DNA of 51,092 nt from an uncultured Parabacteroides sp. (GCA_947036995.1 CAMQTD010000001.1:1-51092), one strand, 5' to 3'. Counted from the first letter of the stretch, positions 1-51,092 are shown. The notes: generated by a model not told the origin, from the sequence alone. Made by a program: numbers and translations.

Positions 1-297
1 ATACACAGTAGTCTGTTTCCGGAAAGCTAATTCGGTTGCATTTAGGTCGAATGTGTTTTTATCGCTTACAGATCGACCTACCATTGCTTCTCATTTCCAC
101 TACATACTAAACTGATTTTTGATTTGCATTTGCAGCATGTGCATTTACAAATTTGAGACGTTTTCTTTTTTTTTGGCGAAGCTCTTCGAGAAATTTCAAC
201 AAGAATTTCGTGTATTAAATTTAATATAATTAATACTAGAATAAATTATATATTTATTCTATATTAAGAAGGATTGGCACCTCGTTGACGCAGGCGT

Positions 298-432
298 GCG
301 AACAACTAGCGAAACAAAAAAGAGTTGTTCTTCTAAAGCAAATTATCTGTTTGATAAATAAAAAGTTACAGCAAATAAAAGCGTTAACTTTATTTATAAC
401 AACTAGCGAAGAACTAGTGAACAACTAGCGAA
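298..432. repeat. Iteron-like direct repeats: AACAACTAGCGAA at 301-313, 398-410 and 420-432, plus degenerate GAACTAGTGAA at 411-421. The first copy lies in a small hairpin GAACAACT (300-307) / AGTTGTTC (323-330).
   Basis: Read directly from the sequence. Three identical 13-mers lie within 135 bp of AT-rich non-coding DNA, 115-250 bp upstream of the 548-940 ORF. Confidence 0.8.
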
Positions 433-547
433 CGATTGACGCTTTTTTAATGAAAAAATTACTATATTTACAGCGTTAATACGGATAGAAGAATGCATTT
501 GCAAACAAGATTTTGAAGATAATATTAAACCATATAATAGAGAAATT

Positions 548-940
548 ATGAATCCAAAAGAGACACAACCTACAGCCGAATTCAACATCTGGGGGACAGG
601 GTATGTAAAAATTCCACGCAGCATATTGAATATGCTTGGATCGCCTATCGCTTGCGAGCGGAATAGGGCAATACTATTGATCCTTCTTTTTTCTAAAGCC
701 TTTTTCAAAGATGGAGTTGTACATGTATGCAACACGACTTACCCTTGCGAACGAGGCAGCTGCATCATAAACGTTCCCGAGATCTCGGCAGCTGCCAATT
801 TCCAAAAATATGCTGGATACCGCTACCTGAACGACCTCAAAAGTGCAGGATGGATACAAACCGAACGTGTTGGTTATGCTACAAAGGTCAAAATTATCGG
901 ATTTGATAGCTTTATGCGGGGGGATGGGTTTGTATGGTAA
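548..940 (+). CDS. Small winged-helix DNA-binding protein, Rep/HTH_36-like (hypothetical)
   Basis: 130-aa ATG ORF. The N-terminal GYVKIPRSILNML segment followed by a helix-turn-wing (ISAAANFQKYAGYRYLNDLKSAGWIQTERVGYATKVKI) resembles replication-initiator/HTH_36-type proteins. Function is not recognised with certainty. Confidence 0.45.
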   Translation: MNPKETQPTAEFNIWGTGYVKIPRSILNMLGSPIACERNRAILLILLFSKAFFKDGVVHVCNTTYPCERGSCIINVPEISAAANFQKYAGYRYLNDLKSAGWIQTERVGYATKVKIIGFDSFMRGDGFVW

Positions 941-1003
941 CCAAATATATCAACACATGGTATTAATAAATCTGCTTGATTTTTTTACCCCAATCTAAAG
1001 TCG

Positions 1004-1011
1004 TACTTTTG
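1004..1011 (+). promoter_or_regulatory. Bacteroidetes-type -7 box TACTTTTG upstream of pabB
   Basis: Matches the TAnnTTTG consensus. It ends only 4 nt before the ATG at 1016, implying a leaderless or near-leaderless mRNA or a downstream start. Confidence 0.4.
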
Positions 1012-1015
1012 TTCT

Positions 1016-1984
1016 ATGATTACGGCATTAGAGGTTATAGATAGGATTAATTGTGCTGCCACCAAAGGCATGCCTTTTCTTTTTGGGGTAGACTATGAGT
1101 TGGAAAATGGATTCTTTATTGAGCATCCCTTAGACGATACGTCCCTTATGTGGCGTGTAGGTAAATACACAAATGTATCGACACAAACCACATGTAGTCA
1201 AAAAGCAGGTACATATTTACATAAGTATCCTGTCTCTTTTGATGCATATAAACAGAAGTTTGATGCCCTACAAGCAGAACAATTACAGGGTAACTCTTTT
1301 CTCGCTAATCTAACCATTCAAACACCCATTGAAACAGATTATGCGTTAGAGGAACTCTTTCTGCGGAGCAATTCGCCTTATGCATTGTTGATTCCCAATC
1401 AGCTGGTATGCTTCTCTCCTGAGACTTTTATAAAGGTGGCTAACGGAAAAATTAGCTCAAACCCCATGAAAGGAACAATCAGTGCCTCCATACCCAATGC
1501 CGAAGCACAGATACTCAGCGACTACAAAGAGCAAGCAGAACATTTTACAATTGTCGATTTTATCCGTAACGACCTTAGCCGCGTAGCAGAACAAGTGCGT
1601 GTAGAGAAACTTCGGTATATTGATCGATTACAAACATCAAACGGAGAACTACTTCAGGTAAGTTCGCTCATAACAGGATGTTTAAATAAAATAAAGTTGG
1701 GCGATATGCTTTTCGAACTGCTTCCTGCTGGATCTATATCAGGAGCGCCCAAAAAGTCTACCGTAAACCTATTGCAACGTATCGAAAAGCAAAAAAGAGG
1801 GTTCTATACAGGTGTATTTGGTTATTTTGATGGTAAAGATTTAGATACTAGCGTAATGATTCGATACATCGAACAGCTCGACGATCAACTATTCTTTAGA
1901 AGCGGTGGAGGTATTACTGTAAATAGTAATGTGCAGTGTGAGTATCAAGAGGTGATTGACAAAATTTATCTTCCATTCGTATGA
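1016..1984 (+). CDS. pabB: Aminodeoxychorismate synthase component I (short chorismate-binding enzyme)
   Basis: Chorismate-binding family motifs PAGSISGAPK, RGFYTGVFGYFD and SGGGIT. It is coupled to a class IV aminotransferase-fold gene by an ATGA overlap. Confidence 0.8.
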   Translation: MITALEVIDRINCAATKGMPFLFGVDYELENGFFIEHPLDDTSLMWRVGKYTNVSTQTTCSQKAGTYLHKYPVSFDAYKQKFDALQAEQLQGNSFLANLTIQTPIETDYALEELFLRSNSPYALLIPNQLVCFSPETFIKVANGKISSNPMKGTISASIPNAEAQILSDYKEQAEHFTIVDFIRNDLSRVAEQVRVEKLRYIDRLQTSNGELLQVSSLITGCLNKIKLGDMLFELLPAGSISGAPKKSTVNLLQRIEKQKRGFYTGVFGYFDGKDLDTSVMIRYIEQLDDQLFFRSGGGITVNSNVQCEYQEVIDKIYLPFV

Positions 1985-2556
1985 TCTATCTCGAAAGTAT
2001 TCAAGTAAGCAATGGCGAATTTTGTAACCTATCGTTACATATTGATCGCATGCAGCGGACCATCGGCAAGGTGTTACCATTGAATCTTGTTGTACCCGAA
2101 ATATATTGCACAGGCATTGCAAAATGCCGAATCTTATACAACGAGCAACGCATTATTGAGATCGGTTATCAGCACTATACGCTACCAAAAATTAAAACGC
2201 TCCGCATACTAGAAGCGCCAGCATTAGCATATAACTATAAATGGGCAGATCGTTCTGCCCTCAATGCCTTAATGATGCAACGTGGCACATGTGATGATAT
2301 ACTGATTACTCAAAATGGTTACGTTACAGACACCAGCTTCTGCAATATTGTATTTGAATCGAAAGAGGGACTTTTCACCCCTACAACCGCCCTTTTGCAA
2401 GGAACAAAGCGTCAACTATTATTGAATAAAGGGGTAATAAAGCAACGCGCCATCAGCAGTCACAATTTAGTTGAGTACGATAAAGCATACCTTATCAATG
2501 CAATGATCGATTTATCTGATAAGATCTGTATCGAAATAGAAAGTATATATCCATAA
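1981..2556 (+). CDS. pabC: Aminodeoxychorismate lyase / class IV aminotransferase-fold protein
   Basis: 191 aa. The start overlaps the pabB stop (ATGA at 1981-1984). Size and context are typical of Bacteroidales pabC. Confidence 0.7.
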   Translation: MIYLESIQVSNGEFCNLSLHIDRMQRTIGKVLPLNLVVPEIYCTGIAKCRILYNEQRIIEIGYQHYTLPKIKTLRILEAPALAYNYKWADRSALNALMMQRGTCDDILITQNGYVTDTSFCNIVFESKEGLFTPTTALLQGTKRQLLLNKGVIKQRAISSHNLVEYDKAYLINAMIDLSDKICIEIESIYP

Positions 2557-2600
2557 AAAAAGCCGTGCAATCTGCTAAATAAAGATGCACGGCTTTTTTA
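2555..2600. terminator. Bidirectional intrinsic terminator between convergent pabC and the EEP gene
   Basis: Stem AGCCGTGCA (2561-2569) / TGCACGGCT (2586-2594), flanked by an A-run on the left and a T-run on the right. Confidence 0.8.
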
Positions 2601-2607
2601 ATATTCC

Positions 2608-3549
2608 CTATTTTAGTTTAAACGTACTCAACACAAAACCATGATCGGAGGCGTAGAAAAAGTTTTCGTTTTTGAATGCGAGTAACTTCCCTAATTCTTG
2701 ATTGTAGGTTTCTGAGTGGGTAGCTTCGATTGTATTTCCTTTATAGTAGATATAATCGATACGATCTTCTCGCTTTTGTTTTAAATCTCTTTCAAGACCA
2801 TAAATCCATGTTGTACCAATGTTTTTTACTGGATCGGGATTGATTGTTCGATAACTATCTTTAAAGCCAGCCTTCTCCATCTCTTTCGAAACAGTCCAAT
2901 CTACAACAGCGCCGCCATGATTGTAAAGGTTTTTGGTAGCTTCGGTCCAATCTAAATGCGAGTGCGAATTGAAATCTCCTCCCATAATCAACGGGATACT
3001 ATCTGTTTGCGCTAAAAAAGGTTGCAATATCTCTATTATTTTGCGAGCCTCATCATCTCTACTACCAGCATCATCCCACGCCAAGATCTCTTCGCTTGAT
3101 TTTTCGCAAGGCGCAAGTCTTGTATCCGGAAGATAATGTAGCCAAGTATCAAACAGGCGTACCTTCTGCCCATTCATATCAATCTCCACCCCACCGAAGT
3201 TAAAGGTCGAAATCGCTGGAAATGTATATGTTTTTGTGATCGGGTAACGACTGTAAATACTTAGATTACTCGACAACAGGCGGTGATAATACCCCAAATA
3301 ATCGGCTACTTGATCCGAAGCGCCATAGGTTTCGATCATTAAAATAACATCAGCATTGCTTTTCTTTAAAATATCGAGCGTACCTTCGCATCCTTTTGCT
3401 GGATACGCTTTGGAATGACCTCCATGCCAAATATTCCAAGCCATTACTTTCAGCTCCTTAGGATTATTGACTGGTGCTGACGTGCAGCTACTAAATAGCA
3501 TGCAACTAATACTAAACAATGTAATTAAAATGGGTTGGTTCATCTTCAT
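2608..3549 (-). CDS. Secreted endonuclease/exonuclease/phosphatase (EEP) family hydrolase, lipoprotein
   Basis: EEP-like pattern (MAWNIWHGG near the N-terminus, GGDFNS, SDHGFV near the C-terminus) and signal peptide with lipobox LFSSC. I place the start at ATG 3549 because the ORF-track TTG at 3573 lies inside the -7 box. Confidence 0.75.
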   Translation of the reverse strand: MKMNQPILITLFSISCMLFSSCTSAPVNNPKELKVMAWNIWHGGHSKAYPAKGCEGTLDILKKSNADVILMIETYGASDQVADYLGYYHRLLSSNLSIYSRYPITKTYTFPAISTFNFGGVEIDMNGQKVRLFDTWLHYLPDTRLAPCEKSSEEILAWDDAGSRDDEARKIIEILQPFLAQTDSIPLIMGGDFNSHSHLDWTEATKNLYNHGGAVVDWTVSKEMEKAGFKDSYRTINPDPVKNIGTTWIYGLERDLKQKREDRIDYIYYKGNTIEATHSETYNQELGKLLAFKNENFFYASDHGFVLSTFKLK

Positions 3550-3570
3550 GGTCGACTTTAATTTAGTAAG

Positions 3571-3578
3571 CAAAGATA
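3571..3578 (-). promoter_or_regulatory. -7 box TATCTTTG (minus strand) for the EEP gene
   Basis: The reverse complement of CAAAGATA matches TAnnTTTG, 22 nt upstream of ATG 3549. Confidence 0.5.
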
Positions 3579-3737
3579 TAGATAATTTGCCTGTTTTGAT
3601 AACACCTGAATTCTTTTCTTAAATTTACACCTTAAATATACCAGGAATTAGGCTTTTAAATTAAATAAAAAACAATATCTCTTAATACATTTGCAAAACA
3701 AATACCTCATAAACTTTATTTAATGAAACTATTATCT

Positions 3738-3745
3738 TATTTTTG
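3738..3745 (+). promoter_or_regulatory. -7 box TATTTTTG for the nagK-like/GH20/GH2 operon
   Basis: TAnnTTTG match 42 nt upstream of ATG 3787. A second candidate, TACATTTG, lies at 3686-3693. Confidence 0.5.
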
Positions 3746-3786
3746 CTACGAATTTCATTCTTTAAAATTGACTTTAAATTATACAC

Positions 3787-4641
3787 ATGATACTCATTGC
3801 AGATAGTGGTTCGACAAAAACGATGTGGTGCTTAGTTAACAGACTAGGCACTATTGTTATGCAGTTTTGCAGCAATGGGATTAACCCCTATTTTCAGCAT
3901 GTAGAAGCTATCGCAACCGAAATCAAGGACAATGTAGCGCCTCAACTCCTACCCCATACCATCAGCGCCATTCATTATTATGGAGCAGGATGTGGCAATG
4001 AGTCGGCATGCAACCAAGTTAAACAAGCACTGTTGACCTGTTTTGCGCCACAAACAATAACCATACAAGGAGATCTGATTGCCGCAGCACATGCTTTATG
4101 TGGACATAACGAAGGCGTTGCGTGTATTTTAGGAACAGGCTCGAACTCCTGTTTATATAATGGTGAGCAGATAGTAGAGAACACACCACCTCTAGGCTAT
4201 CTTTTGGGCGATGAGGGTAGTGGCGCTTCGCTCGGCAAACAACTGTTGAGCGACTGCTTTAAACACCAAATGCCTAAAGAGTTGGCACAAGCGCTTTGCG
4301 AAACATACCAGTTAGATACGAATAAACTGTTGGAACAGGTATACAAACAGCCTAATCCCAACCGCTTTTTAGCCAGTTTTTCTCTATTTATGTATCAGCA
4401 TAAAACGCATCCCTATATACATGCATTGATTAAAGATGGATTTACCGCTTTTCTGAAACGCAATGTAATGGCTTATAACCGTACAGATTTACCCATACAC
4501 AGTATTGGCTCTATTGCATACTATTATAAAGATATACTTCGAGAGGCCACCGAGGCTTGTGGTTTACAGCTTGGAACGGTTATTCAAACTCCAATGGAGG
4601 GTTTAATCTATTTCCATACCAACAAACCACTAAACGATTAA
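3787..4641 (+). CDS. N-acetylglucosamine kinase-like ATPase (BadF/BadG/BcrA/BcrD family)
   Basis: ASKHA-fold phosphate motifs IADSGSTKT at the N-terminus and ILGTGSNS. It sits next to GH20 and GH2 genes. Confidence 0.75.
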   Translation: MILIADSGSTKTMWCLVNRLGTIVMQFCSNGINPYFQHVEAIATEIKDNVAPQLLPHTISAIHYYGAGCGNESACNQVKQALLTCFAPQTITIQGDLIAAAHALCGHNEGVACILGTGSNSCLYNGEQIVENTPPLGYLLGDEGSGASLGKQLLSDCFKHQMPKELAQALCETYQLDTNKLLEQVYKQPNPNRFLASFSLFMYQHKTHPYIHALIKDGFTAFLKRNVMAYNRTDLPIHSIGSIAYYYKDILREATEACGLQLGTVIQTPMEGLIYFHTNKPLND

Positions 4642-4674
4642 AAAAACTATTATACATATTAAATTAAAAGACTA

Positions 4675-6294
4675 ATGCATTTAAAAACGATCGCACTTAC
4701 ACTGTTTACATGCTTATTTATAAGTTGTACGCCCGAACCAATTGTTGAGTATCAACTAATCCCTGCACCACAAAATGTAGCGTATACCAATGGTGTATAT
4801 TCTTTTGATAAAGAAACTACAATCGCTTTTGCCCCAGCTTTAGAATCGGAGGCAAAACTATTAAGCACGTATTTAACGCAATTAGGATGTGAAGTTTCAC
4901 TCGCTCCTAACGCTAAAAAAGGCGATGTAGTGTTGCGTGAAGCGGCAGACTTTAAACCAGAACGCCCCAATGGATATAAACTTACAACCCATGCTGATGG
5001 TGTTGAGATTGTATCAAACAGTGCAAATGGAGTATTTAATGGTATTCAAACACTCCGTCAGGCTATCCGATCGGTAGAGAACGAATTGCAAATTCAGCAT
5101 GCTGTTGTAACAGACTATCCTGCTTTTGCTTGGCGCTCGTTTATGCTAGACGAGGGTAGACACTTCAAAGGCATGGCGGTAGTTAAAGATCTTCTGGACG
5201 AAATGGCTCTTTTGAAAATGAACGTATTCCAGTGGCACCTTACCGAAGATCAAGGCTGGCGTATCGAGATTAAAAAGTATCCAAAGTTAACCTCTGTTGG
5301 TTCGTACCGCGATTCTACAGAGATTAACCATTTTCATAGTAAAGTTTTTGATGGCAAACCACACAGCGGATTCTATACTCAAGAGCAGATCAAAGAGATT
5401 GTTGCTTATGCAGCAGCGCGCCACATCCTTGTAGTACCCGAAATCGAATTGCCCGGACATGCAAGTGCAGCTATTGCAGCGTATCCTTGGTTAGGCGTAA
5501 CAGGCAAACAGATCAAAGTTCCTTGCTATTTCGGTGTGCAATATGATGTTTTTGATGTAACAAAACCAGAAGTATTGACATTCTTCAATGATGTAATCGA
5601 CGAAGTTATAAGCCTATTCCCATCTCCTGTAATCCATATCGGTGGAGACGAAGTACGCTACAATCAGTGGTCTGCCTCATCGAAGGTAAAAGCATACATG
5701 AAAAAGAATGGATTAAAGTCGCCTGCAGAGCTTCAAGTATTCTTCACAAACAATATCTCGAACCTATTAGCATCTAAAGGTAAGCGTATGATTGGTTGGA
5801 ACGAGATAACAGGAGATAAGATCAACCACTTTCAATCAGACGAAGATACTAAGCTATCACAAAAGTTGGCAGATGGAACAATTGTACAATTCTGGAAAGG
5901 AGACCCTAAGCTAATGGTAACAACGGCAGAGAAGGGGTATGATATTGTAAACTCATTCCACGAATACACCTACTTAGACTATTCTGACGAAAGCATCCCT
6001 TTGAGTAAAGCATACGCCTTTAGTGTAATCCCTGAGGGTTTATCGAAGAAACACGAAGCTAAGATATTAGGTTTAGGCTGCCAAATGTGGGGCGAATTTA
6101 TCCCTACAACTGAAAGTATGAACCTCAAAGTATATCCACGCATAGCTGCCTATGCTGAAAATGGATGGACACTGCCAAGCCTTAAGAATTACGACCGCTT
6201 TATGCAAGCACTTCCATTCTTTTTAAACAGATGGGAAGCTGCTGGTAAGAAAATCGGCGCTATAGAATCTCCTGTTAAGGAAGAGAAAAAATAA
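4675..6294 (+). CDS. GH20 beta-N-acetylhexosaminidase, lipoprotein
   Basis: Lipobox LFISC. GH20 catalytic region has LPGH and HIGGDEV (Asp-Glu pair), plus QWHLTEDQGWR. Confidence 0.9.
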   Translation: MHLKTIALTLFTCLFISCTPEPIVEYQLIPAPQNVAYTNGVYSFDKETTIAFAPALESEAKLLSTYLTQLGCEVSLAPNAKKGDVVLREAADFKPERPNGYKLTTHADGVEIVSNSANGVFNGIQTLRQAIRSVENELQIQHAVVTDYPAFAWRSFMLDEGRHFKGMAVVKDLLDEMALLKMNVFQWHLTEDQGWRIEIKKYPKLTSVGSYRDSTEINHFHSKVFDGKPHSGFYTQEQIKEIVAYAAARHILVVPEIELPGHASAAIAAYPWLGVTGKQIKVPCYFGVQYDVFDVTKPEVLTFFNDVIDEVISLFPSPVIHIGGDEVRYNQWSASSKVKAYMKKNGLKSPAELQVFFTNNISNLLASKGKRMIGWNEITGDKINHFQSDEDTKLSQKLADGTIVQFWKGDPKLMVTTAEKGYDIVNSFHEYTYLDYSDESIPLSKAYAFSVIPEGLSKKHEAKILGLGCQMWGEFIPTTESMNLKVYPRIAAYAENGWTLPSLKNYDRFMQALPFFLNRWEAAGKKIGAIESPVKEEKK

Positions 6295-6325
6295 ACAACC
6301 GAATTAGATTAAACTATAATTTTAA

Positions 6326-10366
<4,041 letters not shown>

Positions 10367-10392
10367 TAGGGCTTTAAAGTTCTTATATCAAC

Positions 10393-10440
10393 AAACGCCC
10401 CAACTGTAAACGATGGTTTACGGTTGGGGCGTTTTGCTTT
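10393..10440. terminator. Strong hairpin terminator between convergent GH2 and radical SAM genes
   Basis: 19-nt arms AAACGCCCCAACTGTAAAC (10393-10411) / GTTTACGGTTGGGGCGTTT (10416-10434) with one G-U position, followed by a T-rich tail. Confidence 0.85.
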
Positions 10441-10486
10441 TAGCGCATAAAAGATTATTGCTATGCAAGGGCGTATCTGTTAGTAT

Positions 10487-12679
10487 CTACAATAAATAGA
10501 GTCCATTCTCGCGCAAACAATCTAACTCCTCACTGTTCCAAAACAGATTAAATGGCTCTTTAATTGAGAGTGCTTTATACTGCTCTACCGCCGTTTTAAG
10601 TTGGACAGGGGCAACAGCTAATTGATCGAACAGCTCTTTCAAGAATGTAGCTTGATTGGCATCAAAAGAGAGTTGAGCCTCTTCGGTCAATGTTTGCAAC
10701 GTCCATAAGCCTGAGCGACTCGCATCGCTACCGGTCCAGATAAATTCGGGAAGTTCTCCTAACCAATAGATTTTCTTTGTAAGCAAGTTTTCTAGTGGTT
10801 CTGGTTTGTCAAGCAGACTTTCGATGTATTGAGGCAATATGGTGGTACGTGGCACTTTGACCTTAAACCATTTTTGCAATGGGATATCAAATCCTATATC
10901 GTGCATATAGTTATACAACGAAACACGTAGTCCTTCAGAGAAAAGCTCATGCTGGCAACCTACGGTGTCAGTAAAAGGTATATCATTACGTGCAAATCCT
11001 TGGAAAGGCGATTCGTTCGATTTCACGGAAAATGCAGCAGGATCAAGTCCTACAGGGCTATGCGCAGTCATGGCAAAGCGATGCCAGAAAGCGGATTGAA
11101 TCAGTCCATTCTCGAACAGCTGACGCACTACTTCTAAAGAGTCTATAGTCTCTTGTGCTGTCTCGGTTGGAAATCCATACATCAGATAGGCATGTACTAA
11201 AACCCCTGTGGCTGCAAAATGGCTGGTAACTTCGGCTACCTGCTCTACAGTTACACCTTTGTTGATAAGTTTAAGCAAGCGAGGAGAGGCAACCTCTAAC
11301 CCACCCGATACGGCAATACATCCTGAGGCTTTCAGTAAGCGACAGAGCGAAAGGGTATAACTCTTTTCGAAACGGATATTACCCCACCAAACTACTTGAA
11401 GGTTTCGTTTCAGAATTTCAAGTGCTAGCTCTTTCAGTAGTGTGGGTGGTGCAGCCTCGTCTACAAAGTGAAAGCCGATTTCGCCAGTTTGTGCAATCAT
11501 CTGCTCCATGCGGTCTACCAACATAACTGCGGTATTGGCTTCGTAGCGTTGGATGTAATCTAACGAGCCATCGCAAAAGCTGCATTTGCCCCAATAACAA
11601 CCATGGGCTAGGGTTAATTTGTTCCATCTTCCATCACTCCAAAGCTTATGCATTGGATTCACTACTTCGATAACTGAGATATAGCTATCGAGTAACAAAT
11701 CACTATAATCGGGCGTGCCAACTGCTGTTTGCTTAAGCACTGGGATTTGTTCATTATTATAATATACAACTGCCGAACGGGATTCGTTGAGTGTAAATGT
11801 GCGTACTAACTGTGATTGGTCTACCTCGTTTAATAGATAACGGTTCAATTGAAGTAAAGGTACTTCGCCATCGTCTAACAGTAGGTAATCGATATAATCG
11901 AATAGCCTAACATCTGTAACACCGCGCAACTCGGTATTTACAAATCCACCTCCCATAATTACAGGTAGGGTTGGATAGTGCTCTTTGACCCATTGCGCAC
12001 AGCGTAATGCACTGTATAAGTTGCCCGGAAAAGGGACACTTAAAGCAAGTACACGTGGTGAGCATGTTTCAATCTTCTCCTTCAAGAGTTTTATGTACAG
12101 GTTATCAATCAGACTTAATGGGTTTGTCAGTGCTGCAGCTAAAGCATCGAAAGAGGAGGCACAGCGCCCTAACTGTTCGGCATAACGGCTAAATCCAAAT
12201 TGACTGTCTACTGCCTCTTTTATAAAGTCGGACAAATCCTCTAAGTATAATGTAGCCATGAAACGTGCTCTATCACGCATCCCCATGCTACCGAATGCCC
12301 AATCTAAATCTTCGTTTTGTTGTGCAAAACGCCCTGCTTCGGGCAAATAATCTCCTGCAACAATACGCGTAACAAGTGTATCTTGCTTTCCTTGCAAAAA
12401 GAGAATAACAGCCTCTATTGTTTGAATATACTGTTTGCGGAGTGCCAAAATTCGAATACCATTATCGGATAGGCTTTTATTATCTGCTGCGGCATCAAAC
12501 AGTGCTGTTAGTCCTGTTTTAGAAAATAGCGCCAAGATAACCTCCAAACTCAAATCCATCTGAAAAGATGCGATCTCTTGTTGGTTTAAAAAACCTTTTA
12601 AATATGTTGTAGAAGGATAAGGTGTATTCATTTGTGTGAATGGTGGTAACACCAAAAGAATCGGCTCTGAGGCTTGCAT
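10487..12679 (-). CDS. B12-binding-domain-like radical SAM protein, function unknown
   Basis: 730 aa. The N-terminal Rossmann-like module (ILLVLPPF..., ALSVPFPGN..., VIMGGGF) is typical of class B radical SAM enzymes. The cluster motif is HGCYWGKCSFC, and there is a ~180-aa C-terminal extension. Confidence 0.75.
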   Translation of the reverse strand: MQASEPILLVLPPFTQMNTPYPSTTYLKGFLNQQEIASFQMDLSLEVILALFSKTGLTALFDAAADNKSLSDNGIRILALRKQYIQTIEAVILFLQGKQDTLVTRIVAGDYLPEAGRFAQQNEDLDWAFGSMGMRDRARFMATLYLEDLSDFIKEAVDSQFGFSRYAEQLGRCASSFDALAAALTNPLSLIDNLYIKLLKEKIETCSPRVLALSVPFPGNLYSALRCAQWVKEHYPTLPVIMGGGFVNTELRGVTDVRLFDYIDYLLLDDGEVPLLQLNRYLLNEVDQSQLVRTFTLNESRSAVVYYNNEQIPVLKQTAVGTPDYSDLLLDSYISVIEVVNPMHKLWSDGRWNKLTLAHGCYWGKCSFCDGSLDYIQRYEANTAVMLVDRMEQMIAQTGEIGFHFVDEAAPPTLLKELALEILKRNLQVVWWGNIRFEKSYTLSLCRLLKASGCIAVSGGLEVASPRLLKLINKGVTVEQVAEVTSHFAATGVLVHAYLMYGFPTETAQETIDSLEVVRQLFENGLIQSAFWHRFAMTAHSPVGLDPAAFSVKSNESPFQGFARNDIPFTDTVGCQHELFSEGLRVSLYNYMHDIGFDIPLQKWFKVKVPRTTILPQYIESLLDKPEPLENLLTKKIYWLGELPEFIWTGSDASRSGLWTLQTLTEEAQLSFDANQATFLKELFDQLAVAPVQLKTAVEQYKALSIKEPFNLFWNSEELDCLRENGLYLL

Positions 12680-12719
12680 ATTTCTTTATATTTAGTTAGT
12701 TGGGAGATGTTTTAAGAAA

Positions 12720-12727
12720 CAAATATA
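12720..12727 (-). promoter_or_regulatory. -7 box TATATTTG (minus strand) for the radical SAM gene
   Basis: The reverse complement of CAAATATA matches TAnnTTTG, 41 nt upstream of ATG 12679. Confidence 0.5.
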
Positions 12728-12867
12728 CGAGATTTTATCATAATTTACAGGAATAAGCCATTTTTAAATTTACATAAATGTTTATTCACTTGCAATTTTA
12801 ATCAACATAATGCAGCTAAATATGTCAGATTTAACAGGCAAACTATTTTTTTTTCAAATAAACCTAT

Positions 12868-12875
12868 TATCTTTG
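12868..12875 (+). promoter_or_regulatory. -7 box TATCTTTG for susC/susD
   Basis: TAnnTTTG followed by C, as in many Bacteroides promoters. It predicts a leader of about 235 nt before ATG 13117. Confidence 0.5.
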
Positions 12876-12935
12876 CGACACAAAACAAAACTAAAACAGA
12901 GAATAATTTATAATTTAATCAAAAATACAAGTAAC

Positions 12936-12990
12936 AAAGCATTTAACTAAAGCATTTAACAAAATATAGATTTAACATTTAACAAAATAT
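12936..12990 (+). repeat. Tandem direct repeats in the susC leader: AAAGCATTTAAC x2 (12936-12947, 12949-12960) and ATTTAACAAAATAT x2 (12954-12967, 12977-12990)
   Basis: Read directly from the sequence. The TTTAAC core occurs four times in 55 nt. Confidence 0.8.
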
Positions 12991-13116
12991 TGCTTAATGT
13001 AAAAATTAAGCCTTAACCGCAATAAGCTACAATCTTGTTGTAAACTCTTTTTATGCGATTAACAGTCGCATTTTTAAACTTAATTGTTCGTCTTTCATTA
13101 ATCAAAATTCATCAGT

Positions 13117-16100
13117 ATGTTGAAATTAGTTAGACCTGTGGGTCTGATCCTACTTTCTGGTGCGCTATGTTCTACCATGAATATAAACGCTGCAGGTAAT
13201 AAACCTGCTAACAGCACTAGTATCTCGCAACAAAAAACAAAATTAACAGGTAACGTTTTAGACGTTTTTGGTCCTGTTACTGGAGCATCAGTCTTAATTA
13301 AAGGTACTACAAATGGTACTATTACAGACTTAGATGGTAATTTTACACTCGACGTAGCCAATGGCGAAACGGTTGTAATCTCTTTTATCGGTTACGTAAC
13401 GCAAGAGATCGTAATCAAAGGCCAAACAACGCTTGCTATTAACTTAGCGGAAGATTCTCAAGCGCTAGACGAATTAGTTGTTACCGCTTTAGGTATGAAA
13501 CGTTCAGAAAAAGCTTTAGGTTATTCTGTTACAGAACTAAAAGGCGACGAGTTAAACACAAACGCGATCAACCCGATTTCAGCTCTTCAAGGAAAAGTAG
13601 CTGGTGTTGAGATTTCAGGATCTGACGGTGGTATGTTCGGTGCTAGCAAAATTCAAATCCGTGGTGCTTCTACATTGAGTGGTAACAACCAACCTATTTA
13701 TGTAGTAGACGGTGTAATTTTGAGCAACGACATCTCTGAACAAAAAGACAGTGATTACGAAACTAATGCTAGTGATTATGGTAATGAGTTGAAAAACTTA
13801 AACCCAGACGACTTCCAATCAATCTCTGTACTTAAAGGTGCTGCTGCGACAGCTCTTTATGGATCTAGAGGTTTAAATGGTGCCGTAGTTATTACAACCA
13901 AAGGTGGTGGTAGTTTCACTGGATTTGGTGTATCTGTATCTCAAACATTTGGTGTAGATCACGTATACGCTACAGCAGATCGTCAAATGACTTATGGACA
14001 AGGTACATTAGCTGGTGACATCTCTTATGGTGAGCAAAACAGCGATGGTAGCTTTAAGAAATGGGATACGAATCAATTCTTTTTAAGAAATGGTAGTCCA
14101 TCTGTTATTGGTGCTGATGCTATGCATTGGGGACCTCGCTACGATGGTAGAGCAATCGAGAACTATGATGGTTCTATGACAAACTATTCTCCAATCGAAG
14201 ATAACTACAAAGATGCCTATCAATTAGGACTAAACAGCAATACAAACGTATCTGTTAGAGGAGGTAACGAAAAAACAAACTACTATACATCTCTTTCATA
14301 TAAAAAAGCAAAAGGTGTTGTTGAGTTTAACGATTTTGAGCGTTACTCTATGTTACTTAAAGGATCACACAAAATAAGTAGCCGTGTAGATGTTAGTGCT
14401 TCGATCAACTTTGCGAATTCAAGCCCAAGAAATGCACAGCGCAATATTGGTGATGGATTCAACAGTGGAACATACTCTACAATGTACGACACAAATTATT
14501 TCCGTAACAAGTATACAGGAGATAAACATGGTGGTACAGCAAGTAGTGACTATGGTGATAAATATGCGAATGTACCAGGTAAAGACAACTGGTTTCAGTT
14601 AGATAACTATGACTATACAAGAAGTGAAACTGTAGTTCGCCCTACGATCGAAGTAAATGTAAAAATTCTTGACTGGTTACGTTTTCGTGCAGAAGGAAAT
14701 ATGAACTACTACTTTGAAAACTACGAAAGCAAACAGCTTGGTAGTGGGTATGCTAACGACGGTGGTTATTATTCTATGGGACAGAATAACAGAAGACAGA
14801 GTACAGTGGCTGGAACATTCACGTTTAACAAAGCTGTTAAAGATTTTAACTTCGGTGGATTTTTCCGTAGTGAGTATTATACAACATCTGCGACTAAACA
14901 GTATTCAGAAACCAGTGGTGGATTAATCGTTCCTGGACAATACTTCTTAGAAAACAGTAAAGACCCGCTTAAAACATCAGCATACGTACATGGTACAAAA
15001 CAGATGGTTGCTGTAGTTGCTGCTGCAAATATTTCGTGGAAAAATCAAGTATTCTTAGATATTACAGCACGTAACGACTGGTCGTCAAGTTTAGTTTATA
15101 CAAACGGAACTGGTAACTACTCATACTTCTACCCATCAGTAGGTGGATCTTGGTTGATCAACGAAACTTTTGATCTTCCAGCCTGGATTACATTGGCTAA
15201 AGTACGTGGTTCTTGGGCTCAAGTAGGTAACGATGCTGATCCATATTCGATCTATTCAGGATACTCCGTTGGTTCTATTATTCAAGGAGATGAAAATATC
15301 TACATCAATGGTATACCTTCTAAATTATTTGATGCAAACCTAAAACCTGAACGTAAAAACGCATGGGAAGTTGGTATTGACTGGCGTGTACTAAATGGTC
15401 GCATCGGACTTGATGCTACTTATTACAAAGAAAACACGAGAGATCAGATTATGAACATTGCTATCCCAAGTGTATCAGGTGTAGATCAACAATTAATCAA
15501 TGCTGGTAACATCCAAAACTCAGGTATAGAAATTGCGTTGAATGCAATCCCTTTCCAAAATAAAGATTGGGAATGGACAGTAGATCTTACATATACTAAA
15601 AACGATAATAAAATTATCAGCCTTCACCCCAACGTTGCAAACTATATTGCACTACAAGGTGATGTAGCTTATGGTAACTACCGTGTAGGTTCGGTTGCTA
15701 TGGTAGGTGGTGATTATGGTATGTTGATGTCTGACGCAATGCCAAAGCGCAACGAAGATGGCGAAGTAATACTTAATTGGAGAGATGATTACCGTGCAGC
15801 TTATGCAGCAAGATCTGGTGAAGCAGAAGAGATTGGTAGTTTGACACCTGATTTCTTAGGTTCGTTCTCGACAGGTCTTAAGTGGAAAGATTTAACTCTT
15901 CGTGTTGGTTTAGATATGCGTATGGGTGGTTTAGTTGCTTCTTATAGCAACAGATATGGTACTGCTTATGGTATCACATCAGAATCAATGAAATATCGTG
16001 ATGCTGAAAATGGTGGAATGTCTTGGACTTCTGGCTACGCAGACTCAAATAATATGGAGTTTAATGATGGTATGATTCCACAAGGTGTATTTGCTGACGG

Positions 16101-16509
16101 AACAGTTGTTACAGGTGTAGACGGAACAAAACACAGTGTAGGTGGACAAAGCTACCAAAGTTTAGTAGACAAAGGTATCCTTGAACCACAACATGCATCT
16201 TCTCACCACTTCTGGACTAACCAGTGGAGCACAGGTACTGTTAATGATGGTTGGGTTAGTGAGTTAAACTACATCGCATTGCGTGAAGTTACATTGCATT
16301 ATAACTTACCAAAAACTTTCACATCTAAATTAGGTGCTAAACGTATGGGATTGGCTTTCAGTGCACGTAACTTAGGTTATTTGTATAACTCATTGCCTAA
16401 TAATTTGAACCCAGAGAGTATTCGTGGTAACAATGCTGCCGAATTCCGTGAGCGTTCAAATAGTCCGTATACAGCAAGCTATATGCTTACCGTTAATTTA
16501 GATTTTTAA
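13117..16509 (+). CDS. susC: SusC/RagA family TonB-dependent outer-membrane transporter
   Basis: 1130 aa. It has an N-terminal carboxypeptidase-regulatory-like domain (GNVLDVFGPVTGASVLIKGTTNGTITDLDGNFTL) and plug motifs (VVTALGMKRSEKALGYS), ends in an aromatic residue (F), and is followed by susD. Confidence 0.95.
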   Translation: MLKLVRPVGLILLSGALCSTMNINAAGNKPANSTSISQQKTKLTGNVLDVFGPVTGASVLIKGTTNGTITDLDGNFTLDVANGETVVISFIGYVTQEIVIKGQTTLAINLAEDSQALDELVVTALGMKRSEKALGYSVTELKGDELNTNAINPISALQGKVAGVEISGSDGGMFGASKIQIRGASTLSGNNQPIYVVDGVILSNDISEQKDSDYETNASDYGNELKNLNPDDFQSISVLKGAAATALYGSRGLNGAVVITTKGGGSFTGFGVSVSQTFGVDHVYATADRQMTYGQGTLAGDISYGEQNSDGSFKKWDTNQFFLRNGSPSVIGADAMHWGPRYDGRAIENYDGSMTNYSPIEDNYKDAYQLGLNSNTNVSVRGGNEKTNYYTSLSYKKAKGVVEFNDFERYSMLLKGSHKISSRVDVSASINFANSSPRNAQRNIGDGFNSGTYSTMYDTNYFRNKYTGDKHGGTASSDYGDKYANVPGKDNWFQLDNYDYTRSETVVRPTIEVNVKILDWLRFRAEGNMNYYFENYESKQLGSGYANDGGYYSMGQNNRRQSTVAGTFTFNKAVKDFNFGGFFRSEYYTTSATKQYSETSGGLIVPGQYFLENSKDPLKTSAYVHGTKQMVAVVAAANISWKNQVFLDITARNDWSSSLVYTNGTGNYSYFYPSVGGSWLINETFDLPAWITLAKVRGSWAQVGNDADPYSIYSGYSVGSIIQGDENIYINGIPSKLFDANLKPERKNAWEVGIDWRVLNGRIGLDATYYKENTRDQIMNIAIPSVSGVDQQLINAGNIQNSGIEIALNAIPFQNKDWEWTVDLTYTKNDNKIISLHPNVANYIALQGDVAYGNYRVGSVAMVGGDYGMLMSDAMPKRNEDGEVILNWRDDYRAAYAARSGEAEEIGSLTPDFLGSFSTGLKWKDLTLRVGLDMRMGGLVASYSNRYGTAYGITSESMKYRDAENGGMSWTSGYADSNNMEFNDGMIPQGVFADGTVVTGVDGTKHSVGGQSYQSLVDKGILEPQHASSHHFWTNQWSTGTVNDGWVSELNYIALREVTLHYNLPKTFTSKLGAKRMGLAFSARNLGYLYNSLPNNLNPESIRGNNAAEFRERSNSPYTASYMLTVNLDF

Positions 16510-16541
16510 TTAAATAGCTACTTACTAAACAAATTAAAAAA

Positions 16542-18455
16542 ATGAAATTAAAATCATTCATAACAGCTGCATTTGTTGGCACAACACTTTTGACAGGTTG
16601 TGCAGACCAATTCGCAGATACAAATAAAAAGCCATCTGTAGTTAACGATCCAGATATTCGTTTTTTATTTACAAAAGCATTGTCTGAATTTGAAGCATCA
16701 AAATATCAACATTGGTTTTACAATAACAACAAGTATTATCTACCTTGGGCGCAAGCTACCGTTACTAACGGGGGAAATCTAAAATCGCTTAACCTTATGG
16801 GTGAAGTTGAAAGTCAAGCTGCACAAGTAATCAAAGTAAAAGTGATTACTGAAGAGATTGAGGATATTCTTGCCAATAAATATGACGAAAACAAATCAGC
16901 AACATACGAAAATATTCGTGTGTTAGGTAATGTTCTTAATGTGTATCTAGGTATTTTTGGTACTGATATGTATGGATCTATGCCGTATACTGAAGCAGCA
17001 AAGGCGTTGGTTACAAATCCTCCAATCCTTACTCCAAAATACGATTCTCAAGAGGAATTGTTTACTACTTGGTTAAACCAATTAGACGAAACAATCTCTA
17101 TCTTAGGCGAAAATAGAAGTGCGCAAGTAGCTTTAGATAGTCAAGATTTTATCTACAAAGGTGACATCAAGAAATGGGCTAAACTTGCCAATTCATTAAA
17201 ACTTAGAATTGCTGTACGTATGCTTCACGTAGACAAAGCGGGTGCTTTGGCTATTGCAAAAGAAGTTACAGATAGTCCTGCTGGTGTAATGGAGTCTATC
17301 GCGGACGATTTTATCTATAATAAAGGTAGTCAAGATTACCACTTTTGGGATAATATTACAACGGGATATGGTTCTGAAGGCTTAATCAATCTATTGGTAG
17401 CAAACAAAGATCCACGTGTACGTGCTGTCTTTGCTAAAAATGATTTCAATGCGACTGTTGTCCAAACTTATTTGAACGAAGGAAAAGCTATTCCTGAATA
17501 CATTAACAAATATATTAAGACAAAAGAAGTTGATGGTAAAAAAGTATTCAACGGTTGGGAAGCTCCAGGTGAGCCTTGGGTAAGATATCATGGTGCTCCT
17601 GTTAGCGTAACTGCTAGAGAGAATGCGGGTATTGACTCGACATACTTTAACGAGAATTTCTTTAAAATCAAAATTGGTGATAGCGAAAAATCATACCAAC
17701 CATTGGCTCTTTTCAATCAAGAGATGATTCGTGGTAGCATTATTTTTACCTATCCAAATACACCAGGCGACCCTGTTATTCAAGACAAAAGAAAAGCTCC
17801 ATGGCATGGTTTATACATGTCTGCTGCCGAAGTTCAATTTTATTTAGCTGAACTTAAATTAATGGGTGCTACATTACCTAAAACTGCTGATGCATATTTT
17901 ACGGATGGTATCAGTTTGTCTGTAGAAGCACACGACAATTTAGCTAAATTGAATAAGATTCCATATTATGACAACCTATTACACGATGCATTAGCTTATG
18001 ATGTAACAGATGCAGCAGGTAATGTTATCAAAAAAGGAACTCCTATTGAACAATCAATTGCACTGAAAAATGGCGAATTAGACGCTCTTCTTCAACAAGA
18101 AATGTGCAAGCTTACAGGCTCAAATGCAGAACAATTAGAGAAGGTATATATTCAACAATATATTAACTTCCTACTTCAACCAAATGAGTTATTTGCAATG
18201 TCTCGCCGTTCGGGTATCCCGAAAGTGGATAGTAACATACTTCCTCTTGTACCTTTTGCAGCAGAAACATATGCTATACCAAGACGTTTTAAAATTGATA
18301 CACCAACTCAATCTGACTTGATGTATATAATCAAAAAGACTGCTTACGAAGAACAAGGCTATACGCTTAGTACTGATAATCCAGAAGTTCTAAACAAAGA
18401 ACGTGTATGGTACGATATGCTAGCGCCAAACTTTGGTGAAGGTCCAAAACTTTAA
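16542..18455 (+). CDS. susD: SusD/RagB family nutrient-binding outer-membrane lipoprotein
   Basis: Lipobox LLTGC. It lies immediately downstream of susC, and its size and TPR-like helical composition are typical of the family. Confidence 0.9.
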   Translation: MKLKSFITAAFVGTTLLTGCADQFADTNKKPSVVNDPDIRFLFTKALSEFEASKYQHWFYNNNKYYLPWAQATVTNGGNLKSLNLMGEVESQAAQVIKVKVITEEIEDILANKYDENKSATYENIRVLGNVLNVYLGIFGTDMYGSMPYTEAAKALVTNPPILTPKYDSQEELFTTWLNQLDETISILGENRSAQVALDSQDFIYKGDIKKWAKLANSLKLRIAVRMLHVDKAGALAIAKEVTDSPAGVMESIADDFIYNKGSQDYHFWDNITTGYGSEGLINLLVANKDPRVRAVFAKNDFNATVVQTYLNEGKAIPEYINKYIKTKEVDGKKVFNGWEAPGEPWVRYHGAPVSVTARENAGIDSTYFNENFFKIKIGDSEKSYQPLALFNQEMIRGSIIFTYPNTPGDPVIQDKRKAPWHGLYMSAAEVQFYLAELKLMGATLPKTADAYFTDGISLSVEAHDNLAKLNKIPYYDNLLHDALAYDVTDAAGNVIKKGTPIEQSIALKNGELDALLQQEMCKLTGSNAEQLEKVYIQQYINFLLQPNELFAMSRRSGIPKVDSNILPLVPFAAETYAIPRRFKIDTPTQSDLMYIIKKTAYEEQGYTLSTDNPEVLNKERVWYDMLAPNFGEGPKL

Positions 18456-18480
18456 TTAAGGACAAACCTAGATATAAAAA

Positions 18481-18514
18481 GGGTGGAGAAACATTTAGTT
18501 TCTCCACCCTTTTT
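18481..18514 (+). terminator. Intrinsic terminator of susCD
   Basis: Stem GGGTGGAGAAAC (18481-18492) / GTTTCTCCACCC (18498-18509), followed by TTTTT. Confidence 0.9.
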
Positions 18515-18644
18515 CGTATGTTTTCAAAATGAATATCTAACTATTTTATGCAAGACGTAAGCACGGAGATATTTACATGGCATAAGCATAGTTACAGTAC
18601 AAATTCGAACAAAGAAAGTCCCCATAAGGTTTAAATCACTACTA

Positions 18645-18876
18645 ATCCTTCACCTATATCTACCTTATATATAAACACTTGTGGTGAAGGACGGATTTAT
18701 AACACCTATTATGCGTACCTTCACCTCAGTAACAATTCCATCTACGTTTTGGACGATTTTACCATTGCTTAAAAACAGCATTTAACCCACAAGAAATAGA
18801 TAGAGCCGAAAACAGGGGCTTTAGAAACATCGTTCACCACAACTAACTATACATCAAATAAATACGGGTGAAGGAT
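18645..18876. repeat. Four copies of an 8-mer in alternating orientation: CCTTCACC (18647-18654, 18718-18725) and GGTGAAGG (18683-18690, 18867-18874)
   Basis: Read directly. The outer pair extends to a perfect 10-mer, ATCCTTCACC (18645-18654) / GGTGAAGGAT (18867-18876). TGTGGTGAA (18680-18688) also pairs with TTCACCACA (18833-18841). Confidence 0.75.
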
Positions 18877-18962
18877 AAAATGCAATTTAACCTCATTGGT
18901 GCTGTTATTGTATTCTTTTATTTTAGAAAATGATTCATTTACAGCACAGTGTGTTATCTCGG

Positions 18963-19066
18963 AATTCCCTACTGTCTACCGACAAATAGCCACCGTCTAT
19001 CACCCCAAATACTACTAGGTATGGGGTGTTAGACGGTGGCTATTTGTTAGAAGACAGTAGGGAATT
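18963..19066. repeat. Long imperfect inverted repeat (45-nt arms, 14-nt loop)
   Basis: Left arm 18963-19007 and right arm 19022-19066 are complementary at 41 of 45 positions by hand alignment. Confidence 0.85.
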
Positions 19067-19110
19067 TATAAATTCTATAATCTCTATAATCTCCCGCATA
19101 CTTTTTATGC

Positions 19111-19172
19111 AAAAGCCGCAATGTTTTGAAGTAAAAACATTACGGCTTTTAGTTCAAAACATTGCGGCTTTT
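19111..19172 (-). terminator. fmt operon terminator with a duplicated arm
   Basis: AAAAGCCGCAATGTTTT (19111-19127) is complementary to AAAACATTACGGCTTTT (19134-19150, one G-U) and to AAAACATTGCGGCTTTT (19156-19172, perfect). On the minus strand the last arm ends in a U-run, about 55 nt past the fmt stop. Confidence 0.7.
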
Positions 19173-19224
19173 GGGAGAAAACATGGCAGGTATTCTACAC
19201 AAATACGCGCCAATTAGTTCAATC

Positions 19225-20196
19225 TTATTTTACAATATAATCTGTGGATAATTTAAATCCATTCAAAAAGGCATCAATCGGCATGCGTTTCTTACCTGGC
19301 ATTTGAATAGATAACAGGCTAATAAATCCATCGCTTACTGCCACCTCAACAAATGATTTCGCATCTGTTTGAATCGTTCCAATAGGCAGGTTATGCGCTT
19401 CTATTCTTTTTGTTGTTTGATATACTTTTAATACAGAAACAGCCCCATCTGGAGCAACTAACTCTGTCCATGCAGCAGGATAGGGAGATAAGCCACGCAC
19501 AAAGTTATACACAACCGCAGCGGACTGACTCCACTGAATGCGACATGTATCTTTAAATATCTTAGGCGCTGCTCTTAGTTCTGTAGGGTCGTTGTAAAAC
19601 GACTCTTGTGGAATAGCTTCTACAGCATCAGCAAGAATCAAATCTACCGTCTGTGTAACTAACTTTCCTCCTAAAAGCATCATAGCATCGTGTACTGTAG
19701 CTACATCATCCGTATCAGCAATTGGCAAACGCTCTTGAAGGATAATCTTTCCTGTATCAATTTCGTGCGTTAAAAAGAAGGTGGTAGCACCTGTCTCTGT
19801 ATCACCATTCATTACTGCCCAGTTAATTGGAGCAGCTCCACGGTATTGCGGAAGCAGTGATCCATGTAGGTTGAATGTTCCCAAACGAGGCATATCCCAC
19901 ACAACGGCTGGAAGCATGCGGAATGCAACTACGATTTGAAGATCGGCATTCAATGCCTTTAGGTCGGCAAGGAAAGATTCATCTTTCAACTTTTCGGGCT
20001 GAAGTAGTGGTATCTGCTGATCTAGTGCATACTGTTTTACGGGTGAAAATTGGATTTTATGCCCTCTACCAGCTGGTTTGTCGGGCATGGTAATCACACC
20101 GACCACTTGATAGCCTCCTTCTACTAAAGCACGTAGGCTCTCCACAGCAAAGTCGGGAGTTCCCATATATATAATACGTAAATCTTCTTTATTCAT
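19225..20196 (-). CDS. fmt: Methionyl-tRNA formyltransferase
   Basis: IYMGTPDFAV at the N-terminus and the formyltransferase motif NLHGSLLPQYRGAAPI. Length is 323 aa. Confidence 0.95.
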   Translation of the reverse strand: MNKEDLRIIYMGTPDFAVESLRALVEGGYQVVGVITMPDKPAGRGHKIQFSPVKQYALDQQIPLLQPEKLKDESFLADLKALNADLQIVVAFRMLPAVVWDMPRLGTFNLHGSLLPQYRGAAPINWAVMNGDTETGATTFFLTHEIDTGKIILQERLPIADTDDVATVHDAMMLLGGKLVTQTVDLILADAVEAIPQESFYNDPTELRAAPKIFKDTCRIQWSQSAAVVYNFVRGLSPYPAAWTELVAPDGAVSVLKVYQTTKRIEAHNLPIGTIQTDAKSFVEVAVSDGFISLLSIQMPGKKRMPIDAFLNGFKLSTDYIVK

Positions 20197-20202
20197 CTCT
20201 GT

Positions 20203-21987
20203 TTATTCTGCTGAAAAGTTTTCTACTAATACCTCGCGGTATGAATTAAAAATTTTGGATTTAGAAACAAATCCGATGTAATGTCCTTTATCATCTACAA
20301 CGGGTAGATTCCAAGCTTTTGTATCATCAAAAACCTGCATCATCTTCTCCATTGGCATGTCTACTTGTATCTTAGCTGGTGCCGATACCATAAACTTAGA
20401 AACCTGAAAGCGCTCATATAGTTCTGGACGGAACATAATATTTCGAATATTATCTAACAATACAATGCCTAAAAACACGCCTTTGTCATCGACTACAGGA
20501 AATGCATTACGCCCCGATCGTGCAATCACTTGAACCAAATCGCCTAAAGACATATCCGGTGTTACGGTCTCAAAATCTTTCTCTATTACTGTATCTAATT
20601 TAAGCAGTGTTAATACGGCTTTATCTTTATGGTGTGTTAAAAGCTCTCCTTTTTGCGCCAAACGCATGGAGTAGATACTGTGCGGTTCGAACATTTTGAT
20701 CGTAATATAAGAACTAACAGATACAATCATCAGCGGTAGAAACAGATCATATCCTCCCGTAAGCTCGGCAATCAAGAACACACCCGTTAGTGGTGCGTGC
20801 ATAACGCCCGACATGAGTCCTGCCATACCCAAGAGGGCAAAGTTTTTCTCTGACAAATACATTGTAAATGAAAAATAGTTCGATGTATGTGCAAATACAA
20901 ATCCTGAAATAGATCCCAAAAACAAACTTGGAGCAAAAATACCACCACAACCACCACCTGCATTGGTAGCACTTGTAGCAAAAACTTTAGCTAAGAGAAT
21001 AAAAACCATAAAGATTAAGATACCCCAGTAACCATCGCTCCAACGGTAAAACGGACTCGTATTCATTAAATGGATAAAACTACCATCGAGGAGTGAAGTA
21101 ATCGTATCGTACCCCTCTCCATAGAGTGGAGGCATCAAAAACAAAAATATACTTAACATCGTTCCTCCTAAAAGGAACTTCTTCCAATAAACGCCCAAGC
21201 CACGATAAACGCCCTCTATACGGTTCATCACACGTGTGAAGTAAAGAGAGACTAATCCACAAAAGACTCCCAATAATAGCACATAAGGGATGCGTTCGAT
21301 CGCAAAGTCTTCGGTTTGTGAAAACATAAACATTGCTTGCGTTCCTGTAAAAACATATGCCATCGTTGCAGCCGTAACTGAAGATATAAGCAGTGGTAAT
21401 ACTGATGTCATGGTTAAATCGAGCAGCAGTACCTCAATTACAAAAACCAATCCTGCAATCGGGGCTTTAAAAATTCCTGCAATTGCTCCAGCAGCTCCAC
21501 AGCCAACTAAAAGCATCAATGTCTTTTGTTCCATCCGAAAGATACGCCCAAGGTTTGATCCAATGGCTGCACCTGTCAATACAATAGGTGCCTCTGCTCC
21601 TACTGATCCTCCGAAACCAATCGTAACCGAACTTGCTACAATAGACGACCAAGCGTTATGAGGTTTGATCCGACTCTTACGTTGCGAGATGGCATATAAT
21701 ATTTTGGTTACTCCATGACTAATATCGTCTCTAACAATATATTTAACAAATAGCCCTGCCAAAAGAATACCTATAACGGGATAAAGCAGTAATACGTAAT
21801 TGGCATTATCCACAGCTAAATCTGCTGTTAGAAGATTTTGAATCCAGTGAATAATCGTCTTTAATATCATCGCAGCAATTGCTGTACAGATACCTACAAG
21901 AAAACTTATAAACAAAATAAAGGTACTCTCCTTAATATGTTTCTCTCGCCACAATAAAAATTTAAAAAACAGATCGCCTCCTATCAT
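20203..21987 (-). CDS. ClC-family voltage-gated chloride channel/antiporter with two C-terminal CBS domains
   Basis: It has multiple TM helices, the ClC selectivity motifs GSVGAEAP and GIFAPSLFLG, and a C-terminal CBS pair. Confidence 0.9.
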   Translation of the reverse strand: MIGGDLFFKFLLWREKHIKESTFILFISFLVGICTAIAAMILKTIIHWIQNLLTADLAVDNANYVLLLYPVIGILLAGLFVKYIVRDDISHGVTKILYAISQRKSRIKPHNAWSSIVASSVTIGFGGSVGAEAPIVLTGAAIGSNLGRIFRMEQKTLMLLVGCGAAGAIAGIFKAPIAGLVFVIEVLLLDLTMTSVLPLLISSVTAATMAYVFTGTQAMFMFSQTEDFAIERIPYVLLLGVFCGLVSLYFTRVMNRIEGVYRGLGVYWKKFLLGGTMLSIFLFLMPPLYGEGYDTITSLLDGSFIHLMNTSPFYRWSDGYWGILIFMVFILLAKVFATSATNAGGGCGGIFAPSLFLGSISGFVFAHTSNYFSFTMYLSEKNFALLGMAGLMSGVMHAPLTGVFLIAELTGGYDLFLPLMIVSVSSYITIKMFEPHSIYSMRLAQKGELLTHHKDKAVLTLLKLDTVIEKDFETVTPDMSLGDLVQVIARSGRNAFPVVDDKGVFLGIVLLDNIRNIMFRPELYERFQVSKFMVSAPAKIQVDMPMEKMMQVFDDTKAWNLPVVDDKGHYIGFVSKSKIFNSYREVLVENFSAE

Positions 21988-21991
21988 AATA

Positions 21992-22552
21992 TTATCTTAT
22001 CACTTTTATTTCGCCGCTAAGCCCTAGTTTAATTATACCTGATGGAGCACTTTTTTGTTTTTCTTCTTGTCTATATTTCACAATATAGTCTACACCTTGT
22101 TTGATCTCTTTTGATATTTCCGAGAATTGAGCAGGCGAAGCTTTGCCACTTATATTAGCCGATGTAGAAACAATTGGTCTACGCATACGCTCGCAAAGTT
22201 TCTTAGAAAATGCTTCTTGCGTCATACGCATACCCACAGTTCCATCTTCTCCTATAAGATTGGGTGCTAAATTGCGCGCTCCAGGGTAAATAATAGTTAG
22301 CGGTTTGTCTGAAACTTCTATCAAATCCCAAGCAATGTCTGGCACTTCGCTAATATAAGATTGTAGCTTAGCCGAACTATCAATAAGCACCAACATCGAC
22401 TTGCTATCTTCGCGTTGCTTTAGTTCATACACCTTCTTTACCGCTTCTGCATTTGTTGCATCGCATCCTATTCCCCAAATCGTATCTGTTGGATAAAGTA
22501 TTATCCCTCCTGCTTGCATGATCTTACATGCTTGTTTTATATCGTCTTCCAT
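21992..22552 (-). CDS. tsaC: L-threonylcarbamoyladenylate synthase (TsaC/YrdC family)
   Basis: YrdC motif ILYPTDTIWGIGCDA and STSANISG. I place the start at ATG 22552 because the ORF-track TTG at 22579 lies inside the -7 box. Confidence 0.85.
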   Translation of the reverse strand: MEDDIKQACKIMQAGGIILYPTDTIWGIGCDATNAEAVKKVYELKQREDSKSMLVLIDSSAKLQSYISEVPDIAWDLIEVSDKPLTIIYPGARNLAPNLIGEDGTVGMRMTQEAFSKKLCERMRRPIVSTSANISGKASPAQFSEISKEIKQGVDYIVKYRQEEKQKSAPSGIIKLGLSGEIKVIR

Positions 22553-22576
22553 TGTTTTATTTATTGTATTCCAACA

Positions 22577-22584
22577 CAAAAATA
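22577..22584 (-). promoter_or_regulatory. -7 box TATTTTTG (minus strand) for tsaC-ClC-fmt
   Basis: The reverse complement of CAAAAATA matches TAnnTTTG, 25 nt upstream of ATG 22552. Confidence 0.5.
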
Positions 22585-22656
22585 CAAATGATTATTCATT
22601 ATTAAGGCATAAAAGAGAAATAGTTTCTCACAGCACACTTCTTTCTCTTTATAACG

Positions 22657-22704
22657 AACAAAAGTCTTTAAACAATCTATACGAATTGTTTAAAGACTTT
22701 TGTT
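22657..22704 (-). terminator. 20-bp perfect hairpin downstream of the rluA-family gene (putative terminator without a clear U-tract)
   Basis: AACAAAAGTCTTTAAACAAT (22657-22676) / ATTGTTTAAAGACTTTTGTT (22685-22704) with an 8-nt loop. Confidence 0.5.
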
Positions 22705-22749
22705 TCAGAAATATCAACGCATTGTTATTTCTAAGTATGAATAGTCAAA

Positions 22750-23427
22750 TTAGTCTATGCCCTGTGTAATATCTAACCACAATTTATCATTCGGTACTGG
22801 AGCTACTAGTTCTATTAGAAGCTTCGATACAGGATGAATAAAAGAAGATCTACGCGAATGTAGGCTGATACCTCCATCTTTGTTAGAGCGATCTGCTCCA
22901 TACTTTAAATCCCCTTTGATTGAACATCCCATCTTCGCTAGCTGACAACGGATCTGATGATGGCGACCTGTTTTAAGATCTACCTCCAAGAGCGTATAAT
23001 TGTCCGACTTTGCAATCACCTTGTAATCCAAGATAGCTTTTTTGGAATCGGCACGCTCCGTATCGTAGGCATAACTTTTGTTTTGCTTTTCGTTACGTAC
23101 AAGGTAGTGCTCTAGTGTTCCAGCTGCTTCTTGCGGCGCATTCTTCACAATTGCCCAATAGGTTTTTTTGACCTCTCCAAGCCTAAACATTTCATTTAAG
23201 CGAGGGAGTGCTTTGCTTGTTTTAGCCATTAGAACCAATCCTGTTACAGGACGATCCAAACGGTGTGCTACACCGACGTAAACATTTCCAGGTTTAGCAT
23301 ATTTCTCTTTAATCCATAGCTTTACTATTTCAGAAAGAGGCATGTCCCCAGTTTTGTCTCCTTGAACTATTTCGTGGCAGTTTTTATTGACTGCAATAAT
23401 ATGATTATCTTCGTAAACGACTTCCAT
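22750..23427 (-). CDS. RluA-family RNA pseudouridine synthase (no S4 domain)
   Basis: Catalytic motif HRLDRPVTG, plus KTGRHHQIR. Length is 225 aa. Confidence 0.85.
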   Translation of the reverse strand: MEVVYEDNHIIAVNKNCHEIVQGDKTGDMPLSEIVKLWIKEKYAKPGNVYVGVAHRLDRPVTGLVLMAKTSKALPRLNEMFRLGEVKKTYWAIVKNAPQEAAGTLEHYLVRNEKQNKSYAYDTERADSKKAILDYKVIAKSDNYTLLEVDLKTGRHHQIRCQLAKMGCSIKGDLKYGADRSNKDGGISLHSRRSSFIHPVSKLLIELVAPVPNDKLWLDITQGID

Positions 23428-23428
23428 C

Positions 23429-24175
23429 TTACATGTTCATTCCACCACAACAGTGGATTACCTGACCTGTAACATAGCTTGAAAGATCTGAAGCTAAGAA
23501 TGTAGCTACATTCGCAACATCTTCGGCAGTACCTCCACGGCGCAACGGAATTTGCTTAGCCCATTGCTCACGCACTTCGTCAGACAAAGCAGCTGTCATA
23601 TCTGTAATGATAAATCCTGGTGCAATTGCATTGGCACGTACACCACGTGAACCAATCTCTTTGGCAATACTTTTTGCCAATCCAATCATTCCAGCCTTAG
23701 AAGCTGAATAGTTACATTGCCCAGCATTACCAGAAACACCTACTACAGAAGCCATATTAATGATGCTACCTGCTTTTTGTTTCATCATAATTGGCGTGAT
23801 AGCATGAATAAAGTTAAAGGCAGATTTTAAGTTTACGTTGATAACGGCATCCCATTGAGACTCTGTCATACGCATCATTAAACCATCTTTTGTAATACCT
23901 GCATTGTTTACAAGAATATCAACACGACCAAAATCAGCTTTAATTTCAGCTACAACGCGTGCTGTATCTTCGAAGTTTGCAGCATTCGAAGCATATCCTT
24001 TTGCTTTAACACCATAAGATTCAAGCTCTTTTTGTGTAGCTAAACCATTTTCGTCAATTACTAAGTCTGTAAAAGCAACTGAAGCACCTTCTTGTGCAAA
24101 TTTGATTGCAATTGCCTTACCAATACCACGAGCTGCGCCCGTTACAATGGCTACTTTTCCTTCTAATAATTTCAT
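23429..24175 (-). CDS. fabG: 3-oxoacyl-[ACP] reductase
   Basis: SDR motifs TGAARGIGKA, NNAG and YSASKAG. Length is 248 aa. Confidence 0.9.
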   Translation of the reverse strand: MKLLEGKVAIVTGAARGIGKAIAIKFAQEGASVAFTDLVIDENGLATQKELESYGVKAKGYASNAANFEDTARVVAEIKADFGRVDILVNNAGITKDGLMMRMTESQWDAVINVNLKSAFNFIHAITPIMMKQKAGSIINMASVVGVSGNAGQCNYSASKAGMIGLAKSIAKEIGSRGVRANAIAPGFIITDMTAALSDEVREQWAKQIPLRRGGTAEDVANVATFLASDLSSYVTGQVIHCCGGMNM

Positions 24176-24204
24176 ATTTCTATCGTTATTAAATATTGTT
24201 CTAT

Positions 24205-25149
24205 TTAAAATTTAATCAAGCATGCACCAGCAGAGTAACCTCCACCAAATACGGTGATGCAAATTAAATCGTCTTTTTTATATAATTCTTTATTTTGAGC
24301 ATACACTAAAGCAGAGCTAACTGATCCAGTATTTCCCAACTCTGTAATGTTTTGAAGAATTTTCTCTTCAGGTAGATTAAGCTGCTTGGCAATATTACTC
24401 ATAATGCGCAAGTTGGCTTGGTGTCCAATTAAATAAGAGAGGTTGTCCAATGTATATCCATTCTTCTCTAACAAAAACTGTGCATTCTTTGGCATATATG
24501 TACAGGCTTGGATGAATACATCTTTACCGTCAGGCATCACAATACCATCGTGCCCTGGGCGTAGTTGAACGCCACCAGGACCTTTACTTATATGTCCTAA
24601 TCCTTGTGTAAGAATATCTGTAATTTGCCCCTCACCCTCAGCACATGGTGCTTTAGATATAAAAAAGGCAGCTGCTGCATCACCCCATAAGTGTCCTGCT
24701 TTAGGATCACTTTCATTACAGTAAGCAGAGTTCTGATCTGCTGCAATAACGAGTGCTTTTGTGGCTTTACCCATAGCAAAATAACCCTCTACCACTTCGA
24801 GTGCATTCACAAACGAAGAACAGGCAGACGAAAGATAAAAAGCTTTAGCTTCTGTGATATTAAATTCGCGCTGTACAACGTGTGAAACCGTAGCCACCGT
24901 GTCGTAAGGCGAATAAGATGCTGTTATTATCAAATCTACCTCTGATATATCATAAGGTAACGATGGGATTGCATTTTGAACAGCAGCAATTGCCATTGTA
25001 TTCAAGTTCTCATCTTTTCCAGCTCTTGAACGCGTTACAATACCTGTGCGTTGTTGTATCCATTCACTCGTTAATCCATTAATCTCTAAAAAATAATCAT
25101 TATGCACGCGTCCTGCAGGTACATAAAATCCTGTTGTGTTAATATACAT
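24205..25149 (-). CDS. Beta-ketoacyl-ACP synthase III-like condensing enzyme
   Basis: Cys-His-Asn triad contexts SSACSS, GHQAN and GNTGS. Length is 314 aa. Confidence 0.8.
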   Translation of the reverse strand: MYINTTGFYVPAGRVHNDYFLEINGLTSEWIQQRTGIVTRSRAGKDENLNTMAIAAVQNAIPSLPYDISEVDLIITASYSPYDTVATVSHVVQREFNITEAKAFYLSSACSSFVNALEVVEGYFAMGKATKALVIAADQNSAYCNESDPKAGHLWGDAAAAFFISKAPCAEGEGQITDILTQGLGHISKGPGGVQLRPGHDGIVMPDGKDVFIQACTYMPKNAQFLLEKNGYTLDNLSYLIGHQANLRIMSNIAKQLNLPEEKILQNITELGNTGSVSSALVYAQNKELYKKDDLICITVFGGGYSAGACLIKF

Positions 25150-25164
25150 TCTATAAGTTATTGC

Positions 25165-25755
25165 TCACTTTTTTATTCCGTGAAATATTAAGTTCATCAC
25201 ATTGCCTCTTCGTTCAGCGTAATCGCTTGGAGTAATCCCCATTGTACCTCTTATGTATGGCACTTCAAGTCCTTTAAATGCATGATGCAAAACAACGGCT
25301 GTTAATCTTGGGTCTGGCATATCAAAAAGACCTTGATTCATTCCATCATTGAGTATTCCCTCTATAATGTCAGTCTCGCGGATATCATAGTTTTTACGTA
25401 CCTTTTCGACCTGCCATATATCTCGAAAGAAAGTTGCCTTTAGTGTTCCATTTCGAAACACAAGTTCTTTTATCGTATCTAAACGTGTATATATAAATAG
25501 AAGCAGCTTTTCATCTGCAGGCATATCTTTACTCGCTACATCTAATAGCATATTGTAAAGAGATTCCAATTCAGACTCTATCACTGCTAAGTATATTTCA
25601 TTTTTACTTTTGAAATAAGTATAAAGCGTACGTCTTCCTTTTTGAGATGCTTGTGCAATATCATTCATCGTTGTATTCTCCACGCCAATGCGTGCAAATA
25701 ACTGTCTGGCTTCATCCACCAGCATCGCTCTCGTTTTAGAAACTGTTGTCGGCAT
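25165..25755 (-). CDS. TetR/AcrR family transcriptional regulator
   Basis: N-terminal HTH ARQLFARIGVENTTMNDIAQASQKGRRTLYTYF. The start is placed at ATG 25755 (MPTTVSK); the ORF-track start is a TTG further upstream. Confidence 0.85.
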   Translation of the reverse strand: MPTTVSKTRAMLVDEARQLFARIGVENTTMNDIAQASQKGRRTLYTYFKSKNEIYLAVIESELESLYNMLLDVASKDMPADEKLLLFIYTRLDTIKELVFRNGTLKATFFRDIWQVEKVRKNYDIRETDIIEGILNDGMNQGLFDMPDPRLTAVVLHHAFKGLEVPYIRGTMGITPSDYAERRGNVMNLIFHGIKK

Positions 25756-25844
25756 ATCTGATTGCACATTTTGATTAAAACTGTGCGAAAGTACACAAAA
25801 AACCGCTATCAATGCAAGTAAATCAACATAAAATACTCATTTAT

Positions 25845-25852
25845 CAAAAATA
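25845..25852 (-). promoter_or_regulatory. -7 box TATTTTTG (minus strand) for the TetR-fabH-fabG-rluA unit
   Basis: The reverse complement of CAAAAATA matches TAnnTTTG, about 90 nt upstream of ATG 25755. Confidence 0.4.
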
Positions 25853-25887
25853 AATGCTTTTATATTTGGTTTGTAAATAAAATAGCT

Positions 25888-25895
25888 TACCTTTG
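25888..25895 (+). promoter_or_regulatory. -7 box TACCTTTG for tRNA-fMet
   Basis: TAnnTTTG match 27 nt upstream of the tRNA 5' end. A second match, TATATTTG, lies at 25861-25868. Confidence 0.55.
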
Positions 25896-25921
25896 CACTC
25901 GTTATCAAATAACAAACATAT

Positions 25922-25993
<72 letters not shown>

Positions 25994-26000
25994 CAATATT

Positions 26001-26036
26001 AAAGGTTTAGTTCTTCATTGAGCTAAACCTTTTTTC
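26001..26036 (+). terminator. Intrinsic terminator after tRNA-fMet
   Basis: AAAGGTTTAG (26001-26010) / CTAAACCTTT (26023-26032), followed by a T-run. Confidence 0.7.
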
Positions 26037-26056
26037 TGTATATATAAAAGAACTTG

Positions 26057-26064
26057 TATTTTTG
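26057..26064 (+). promoter_or_regulatory. -7 box TATTTTTG for the ykgJ-like gene
   Basis: TAnnTTTG match 32 nt upstream of ATG 26096. Confidence 0.5.
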
Positions 26065-26095
26065 CAGTCTCATTCACAACTAATATAAATAACAA

Positions 26096-26578
26096 ATGGA
26101 TTTAGACGCCCTCCGCCAGCGAGCCAAACAAGAAGAGAAGATAAACAAATCGTTTTTTAAATCTTTAAAAAAGAATCAACTTAGAGAACTTGATAATACC
26201 ATACATTACCTACACGAAGAGGTTTTTGAAGAGATTGATTGTTTAGAATGTGCCAACTGCTGCCGTTCTCTAGGCCCCCGCATCACAGATCGAGACATCG
26301 AACGCATGGCGAGTGGGCTACGACTCAAACCCCAAGAAGTTGTAAGCAAATACCTTCGCATTGATGAAGATAAAGATTATGTGTTCAAAACCATGCCTTG
26401 TCCTTTCTTAATGAGTGATAATTATTGCAGTATTTATGCAGACAGACCCAAAGCTTGTAGAGAGTATCCGCATACGGATCGAAAAAAGTTCTTTCAAATA
26501 CATGCCCTAACGATCAAAAATTGCGAAACATGCCCTGCTGTATTGGAAATATTAAACCGTTTACGTAAAGAATTTTAA
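26096..26578 (+). CDS. YkgJ-family cysteine-cluster protein (UPF0153, putative Fe-S/Zn binding)
   Basis: Cys pattern CLECANCC ... CPFL ... CSIY ... ACREYP. Confidence 0.75.
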   Translation: MDLDALRQRAKQEEKINKSFFKSLKKNQLRELDNTIHYLHEEVFEEIDCLECANCCRSLGPRITDRDIERMASGLRLKPQEVVSKYLRIDEDKDYVFKTMPCPFLMSDNYCSIYADRPKACREYPHTDRKKFFQIHALTIKNCETCPAVLEILNRLRKEF

Positions 26579-26609
26579 TAGATTTAAACCCTTAGTTAAA
26601 AAAAATATG

Positions 26610-26617
26610 TACTTTTG
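26610..26617 (+). promoter_or_regulatory. -7 box TACTTTTG for the cytochrome c peroxidase gene
   Basis: TAnnTTTG match 32 nt upstream of ATG 26649. It lies inside the longer ORF-track reading frame and so argues for the shorter start. Confidence 0.45.
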
Positions 26618-26648
26618 TACTCAGTACAAATTTAAAACAATTACGCAT

Positions 26649-28019
26649 ATGAATTCAACGAACAGATTAGCTAAAACAATGCTTACAGCTACGGCTGCAT
26701 TGAGCTTATTGGCTCTATCAAGCTGTGGCAGCAATGAGTACAAAAAATCAGCGGGCAATAAAAGCAAGCAGGTAGCCTCTATTCTTAAAGATAATGGATG
26801 TATGGAGTGTCACTCCGCAACTGCTCCTAAGCCTTTTTATGTAGACTTTCCAGTTATCGGAAAAACAGTTCAGAAAGACATCGTCGAAGGAATTCGCTAT
26901 GTGGATCTAACAGCTATGGTAGAAGCGCTTCAGAGCGGAAAAACGACCACAGAAGTTGATCTAACAAAAGTCGAATACGCTACACTAGGAGACAAAATGC
27001 CTCCAGCAAAATACACAGCTATTCACTGGGGTACCTCGCTTGACAGCGAAGAAAAGGCTGTCATTATCGATTGGGCTAAAGAAACCCGTGCTGCACACTT
27101 TAAAAGCAATTCTGTTGCTGCTGAATTTAGCAACGAACCCCTACAACCTTTAGCAATGATCGAAACGAATCCGAGCAAAGTAGCACTTGGAAACAAGTTG
27201 TTTCATGACACACGCCTTTCTGCAGATAATACCGTTTCGTGCGCTACATGTCATGGGTTAAATACAGGTGGAGTAGACCGCTTGCAATTCTCTGAAGGAA
27301 TCGCTGGGCAATTTGGCGGTATCAATGCACCTACCGTTTACAACTCAGCACTGAACTTTGTACAGTTTTGGGATGGTAGAGCTGCCGACTTAAAAGAACA
27401 AGCTGCTGGACCTCCTTTAAATCCGATCGAAATGGGACACACCTCATTCGATAATATTGTAGCAGCACTTGCCCTAGACGATGCATTTACTAAAGAGTTC
27501 AATGCTGTATACGCCGAAGGTCTTAGCCAATCATCTATCACGGATGCTATCGCTGAGTTCGAGAAAACACTACTCACACCAAGTCGTTTCGACAAATACC
27601 TCCAAGGGGACAAAAAAGCGCTAACAACAGATGAAATTGCAGGTTACGACATCTTTAAGCAAAATGATTGTGCCAGCTGCCATGTTGGTGAAAATATAGG
27701 TGGACAATCATATGAATATATGGGTATAAAAGCAAACTACTTCGATCATAGAGGCACTGGCTTAACAGATGGCGACAATGGCCGTTACAGTGTGACTAAA
27801 AACGAAGCTGATCGTCACCGTTTCAAAACACCGACTTTACGCAATATAGCTATCACTTATCCATATATGCACGATGGTTCTGCCAAAACACTTGAAGAAG
27901 CTATTAAACAGATGCACACATTCCAAATTGGAAAAGAAATCAACAACACAGAAATGACTCAATTAGTCTCTTTCTTGAATTCACTTACAGGTGAATACAA
28001 TGGAAAACAACTAAACTAA
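26649..28019 (+). CDS. Three-heme cytochrome c peroxidase lipoprotein (N-terminal haem-binding module plus di-haem CCP/MauG core)
   Basis: Signal peptide with lipobox LALSSC. Three CxxCH motifs are present (CMECH, CATCH, CASCH), plus CCP-type segments FKTPTLRN and PYMHDG. Confidence 0.85.
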   Translation: MNSTNRLAKTMLTATAALSLLALSSCGSNEYKKSAGNKSKQVASILKDNGCMECHSATAPKPFYVDFPVIGKTVQKDIVEGIRYVDLTAMVEALQSGKTTTEVDLTKVEYATLGDKMPPAKYTAIHWGTSLDSEEKAVIIDWAKETRAAHFKSNSVAAEFSNEPLQPLAMIETNPSKVALGNKLFHDTRLSADNTVSCATCHGLNTGGVDRLQFSEGIAGQFGGINAPTVYNSALNFVQFWDGRAADLKEQAAGPPLNPIEMGHTSFDNIVAALALDDAFTKEFNAVYAEGLSQSSITDAIAEFEKTLLTPSRFDKYLQGDKKALTTDEIAGYDIFKQNDCASCHVGENIGGQSYEYMGIKANYFDHRGTGLTDGDNGRYSVTKNEADRHRFKTPTLRNIAITYPYMHDGSAKTLEEAIKQMHTFQIGKEINNTEMTQLVSFLNSLTGEYNGKQLN

Positions 28020-28054
28020 ATCATTTTTAAACACCCAGAGGCATTCATTTTCCT

Positions 28055-28118
28055 CATAATAAAAGAGCAGCACTGCTACAATGAATTGTCATTGTAGCAG
28101 TGCTGCTCTTTTATTATG
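28055..28118 (+). terminator. 30-bp perfect palindrome downstream of the peroxidase gene (terminator-like)
   Basis: CATAATAAAAGAGCAGCACTGCTACAATGA (28055-28084) and its exact reverse complement (28089-28118), with a 4-nt loop. Confidence 0.7.
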
Positions 28119-28221
28119 TAATACCAGATCGAATAGCATACACGTACTATTCAAAGGCATGTATATTATCACACCCTAACTTGTAGAGAATGCAAGAATC
28201 TAGAAAACCTGATAATTAGAA

Positions 28222-28270
28222 TAAAAAAAAACGTTCAAATAAAATACCAAGGTATTTATATTTGAACGTT
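28222..28270 (-). terminator. Intrinsic terminator of the RRM protein gene
   Basis: AACGTTCAAATAAAATACC (28230-28248) / GGTATTTATATTTGAACGTT (28251-28270), near-perfect. On the minus strand it is followed by a 9-nt U-run. Confidence 0.8.
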
Positions 28271-28381
28271 CTAAATGCGAAGCGAACTTAAAGCTCAGCT
28301 TTGTATTTTTTTCTGATTCAATAAACGTAACCTGTTACAGATCTAATAAATTAGATTTAAACTAGATTACAGATTTACTTA

Positions 28382-28633
28382 TCAATAAGATTTTTTAGGT
28401 GTAGCCTCTTTAACTACCATAGTACGACCTTCGTATTCAGCACCGTTCAATTCTTTAATTGCGTTTTGTGCTTCTGCATCATTAGCCATTTCTACGAAAG
28501 CAAATCCTTTAGATCTGTTTGTGTCGCGGTCAATGATAAGTTTTGTAGATACTACTGTACCGTAATCTTCCATAACTTGTTGTAAATCTGACTCTCTAAC
28601 TTTGTAACTTAAGTTACCAATGTAAATGTTCAT
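28382..28633 (-). CDS. RRM-type RNA-binding protein
   Basis: RNP2 IYIGNL and RNP1 KGFAFVEM. The start is placed at ATG 28633 (MNIYIGNL); the upstream part of the ORF-track frame is AT-rich leader. Confidence 0.9.
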   Translation of the reverse strand: MNIYIGNLSYKVRESDLQQVMEDYGTVVSTKLIIDRDTNRSKGFAFVEMANDAEAQNAIKELNGAEYEGRTMVVKEATPKKSY

Positions 28634-29057
28634 AAGAAAACTGATATAAAATAAATAATTATAAAAAATAATAAACAATTTAAGTTTGAGGTTGATCTAA
28701 TTCAACAATATAAAGTTCTCACTAATGAGACGATTGTACAGTAGATTTAAAACCAAAGAAAAACTCTCTCTTGTTTGTTGACACAAAGAAAGTCATTTAA
28801 TTTGAAATAACTACTACTTTACTTGTTTATTTTTATCTACAAGCAATTTATTTTTCCTTTAAGCACTTAAAATAAACTCCACACATCAATAAAAGAACGA
28901 AATAAAGAGATAAAAGAGCTTACAATCCCCAATACATAATTCGAATACTACTGCGAATCATTATGTTAAGTGCCTATCAGATGGTATTTCTTATAACACG
29001 CACCTAGCTGGGATAATATTATTTGTTTTTGACGCATCTAACAGCACTCTTAAATGC

Positions 29058-29096
29058 AAAAAAAGGCTGCAATCCCGAAGGATGCAGCCTTTTTTA
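29058..29096 (-). terminator. Intrinsic terminator of secDF
   Basis: On the minus strand, AAGGCTGCATCC-TTCG-GGATTGCAGCCTT followed by a U-run, about 20 nt past the secDF stop. Confidence 0.85.
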
Positions 29097-29116
29097 TATG
29101 AATTGAATCAAATATA

Positions 29117-32098
29117 TTATTTGTCTTCTTTCTTGCTTGCTCTACGCTTCATTACTTCATACGCAACTGGTGTTGCAATGTATAATGTAGAATAAGTACC
29201 TACAATAATACCAAGTAAAATAGCAAAAGTAAAGCTACGAATCGTACTACCACCTAATACAAAGATACACAACACAACAACTAATGTACTTAACGAAGTA
29301 CTAAATGTACGTGCTAATGTTGAATTCAATGCATCATTGATTACTTGGAAACGATCGCGTTTAGGATATAAAGCAACTGTTTCACGGATACGGTCAAATA
29401 CAACCACTGTATCATTCATTGAGTAACCAATAATCGTTAGGATAGCCGCAATAAACGTTTGGTCTACCTCCATAGAGAATGGCATTACTTTCCAGAACAA
29501 TGTGTATGCAGAAATAATACATAACACAGTTACTGTAACAGATGCTAATACACCTAAAGAGAAAGCGATATCTCTAAAGCGAAGCAATACGTAAAGAGCC
29601 ATACAGATCATAGCGAAAACAACCGCTAACAATGCACTATTCTTAATATCGTCTGCCATGCTTGCTCCTACTTTCTGCGAGCTTTGAATAAAGTCAGCGC
29701 TGAATTGGTCAACTGTAGTTCCAGCAGGAAGCAACGTTGTTAATCCATCAAATAACTTTTGTTCGATCTCTTGATCTACAGTAGGATCATTATCAGTAAT
29801 CTTATAGTTGGTAGAGATACGTACTTGATTATTTGTTCCGATTGTGATTACACTTACCGAACCATCTAATTGCGCATCTAAAAGCGTACGTACATTATCT
29901 GTTTTAACTGGCTCTTCGAAACGAACGATGTAGTTACGACCACCCGTAAAGTCAATACCATTATTCAAACCAACAGTTGCCATTGATACAACACCAAGAG
30001 CGATTGCTACGAGTGGAATCAAATAACCCATTTTGCGTTTTCCTAAGAAATTTACTTTCGGATCTACTAATAAGTTTTTAGTCAACGATGTTGTAAATGT
30101 AATGTTCTGAATCTTTCCTTTAGCAAGTAATCCTTCGTAAACAATACGCGTTAAGAATACTGCTGTAATGAATGATGAAACCAATCCAATAATCAACGTA
30201 GTAGCAAAACCACGGATAGGACCTGTTCCGAAATAGAACAATACAACACCTGTTATAATTGTTGTAAGATTCGAGTCAAAGATTGCAGAGAATGCATTCT
30301 GGTAACCGTCTTCAATAGATTGTTTAATTTTCTTACCCGATAGAAGCTCTTCTTTAGCACGTTCGTAAATCAATACGTTCGCATCTACCGCCATACCTAA
30401 TGTAAGTACCATACCGGCAATACCCGAAAGCGTTAACACCGCTTGGAAAGAGGCTAATACACCTAACGTAAAGAAGATATTAACAACCAATGCACTGTTA
30501 GCAATCATACCCGGAACTAATCCGTAAGCTGCACACATATAGATCATCAATAAAACCAATGCCAATGCGAATGAAAGCACACCAGCAGAAATAGCTTCTT
30601 GACCCAATGATGGACCAACTACGTCTTCTTGAACAATACGAACAGAAGCGGCCATTTTACCAGACTTCAATACGTTTGCTAAGTCTTTCGCCTCCTCTGG
30701 AGTAAAGCTACCTGAGATAGACGAACGTCCACCTGTAATCTCTTGATTTACGTTTGGAGCTGAATAAACCATCTCGTCCAAAACGATTGCAACAGATTTA
30801 CCGATATTTTCTTTCGTCAATCTTGCCCAAGCTTTAGCACCTTCAGCATTCATCGACATACTTACTTGAGGCTCCGAGCGTCCGCCCACTTGCTCAAATA
30901 CGTCAGAAGCATCTGTTACTACATCACCAGCAAGAGCAGGCGTACCATCACGATTTGATTGCTTGATAGCGTATAGTTCGAAATAAAGTTCTTTTTCGTC
31001 AATTGCTTTTACACCCCACTTCAAAGAAAGGTTACGAGGCAATACCTCTTTCACTTGCTTAAGTGATAAGAACTCATTGATCTTAGCAATATCTGAAGAG
31101 CGAGCTACACCGACTACAGAACCTGGAGATAACTGTCCGTTATACTGGCTAATTTGTAAAAGGGCAAACAATGGATGCTCTTTAGCAAACTGAGCAGCAG
31201 AAAGGTTTGCTTGTTCAGGTTTTTCTTTACCAATTTCAGCTAATAAAGAATCTGCATCAGTTGTTGCAGCCTCTTTAACAGCAGCAGCTGGCTCAATTTC
31301 AACAGCATCAGCAGCTACATCAGCCACTTCAACTACATCCATTTTAGCAAGCAATTGGTCTGCAGCAACTAAGCTTTGATAGATTTCAGGTAACGTATAC
31401 GTTTCCCAAAACTCAAGGTTAGCACTACCTTGTAACAATTTACGCACACGCTCTGGCTCTTTAACACCTGGAAGCTCTACTAAGATACGTCCATCAGTCT
31501 CTAAACGTTGAATGTTTGGAGAAACAACTCCAAAACGGTCAATACGTGTACGCAATACATTGAATGAGTTATCTATTGCACTCTTTAACTCTGCACGGAT
31601 AACAGTTAATACTTCATCATCTGTACTTTGAGGAGTGATTTTATCTTTCAATTCAAAAGTACTAAATACAGCCGAAAGTGGTGCATTAGCAGCAATGATT
31701 TTGTACTCTTCTACAAATAAATCGATAAAGTCTTTTTGACTATCCGCTTGACGCGCATACGCTTTATTGATTGCTTCGTTAAAATTAACGTCTTGGTTAT
31801 TGTTAGATAGTGACTTTAGTACATCAGCTACATTAAGCTCCAATACTACGTTCATTCCACCTTTAAGGTCAAGACCTAAACTAATCTCTAACTCGCGACA
31901 CTCTTTAAGTGTGTAACCAAGCCACACTTTTTCTGTAGACAATGAGTCAATAAAACGACTCTCTTTTACCTGATCTCCTCCAGCATACTCAGCAGCTTTC
32001 TTGTTATAGTGTCCACTCACGAATGAGAACGACAAATAAAACAGACAAACCAACGTAAGTAATACGGCAAAGACCTTTACAAATCCTTTGTTCTGCAT
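29117..32098 (-). CDS. secDF: Fused protein translocase subunit SecDF
   Basis: 993 aa. It has two 6-TM blocks with periplasmic domains, and segments LDLKGGM, LGPSLGQEAI and GIDFTGG are typical of SecD and SecF. Confidence 0.95.
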   Translation of the reverse strand: MQNKGFVKVFAVLLTLVCLFYLSFSFVSGHYNKKAAEYAGGDQVKESRFIDSLSTEKVWLGYTLKECRELEISLGLDLKGGMNVVLELNVADVLKSLSNNNQDVNFNEAINKAYARQADSQKDFIDLFVEEYKIIAANAPLSAVFSTFELKDKITPQSTDDEVLTVIRAELKSAIDNSFNVLRTRIDRFGVVSPNIQRLETDGRILVELPGVKEPERVRKLLQGSANLEFWETYTLPEIYQSLVAADQLLAKMDVVEVADVAADAVEIEPAAAVKEAATTDADSLLAEIGKEKPEQANLSAAQFAKEHPLFALLQISQYNGQLSPGSVVGVARSSDIAKINEFLSLKQVKEVLPRNLSLKWGVKAIDEKELYFELYAIKQSNRDGTPALAGDVVTDASDVFEQVGGRSEPQVSMSMNAEGAKAWARLTKENIGKSVAIVLDEMVYSAPNVNQEITGGRSSISGSFTPEEAKDLANVLKSGKMAASVRIVQEDVVGPSLGQEAISAGVLSFALALVLLMIYMCAAYGLVPGMIANSALVVNIFFTLGVLASFQAVLTLSGIAGMVLTLGMAVDANVLIYERAKEELLSGKKIKQSIEDGYQNAFSAIFDSNLTTIITGVVLFYFGTGPIRGFATTLIIGLVSSFITAVFLTRIVYEGLLAKGKIQNITFTTSLTKNLLVDPKVNFLGKRKMGYLIPLVAIALGVVSMATVGLNNGIDFTGGRNYIVRFEEPVKTDNVRTLLDAQLDGSVSVITIGTNNQVRISTNYKITDNDPTVDQEIEQKLFDGLTTLLPAGTTVDQFSADFIQSSQKVGASMADDIKNSALLAVVFAMICMALYVLLRFRDIAFSLGVLASVTVTVLCIISAYTLFWKVMPFSMEVDQTFIAAILTIIGYSMNDTVVVFDRIRETVALYPKRDRFQVINDALNSTLARTFSTSLSTLVVVLCIFVLGGSTIRSFTFAILLGIIVGTYSTLYIATPVAYEVMKRRASKKEDK

Positions 32099-32152
32099 TT
32101 CAATCTTATGTTTATGTTATTACATTATTTTTTTAGTGTTTTTTACAAGCTG

Positions 32153-32160
32153 CAAATATA
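32153..32160 (-). promoter_or_regulatory. -7 box TATATTTG (minus strand) for secDF
   Basis: The reverse complement of CAAATATA matches TAnnTTTG, 55 nt upstream of ATG 32098. Confidence 0.45.
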
Positions 32161-32235
32161 TACTTTTTTTTTTTGCAAAAGATGAATTGTATTAAATATT
32201 TGACATTCTCGTACCATAATTACATTGTATATACC

Positions 32236-32243
32236 TATCTTTG
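32236..32243 (+). promoter_or_regulatory. -7 box TATCTTTG for the DUF4468-flavin reductase gene
   Basis: TAnnTTTG match 28 nt upstream of ATG 32271. It overlaps the ORF-track TTG start at 32241, which I therefore reject. Confidence 0.5.
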
Positions 32244-32270
32244 TTCTCTAAATCATTAAAAACAAATGCT

Positions 32271-33467
32271 ATGAGACAACTTTTATTTTTACTTTTATGT
32301 ATTCCTTCCATTCTTTTTGCACAAGATAACTCCAAATATCTAGTTGGAGCCGTACCTGAAGTAAACGGAAAGGTTATTTTTTCCAAAATAATCAGCAATC
32401 CGGCTTACACAAAAGACCAAATGTATGCAACTCTACTCCAATGGGCAGAAAAGCAATTTATAGTAGACAGCGAACAGCAAGGGCGCGTTATTTTCAAAGA
32501 TGCAAAAGAGGGTATACTGGCCTGTTCGGGTGATCAGAATATTGTATTCAAGAGAGCTGCACTTTCGTTAGATCGCGCACGCATGCATTATAAATTAAAA
32601 ATATTCTGCGAAGATGGAAAGGCAATCCTCGATATTGAAAACATCCGCTACATATATAATGTTTCTTACCAAGATGCTCCCGAGAAATATTTAGCCGAAA
32701 CATGGATTACGGACGAAAATGCGCTAAATAAATCAAAAACAAAGATGATTAAAAGCATTGGTAAATTTAGAATCAAAACCATCGACCTTGTAGACGAGCT
32801 ATTTGCTAGCGCAACGGCTGCAGTAGGTGCAACTGTTGCACCTCAACAACAGATAGCAGCTACAAAAATTCAAGCAACAGCAACTCCAATCGCAACACAA
32901 GCAACAGTAGTCGCAGCTATTCCTGCCGTAGCAACACATACACCAACTCTACAAAATGAATTAAGTGGTTACAAAAGAATAGACGCGAACAAAATCCCAG
33001 GAAACATCATCAAGATGCTAACCGAAGATTGGATGCTTATCACTGCTGGAAACACTGAAAAGTTCAATATGATGACTGCCAATTGGGGTGGATTAGGTTC
33101 TATGTTTGGCAAACCTGTTGCTTTCTGCTTTATCGACCCTACACGCCACACCTTCGAATTAATGGAAAAAAACGACACATACACCCTTACATTCTATAGC
33201 GAAGCACACCGTGAAGCGCTTAATTTTTGTGGAAGCAAATCGGGCAAGTCTGTAGACAAGGTAGCTGAAACAGGCTTAACACCTATTACAACTGGCACTG
33301 GAAGCAAAGCATTCTCTGAAGCATGGTTGGTTATCGAATGTAAGAAAATGATCTCACAAACAATTACACCTGAAGCAATTTCGGACCCTGAAGTCAAAAA
33401 AGCTTGGAGCGGTAAGCAGTTACGTAAGATGTTTGTTGGCGAAATTATAAATGTTTGGGTTAAATAA
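32271..33467 (+). CDS. Fusion protein: signal peptide + DUF4468-like domain + Ala/Thr/Gln-rich linker + flavin reductase-like (FMN-binding split-barrel) domain
   Basis: The N-terminus MRQLLFLLLCIPSILFAQ followed by YLVGAVPEVNGKVIFSK is typical of DUF4468. The linker is ATAAVGATVAPQQQIAATKIQATATPIATQATVVAAIPAVATHTP. The C-terminus (KRIDANKIPGNIIKMLTEDWMLITAGN...MMTANWGG...FCGSKSGKSVDKV) matches stand-alone Bacteroides flavin reductase-family proteins. Confidence 0.7.
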   Translation: MRQLLFLLLCIPSILFAQDNSKYLVGAVPEVNGKVIFSKIISNPAYTKDQMYATLLQWAEKQFIVDSEQQGRVIFKDAKEGILACSGDQNIVFKRAALSLDRARMHYKLKIFCEDGKAILDIENIRYIYNVSYQDAPEKYLAETWITDENALNKSKTKMIKSIGKFRIKTIDLVDELFASATAAVGATVAPQQQIAATKIQATATPIATQATVVAAIPAVATHTPTLQNELSGYKRIDANKIPGNIIKMLTEDWMLITAGNTEKFNMMTANWGGLGSMFGKPVAFCFIDPTRHTFELMEKNDTYTLTFYSEAHREALNFCGSKSGKSVDKVAETGLTPITTGTGSKAFSEAWLVIECKKMISQTITPEAISDPEVKKAWSGKQLRKMFVGEIINVWVK

Positions 33468-33475
33468 ATAGAATC

Positions 33476-34015
33476 ATGAAACGAATATTCTTATTATTAA
33501 CAGCATTATTTACCTTGTGCAATATAGCACAAGGTGAGTTAAGCATAAGTGATGCTGTTGCTAAACAAAAAAAGATCACCTACACTTGCACTGAAACAGT
33601 AGCTGATAAAAGCAAAGCAGAGATCTACTCGCGCATCAATCGATGGGCTAAGAAAAATTATGGTAAAGATGTTTTTGTATCAACTGTTTCTTCAAATAAG
33701 CGTAATGGTACAATCTTTATTGGCTCTAAAATCGAGCTGCTACTGTCAGAAACAGATTCTACCATCTTAAAATACAAGATGAATATCTCTTGTTCACAAA
33801 ACAAGTACACAATCAAAGTAAGTGATCTATCCTACCAGTACGATCCACAAAACAACAAGCGATTTAAAATCTACCCTGCTGAGGATGTAATTGCGCAGCA
33901 AGGAAAGAATAACAAAGTGGCTATCATCAAAGACCCCGAGTTGTTTTACAAAGCAACATATGGATATATGGAAACGTTATTTGAGCAAATCAAACAAGCA
34001 GCATTCAACGATTAG
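33476..34015 (+). CDS. Secreted DUF4468-like protein
   Basis: It has a signal peptide, and its layout (KSKAEIYSRINRWAKKNYG) is similar to the N-terminal half of the preceding gene. Confidence 0.55.
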   Translation: MKRIFLLLTALFTLCNIAQGELSISDAVAKQKKITYTCTETVADKSKAEIYSRINRWAKKNYGKDVFVSTVSSNKRNGTIFIGSKIELLLSETDSTILKYKMNISCSQNKYTIKVSDLSYQYDPQNNKRFKIYPAEDVIAQQGKNNKVAIIKDPELFYKATYGYMETLFEQIKQAAFND

Positions 34016-35121
34016 TTGAGCTGCAAATAGCTCCAAATAGGATAGTGATCTGATGCTTCTATGCTATTATCCACCGTACAATTGAATGATTTAATATTTT
34101 TAGAGTGCAAAATATAGTCGATTCGGAAGAAAAAGAAATTTTGGTTATACGATATACCCAATCCCCTACCCGATTCAGAAAAAGCATCTAGCAGAGATTG
34201 TTGAATTGTACGGTGCGCATAAGAGATTGGCGTATCATTAAAATCGCCACACACCACCACATAATCACCCTTTGCATCTTTTATTTCGTCTGCCACAGCT
34301 TGTGCTTGTTTGGCTCTAATCCGAAAAGCAGGACCTAGCTTGCTATTGATTGTTTGCTTAAACGATTCAAATTTATCCGTACTCATATTCTTCATAAAAT
34401 CTGAATACTTTGTTTTATCCTCTGTGGTCAACTTAAACGATTCGAGGTGATTATTTATCAACGTAATCTTTTTATCCTTGAATTTAATTAAATGAACAGA
34501 CGAAGAGTTTGCTAAACTTTTATATTTGATTGGATAAGATTTTAAAATCGGATACTTAGAATAAATTGCAATATTAGAATTTCGTTTCACTTGAGACATC
34601 ACCTTACGATAAGGGTACATCTTAAGCGCCTTATTTAATACCGACTGGCTAATGTAATTACTATACTCCTGCAAACAGATAATATCAGCCCCTGAAGCTG
34701 CCAAATACGATACAATCGGATTTGGATCTTTCTTCGTATGCTTCATGTATGCAAAAGACATTACATTATAAGAGAGTACTTTGATTACATTTTTACCCTC
34801 AGGAACCGTTTGCCTGAAATGCAACGGGAAATAGGTCTCTATCGGACCCAAGCATATTAAAAACGAAGCTAAACAAACAAACACCTGCTTCCATTTACTT
34901 ATAAAGAGCCAATAGACCACAAAAAGAATGTTTAGCAAAGCTATAACAGGAAAGCCTAACCCTAGGTAAGATAACAATATGCTACGCGAAGGATCTACCC
35001 AGCCCGAATAGGCAGCAAGGATAAACATAAGAATCACCACTCCATTTACAACCATTGTAAATGAATGAAAGATATTTTTAATCCACACAGACAATTGGTT
35101 TGAGTTATTTTTTGCTTGCAT
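34012..35121 (-). CDS. Membrane-anchored endonuclease/exonuclease/phosphatase (EEP) family protein
   Basis: N-terminal TM segments are followed by EEP motifs (VLSYNV, CLQE, CGDFND, SDHYP). An alternative ATG lies at 35160; I prefer 35121 (17-nt overlap with the upstream rhomboid gene). Confidence 0.75.
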   Translation of the reverse strand: MQAKNNSNQLSVWIKNIFHSFTMVVNGVVILMFILAAYSGWVDPSRSILLSYLGLGFPVIALLNILFVVYWLFISKWKQVFVCLASFLICLGPIETYFPLHFRQTVPEGKNVIKVLSYNVMSFAYMKHTKKDPNPIVSYLAASGADIICLQEYSNYISQSVLNKALKMYPYRKVMSQVKRNSNIAIYSKYPILKSYPIKYKSLANSSSVHLIKFKDKKITLINNHLESFKLTTEDKTKYSDFMKNMSTDKFESFKQTINSKLGPAFRIRAKQAQAVADEIKDAKGDYVVVCGDFNDTPISYAHRTIQQSLLDAFSESGRGLGISYNQNFFFFRIDYILHSKNIKSFNCTVDNSIEASDHYPIWSYLQLN

Positions 35122-35989
35122 CAAATAGTTTTCTTTTTTCGTCACCCGAAAGGCTTTCATATCCAGATTGACGCAAACGGTCTAATATCGCATTTAATTC
35201 TGCGGCATTTTGTTGCTTACGTGTATTGTATTGCATATCTGTCTCTGAGCGAGGGTTAACGGTTACTTTCATTTTAGGTTTACGATTCACTATGTTCACA
35301 AACCAATCAACCAAACGATTCATCGGGCGTGTTAAGTCTTTTCCTTTTTGTATGCGTACGGCAAACCAGATACCAAACAAAGCACCTCCGATGTGAGCAA
35401 GATGTCCGCCAGCATTGTCTGAGGTTATAGCCAATAGGTCGACACCTAAAGTAAACAGCGCTAAATAGATTAATTTCACTCTACCAATTAGTAGCAGCTG
35501 AATCTCGTAATCTTTCTTATAAAATGAGATTGCAAATACAACTGCCATCACTGCACCAGAAGCTCCCATTAAGAAGCTACTCCCTTGCAGTGTATTAAAA
35601 TAGGGAAATATATTATACGAGAGTACAAACAATACAGCTCCCGCAATACCTCCAAGAAGATATAATCCACCCAACTGTCGCTCGTTTAGATACTGCAAAA
35701 AGATACGTCCAAACCAATACAACCAAAGCATATTAAATAAGATATGCATAAAATCGTAATGCGTAAACATATACGTAAACAGCGTCCAAGGGCGCACCAA
35801 CAGCAATGCCAAATCTGATGGCACTTGTAAATAGGTCAAGAAATCGATCCCTGTTACATTAAACAATGTAAAGAGAAGCGATGCTAAGCGTATCACCACA
35901 AAAAAAGCGATATTGATGTAGATAAACTTCATCAATACATCTCCTTGACTAAAACGCTGCTTTAATTTATTAATAAAAGTATTTTCCAT
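35105..35989 (-). CDS. Rhomboid-family intramembrane serine protease
   Basis: Polytopic protein with the catalytic Ser motif GASGAVMAV and His motif AHIGGALFG. Confidence 0.85.
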   Translation of the reverse strand: MENTFINKLKQRFSQGDVLMKFIYINIAFFVVIRLASLLFTLFNVTGIDFLTYLQVPSDLALLLVRPWTLFTYMFTHYDFMHILFNMLWLYWFGRIFLQYLNERQLGGLYLLGGIAGAVLFVLSYNIFPYFNTLQGSSFLMGASGAVMAVVFAISFYKKDYEIQLLLIGRVKLIYLALFTLGVDLLAITSDNAGGHLAHIGGALFGIWFAVRIQKGKDLTRPMNRLVDWFVNIVNRKPKMKVTVNPRSETDMQYNTRKQQNAAELNAILDRLRQSGYESLSGDEKRKLFDASKK

Positions 35990-36689
35990 TGTTGAAATCG
36001 TTCTTTTTCCAATATTTAATTAAGAAATAACCAAATAACATACCTCCAAGGTGAGCAAAATGGGCTACATTGTCTCCTCCAACGTTTGATACACCCAAAA
36101 ACAGCTCTGCTAAGCCATAAAACACAACAAAGTATTTCGCTTTAATTGGAATAGGTATAAACATCAGGTATAGCGGTACATTTGGGAATAACATACCAAA
36201 TGCCAATAAAATACCAAATACAGATCCTGAAGCACCGATGGTGACAAACATATTTAAAAACTGCGATTTATTCAATACTGTACCACCACCTATATCAATC
36301 ATCGTCTGTTTTGCAAACAACACATCGTTAAGATTAATAAACCACACCAGCTCTTGAACCAATCCAGCACCAATACCTGTTACAATATAAAAAATAAGAA
36401 ATCGTTTCGGACCCCATAGGTTTTCTAATATTCGCCCAAACATATACACCGCAAACATATTGAAAAACAGATGCGATAGCGAATCCGTACTATGCATAAA
36501 CATATATGTAAAAATCTGGAACGCATAAAAATCCGTTGCCCCCGGAAAGTGTAATCCAAAGATACTAACCAGATCGATGCCAAACTTAGGCAACACCATT
36601 GTAGCCATCCACACCAACGCATTTATTATGATAATATTTTTGGTAATCGTCGGGATACTATTAAAAAAGCTCGAACCTTGCTGATTCAT
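35970..36689 (-). CDS. Rhomboid-family intramembrane serine protease (second paralog)
   Basis: Motifs GASGSVFGIL and AHLGGMLFG. The start is placed at ATG 36689; the ORF-track TTG at 36743 lies inside the -7 box. Confidence 0.85.
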   Translation of the reverse strand: MNQQGSSFFNSIPTITKNIIIINALVWMATMVLPKFGIDLVSIFGLHFPGATDFYAFQIFTYMFMHSTDSLSHLFFNMFAVYMFGRILENLWGPKRFLIFYIVTGIGAGLVQELVWFINLNDVLFAKQTMIDIGGGTVLNKSQFLNMFVTIGASGSVFGILLAFGMLFPNVPLYLMFIPIPIKAKYFVVFYGLAELFLGVSNVGGDNVAHFAHLGGMLFGYFLIKYWKKNDFNNGKYFY

Positions 36690-36740
36690 ATTAATTAATT
36701 CTTTATGTTTTTGAATAAGTAGCAAATATTGAATAAGAGG

Positions 36741-36748
36741 CAAAGATA
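36741..36748 (-). promoter_or_regulatory. -7 box TATCTTTG (minus strand) for the rhomboid-rhomboid-EEP operon
   Basis: The reverse complement of CAAAGATA matches TAnnTTTG, 52 nt upstream of ATG 36689. Confidence 0.5.
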
Positions 36749-36833
36749 AAAATAATTATAAGATTATAGTTCCTCAAACAGACCCAATTTTGAAAAAGGA
36801 TCTGTGTGAGTAGAAAAAATCCTAGTAAAGTAT

Positions 36834-36841
36834 TATCTTTG
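36834..36841 (+). promoter_or_regulatory. -7 box TATCTTTG for argS
   Basis: TAnnTTTG match 39 nt upstream of ATG 36880. Confidence 0.55.
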
Positions 36842-36879
36842 TCGGCATAATTAGATAATAAATAATACAAAAGACAAAT

Positions 36880-38673
36880 ATGGCAATTGAGCAACAAATT
36901 TCGCAGTCCATCATCACAGGAATAGAACAACTGTATGATGCAAAAGTTTCTGCAGCACAAATTCAACTTCAGAAAACAAAAAAAGAGTTTACCGGACACC
37001 TTACACTGGTTGTATTTCCTTTTTTGCGTATCTCTAAAAAGTCTCCCGAACTAACGGCACAAGCCATTGGTGAGTACCTTCAGGCAAATGAGCCTGCTAT
37101 CACAGGATTTAATGTAATCAAAGGGTTCTTAAACCTGACCATTGCTCCTGCTTGTTGGCTTACGTTACTGAACGAAATCAATGCAAACCCTCGCTACGGT
37201 ATTGTTCCGGTTACAGAAAACTCAGAACTTGTAATGATTGAGTATTCGTCTCCTAACACAAACAAACCGCTTCACCTTGGGCACGTACGTAACAACTTGT
37301 TGGGATATAGCTTGGCAGAGATCATGAAAGCCAACGGATACAACGTGGTTAAAACAAACATCGTGAACGACCGTGGTATCCATATCTGCAAATCAATGCT
37401 TGCTTGGGAGAAATGGGGCGAAGGTGCTACACCAGAGTCGACAAACAAAAAAGGCGATCACTTGATTGGAGACTACTACGTGAAGTTCGACAAGATGTAT
37501 AAAAAAGAACTAGCCGAACTACAAGCAGCAGGACAAACCAAAGAGGAGTCTGAAAGCAACTCTACACTTATGAAGGAGGCACGCGAAATGCTTCTTAAAT
37601 GGGAAGCTGGAGACAAAGCTGTTGTGGAACTTTGGACGATGATGAACAACTGGGTATACGCTGGATTTGACCAAACATACAAAAAGATGGGTGTAGACTT
37701 TGACAAGATCTACTACGAATCTACCACCTACCTAGAGGGAAAAGACCTGGTATTAGAAGGACTTGAAAAAGGTGTATTCTACCGCAAAGAAGATGGCTCA
37801 GTATGGGCAGATCTTACCCCTGATGGATTAGACCACAAGCTTCTGCTCCGTGGAGACGGTACATCTGTATATATGACACAAGATATTGGTACTGCCAAAC
37901 TTCGTTTCAGAGATTACCCAATCAACAAAATGATCTACGTAGTAGGTAACGAGCAAAACTACCACTTCCAAGTACTTGCCTTGTTATTAGACAAAGTAGG
38001 CTTCGACTGGGGTAAAGATTTGGTACACTTCTCTTACGGAATGGTAGAACTTCCTGAAGGAAAAATGAAGAGCCGCGAAGGTACTGTCGTAGATGCCGAC
38101 GATTTGATGGACGAAATGATTAACACCGCCCGTGAGATCTCGCAAGAGCTAGGTAAACTAGACAACCTAACACAAGAGGAGATAGATAATATCTGCCGCG
38201 TTGTAGGACTTGGCTCGCTTAAATACTTTATCCTTAAAGTAGATCCACGCAAGAATATGACCTTCAATCCAAAAGAGTCTATCGACTTTAACGGTAACAC
38301 AGGTCCATTTATCCAATACACCTACGCCCGCATCTGTTCAGTACTTCGTAAAGCTGCCGAGCAAGCGATCGAAATACCTACAGCGCTTCCTACAAACACG
38401 CTAATAGCTGAAAGAGAAGAGAATCTTATTCAAACAATCTCAGAATTTAGCACTACTGTGAAGCAAGCAGGTACAGAGTATAGCCCAGCATTTATTGCAA
38501 ACTATATTTACGACTTGGTTAAAGAGTATAACCAATTCTACCACGATTTCTCAATCCTTAGAGAAGAAGACCTTCAACTAAAGGCATTCCGTTTGGTACT
38601 TTCTGCTAATGTAGCGAAAGTAGTAAAAGAGGGTATGGCACTGTTGGGTATTGAAGTTCCTGAGAGAATGTAA
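36880..38673 (+). CDS. argS: Arginine--tRNA ligase
   Basis: Class I HIGH region SSPNTNKPLHLGHVRN, a KMSK-like GKMKSREG, and a C-terminal anticodon-binding domain. Length is 597 aa. Confidence 0.95.
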   Translation: MAIEQQISQSIITGIEQLYDAKVSAAQIQLQKTKKEFTGHLTLVVFPFLRISKKSPELTAQAIGEYLQANEPAITGFNVIKGFLNLTIAPACWLTLLNEINANPRYGIVPVTENSELVMIEYSSPNTNKPLHLGHVRNNLLGYSLAEIMKANGYNVVKTNIVNDRGIHICKSMLAWEKWGEGATPESTNKKGDHLIGDYYVKFDKMYKKELAELQAAGQTKEESESNSTLMKEAREMLLKWEAGDKAVVELWTMMNNWVYAGFDQTYKKMGVDFDKIYYESTTYLEGKDLVLEGLEKGVFYRKEDGSVWADLTPDGLDHKLLLRGDGTSVYMTQDIGTAKLRFRDYPINKMIYVVGNEQNYHFQVLALLLDKVGFDWGKDLVHFSYGMVELPEGKMKSREGTVVDADDLMDEMINTAREISQELGKLDNLTQEEIDNICRVVGLGSLKYFILKVDPRKNMTFNPKESIDFNGNTGPFIQYTYARICSVLRKAAEQAIEIPTALPTNTLIAEREENLIQTISEFSTTVKQAGTEYSPAFIANYIYDLVKEYNQFYHDFSILREEDLQLKAFRLVLSANVAKVVKEGMALLGIEVPERM

Positions 38674-38681
38674 TATAAAAC

Positions 38682-38725
38682 AAATCGACTCTATTCAATG
38701 TAAAAAGATTGAATAGAGTCGATTT
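38682..38725. terminator. 18-bp hairpin terminator between convergent argS and the HTCS gene
   Basis: AAATCGACTCTATTCAAT (38682-38699) / ATTGAATAGAGTCGATTT (38708-38725). Confidence 0.75.
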
Positions 38726-38887
38726 CAAATAAATATAAAGGATGTACGTAATGATATATCTACAAACGCCTATCGTTGCTGTACATAAATCGACGCATTA
38801 GGTCTCCATCCAAGAAAAAAACACAACAACAACAATCCACATAATAAGAGTGAAGAGGTGCAACCGTACAAGGTAGGGCTTCGATGC

Positions 38888-41800
38888 TTATGCTTTTTTC
38901 CTATATTCGATCGGTGTCATTTGATATTGTGCTTTAAAGCAGCGGGTAAAATAACGAGACGAACCAAAACCCAACATCTCGGCGATATCTGTTATTTGGT
39001 ACGTGGGATTATTACGTAAAAGCGTTGCTGCACGTTTAAGCTTGCAGGTTTGTACAAACTCATTCGGCGTAGTACCTGTTAAACTTTTAAACTTCGCATA
39101 AAGAGAACTCCGACTCAGCGCTAACTCTTTGGCTAATTGATTTATATCAAAATCTGCATTACTGAGGTTCGATTCTATAATTTGACTTACCGTATCTAAA
39201 AACTGCTGATCAAGTGGCGTAGTTGCCAATAGTTGGGGATCAAAATCATCTTGTTTATTGAACCTATTTTGTAAAAGAATTCGATTCCGAACCAATGCAT
39301 TGCAACGTGCTACTAGCACTTTAGATTTAAACGGCTTGGTTACATAATCGTCGGCACCACGCTGGAAACCGATGATGCTTTGATCGTCGGAGCTTAGCGC
39401 CGTAAGCAGCACAACTGGGATGTGCGAAAGTTCGATATTCGTTTTAATCTTTGCACATAATACTGTACCCGACATTTCGGGCATCATCACATCACTTAGA
39501 ATAATATCGGGGCGTTCTGCTAATGCCATATCTAATCCCACTTGTCCGTTGCATGCCAATAGCACTTGATAGGTTGGCGAAAATAGATTGCTCAAAACAG
39601 TCAGTAGCTCTTCATTATCTTCGACAATAAGCAGTCTGGGTTTTACGTGATTGGTATCAAGAAGCTCTTCGGCAGGTAGTTCTTCGATTTCGATTTGTTC
39701 TTGTACAAATGTATGCTGATCGCAAGCCTCTTCAAATTGAATATTTGCATCCATGAAATGAGATTTACCTTTTTGCAGAGATACAATAAAGATTGATCCA
39801 TATCCTGGTGTGCTTTCTACTTGAATAGATCCTTGATGTAACGCTACAATACTCTTTGTTAACGACAGTCCGATACCTGTGCTATGTGTATTGGTTGGTG
39901 CAGCAGCTCCCTCGGTAGCTTGGTAGAAACAATCAAAAATATAAGGAATATCCTTTTGCTCTATCCCACTTCCATCATCAATCACTTTGATTAAGATCGC
40001 ATCGGCACTCTCTTCGACAAAGAGTTCAATCTTACCATCTTTGGAGACAAACTTGAAGGCATTGGATATTAAATTACTCACTACTTTACGCATTTGTTTG
40101 GGATCAATCCAGCAAGCTATGGATGGTTGATTGGTCGTAAATGTATATGTTATGCGATGCATTGTTGCATATGCTTGAAAGGTTTCATGCAGATCACGCA
40201 AAAAGGGTACAAGGTCTTGATTGGATACCTTTAAAGCAACGCTTCCGGTTTCTAATTTTCTAAAATCGAGTAGTTCGGTTATCAACTCTTGCAGCTGCGT
40301 ACTATTTTTATACACCTTCAGCAACTTATTATGCGTTGTAGGTGGTAACAAGCGTTGCTGTAAAAGCAGTTCTAGTTGCGAGATGATTAAGGTTAGGGGC
40401 GTTCTGAATTCGTGCGAAATATTGGAGAAAAACTGTATCTTCGTTTTATTTAATTCGGCTATTTGCAGCTTTTCGCGGCGCTCAAGTGCCAATGATGTTT
40501 GCAAGACGAGGCGAATTTGTTTGGAATGGATATAAAAATAGACAATCAAAATAAATAATAGGAGATAAATCGCATAGGCAACAGTATTGGCATACCAAGG
40601 CGAAGTGATTTCGATCACTAACGCGATTGCCTCATTTGGATGCTGTGGGTTTATTGCTTTCTCCCTAACAAGCAATGTATAAGTGCCTGGATTCAGGTTT
40701 GTATATGTTATGCGTGTTTGATTCAGCGTCAGCCATTTTTGATCGAAACCCTTTAGATTATATTCAAATACTTGCTTGGTTAATGTACTCACATAGTTGG
40801 TTGATGCAAAATCAATGGCAAAATTGTTTTGATCGTAATTCAGTCGTATGGCCGATGCGTGGGGTAGTGATGCGTTTAATATCCCATGATCGTCGTTTGG
40901 TGCAACAATCTCTCCATTTACATACAAATTAGAGAAATAGAGGTTGTAGGGTTTCATCGGGGTAAATACCTCCTCTTCGTAAAACGAAGAGAGCCCATCA
41001 ATTCCTCCTACAAAGATCTCGCCATTGCTACAAACCAATAAGCCACTCCCGATATCTATTCCTGAAATAGGCAGTGCTGTTTGCAAATCAATAGCGCGTG
41101 CTATACCTGCATCGGTATCCAAAAATGTGACACCCTTATCTGTAGATATAACTAAATAGCCTTGGATGGATTGTTTTATGTTGTAACAGAAGTTACTCAT
41201 CAACAAGTTATCCTCCTTTGCATAGTTTTCAAAGTGATCCGTTTTTGGATCGTAGCGATATATCCCTGCTCCTAATGTGGTAAGAAATATGCGCTTGCGA
41301 TGATCTTCAAAGATACTTGTTACCTCAAAATTAGCTAGCCCATGCGAACCGCATACATATTTTGTTTGATCCTTTGGATCGTATATATTTATTCTGAGTA
41401 CCGAAAAGCCCCTCGTAATCCATATATTATGATTCGTATCAATAAAGAAGTTTGCTCCAATATAAAGCGATATCTCTTGATTAAAAAGTGTGGAGAGGTT
41501 ATTTGTTTGTAGGTCTAAACAAAAAAGCCCTGTACGTGTCATTATTACTAACGAGTCTTGATTGAGCATTTTCGTTTGTATCACCACGTCTCCTGCTTGT
41601 GCGGCATAATCAGAATTGTTGGTGTATAGGTTCTGAAAACGTCCTGATGGTATATCTAAGATTGAGAGACCGCCGGTATGTGTTCCAATATAAAGCTTAT
41701 CGTATTTAGCACTATATTCGATAGATTTCAGGTTATTATGCGCAATGCTGTTGGTGGTTGCACTGGATAGAAAGTGATCCATCTTTTTTGTTTTCCGATT

Positions 41801-42886
41801 CAATCGGTTTAGACCTCCGCCTTCGGTACAGATCCATACATCGCCACGCTTGTCTTCTACCATGTGCCCAACGTACGAATTGCTAACACAATCGTCTCGA
41901 TTCTCATTTTCTGGATAGTACGTAAATTGGTCTAGCTCTGGATTAAAATAATGCACACCGCCATAATAGGTACCTGCCCAAATAGAGCCTTGCTTGTCTT
42001 TATAGACAGAGAATATAGAGGCATGTGTTAGGCTTCCTGGTAACACATCTTTGGTGTAATATGTAAATTCTCCTGTAGAGAGATTCAATTTATTAAGTCC
42101 GGTAAACGTTCCTATCCAAAGATTTCCTTCGTTATCTTCAACGATTTGTCTGATTTGATTCGAAGAGATGGTACGTTTCTTGCTGCTGTTTGCTTTGAAT
42201 TCGGTAATTTGCTCATACCTATCTATTTTAAAAAGACCATTCATGCGTGTACCAACCCAAAGGTTTCCGTACGAATCGGGGGTTATTTCTGTAATATCTT
42301 CGTTAGGAATAACTAATCGTGGTGCTTTTTGTGGTGCTTTGGCATATAGCCCTTTGTTTGTTCCTATCCAATAAACACCATTATCTGTTTTTTGAATTTT
42401 TTGAACGTTACAACGGTTGCAGCCGAGTGTAAATAGTAGCTCTAATTTCTGTGTCTCTTCGTTCCATAATGAAACAGAATCTCTTCCACCAATCAATAAT
42501 TGATTTTGGTGATAAAGTAGACTATATACATTTTTCTCGTGTAACAGAGAGAAACGTGCTTGTTTGACATCATACTTCACCAGCGAAAAACCTGATTGAA
42601 AAAAGATTGATCCTTTTCGATCTCCAACAATGCCCCGATTATCGTTATGAATAAATCGATCGGTTTGCAGGTCGTTTTTAGAGGGTTTAAACTGGACGAT
42701 ACGTTCGCCATTGAACATACTCACACCCTCTAATGTACCAAACCACATGCGATCTAATTCATCTTGATAAATAGACATGACGCTAATTTGAGGAAGCCCC
42801 TCTTTCATTCCAATATGTTTAAAGTAAATGGGGTAGATAGGTGTTACAAAAGTGTAAAGAAAAATTAGAATATAGAGTATACGCAT
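38888..42886 (-). CDS. Hybrid two-component system regulator (periplasmic beta-propeller/YYY sensor, HisKA-HATPase, receiver, AraC-type HTH)
   Basis: 1332 aa. Repeated propeller motifs (WFGT, WIGT, WVGT) are followed by one TM helix, an H-box FFSNISHEFRTPL, and an ATPase G-box GTGIGLSL. The receiver has LIVEDN...DVMMPEMSG...KP, and the C-terminus is an AraC HTH. Confidence 0.95.
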   Translation of the reverse strand: MRILYILIFLYTFVTPIYPIYFKHIGMKEGLPQISVMSIYQDELDRMWFGTLEGVSMFNGERIVQFKPSKNDLQTDRFIHNDNRGIVGDRKGSIFFQSGFSLVKYDVKQARFSLLHEKNVYSLLYHQNQLLIGGRDSVSLWNEETQKLELLFTLGCNRCNVQKIQKTDNGVYWIGTNKGLYAKAPQKAPRLVIPNEDITEITPDSYGNLWVGTRMNGLFKIDRYEQITEFKANSSKKRTISSNQIRQIVEDNEGNLWIGTFTGLNKLNLSTGEFTYYTKDVLPGSLTHASIFSVYKDKQGSIWAGTYYGGVHYFNPELDQFTYYPENENRDDCVSNSYVGHMVEDKRGDVWICTEGGGLNRLNRKTKKMDHFLSSATTNSIAHNNLKSIEYSAKYDKLYIGTHTGGLSILDIPSGRFQNLYTNNSDYAAQAGDVVIQTKMLNQDSLVIMTRTGLFCLDLQTNNLSTLFNQEISLYIGANFFIDTNHNIWITRGFSVLRINIYDPKDQTKYVCGSHGLANFEVTSIFEDHRKRIFLTTLGAGIYRYDPKTDHFENYAKEDNLLMSNFCYNIKQSIQGYLVISTDKGVTFLDTDAGIARAIDLQTALPISGIDIGSGLLVCSNGEIFVGGIDGLSSFYEEEVFTPMKPYNLYFSNLYVNGEIVAPNDDHGILNASLPHASAIRLNYDQNNFAIDFASTNYVSTLTKQVFEYNLKGFDQKWLTLNQTRITYTNLNPGTYTLLVREKAINPQHPNEAIALVIEITSPWYANTVAYAIYLLLFILIVYFYIHSKQIRLVLQTSLALERREKLQIAELNKTKIQFFSNISHEFRTPLTLIISQLELLLQQRLLPPTTHNKLLKVYKNSTQLQELITELLDFRKLETGSVALKVSNQDLVPFLRDLHETFQAYATMHRITYTFTTNQPSIACWIDPKQMRKVVSNLISNAFKFVSKDGKIELFVEESADAILIKVIDDGSGIEQKDIPYIFDCFYQATEGAAAPTNTHSTGIGLSLTKSIVALHQGSIQVESTPGYGSIFIVSLQKGKSHFMDANIQFEEACDQHTFVQEQIEIEELPAEELLDTNHVKPRLLIVEDNEELLTVLSNLFSPTYQVLLACNGQVGLDMALAERPDIILSDVMMPEMSGTVLCAKIKTNIELSHIPVVLLTALSSDDQSIIGFQRGADDYVTKPFKSKVLVARCNALVRNRILLQNRFNKQDDFDPQLLATTPLDQQFLDTVSQIIESNLSNADFDINQLAKELALSRSSLYAKFKSLTGTTPNEFVQTCKLKRAATLLRNNPTYQITDIAEMLGFGSSRYFTRCFKAQYQMTPIEYRKKA

Positions 42887-42993
42887 GGTACGTAATTAAA
42901 ATTTAATTTACTAGGTTTTTTATTCAAAAAAAGATGGTTGATTAAAAGCTTTCAATAAGTCAATTACACGTTTGATTATATTGCAAAGAAAAT

Positions 42994-43024
42994 GAAAAAG
43001 AAGTGTCAAAAACACTCCTTTTTC
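42994..43024 (-). terminator. Terminator of the M23-MerR operon
   Basis: On the minus strand, GAAAAAGGAGTGT-TTTTG-ACACTTCTTTTTC followed by T-rich sequence, about 30 nt past the MerR stop. Confidence 0.7.
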
Positions 43025-43052
43025 ATTTCTCACGCTTTTCATGATATCTAAA

Positions 43053-43412
43053 TCAATCAGGTTGTAATACGTCAAATGCTTCTTTTAATAAAAGAAGTTC
43101 TCCTTTTATTCCTTTTAGTTTGTGTACAATATCCTCATTCTTAACCGCAGAATCTTTATTCTCTTTTAGCTTCTGCTTAGCGCCAGCAATGGTTAGCTTC
43201 TTCTCTTTAAGCAAGTAGTGAATCAAGCGAATATCTTCGATATCCTCCTTTTTATATAGGCGAGTACCGCTATTGGTTTTCCTCGGTTTGATAATATTAT
43301 CAAACTCCTTTTCCCAATAACGAAGGGTTGCATCGTTTAAATTAAACATCTTTGCAACCTCACCTATAGAGTAATAGAGTTTAAAATCTTTCTCGCTTTT
43401 CTTATTCGTCAT
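43053..43412 (-). CDS. MerR-family transcriptional regulator
   Basis: N-terminal HTH YSIGEVAKMFNLNDATLRYWEKEF followed by a coiled-coil tail. Length is 119 aa. Confidence 0.85.
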   Translation of the reverse strand: MTNKKSEKDFKLYYSIGEVAKMFNLNDATLRYWEKEFDNIIKPRKTNSGTRLYKKEDIEDIRLIHYLLKEKKLTIAGAKQKLKENKDSAVKNEDIVHKLKGIKGELLLLKEAFDVLQPD

Positions 43413-43425
43413 AGCATATTCATTT

Positions 43426-44406
43426 TTAATCCATTACCTGTCCATGATTTTCGGCAATCTGAATCATACGGTCATACTCTTCTGGCGAAAGATCCATATA
43501 GTAATACTTTGATGGATTATCATTTCTACCATTCACTAATACTTCGTAATGTAAGTGAGGGCCTGTTGACTTTCCGGTGTTACCCACTTCGCCAATCACT
43601 TCGCCACGAGAAACCTTCTGCCCCACACGTACTTTGAACTTATTCATATGTGCATACAACGTTTTATAGTCGTATCCATGATTAATAATAACACACTTAC
43701 CATACCCTTGTTTCCATCCTGCATAGATAACACGTCCATTTCCAGTCGAATATATATCAGTTCCTTTTTTAGCAGAGAAGTCCATTCCTGCATGAAACTT
43801 TCGGGTTCGATAGATTGGGTCCATGCGCATACCATAACCTGAGGCTGTACGCTTTAAATCTTTATTCGAAATAGGCTGAATGGCTGGTATACATTTCAAT
43901 CTCTCCTCTTGGCTTTTGCCCAACGCAATCAACTCATCCAACGATTTAGATTGAATGTAAAGTTGCTTCGAGAGCATATCTACCTTTTGCGAAGCGGATA
44001 CAATTAGTTCATGATTTTGCAAATTCATCAAATGTTCGTACCGATTCGTTCCGCCAAAGCCTGGCTTACGAATTGATGCCGGAATCGAATCTGCTTGAAA
44101 TATGGTACGGTAAAGTTTTTCGTCTCTAATCTGCACCTCATCCAACACTTCCAACGCCTCATTCAACCGCAAAGATAGTACTTCATATTGTGTTACAAGC
44201 AATTTATTTTCTTTTTTAATTAACGATTCCATTGGCGATGGAATATAGTAAATCATAAGGAAAAAGAATAGCAAACCGAGAACAACCCCTATAGATAAGT
44301 GCCGAACAACTATTCGTAGCTTTTCACGCCTAGAGGGATACACACGCTCGTAATTAAGGGTGTTTGGGTTGTATAAATAGTATGTTTTACGTCTTTTGAA
44401 TATCAT
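43426..44406 (-). CDS. M23-family peptidoglycan metalloendopeptidase (membrane anchored, coiled-coil N-terminal part)
   Basis: Motifs HAGMDF and GPHLHYEV. It has an N-terminal TM helix. Confidence 0.9.
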   Translation of the reverse strand: MIFKRRKTYYLYNPNTLNYERVYPSRREKLRIVVRHLSIGVVLGLLFFFLMIYYIPSPMESLIKKENKLLVTQYEVLSLRLNEALEVLDEVQIRDEKLYRTIFQADSIPASIRKPGFGGTNRYEHLMNLQNHELIVSASQKVDMLSKQLYIQSKSLDELIALGKSQEERLKCIPAIQPISNKDLKRTASGYGMRMDPIYRTRKFHAGMDFSAKKGTDIYSTGNGRVIYAGWKQGYGKCVIINHGYDYKTLYAHMNKFKVRVGQKVSRGEVIGEVGNTGKSTGPHLHYEVLVNGRNDNPSKYYYMDLSPEEYDRMIQIAENHGQVMD

Positions 44407-44435
44407 TATGAATAATTTATCAGTTTAGATAGATA

Positions 44436-44443
44436 CAAAAATA
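44436..44443 (-). promoter_or_regulatory. -7 box TATTTTTG (minus strand) for M23-MerR
   Basis: The reverse complement of CAAAAATA matches TAnnTTTG, 30 nt upstream of ATG 44406. Confidence 0.5.
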
Positions 44444-44454
44444 ATAAAATGCCG

Positions 44455-44462
44455 TACTTTTG
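44455..44462 (+). promoter_or_regulatory. -7 box TACTTTTG for alaS-aroB
   Basis: TAnnTTTG match 49 nt upstream of ATG 44511. Confidence 0.55.
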
Positions 44463-44510
44463 CAAATTGTTTTTCAGAATATTAACGAGAACTATATATA
44501 ATAGAATTTT

Positions 44511-47135
44511 ATGTTGACAGCAAAAGAGACCCGTGAATCGTTCAAAGCATTCTTTGCTTCGAAAGGTCACCAAATTGTTTCCTCTGCCCCGATGGTGGTA
44601 AAAGGAGATCCTACATTGATGTTTACCAATGCAGGTATGAATCAGTTTAAAGATATCATTTTAGGTAATGTACCCATTAAATACTCACGTATAGCCGATT
44701 CTCAAAAATGCCTTCGTGTAAGCGGTAAGCATAACGATTTAGAAGAGGTTGGTCACGATACCTATCACCACACCATGTTCGAGATGCTTGGTAACTGGTC
44801 TTTTGGCGACTACTTTAAGAAAGATGCAATTGATTGGGCTTGGGAGTATCTTGTTGAAGTATTAAAATTGGATCCAAACCGCCTATATGCATCCGTTTTT
44901 GAAGGAAATCCTGAAGAGGGATTAGCGCGCGACAACGAAGCTGCTGCCTATTGGGAGCAATACCTTCCGTTAAGCCAAATCATCAACGGAAACAAACATG
45001 ATAACTTCTGGGAGATGGGAGATACAGGCCCTTGTGGACCTTGCTCTGAGATACACGTCGACATCCGCCCTAACGAAGAGCGTGCATTGGTAGATGGTGC
45101 TACACTTGTAAACCAAGATCACCCACAAGTGATTGAGATCTGGAACCTTGTATTTATGCAATTTAACCGCATGGCTGATAGTTCACTCGTATCACTTCCT
45201 GCACGTGTAATTGATACAGGTATGGGATTTGAGCGTTTATGTATGGCGCTACAAGGCAAAACATCGAACTACGATACGGATGTATTCCAACCGATCCTAA
45301 AAACAATCGCTCACATATCGGGCACTACATACGGAGAAAACAATGAGCAAGATATCGCCATGCGCGTAATTGCAGATCATATCCGTACCATTGCATTCTC
45401 TATCACAGATGGGCAGTTGCCTTCTAATGCAAAAGCTGGATACGTGATTCGCCGTATTTTACGTCGTGCCGTACGTTATGGATATACATTCTTAGGACGT
45501 AGAGAGGCATTTATGTATCGCCTACTTCCTGTGTTGATCGAGACTATGGGTGATGCATATCCAGAACTAACTGCACAGAAGGTATTGATTGAGAAGGTGA
45601 TTAAAGAGGAGGAAGAATCATTCCTACGCACCTTGGAGACTGGTATCCGCATGTTAGACAAACAGATGGACGAAGCTAAAGCTGCTGGCAAAAACTGCAT
45701 TAGCGGTGGAGCTGCCTTTACATTAAACGATACATTTGGTTTCCCATTAGACCTAACAGAGCTTATCTTACGTGAAAACGGTATGGAGGTAAACATCGAC
45801 GAGTTTAATGCCGAGATGCAAAAGCAAAAAGAGCGTGCACGTAGTGCTGCTGCTATCGAAACTGGCGACTGGGTAATCCTGAAAGAGGGTGACAGCAAAT
45901 TCATTGGATACGATATCTTTGAGGCTGATGTAGAAATTTTACGTTACCGCAAGATCAAACAAAAGAATAAAGAGCTATTCCAAATCGTACTTGACAGCAC
46001 ACCGTTCTACGCCGAGATGGGTGGACAGGTAGGAGACACAGGTGTATTGGTTAGCGACACTGAAACGATTGATGTTATTGATACGAAATCAGAAAACAAC
46101 CTATCGGTTCACTTCTTAGCTAAAATGCCTCAAGACCCAACAGCCGTATTCCGTGCTACAATCAACAAGACAAAACGCATCCAAAGCGAATGTAACCATA
46201 CAGCAACACACCTACTACACGAAGCATTGCGCGAGGTATTAGGCACACATGTTGAGCAAAAAGGTTCGTACGTATCGCCAAACCTACTTCGTTTCGACTT
46301 TTCTCATTTCCAAAAGATGACAGAAGAGGAGATCCGCCAAGTAGAACAGTTGGTTTCGGCTAAGATTCGTGCCAATCATCCATTGGATGAGCAACGCGCT
46401 GTAGCGATCGAAAAAGCAAAAAAGATGGGTGCTACGGCCCTATTTGGCGAAAAATATGGAGACGAAGTACGTGTAATCCGTTACGGAGAGTCTATCGAAC
46501 TTTGTGGAGGTACACACATCCCTGCAACAGGTATGATTGGTGCATTCCGTATCATTGGCGAAAGCTCTATCGCTGCAGGTGTACGCCGTATCGAAGCTGT
46601 TACAGCCGAAGGTGCCGAAGCATTCTTGTACGAACAGCAAGATACGATTCGCGAAATCCGCAGTATGCTTAACAATATGCCAAACATCACGCAAGCCATT
46701 AAGAAGTCTATCGACGAAAATGCAGAGTTGAAAAAGCAAGTTGAAGCATACATGAAAGCGAAAGCGATTCAAGTAAAACAAGCACTGCTTGAAAAGGTTG
46801 TTGAGATCAATGGCGTACAATGTATTTTAATGACTGGTGTCTCTGATGCTGAGATCATGAAAGATGTAGCCTTCCAAATCAAGGGCGAACTTACAGGTAA
46901 AGTTTGTTTCATTGGTGCAATCTTGAGCGAAGCAAAACCTCAACTAATGGTTATGTTAAGCGACGAATTGGTAGCAGACGGACTCAATGCAGCCCAACTA
47001 ATCAAGGCTGGTGCTAAACACATCCAAGGTGGTGGTGGCGGACAGCCTCACTTCGCTACAGCTGGAGGTAAAAACGAAAAAGGATTAACGATTGCTGCAG
47101 ATGCTATTCTTGAAGCTGCAGGACTTAAACAATAA
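44511..47135 (+). CDS. alaS: Alanine--tRNA ligase
   Basis: 874 aa. Class II core segments [10 protein letters not shown] and WNLVFMQFN, editing-domain zinc motifs HTATHLLH and CGGTH, and a C-terminal DHHA1-like domain. Confidence 0.97.
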
Positions 47136-47142
47136 ATAAACA

Positions 47143-48204
47143 ATGACAGACCAAAAAGTAATTATCTGTAAAGACATTCAATCAGAATTAAACGCGCTAT
47201 TAGCGTCTACATCGTACGACAAACTGTTTGTATTAACAGATACGCATACAACTCAATATTGCTATCCCTTATTGAAAGATGTCGAAGCCATAGCCAATGC
47301 CCCGCTGATAGAGGTTCAAGCAGGTGATACGCATAAAAGTCTGGAACAAGTTTCTCACATCTGGATGCGCCTCTCTAACGAGGGTGCATCCAGAAATTCG
47401 CTCCTTGTCAATATTGGTGGAGGAATGATTACTGATATGGGTGGTTTTGCTGCTGCTACGTTTAAGCGCGGTATGCAGGTGATTAATATCCCCACTACAT
47501 TAATGGCTTCGGTAGATGCAGCCGTTGGTGGCAAAACAGGAATCAACTTCAATGGGCTTAAAAATGAGATTGGTTCGTTTCATGCACCGTTGTGTGTATT
47601 GATCGATTCGCACTTTCTACGCACATTAGATACAGAGAATTTACTTTCGGGTTATGCTGAAATGATTAAGCATGCACTGATTCATTCTACCGAGACTTAT
47701 AAATCGGTTCTCTCATTTGATTGGAATACGTTAGACTATGCCCACCTGGGTGCATTAGCCGACGCTTCGGTGCTGATTAAAGAAGAAATAGTAGCTGCCG
47801 ACCCTTACGAAAAAGGTATACGCAAGGCGCTAAACCTTGGGCACACCATAGGGCATGCCTTCGAAAGCCTCTCTTTTCAACTAAACCAACCCTTACTGCA
47901 TGGTCATGCCATCGCATTGGGATTGATTAGCGAACTCTACCTATCACACCGTTTATGCGGTTTTCCGTTAGAACATCTCTCTCAAATGGTTCACTACATT
48001 AAATCATACTACCCTGCATTCTTCTTTGATTGCAAATCGTATGATACACTGTATGAACTTATGTCTCACGATAAAAAGAACGAAGCGGGTGTAATCAATT
48101 TCACCCTCCTATCCAATATCGGCGAGATTCAAATCAACCAAACAGCAAGCAAAGAACTTATCTTAGAGTCGTTAGATTTCTATCGCGAAAGTTTGGGGAT
48201 ATAA
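47143..48204 (+). CDS. aroB: 3-dehydroquinate synthase
   Basis: Motifs GGGMITDMGGFAAATFKRG, VDAAVGGKTGINF and GHTIGHAFE. Length is 353 aa. Confidence 0.9.
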   Translation: MTDQKVIICKDIQSELNALLASTSYDKLFVLTDTHTTQYCYPLLKDVEAIANAPLIEVQAGDTHKSLEQVSHIWMRLSNEGASRNSLLVNIGGGMITDMGGFAAATFKRGMQVINIPTTLMASVDAAVGGKTGINFNGLKNEIGSFHAPLCVLIDSHFLRTLDTENLLSGYAEMIKHALIHSTETYKSVLSFDWNTLDYAHLGALADASVLIKEEIVAADPYEKGIRKALNLGHTIGHAFESLSFQLNQPLLHGHAIALGLISELYLSHRLCGFPLEHLSQMVHYIKSYYPAFFFDCKSYDTLYELMSHDKKNEAGVINFTLLSNIGEIQINQTASKELILESLDFYRESLGI

Positions 48205-48208
48205 TATA

Positions 48209-48250
48209 AAAGGCATTTAAACAGACGTTGAATAATGTTTAAATGCCTTT
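48209..48250. terminator. Bidirectional terminator between aroB and the convergent three-gene operon
   Basis: AAAGGCATTTAAACA (48209-48223) / TGTTTAAATGCCTTT (48236-48250), with A/T-rich flanks on both sides. Confidence 0.8.
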
Positions 48251-48328
48251 GTCTTGTAATGTAGTTTGTTTGCAAATGTCGTATATGTCGATATCGTATT
48301 AAAGAAGAATGAATATTTATATGTTATC

Positions 48329-49087
48329 TTAAATACTCTTTAGTTCCATAATATTAAGAAGAGTGAAATGAATATCATCAATAAATTCGTTATTTGATTT
48401 ATGAAAATGACCATAGTACCAGTGTTTTATAGGGTGATTATCGACCTTTAAACGTTCGTATATTTTGTCTATCAATTTACGTTCTTCATCAAGGTCTATG
48501 CGAAGCTCAGAGTCTTCGGACAACCAATTCTCTATGCCTGATTTATCAATAGGGTAACAGAATGATGGACAGGTATGCGTGATTACCGTATCTATATTCA
48601 TTTCTCGGAATCCCTCAAAAACATCATTAATAAAAACAGGAGCTTCATTCTTCCAATAAAGTGGCTGTGTAGTTCTCCCTTTGAGTTCATTAAGGCACAT
48701 GGTCTCTAAACGGTTTTTTCTATCTACAGAAATTGCTCCACCAATGCAAAGCACTGTTTTATGGGCAATATTAATAATAGAGTAATCAGGGATGGTTTTC
48801 ATTCTCTCAAAATCTATCCTACCACCGCTGAAATACGTTGGGTCATCGTGATTACCCCTAACCAAGAGCAGAATATTATTAGTCGTATCAAGTGTTTTAC
48901 TTAGTTTGTTGTATACCTGAAGATAATGAGCTTCCTTTTCAAAGCCTATACCGCAATCTCCTGCAACAATAATTACAGAGTTTTCAATCCTAAGACGCTT
49001 AATTTCAAACATCAATGTTTGAAATTTTCCATGTATATCTCCACATATACAAAGTGTGTCAAAAGCATTATAATCATAGATAGTCAT
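48329..49087 (-). CDS. Calcineurin-like metallophosphoesterase (third gene of the wHTH-NTase-phosphoesterase operon)
   Basis: All metallophosphoesterase motifs occur in order: CGDIHG, AGDCGIG, RGNHDD, ITHTCP, YGHFH. The ATG at 49087 overlaps the upstream gene's TGA by 14 nt; the ORF-track start at 49102 is a TTG. Confidence 0.8.
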   Translation of the reverse strand: MTIYDYNAFDTLCICGDIHGKFQTLMFEIKRLRIENSVIIVAGDCGIGFEKEAHYLQVYNKLSKTLDTTNNILLLVRGNHDDPTYFSGGRIDFERMKTIPDYSIINIAHKTVLCIGGAISVDRKNRLETMCLNELKGRTTQPLYWKNEAPVFINDVFEGFREMNIDTVITHTCPSFCYPIDKSGIENWLSEDSELRIDLDEERKLIDKIYERLKVDNHPIKHWYYGHFHKSNNEFIDDIHFTLLNIMELKSI

Positions 49088-49754
49088 AACGTAAAATATC
49101 AATAATGTAATTCACTCTTTCATCAGATCCATAGGGTAATGCACACTCGATAGCCTCTTCAATATTGGGATTACAAAGTAGAATTTCAAATTGATCTATA
49201 AGGTATTTTTTTAAAGATTCTTCCGTATTTAATATTTGCTCCACTATATTTGTCACGTTATCCAATATATAAATTATATCTTCGAAGTCGTGACTTGTAC
49301 GAAGGTCGTCACCACCTCGTGAAAGCACTGCCTCAAATTTAGTACCCAAATAGTATGGTGTAGGAAATATAAAAATCTCTGTGTCATTTTGCAAAATACA
49401 TATTGTTTTATGTTCTATTCCGCCTTTATACCATTGATTAGTAAATCCAAGAATATTTTCATCAATTGGCATTACATCAACAATTACACGCTTATAAAGC
49501 CACCTGCAAATAGGTGCGCCTTGAGTCATATCATTGCGAAACCCTTTTGCGCGGAGTCGCTCTTCTAACTCATTGTATCGCATACGACTACTAATCTCAA
49601 TAACACAATCGATATCAAGTGTGGCTCTAATGTCTGACGATGCTGGGTCATCAGCATAAAGTTCGGCAACAGAACCACCAACAAAAACTACTTCATTTTT
49701 CATTTCGCCCAATCCATTAACTACAACAGTGAGCATTTCTATATTTTTAGACAT
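49074..49754 (-). CDS. Pol-beta-fold nucleotidyltransferase, AbiEii/DUF1814-like (putative toxin)
   Basis: NTase signature VFVGGSVAELY...ATLDIDCVI, further acidic residues (VDVMPIDE), and a C-terminal KFEAVLSRGG..SHDFEDIIYIL helix like the AbiEii motif III. Length is 226 aa. Confidence 0.6.
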   Translation of the reverse strand: MSKNIEMLTVVVNGLGEMKNEVVFVGGSVAELYADDPASSDIRATLDIDCVIEISSRMRYNELEERLRAKGFRNDMTQGAPICRWLYKRVIVDVMPIDENILGFTNQWYKGGIEHKTICILQNDTEIFIFPTPYYLGTKFEAVLSRGGDDLRTSHDFEDIIYILDNVTNIVEQILNTEESLKKYLIDQFEILLCNPNIEEAIECALPYGSDERVNYIIDILRYDYL

Positions 49755-50259
49755 TGTTCAATCGTTTATTAAGTTCATTTATTGCAATTTCTATCTCTCG
49801 AGCTTTACCAATACGTAGCGTATCAACAATAACTAACAGTTCGTACAATTCAGTATTATTGCCAATAATTTTAGGAACAGTTTTGTAGAGAGGTGATACT
49901 CCATACCCTCTGCGAGTACCAAGATAGTAAGACCATACGTAAATATCGCTACCTTCTGCGATACTTTCCTTGATTGGAGATGCTGAGTGAGCTGTTGCAA
50001 TGCCTCGAACTTTAGCTGAAATTTCAGCTGGGAAAGTATATTTCAAGCCACTAATTAAAAACTCTCTTATAGCGAGCTTATTTATTCGGTTTTTATCTGT
50101 ATTAATAAATCCAGCAATAACACAGCGGTTCATTGCATTAGAAACCTCAGCAGGGCTAATCAATAAAGCCTTTGCCACCTCTATCTGTATCCACTTCTTC
50201 CGTAAAGTTAACAGATATAGAAGAATTAAAATATCTTGCGATTTAATCGATGAACTCAT
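49747..50259 (-). CDS. Winged-helix DNA-binding protein with an uncharacterised C-terminal domain (putative AbiEi-like antitoxin/regulator)
   Basis: MarR-like wHTH ILILLYLLTLRKKWIQIEVAKALLISPAEVSNAMNRCVIAGFI. The stop overlaps the NTase ATG by 8 nt. Confidence 0.55.
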   Translation of the reverse strand: MSSSIKSQDILILLYLLTLRKKWIQIEVAKALLISPAEVSNAMNRCVIAGFINTDKNRINKLAIREFLISGLKYTFPAEISAKVRGIATAHSASPIKESIAEGSDIYVWSYYLGTRRGYGVSPLYKTVPKIIGNNTELYELLVIVDTLRIGKAREIEIAINELNKRLNNV

Positions 50260-50281
50260 TATATTTACAATTTATGAATTG

Positions 50282-50289
50282 CAAATATA
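50282..50289 (-). promoter_or_regulatory. -7 box TATATTTG (minus strand) for the three-gene operon
   Basis: The reverse complement of CAAATATA matches TAnnTTTG, 23 nt upstream of ATG 50259. Confidence 0.5.
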
Positions 50290-50538
50290 ATACTTTTATT
50301 TCGTATAAATCAAGTTATTAAGTGTGCAGATATTTATTATCTATATTCTATAATAAATGTGTTTTAATATTCCGTTTTCTATTACTTAAGGTGTCACTCC
50401 AAATGGATGATTATTTTCTAAAGTTATTTTTAGAAAATATAGAAATAGATTCCGTGCATATTTCTAATTACTCAAAAGATAAAGCGAGAGGAGATTATAC
50501 TATTTGGATTACATGCTCCATCTATTGCAACAATTGCT

Positions 50539-51092
50539 TTATTTTGACTCAATCAACAAATCATACGCCTTGATTTGTTCTGTACAAATGCGCAGGGTGA
50601 TATCTTTTAATTCTGCTGTTTTCTTTAGCATATACTCATATTCTTCTTTGAGAACCACAAAGTTTGGATTATACCTAGATTCAATGTAGGCTCTAATGAG
50701 TAGATCGTAGCAACGCTCTTCAAACGAATGTGATTCACGGATAGGAGATCTATGTCGGGGAAACAATGTAAATAGCTCTTGTGAATAATCTATTACCTCG
50801 GTTCTCAAATCTTCTAGATCATGAAATTTTGGACGGTAATTATCGAAAACTAGATTTATAGCCTTATAGTATTTTTCACACGCTTGATGTAGCTGAAAAG
50901 CTCCATGTTTATATTTCCCACGTTCATAAGCATTACATCCATCAACTAAAAATTCATTTGCGTCATCAACACACTCATCAAACTCTTCTTGTGCAATATC
51001 CCTTATTCTTTCATGCGAAAGCTGTTGTGGCTTAGATAAGATATGATTACCTGTATCATATAGCATAATACCATCTTTTACAAGATCAGCAT
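50539..51092 (-). CDS. HEPN domain (PF05168-type) at the C-terminus of a probable nucleotidyltransferase-HEPN fusion; 5' end lies outside the window
   Basis: HEPN helices GAFQLHQACEKYYKAINL and LLIRAYIESRYNPNF. The frame stays open upstream of M at 51066 to the window edge (ADLVKDGIMLYD), which resembles the C-terminal end of minimal NTase domains. Confidence 0.65.
   Translation of the reverse strand, partial: ADLVKDGIMLYDTGNHILSKPQQLSHERIRDIAQEEFDECVDDANEFLVDGCNAYERGKYKHGAFQLHQACEKYYKAINLVFDNYRPKFHDLEDLRTEVIDYSQELFTLFPRHRSPIRESHSFEERCYDLLIRAYIESRYNPNFVVLKEEYEYMLKKTAELKDITLRICTEQIKAYDLLIESK

Follow-up and report, generated by a model that had tools for sequence, protein, structure and literature searches.

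Why a gene pair resembling a toxin-antitoxin module should be coupled to a phosphoesterase gene, and what that enzyme acts on, are the questions raised by the locus at 48329-50259 of the window, the whole stretch of 51,092 nucleotides from an uncultured Parabacteroides sp. analysed here. The locus consists of three minus-strand genes: gene 1 (49747-50259, 170 aa), gene 2 (49074-49754, 226 aa) and gene 3 (48329-49087, 252 aa when counted from the ATG at 49087). The TAA of gene 1 and the ATG of gene 2 lie in an 8-nt overlap (ATGTCTAA), and the ATG of gene 3 lies 14 nt within gene 2, the TGA of which occupies 49074-49076. An in-frame TTG at 49102 is a possible alternative start for gene 3, the ATG being the start kept in two related cassettes (L001 and L065). 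A Bacteroides-type -7 promoter box (TATATTTG, minus strand, 50282-50289) is separated by 22 nt from the ATG of gene 1 and is followed by a candidate operator element for gene 1 (GCAATTCATAAATTGTAAAT, minus strand, about 50262-50281). The box and the next approximately 20 nt are kept across four related cassettes (the window, L001, L065 and L002), while cassettes with an upstream phosphoesterase of the PPP type described below carry TATATTTG at the same position, after which comes a perfect palindrome, AATTCGCG-AAT-CGCGAATT. Judged from sequence, the box may act as promoter and the adjoining element as operator, both being candidate roles. Downstream, RNA folding gives a terminator-like hairpin (minus strand, 48209-48250) with a 15-bp stem, a 12-nt loop and a U-rich tail (z = -3.5; 0 of 200 shuffles folded equally well), placed between the convergent gene 3 and aroB and common to both. 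A simple terminator scan missed it, as its loop exceeds the limit of 8 nt in that scan, and a sigma-70 promoter scan (16 hits against 13 expected) is uninformative for Bacteroidales. The coordinates and overlaps agree with the three overlapping reading frames of 170, 226 and 252 aa given in the first-pass annotation, and the promoter box and terminator it had proposed were likewise recovered.

Gene 2 is, as judged from its predicted structure, a MenT/AbiEii-like nucleotidyltransferase (NTase) of the polymerase-beta fold with a MenT-type C-terminal helical domain, and is MenT-like by fold only. The AF2 model (pLDDT 89.8) finds as its top PDB matches MenT1 (8an5, E=5.7e-6), 5uvd, JHP933 (4o8s) and MenT3/TglT (6y5u), at TM scores of 0.43-0.62. 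The key residues are G26-G27-S28, R43, T45, D47, D49, D93, K139 and D156/D159, of which D47, D49 and D93 are invariant across relatives. T45, two residues before the DxD motif (T45-L-D47-I-D49), is a serine or threonine in 80 of 80 relatives; its position matches that of the phospho-acceptors in MenT1, MenT3 and AbiEii, which makes it a candidate phospho-acceptor of gene 2. The motifs reported earlier (GGS...DIDCVI and the C-terminal KFEAVLSRGG..SHDFEDIIYIL) are present, except that the spacer from GGS to the first aspartate is 18 residues and not 20. The accompanying assignment to AbiEii/MenT-type toxins holds for the MenT/JHP933 fold but not for membership of the Pfam family AbiEii/DUF1814 (PF08843), for which the score of gene 2 is 13.3 bits, below the cut-off of 22.5 (E=0.081), over a C-terminal stretch only; the PADLOC AbiEii model gives E=0.0045 and hhalign against eight genuine AbiEii sequences a probability of 4%. 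The match to PADLOC PDC-M21B is by comparison extensive (E=9e-57, profile positions 7-223 of 234).

Gene 1 encodes a winged-helix (wHTH) protein with an unassigned C-terminal domain, and its homologs stand directly upstream of the NTase gene in 80 of 80 loci of the gene 2 family. It matches PADLOC PDC-M21A (E=2.5e-40, 136 bits). The winged helix noted earlier is thus borne out, although the profile matches to MarR/Lrs14-type proteins are weak, whereas a relation to AbiEi (COG5340) is not: neither the Pfam nor the PADLOC AbiEi models match, the hhalign probability is 0.4%, and the protein is shorter than AbiEi and lacks its C-terminal domain signature. By these profile comparisons genes 1 and 2 are not sequence members of AbiEi/AbiEii. 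Gene 1 is presumed to be the antitoxin and autoregulator, and gene 2 the toxin. One same-species strain (L251) carries a nonsense mutation in the NTase gene next to an intact gene 1, which lends indirect support to a toxic role of gene 2, and is the only real variant among three; two apparent disruptions of the NTase or phosphoesterase gene (L253 and L254) proved to be 100-N scaffold gaps and were rejected.

Gene 3 is a calcineurin-like metallophosphoesterase of the phrog_1649 type (E=4.4e-22), translationally coupled to gene 2. It matches Pfam Metallophos (PF00149) at E=1.1e-11, with 46 bits against a cut-off of 21.5, and contains the whole motif set listed in the first-pass annotation (GDIHG, GDCG, GNHD, THT and GHFH); the residues of the five motifs (D17, H19, D44, N79, H80, H171, H227 and H229) are invariant among 23 homologs. 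It does not carry the PPP signature, as GDIHG is followed by GDCGIGF, lacking the DRG of GDxxDRG, and then by GNHD and a GHFH (GHxH) motif V. The match to phrog_246 (NinI-like) reaches only E=7e-4 and is confined to the N-terminus. The solved structures closest to the AF2 model (pLDDT 90.4) are phosphodiesterases and nucleases, namely Dbr1 (E=5e-7), Mre11/SbcD, LpxH and Rv0805, the last of these, a cNMP phosphodiesterase, giving the best TM scores (0.55/0.60), while the first protein phosphatase appears at rank 46. Profile matches to SbcD and calcineurin are equally weak. The SbcD match (E=1.3e-3) covers residues 23-90 at the level of the N-terminal motifs, the 252-aa protein has no nuclease capping domain and no SbcC-like gene is found nearby, so that gene 3 does not qualify as an Mre11/SbcD nuclease. 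These comparisons do not single out a substrate class, the matches to Dbr1, Mre11, LpxH, Rv0805 and calcineurin all being weak. The phosphoesterase of mycobacteriophages (gp48 of A10ZJ24; Bxb1 gp47) was also rejected as a characterised homolog, since it belongs to phrog_221 and gives no hhalign match.

Whether gene 3 belongs to the pair was addressed by a motif scan of all open reading frames in 72 evaluable loci of the gene 2 family. An intact phosphoesterase gene is found inside the cassette in 41 of these, a decayed one in six and none in 25. An earlier survey confined to downstream genes, which had yielded a phosphoesterase in only 7 of 80 relatives, was overturned when the scan uncovered upstream genes. 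Among the 41 intact cases, 29 are upstream genes of the PPP family, ten belong to a type here called mpe2 (five upstream and five downstream) and two are downstream genes of the gene 3 type. The commonest partner is thus a 220-aa enzyme with the PPP signature (GDIHG / GDYIDRG / GNHE), which matches the lambda Ser/Thr phosphatase 1g5b over residues 4-174 (E=8.5e-11) and, below thresholds, the PrpA/PrpB, ApaH and Pnkp models, among them TIGR04075 Pnkp (E=6e-14) and the ApaH/PrpE model NF001204 (E=3.6e-19, below cut-off); its top PDB sequence match is 4j6o, the RNA end-healing phosphatase domain of Pnkp from Clostridium thermocellum (E=8.6e-13). Gene 3 and mpe2 lack BLASTP similarity, and the mpe2 type weakly matches the PADLOC single-gene candidate PDC-S10. 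A view of them as two unrelated families recruited independently was softened, as both match phrog_1649; they are strongly divergent lineages within a single family, and it is the PPP type that truly differs. Three non-orthologous phosphoesterase types are accordingly tied to one pair family.

The linkage is also seen from the side of the phosphoesterase. In 22 of 69 evaluable loci of the gene 3 family an NTase with the RxTxDxD motif ends 3-14 nt from the phosphoesterase start, and two further loci have an IS-interrupted or convergent NTase arrangement; elsewhere in these loci the motif occurs about once per 1400 reading frames. The NTase partners fall into four families, including AbiEi (E=2.8e-54) and AbiEii (E=6.4e-91) pairs. 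Enzymes of the gene 3 type also follow, in two arrangements, Doc-type Fic proteins with HSFVDGNKR, the form that the Fic motif takes in Doc, which we take to mark the kinases acting on EF-Tu. In that case phospho-threonine protein would be the chemistry common to the Doc and NTase partners. About two thirds of the gene 3 family, and all 80 viral copies sampled, have no adjoining NTase. Stand-alone members of the family are common among phage genes (373 relatives in IMG/VR, in addition to Lak megaphages), and many members stand alone with opposite-strand neighbours and no candidate immunity partner (e.g. L263). Pairs of antitoxin and phosphoesterase from which the NTase has been lost were also found (L116; L124/L126/L168; L138). 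The pair on the IMG/VR contig L168 had been considered a phage anti-toxin cassette, but it is the same element as in L124/L126 and not clearly viral.

The cassettes travel whole from one genomic setting to unrelated others. Nucleotide similarity between the window, L001 and L065 ends at the cassette edges, and the three mpe2 homologs sampled, with identity as low as 67%, all lie in cassettes of gene 1, gene 2 and mpe2 with unrelated flanks. Start/stop overlaps are kept, and co-inheritance of the cassettes amid unrelated flanks extends down to 65-69% nucleotide identity. In the assembly collection, 990 blocks contain one mpe2 phosphoesterase from such a cassette, and relatives are located in defence islands, where their neighbours are type I R-M, Eco57I-like, TOTE and STAND genes. 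Gene 3 is therefore very probably a functional partner of the gene 1-gene 2 pair. The earlier proposal of a three-component system beyond the two-gene AbiE is upheld in a more general form than claimed, as a phosphoesterase accompanies most relatives of the pair, and the recurrence of the coupled unit amid unrelated flanks in other genomes speaks against chance. The co-occurrence is nevertheless incomplete, given the 25 loci lacking the enzyme.

The preferred explanation for this association is that the locus is a mobile tripartite cassette of the toxin-antitoxin or abortive-infection type in which the phosphoesterase dephosphorylates and re-arms the toxin, a reading to which we assign a probability of roughly 45%. 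Gene 1 would repress the promoter and serve as antitoxin, and gene 2 would presumably extend tRNA 3' ends with nucleotides and so block translation. Gene 1 would silence gene 2 by causing it to phosphorylate itself on Thr45, which precedes the catalytic D47xD49 by two residues, and gene 3 would hydrolyse the phospho-threonine, so that a stock of silenced toxin could be re-armed rapidly and without new synthesis. The level of active toxin would then be set by antitoxin-driven auto-phosphorylation against phosphoesterase-driven dephosphorylation. The basis of this model is what is observed: the arrangement of the genes, their assignment to folds and families, the conservation of the phospho-acceptor position and the recurrent linkage of phosphoesterase and NTase at the level of the cassette. 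From these we infer that gene 2 is toxic and phosphorylated, that phosphorylated gene 2 is the substrate of gene 3 and that the cassette may defend against phage. Precedents exist in work published from 2020 to 2026 on MenT1, MenT3 and AbiEii, widespread toxins silenced by antitoxin-induced auto-phosphorylation. Antitoxin binding leads to modification of MenT1 (T39-R-D41), MenT3 (S78) and AbiEii (T65), at equivalent positions (PMC11375011). In vitro, the Ser/Thr phosphatase SaSTP removes the phosphate from AbiEii and makes it active again, and PstP dephosphorylates MenT3 non-specifically; of these two toxins, reactivation has been shown for AbiEii. Recent AbiE/MenT papers invoke a "cellular phosphatase", of which gene 3 would be the operon-encoded counterpart if re-arming is true.

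Several results count in favour of re-arming, since phosphoesterases recur both with the pair (41/72) and with four NTase families, the fold of gene 2 is nearest to MenT1/MenT3 with T45 kept as S/T throughout, the commonest partner is of the PPP type and matches lambda Ser/Thr phosphatase, and enzymes of the gene 3 type also follow Doc-type Fic proteins. The removal of an inhibitory phosphate from an auto-phosphorylated toxin, ranked first here, was absent from the first-pass annotation, which had instead raised, among other roles, the possibility of a second, enzymatic antitoxin. As an indispensable antitoxin gene 3 is disfavoured relative to re-arming, because the phosphoesterase is decayed beside intact genes 1 and 2 in five loci (L010, L033, L043, L053 and L060), and it is absent from 25 cassettes. 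Other results count against re-arming: gene 3 itself is not PPP-like and its nearest structures are phosphodiesterases and nucleases, the PPP-type partner finds its top match in Pnkp (4j6o) while ApaH-type hydrolases score similarly, and the 25 cassettes lacking a phosphoesterase work, or at least persist. In addition, an activator co-translated with its toxin needs further control, and a purely activating role leaves the NTase-less pairs unexplained.

The main rival, possible though clearly less probable, is that the phosphoesterase acts on RNA 3' ends and not on the toxin. It may heal 2',3'-cyclic-phosphate or 3'-phosphate ends for extension by the NTase, comparable to the phosphatase domain of Pnkp or the HD domain of the CCA-adding enzyme, or it may trim toxin-added nucleotides and so erase the product, in the manner of DarG in DarTG. 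The closest structures of gene 3 (Dbr1, followed by Mre11/SbcD) act on nucleic-acid phosphodiesters, but likeness of a superfamily fold (TM about 0.5) is a poor guide to substrate; similarly, the PPP-type partner best matches the Pnkp end-healing domain (4j6o; TIGR04075), yet the cassettes contain no other RNA-repair component (kinase or ligase). MenT-type toxins target tRNA 3' ends, and the repair of extended tRNAs is an acknowledged open question (PMC10435456). Both the stand-alone phage copies in IMG/VR and Lak megaphages, which would suit an RNA-repair or counter-defence enzyme, and the toxin-less pairs of antitoxin and phosphoesterase are consistent with such a role. However, a protective eraser should outlast its toxin, which is the opposite of the five losses beside an intact toxin and of the 25 cassettes without the enzyme, and the association with Doc-type kinases would be left unexplained.

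An unlikely alternative is that the substrate is a small nucleotide (a dinucleoside polyphosphate as for ApaH, a cyclic nucleotide or a signal made by the NTase), through whose hydrolysis the phosphoesterase would tune the substrate of the toxin or a signal. The ApaH/PrpE match of the PPP-type partner and the TM scores of Rv0805 would fit, but the ApaH-type matches are far below cut-offs and mainly cover the N-terminal metal motifs, no separate signal-responsive effector is present in the cassette, and the MenT/AbiEii relatives are direct RNA-modifying toxins and not signal synthases. A shade less probable still is a second, independent toxic effector, e.g. a nuclease, restrained by gene 1 or the NTase. 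A mycobacteriophage metallophosphoesterase with phosphodiesterase activity is reported to be toxic and DNA-damaging (PMC12287305), but its Bxb1 homolog gp47 is phrog_221 and not phrog_1649, with no hhalign match. The NTase-less AbiEi-phosphoesterase pairs may be read as two-gene modules and the fold of gene 3 resembles Mre11/SbcD, whereas the PPP-type partner is phosphatase-like and not nuclease-like, and the many stand-alone genes with no candidate immunity partner would be improbable for a constitutive toxin. Fortuitous adjacency or selfish hitch-hiking, with no functional tie to the pair, would accommodate the 25 loci lacking a phosphoesterase and the large share of gene 3 relatives, viral ones included, that are not beside an NTase, but is strongly disfavoured by the association of three non-orthologous phosphoesterase types with one pair family and of a single phosphoesterase family with four NTase families, by the kept codon overlaps and by co-inheritance amid unrelated flanks.

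Such modules hence usually have the phosphoesterase as a third partner that no catalogue lists with them, a component missed by the defence-system catalogues (PADLOC PDC-M21, AbiE) in a layout used by cassettes abundant in gut Bacteroidales and Muribaculaceae. A search of the literature on AbiEii, DUF1814, MenT or PDC-M21 together with phosphoesterases or phosphatases, with most subscription journals outside its reach, found no description of the three-gene layout. That the wHTH/NTase-toxin/phosphoesterase cassettes constitute a distinct type VII-like class of toxin-antitoxin or abortive-infection modules, in which the toxin is stored phosphorylated and inert until armed by a dedicated phosphoesterase, is a tentative proposal with somewhat less than even chances. 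If re-arming is true, gene 3 would represent the first toxin-reactivating third component and would explain what turns MenT/AbiEii toxins back on after their chemical silencing; the phage homologs that stand alone (phrog_1649, lambda-phosphatase-like) might in turn be sensed triggers or counter-defence enzymes, which offers a frame in which the numerous phosphoesterases of these families encoded by phages can be read. The locus and its several hundred relatives offer natural candidates for this, as their phosphoesterase genes, in three interchangeable forms, are bound to toxin genes both physically and in evolution, across at least five NTase families of which canonical AbiE is one, and the question is testable with a 2-kb cassette.

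Among known systems, the closest is PDC-M21, a two-gene candidate (A and B) in PADLOC-DB v2 for which the literature search found no paper. Genes 1 and 2 match its A and B components, are adjacent and co-oriented and have relatives in defence islands; the system has no phosphoesterase component, and while the two-gene core of the locus is thus catalogued, neither gene 3 nor the PPP-type partner matches a PDC-M21 model, gene 3 matching no PADLOC model at all. AbiE (AbiEi-AbiEii of Streptococcus agalactiae and Lactococcus), originally type IV and reclassified as type VII in a 2026 preprint, shares the antitoxin-first order of overlapping genes, a wHTH protein, here the presumed antitoxin and autoregulator with a candidate operator behind the -7 box, and a polymerase-beta-fold NTase in which an S/T precedes DxD by two residues. 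AbiE as described has two genes and depends on the housekeeping phosphatase SaSTP (shown in vitro only), and the window proteins are not its sequence members; canonical AbiE pairs in gut metagenomes nevertheless carry a phosphoesterase of the gene 3 family as an overlapping third gene. MenAT1 and MenAT3 (TglT-TakA) of Mycobacterium tuberculosis provide the structures that match gene 2 best (8an5, 8an4, 6y5u and 6j7p; TM 0.5-0.6, about 15% identity), and their phospho-acceptors T39-R-D41 and S78 correspond to T45-L-D47, while the antitoxins are unrelated. We know of no operon-encoded phosphatase in either system. The lambda Ser/Thr phosphatase, PrpA/PrpB and the Pnkp domain resemble the commonest third gene among relatives of the pair (GDxHG, GDxxDRG, GNHE; 220 aa), unlike gene 3 of the window, which lacks the DRG arginine, belongs to the phrog_1649 branch and has Dbr1/Mre11-like structural neighbours. 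In DarTG and TacT/Pth an eraser strips the damage from the target and is itself the antitoxin; a hydrolase there reverses a toxin-connected covalent modification, as may be the case here, but the present phosphoesterase is dispensable beside an intact toxin gene and more likely acts on the toxin itself. In co-operonic Ser/Thr kinase-phosphatase pairs and partner-switching modules (e.g. Stk1/Stp1, PrkC/PrpC and RsbW/RsbU) the genes for a phosphorylating enzyme and for its matching eraser adjoin and often overlap, which gives a reversible switch, the kinase being Hanks-type or GHKL and the phosphatase PP2C. By analogy, the "kinase" of the present cassette would be the NTase active site of the toxin itself, and its eraser a calcineurin-like enzyme.

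The three-gene cassette is real, and its minus-strand ORFs lie exactly where the first-pass annotation had placed them: gene 1, encoding a winged-helix (wHTH) protein of 170 aa, at 49747-50259; gene 2, encoding a nucleotidyltransferase (NTase) of 226 aa, at 49074-49754; and gene 3, encoding a metallophosphoesterase of 252 aa counted from its ATG, at 48329-49087. The stop of gene 1 and the start of gene 2 share an 8-nt overlap (ATGTCTAA), while the ATG of gene 3 is located 14 nt within gene 2. Ahead of the gene 1 ATG, at a distance of 22 nt, lies a TATATTTG box (50282-50289), which is kept together with about 20 nt after it in four related cassettes. A hairpin 3' of gene 3 (48209-48250; 15 bp, z = -3.5) was missed by a simple terminator scan because of its 12-nt loop. 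All sequence motifs quoted in the first-pass annotation are present, although the spacer between GGS and the Asp is 18 residues and not 20, and its interpretation of a three-component system is supported as well as extended. The window also holds one tRNA-Met (CAT) gene at 25922-25994 on the plus strand, which nothing ties to the cassette.

The winged-helix matches of the gene 1 protein are all weak (MarR_2, E=0.04; Lrs14, E=2e-4; PDB MarR, E=0.025). This protein and the NTase match the two halves of a PADLOC candidate defence pair, PDC-M21A (E=2.5e-40) and PDC-M21B (E=9e-57), respectively. The NTase scores 13.3 bits against Pfam AbiEii, for which the cut-off is 22.5, and profile-profile comparison gives probabilities of 4% for the NTase against eight genuine AbiEii proteins and 0.4% for the gene 1 protein against AbiEi. 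The AlphaFold model of the NTase (pLDDT 89.8) is closest to MenT1, the NTase-like protein 5uvd, JHP933 and MenT3/TglT. Together with the failed AbiEii sequence tests, these fold neighbours identify it, by modelled fold and active-site layout, as a MenT/AbiEii-like NTase and not an AbiEii sequence member. Its invariant or near-invariant residues are G26-G27, R43, T45, D47, D49, D93, K139 and D156/D159. The gene 3 protein is a clear member of Pfam Metallophos (46 bits) with all five motifs invariant, and is matched by none of the PADLOC models. It carries GDCGIGF and GHFH instead of a PPP-like signature, its profile matches are weak in both directions, and the structures closest to its model (pLDDT 90.4) are Dbr1, Mre11/SbcD, LpxH and Rv0805, with protein phosphatases ranking low.

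A genome scan yielded 561 relatives of the NTase, and the best 80 of these 561 loci were studied. A gene 1 homolog lies directly upstream of the NTase in 80/80. Downstream of the NTase, gene 3 homologs were found in two loci and a different metallophosphoesterase of 254 aa (mpe2), overlapping the NTase stop, in five Muribaculaceae/Prevotellaceae loci. This downstream-only view proved too narrow, as a motif scan of all ORFs revealed a phosphoesterase gene upstream of gene 1 in most of the apparent two-gene loci, on the same strand and separated by about 60-100 nt. Among the 80 loci, an intact upstream enzyme of lambda-phosphatase-like (PPP) type (219-220 aa) is found in 29, a PPP pseudogene or remnant in six, an mpe2-type enzyme upstream in five and downstream in five, and a g3-type enzyme, that is, one related to gene 3, downstream in two; 25 have no phosphoesterase and unrelated housekeeping genes upstream, and in eight the flank is too short for evaluation. 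By this tally an intact phosphoesterase is present in 41 of the 72 cassettes that could be evaluated, and the layout in the window, with a translationally coupled phrog_1649-type enzyme downstream, is the rarer one. An intact gene for the presumed toxin can be kept without the phosphoesterase, whose decay beside intact genes 1 and 2 in five loci argues against an essential role as a second antitoxin.

The PPP-type enzyme (for example L006:3763-4425; motifs GDIHG, GDYIDRG and GNHE) has hits to the Pnkp phosphatase domain (4j6o, E=8.6e-13) and to the lambda Ser/Thr phosphatase (1g5b, E=8.5e-11), with sub-threshold matches to ApaH, PrpA, PrpB and PrpE models. The gap between the PPP gene and gene 1 (L004-L079; e.g. 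L006:4426-4486) contains a conserved TATATTTG box followed by a perfect palindrome, AATTCGCG-AAT-CGCGAATT, a candidate operator for the wHTH protein; from the placing of box and palindrome, the upstream PPP gene is outside the gene 1 promoter. At one locus (L037:3776-5005) a single ORF of 409 aa covers both the PPP-type enzyme and the gene 1 homolog, and may be a fused phosphoesterase-wHTH protein or an artefact of assembly or of a frameshift. Residue 28 of the NTase (window about 49671-49673), the last of the GGS at residues 26-28, is Ala in 56, Ser in 19 and Val in five members of its family, GGA thus being the majority form. GGS occurs in every readable member with a g3-type or downstream mpe2-type enzyme (eight aligned plus L110), a pattern which is confounded by phylogeny and absent from the other phosphoesterase-linked NTase families.

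The gene 3 family itself comprises 1925 clustered relatives. Of 69 metagenomic loci that could be evaluated, 22 have an NTase with the motif RxTxDxD ending 3-14 nt from the phosphoesterase start, and two further loci hold an IS-truncated AbiEii or a convergent NTase; among other ORFs of these loci the motif is seen in only about 1 in 1400. Four families account for the NTase partners: true AbiEii preceded by AbiEi (PADLOC E=6.4e-91 and E=2.8e-54; Pfam E=3e-49), two families lacking assignment (c2 and c9), and the gene 2 family (L110 and L260). The NTase-linked phosphoesterases are scattered through a neighbour-joining tree, at five or more separate positions. Doc-type Fic proteins (HSFVDGNKR; DOC_P1 E=3.9e-9), which we take to be kinases of a threonine of EF-Tu, also precede g3-type enzymes. 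RhuM-Doc fusions with this Doc variant of the Fic motif lie directly upstream at L112:2422-4186, L118:1697-3461 and L150:338-3940, the last being a four-gene operon of a Doc-like protein, a short metallophosphoesterase, an unknown protein of 390 aa and an enzyme of g3 type. This unknown protein, at 300-390 aa and without family match, is seen again upstream of g3-type genes, in five loci.

The window, Bacteroides neonati (L001) and a Bacteroidales MAG (L065) resemble each other in nucleotide sequence only as far as the cassette borders, and the same is true of the mpe2-containing cassettes, which share 65-69% nucleotide identity within unrelated flanks. All three mpe2 homologs sampled, down to 67% identity, lie within such cassettes, and one is found in 990 collection blocks (Sangeribacter muris according to one source). 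In a Phocaeicola MAG (L262:1146-4262), homologs of gene 1 (79% identity) and gene 3 (62%) surround a different toxin module, which consists of a 315-aa protein and an NTase of c9 type and stands where gene 2 would be; this looks like a toxin swap within a conserved frame. Relatives of the pair adjoin type I R-M, Eco57I-like, TOTE AEP-helicase and STAND NTPase genes. Many cassettes of the gene 2 family are inserted within or next to type I R-M operons (L011, L035, L047, L063, L036 and others); hsdS then begins directly at the stop of the NTase gene, with hsdM or hsdR as a neighbour. The gene next to the cassette in the window (50539-51092, minus strand) encodes a HEPN protein (Pfam E=1.7e-12), cut by the window end to 175 aa; sibling strains have the whole protein, of 320 aa, to whose C-terminal portion these residues correspond. 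In one such strain, L251, which is of the same species and has an identical AroB, an Abi_2 (PF07751) gene follows. With these neighbours, the cassette is located in a small defence island beside alaS and aroB. In L251 (locus 7270-7949) a 658-nt deletion with CATAG microhomology at its ends has removed nearly all of gene 3, and the NTase carries a nonsense codon (L181*), whereas gene 1 has stayed intact. What looked like disruptions in L253 and L254 proved to be 100-N scaffold gaps.

With MenT3/TglT, MenT1 and S. agalactiae AbiEii, the antitoxin neutralises the toxin by inducing auto-phosphorylation of a Ser or Thr that lies two positions ahead of the first catalytic Asp (S78, T39 and T65, respectively). 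Ser/Thr phosphatases strip this phosphate in vitro (SaSTP from AbiEii, PstP from MenT3), and in AbiEii toxin activity returns on dephosphorylation. The evidence from the locus and its relatives fits this frame: the NTase carries T45-L-D47, Ser or Thr occupies the T45 position in 80/80 relatives, and RxTxDxD is common to all NTases found beside gene 3 homologs. The position of g3-type enzymes after Doc-type Fic proteins fits it as well. Read most simply, and with limited confidence, the cassette-encoded phosphoesterase, most often lambda-phosphatase-like, would be a cognate eraser that re-arms the toxin. That it instead heals or trims RNA 3' ends is a serious rival, since the gene 3 enzyme is not PPP-like and is modelled nearest to Dbr1 and its like, and the top match of the PPP-type partner is an RNA end-healing domain. 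The family is, moreover, often met in phages as a gene standing alone (57 INPHARED records, Lak megaphages among them, and 373 IMG/VR relatives), with no NTase beside it in the best 80 viral loci (IMG/VR L161-L240). Homologs with 31-37% identity are encoded by the Prevotella Lak megaphages and by further phages whose genomes are very large, and an adjacent NTase is always absent from the phage records MK250015-MK250029, LR745206 and LR756502. The same rival draws on AbiEi-type antitoxins paired with a gene 3 family enzyme (L116:69-1425, L124:3303-4754, L126, L168:3290-4750 and L138), the AbiEii toxin being missing or a 77-aa fragment; these loci amount to at least three independent cases. That the enzyme hydrolyses nucleotides, acts as an independent nuclease or is merely adjacent to the pair is less likely. 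Under the eraser reading, the locus is a compact candidate for supplying the step, so far missing, by which auto-phosphorylated NTase toxins are reactivated.

Compared with known systems, the two-gene core belongs to the PADLOC candidate PDC-M21, and may be likened to AbiE/MenAT in its working, even though sequence membership in AbiEi and AbiEii failed. Unlike the cassette in the window, the PDC-M21 and AbiE definitions include no phosphoesterase; a separate single-gene candidate, PDC-S10, is weakly matched by mpe2 only. Full-text literature searches turned up no account of an AbiE/MenT/DUF1814 module whose operon also encodes a phosphoesterase.
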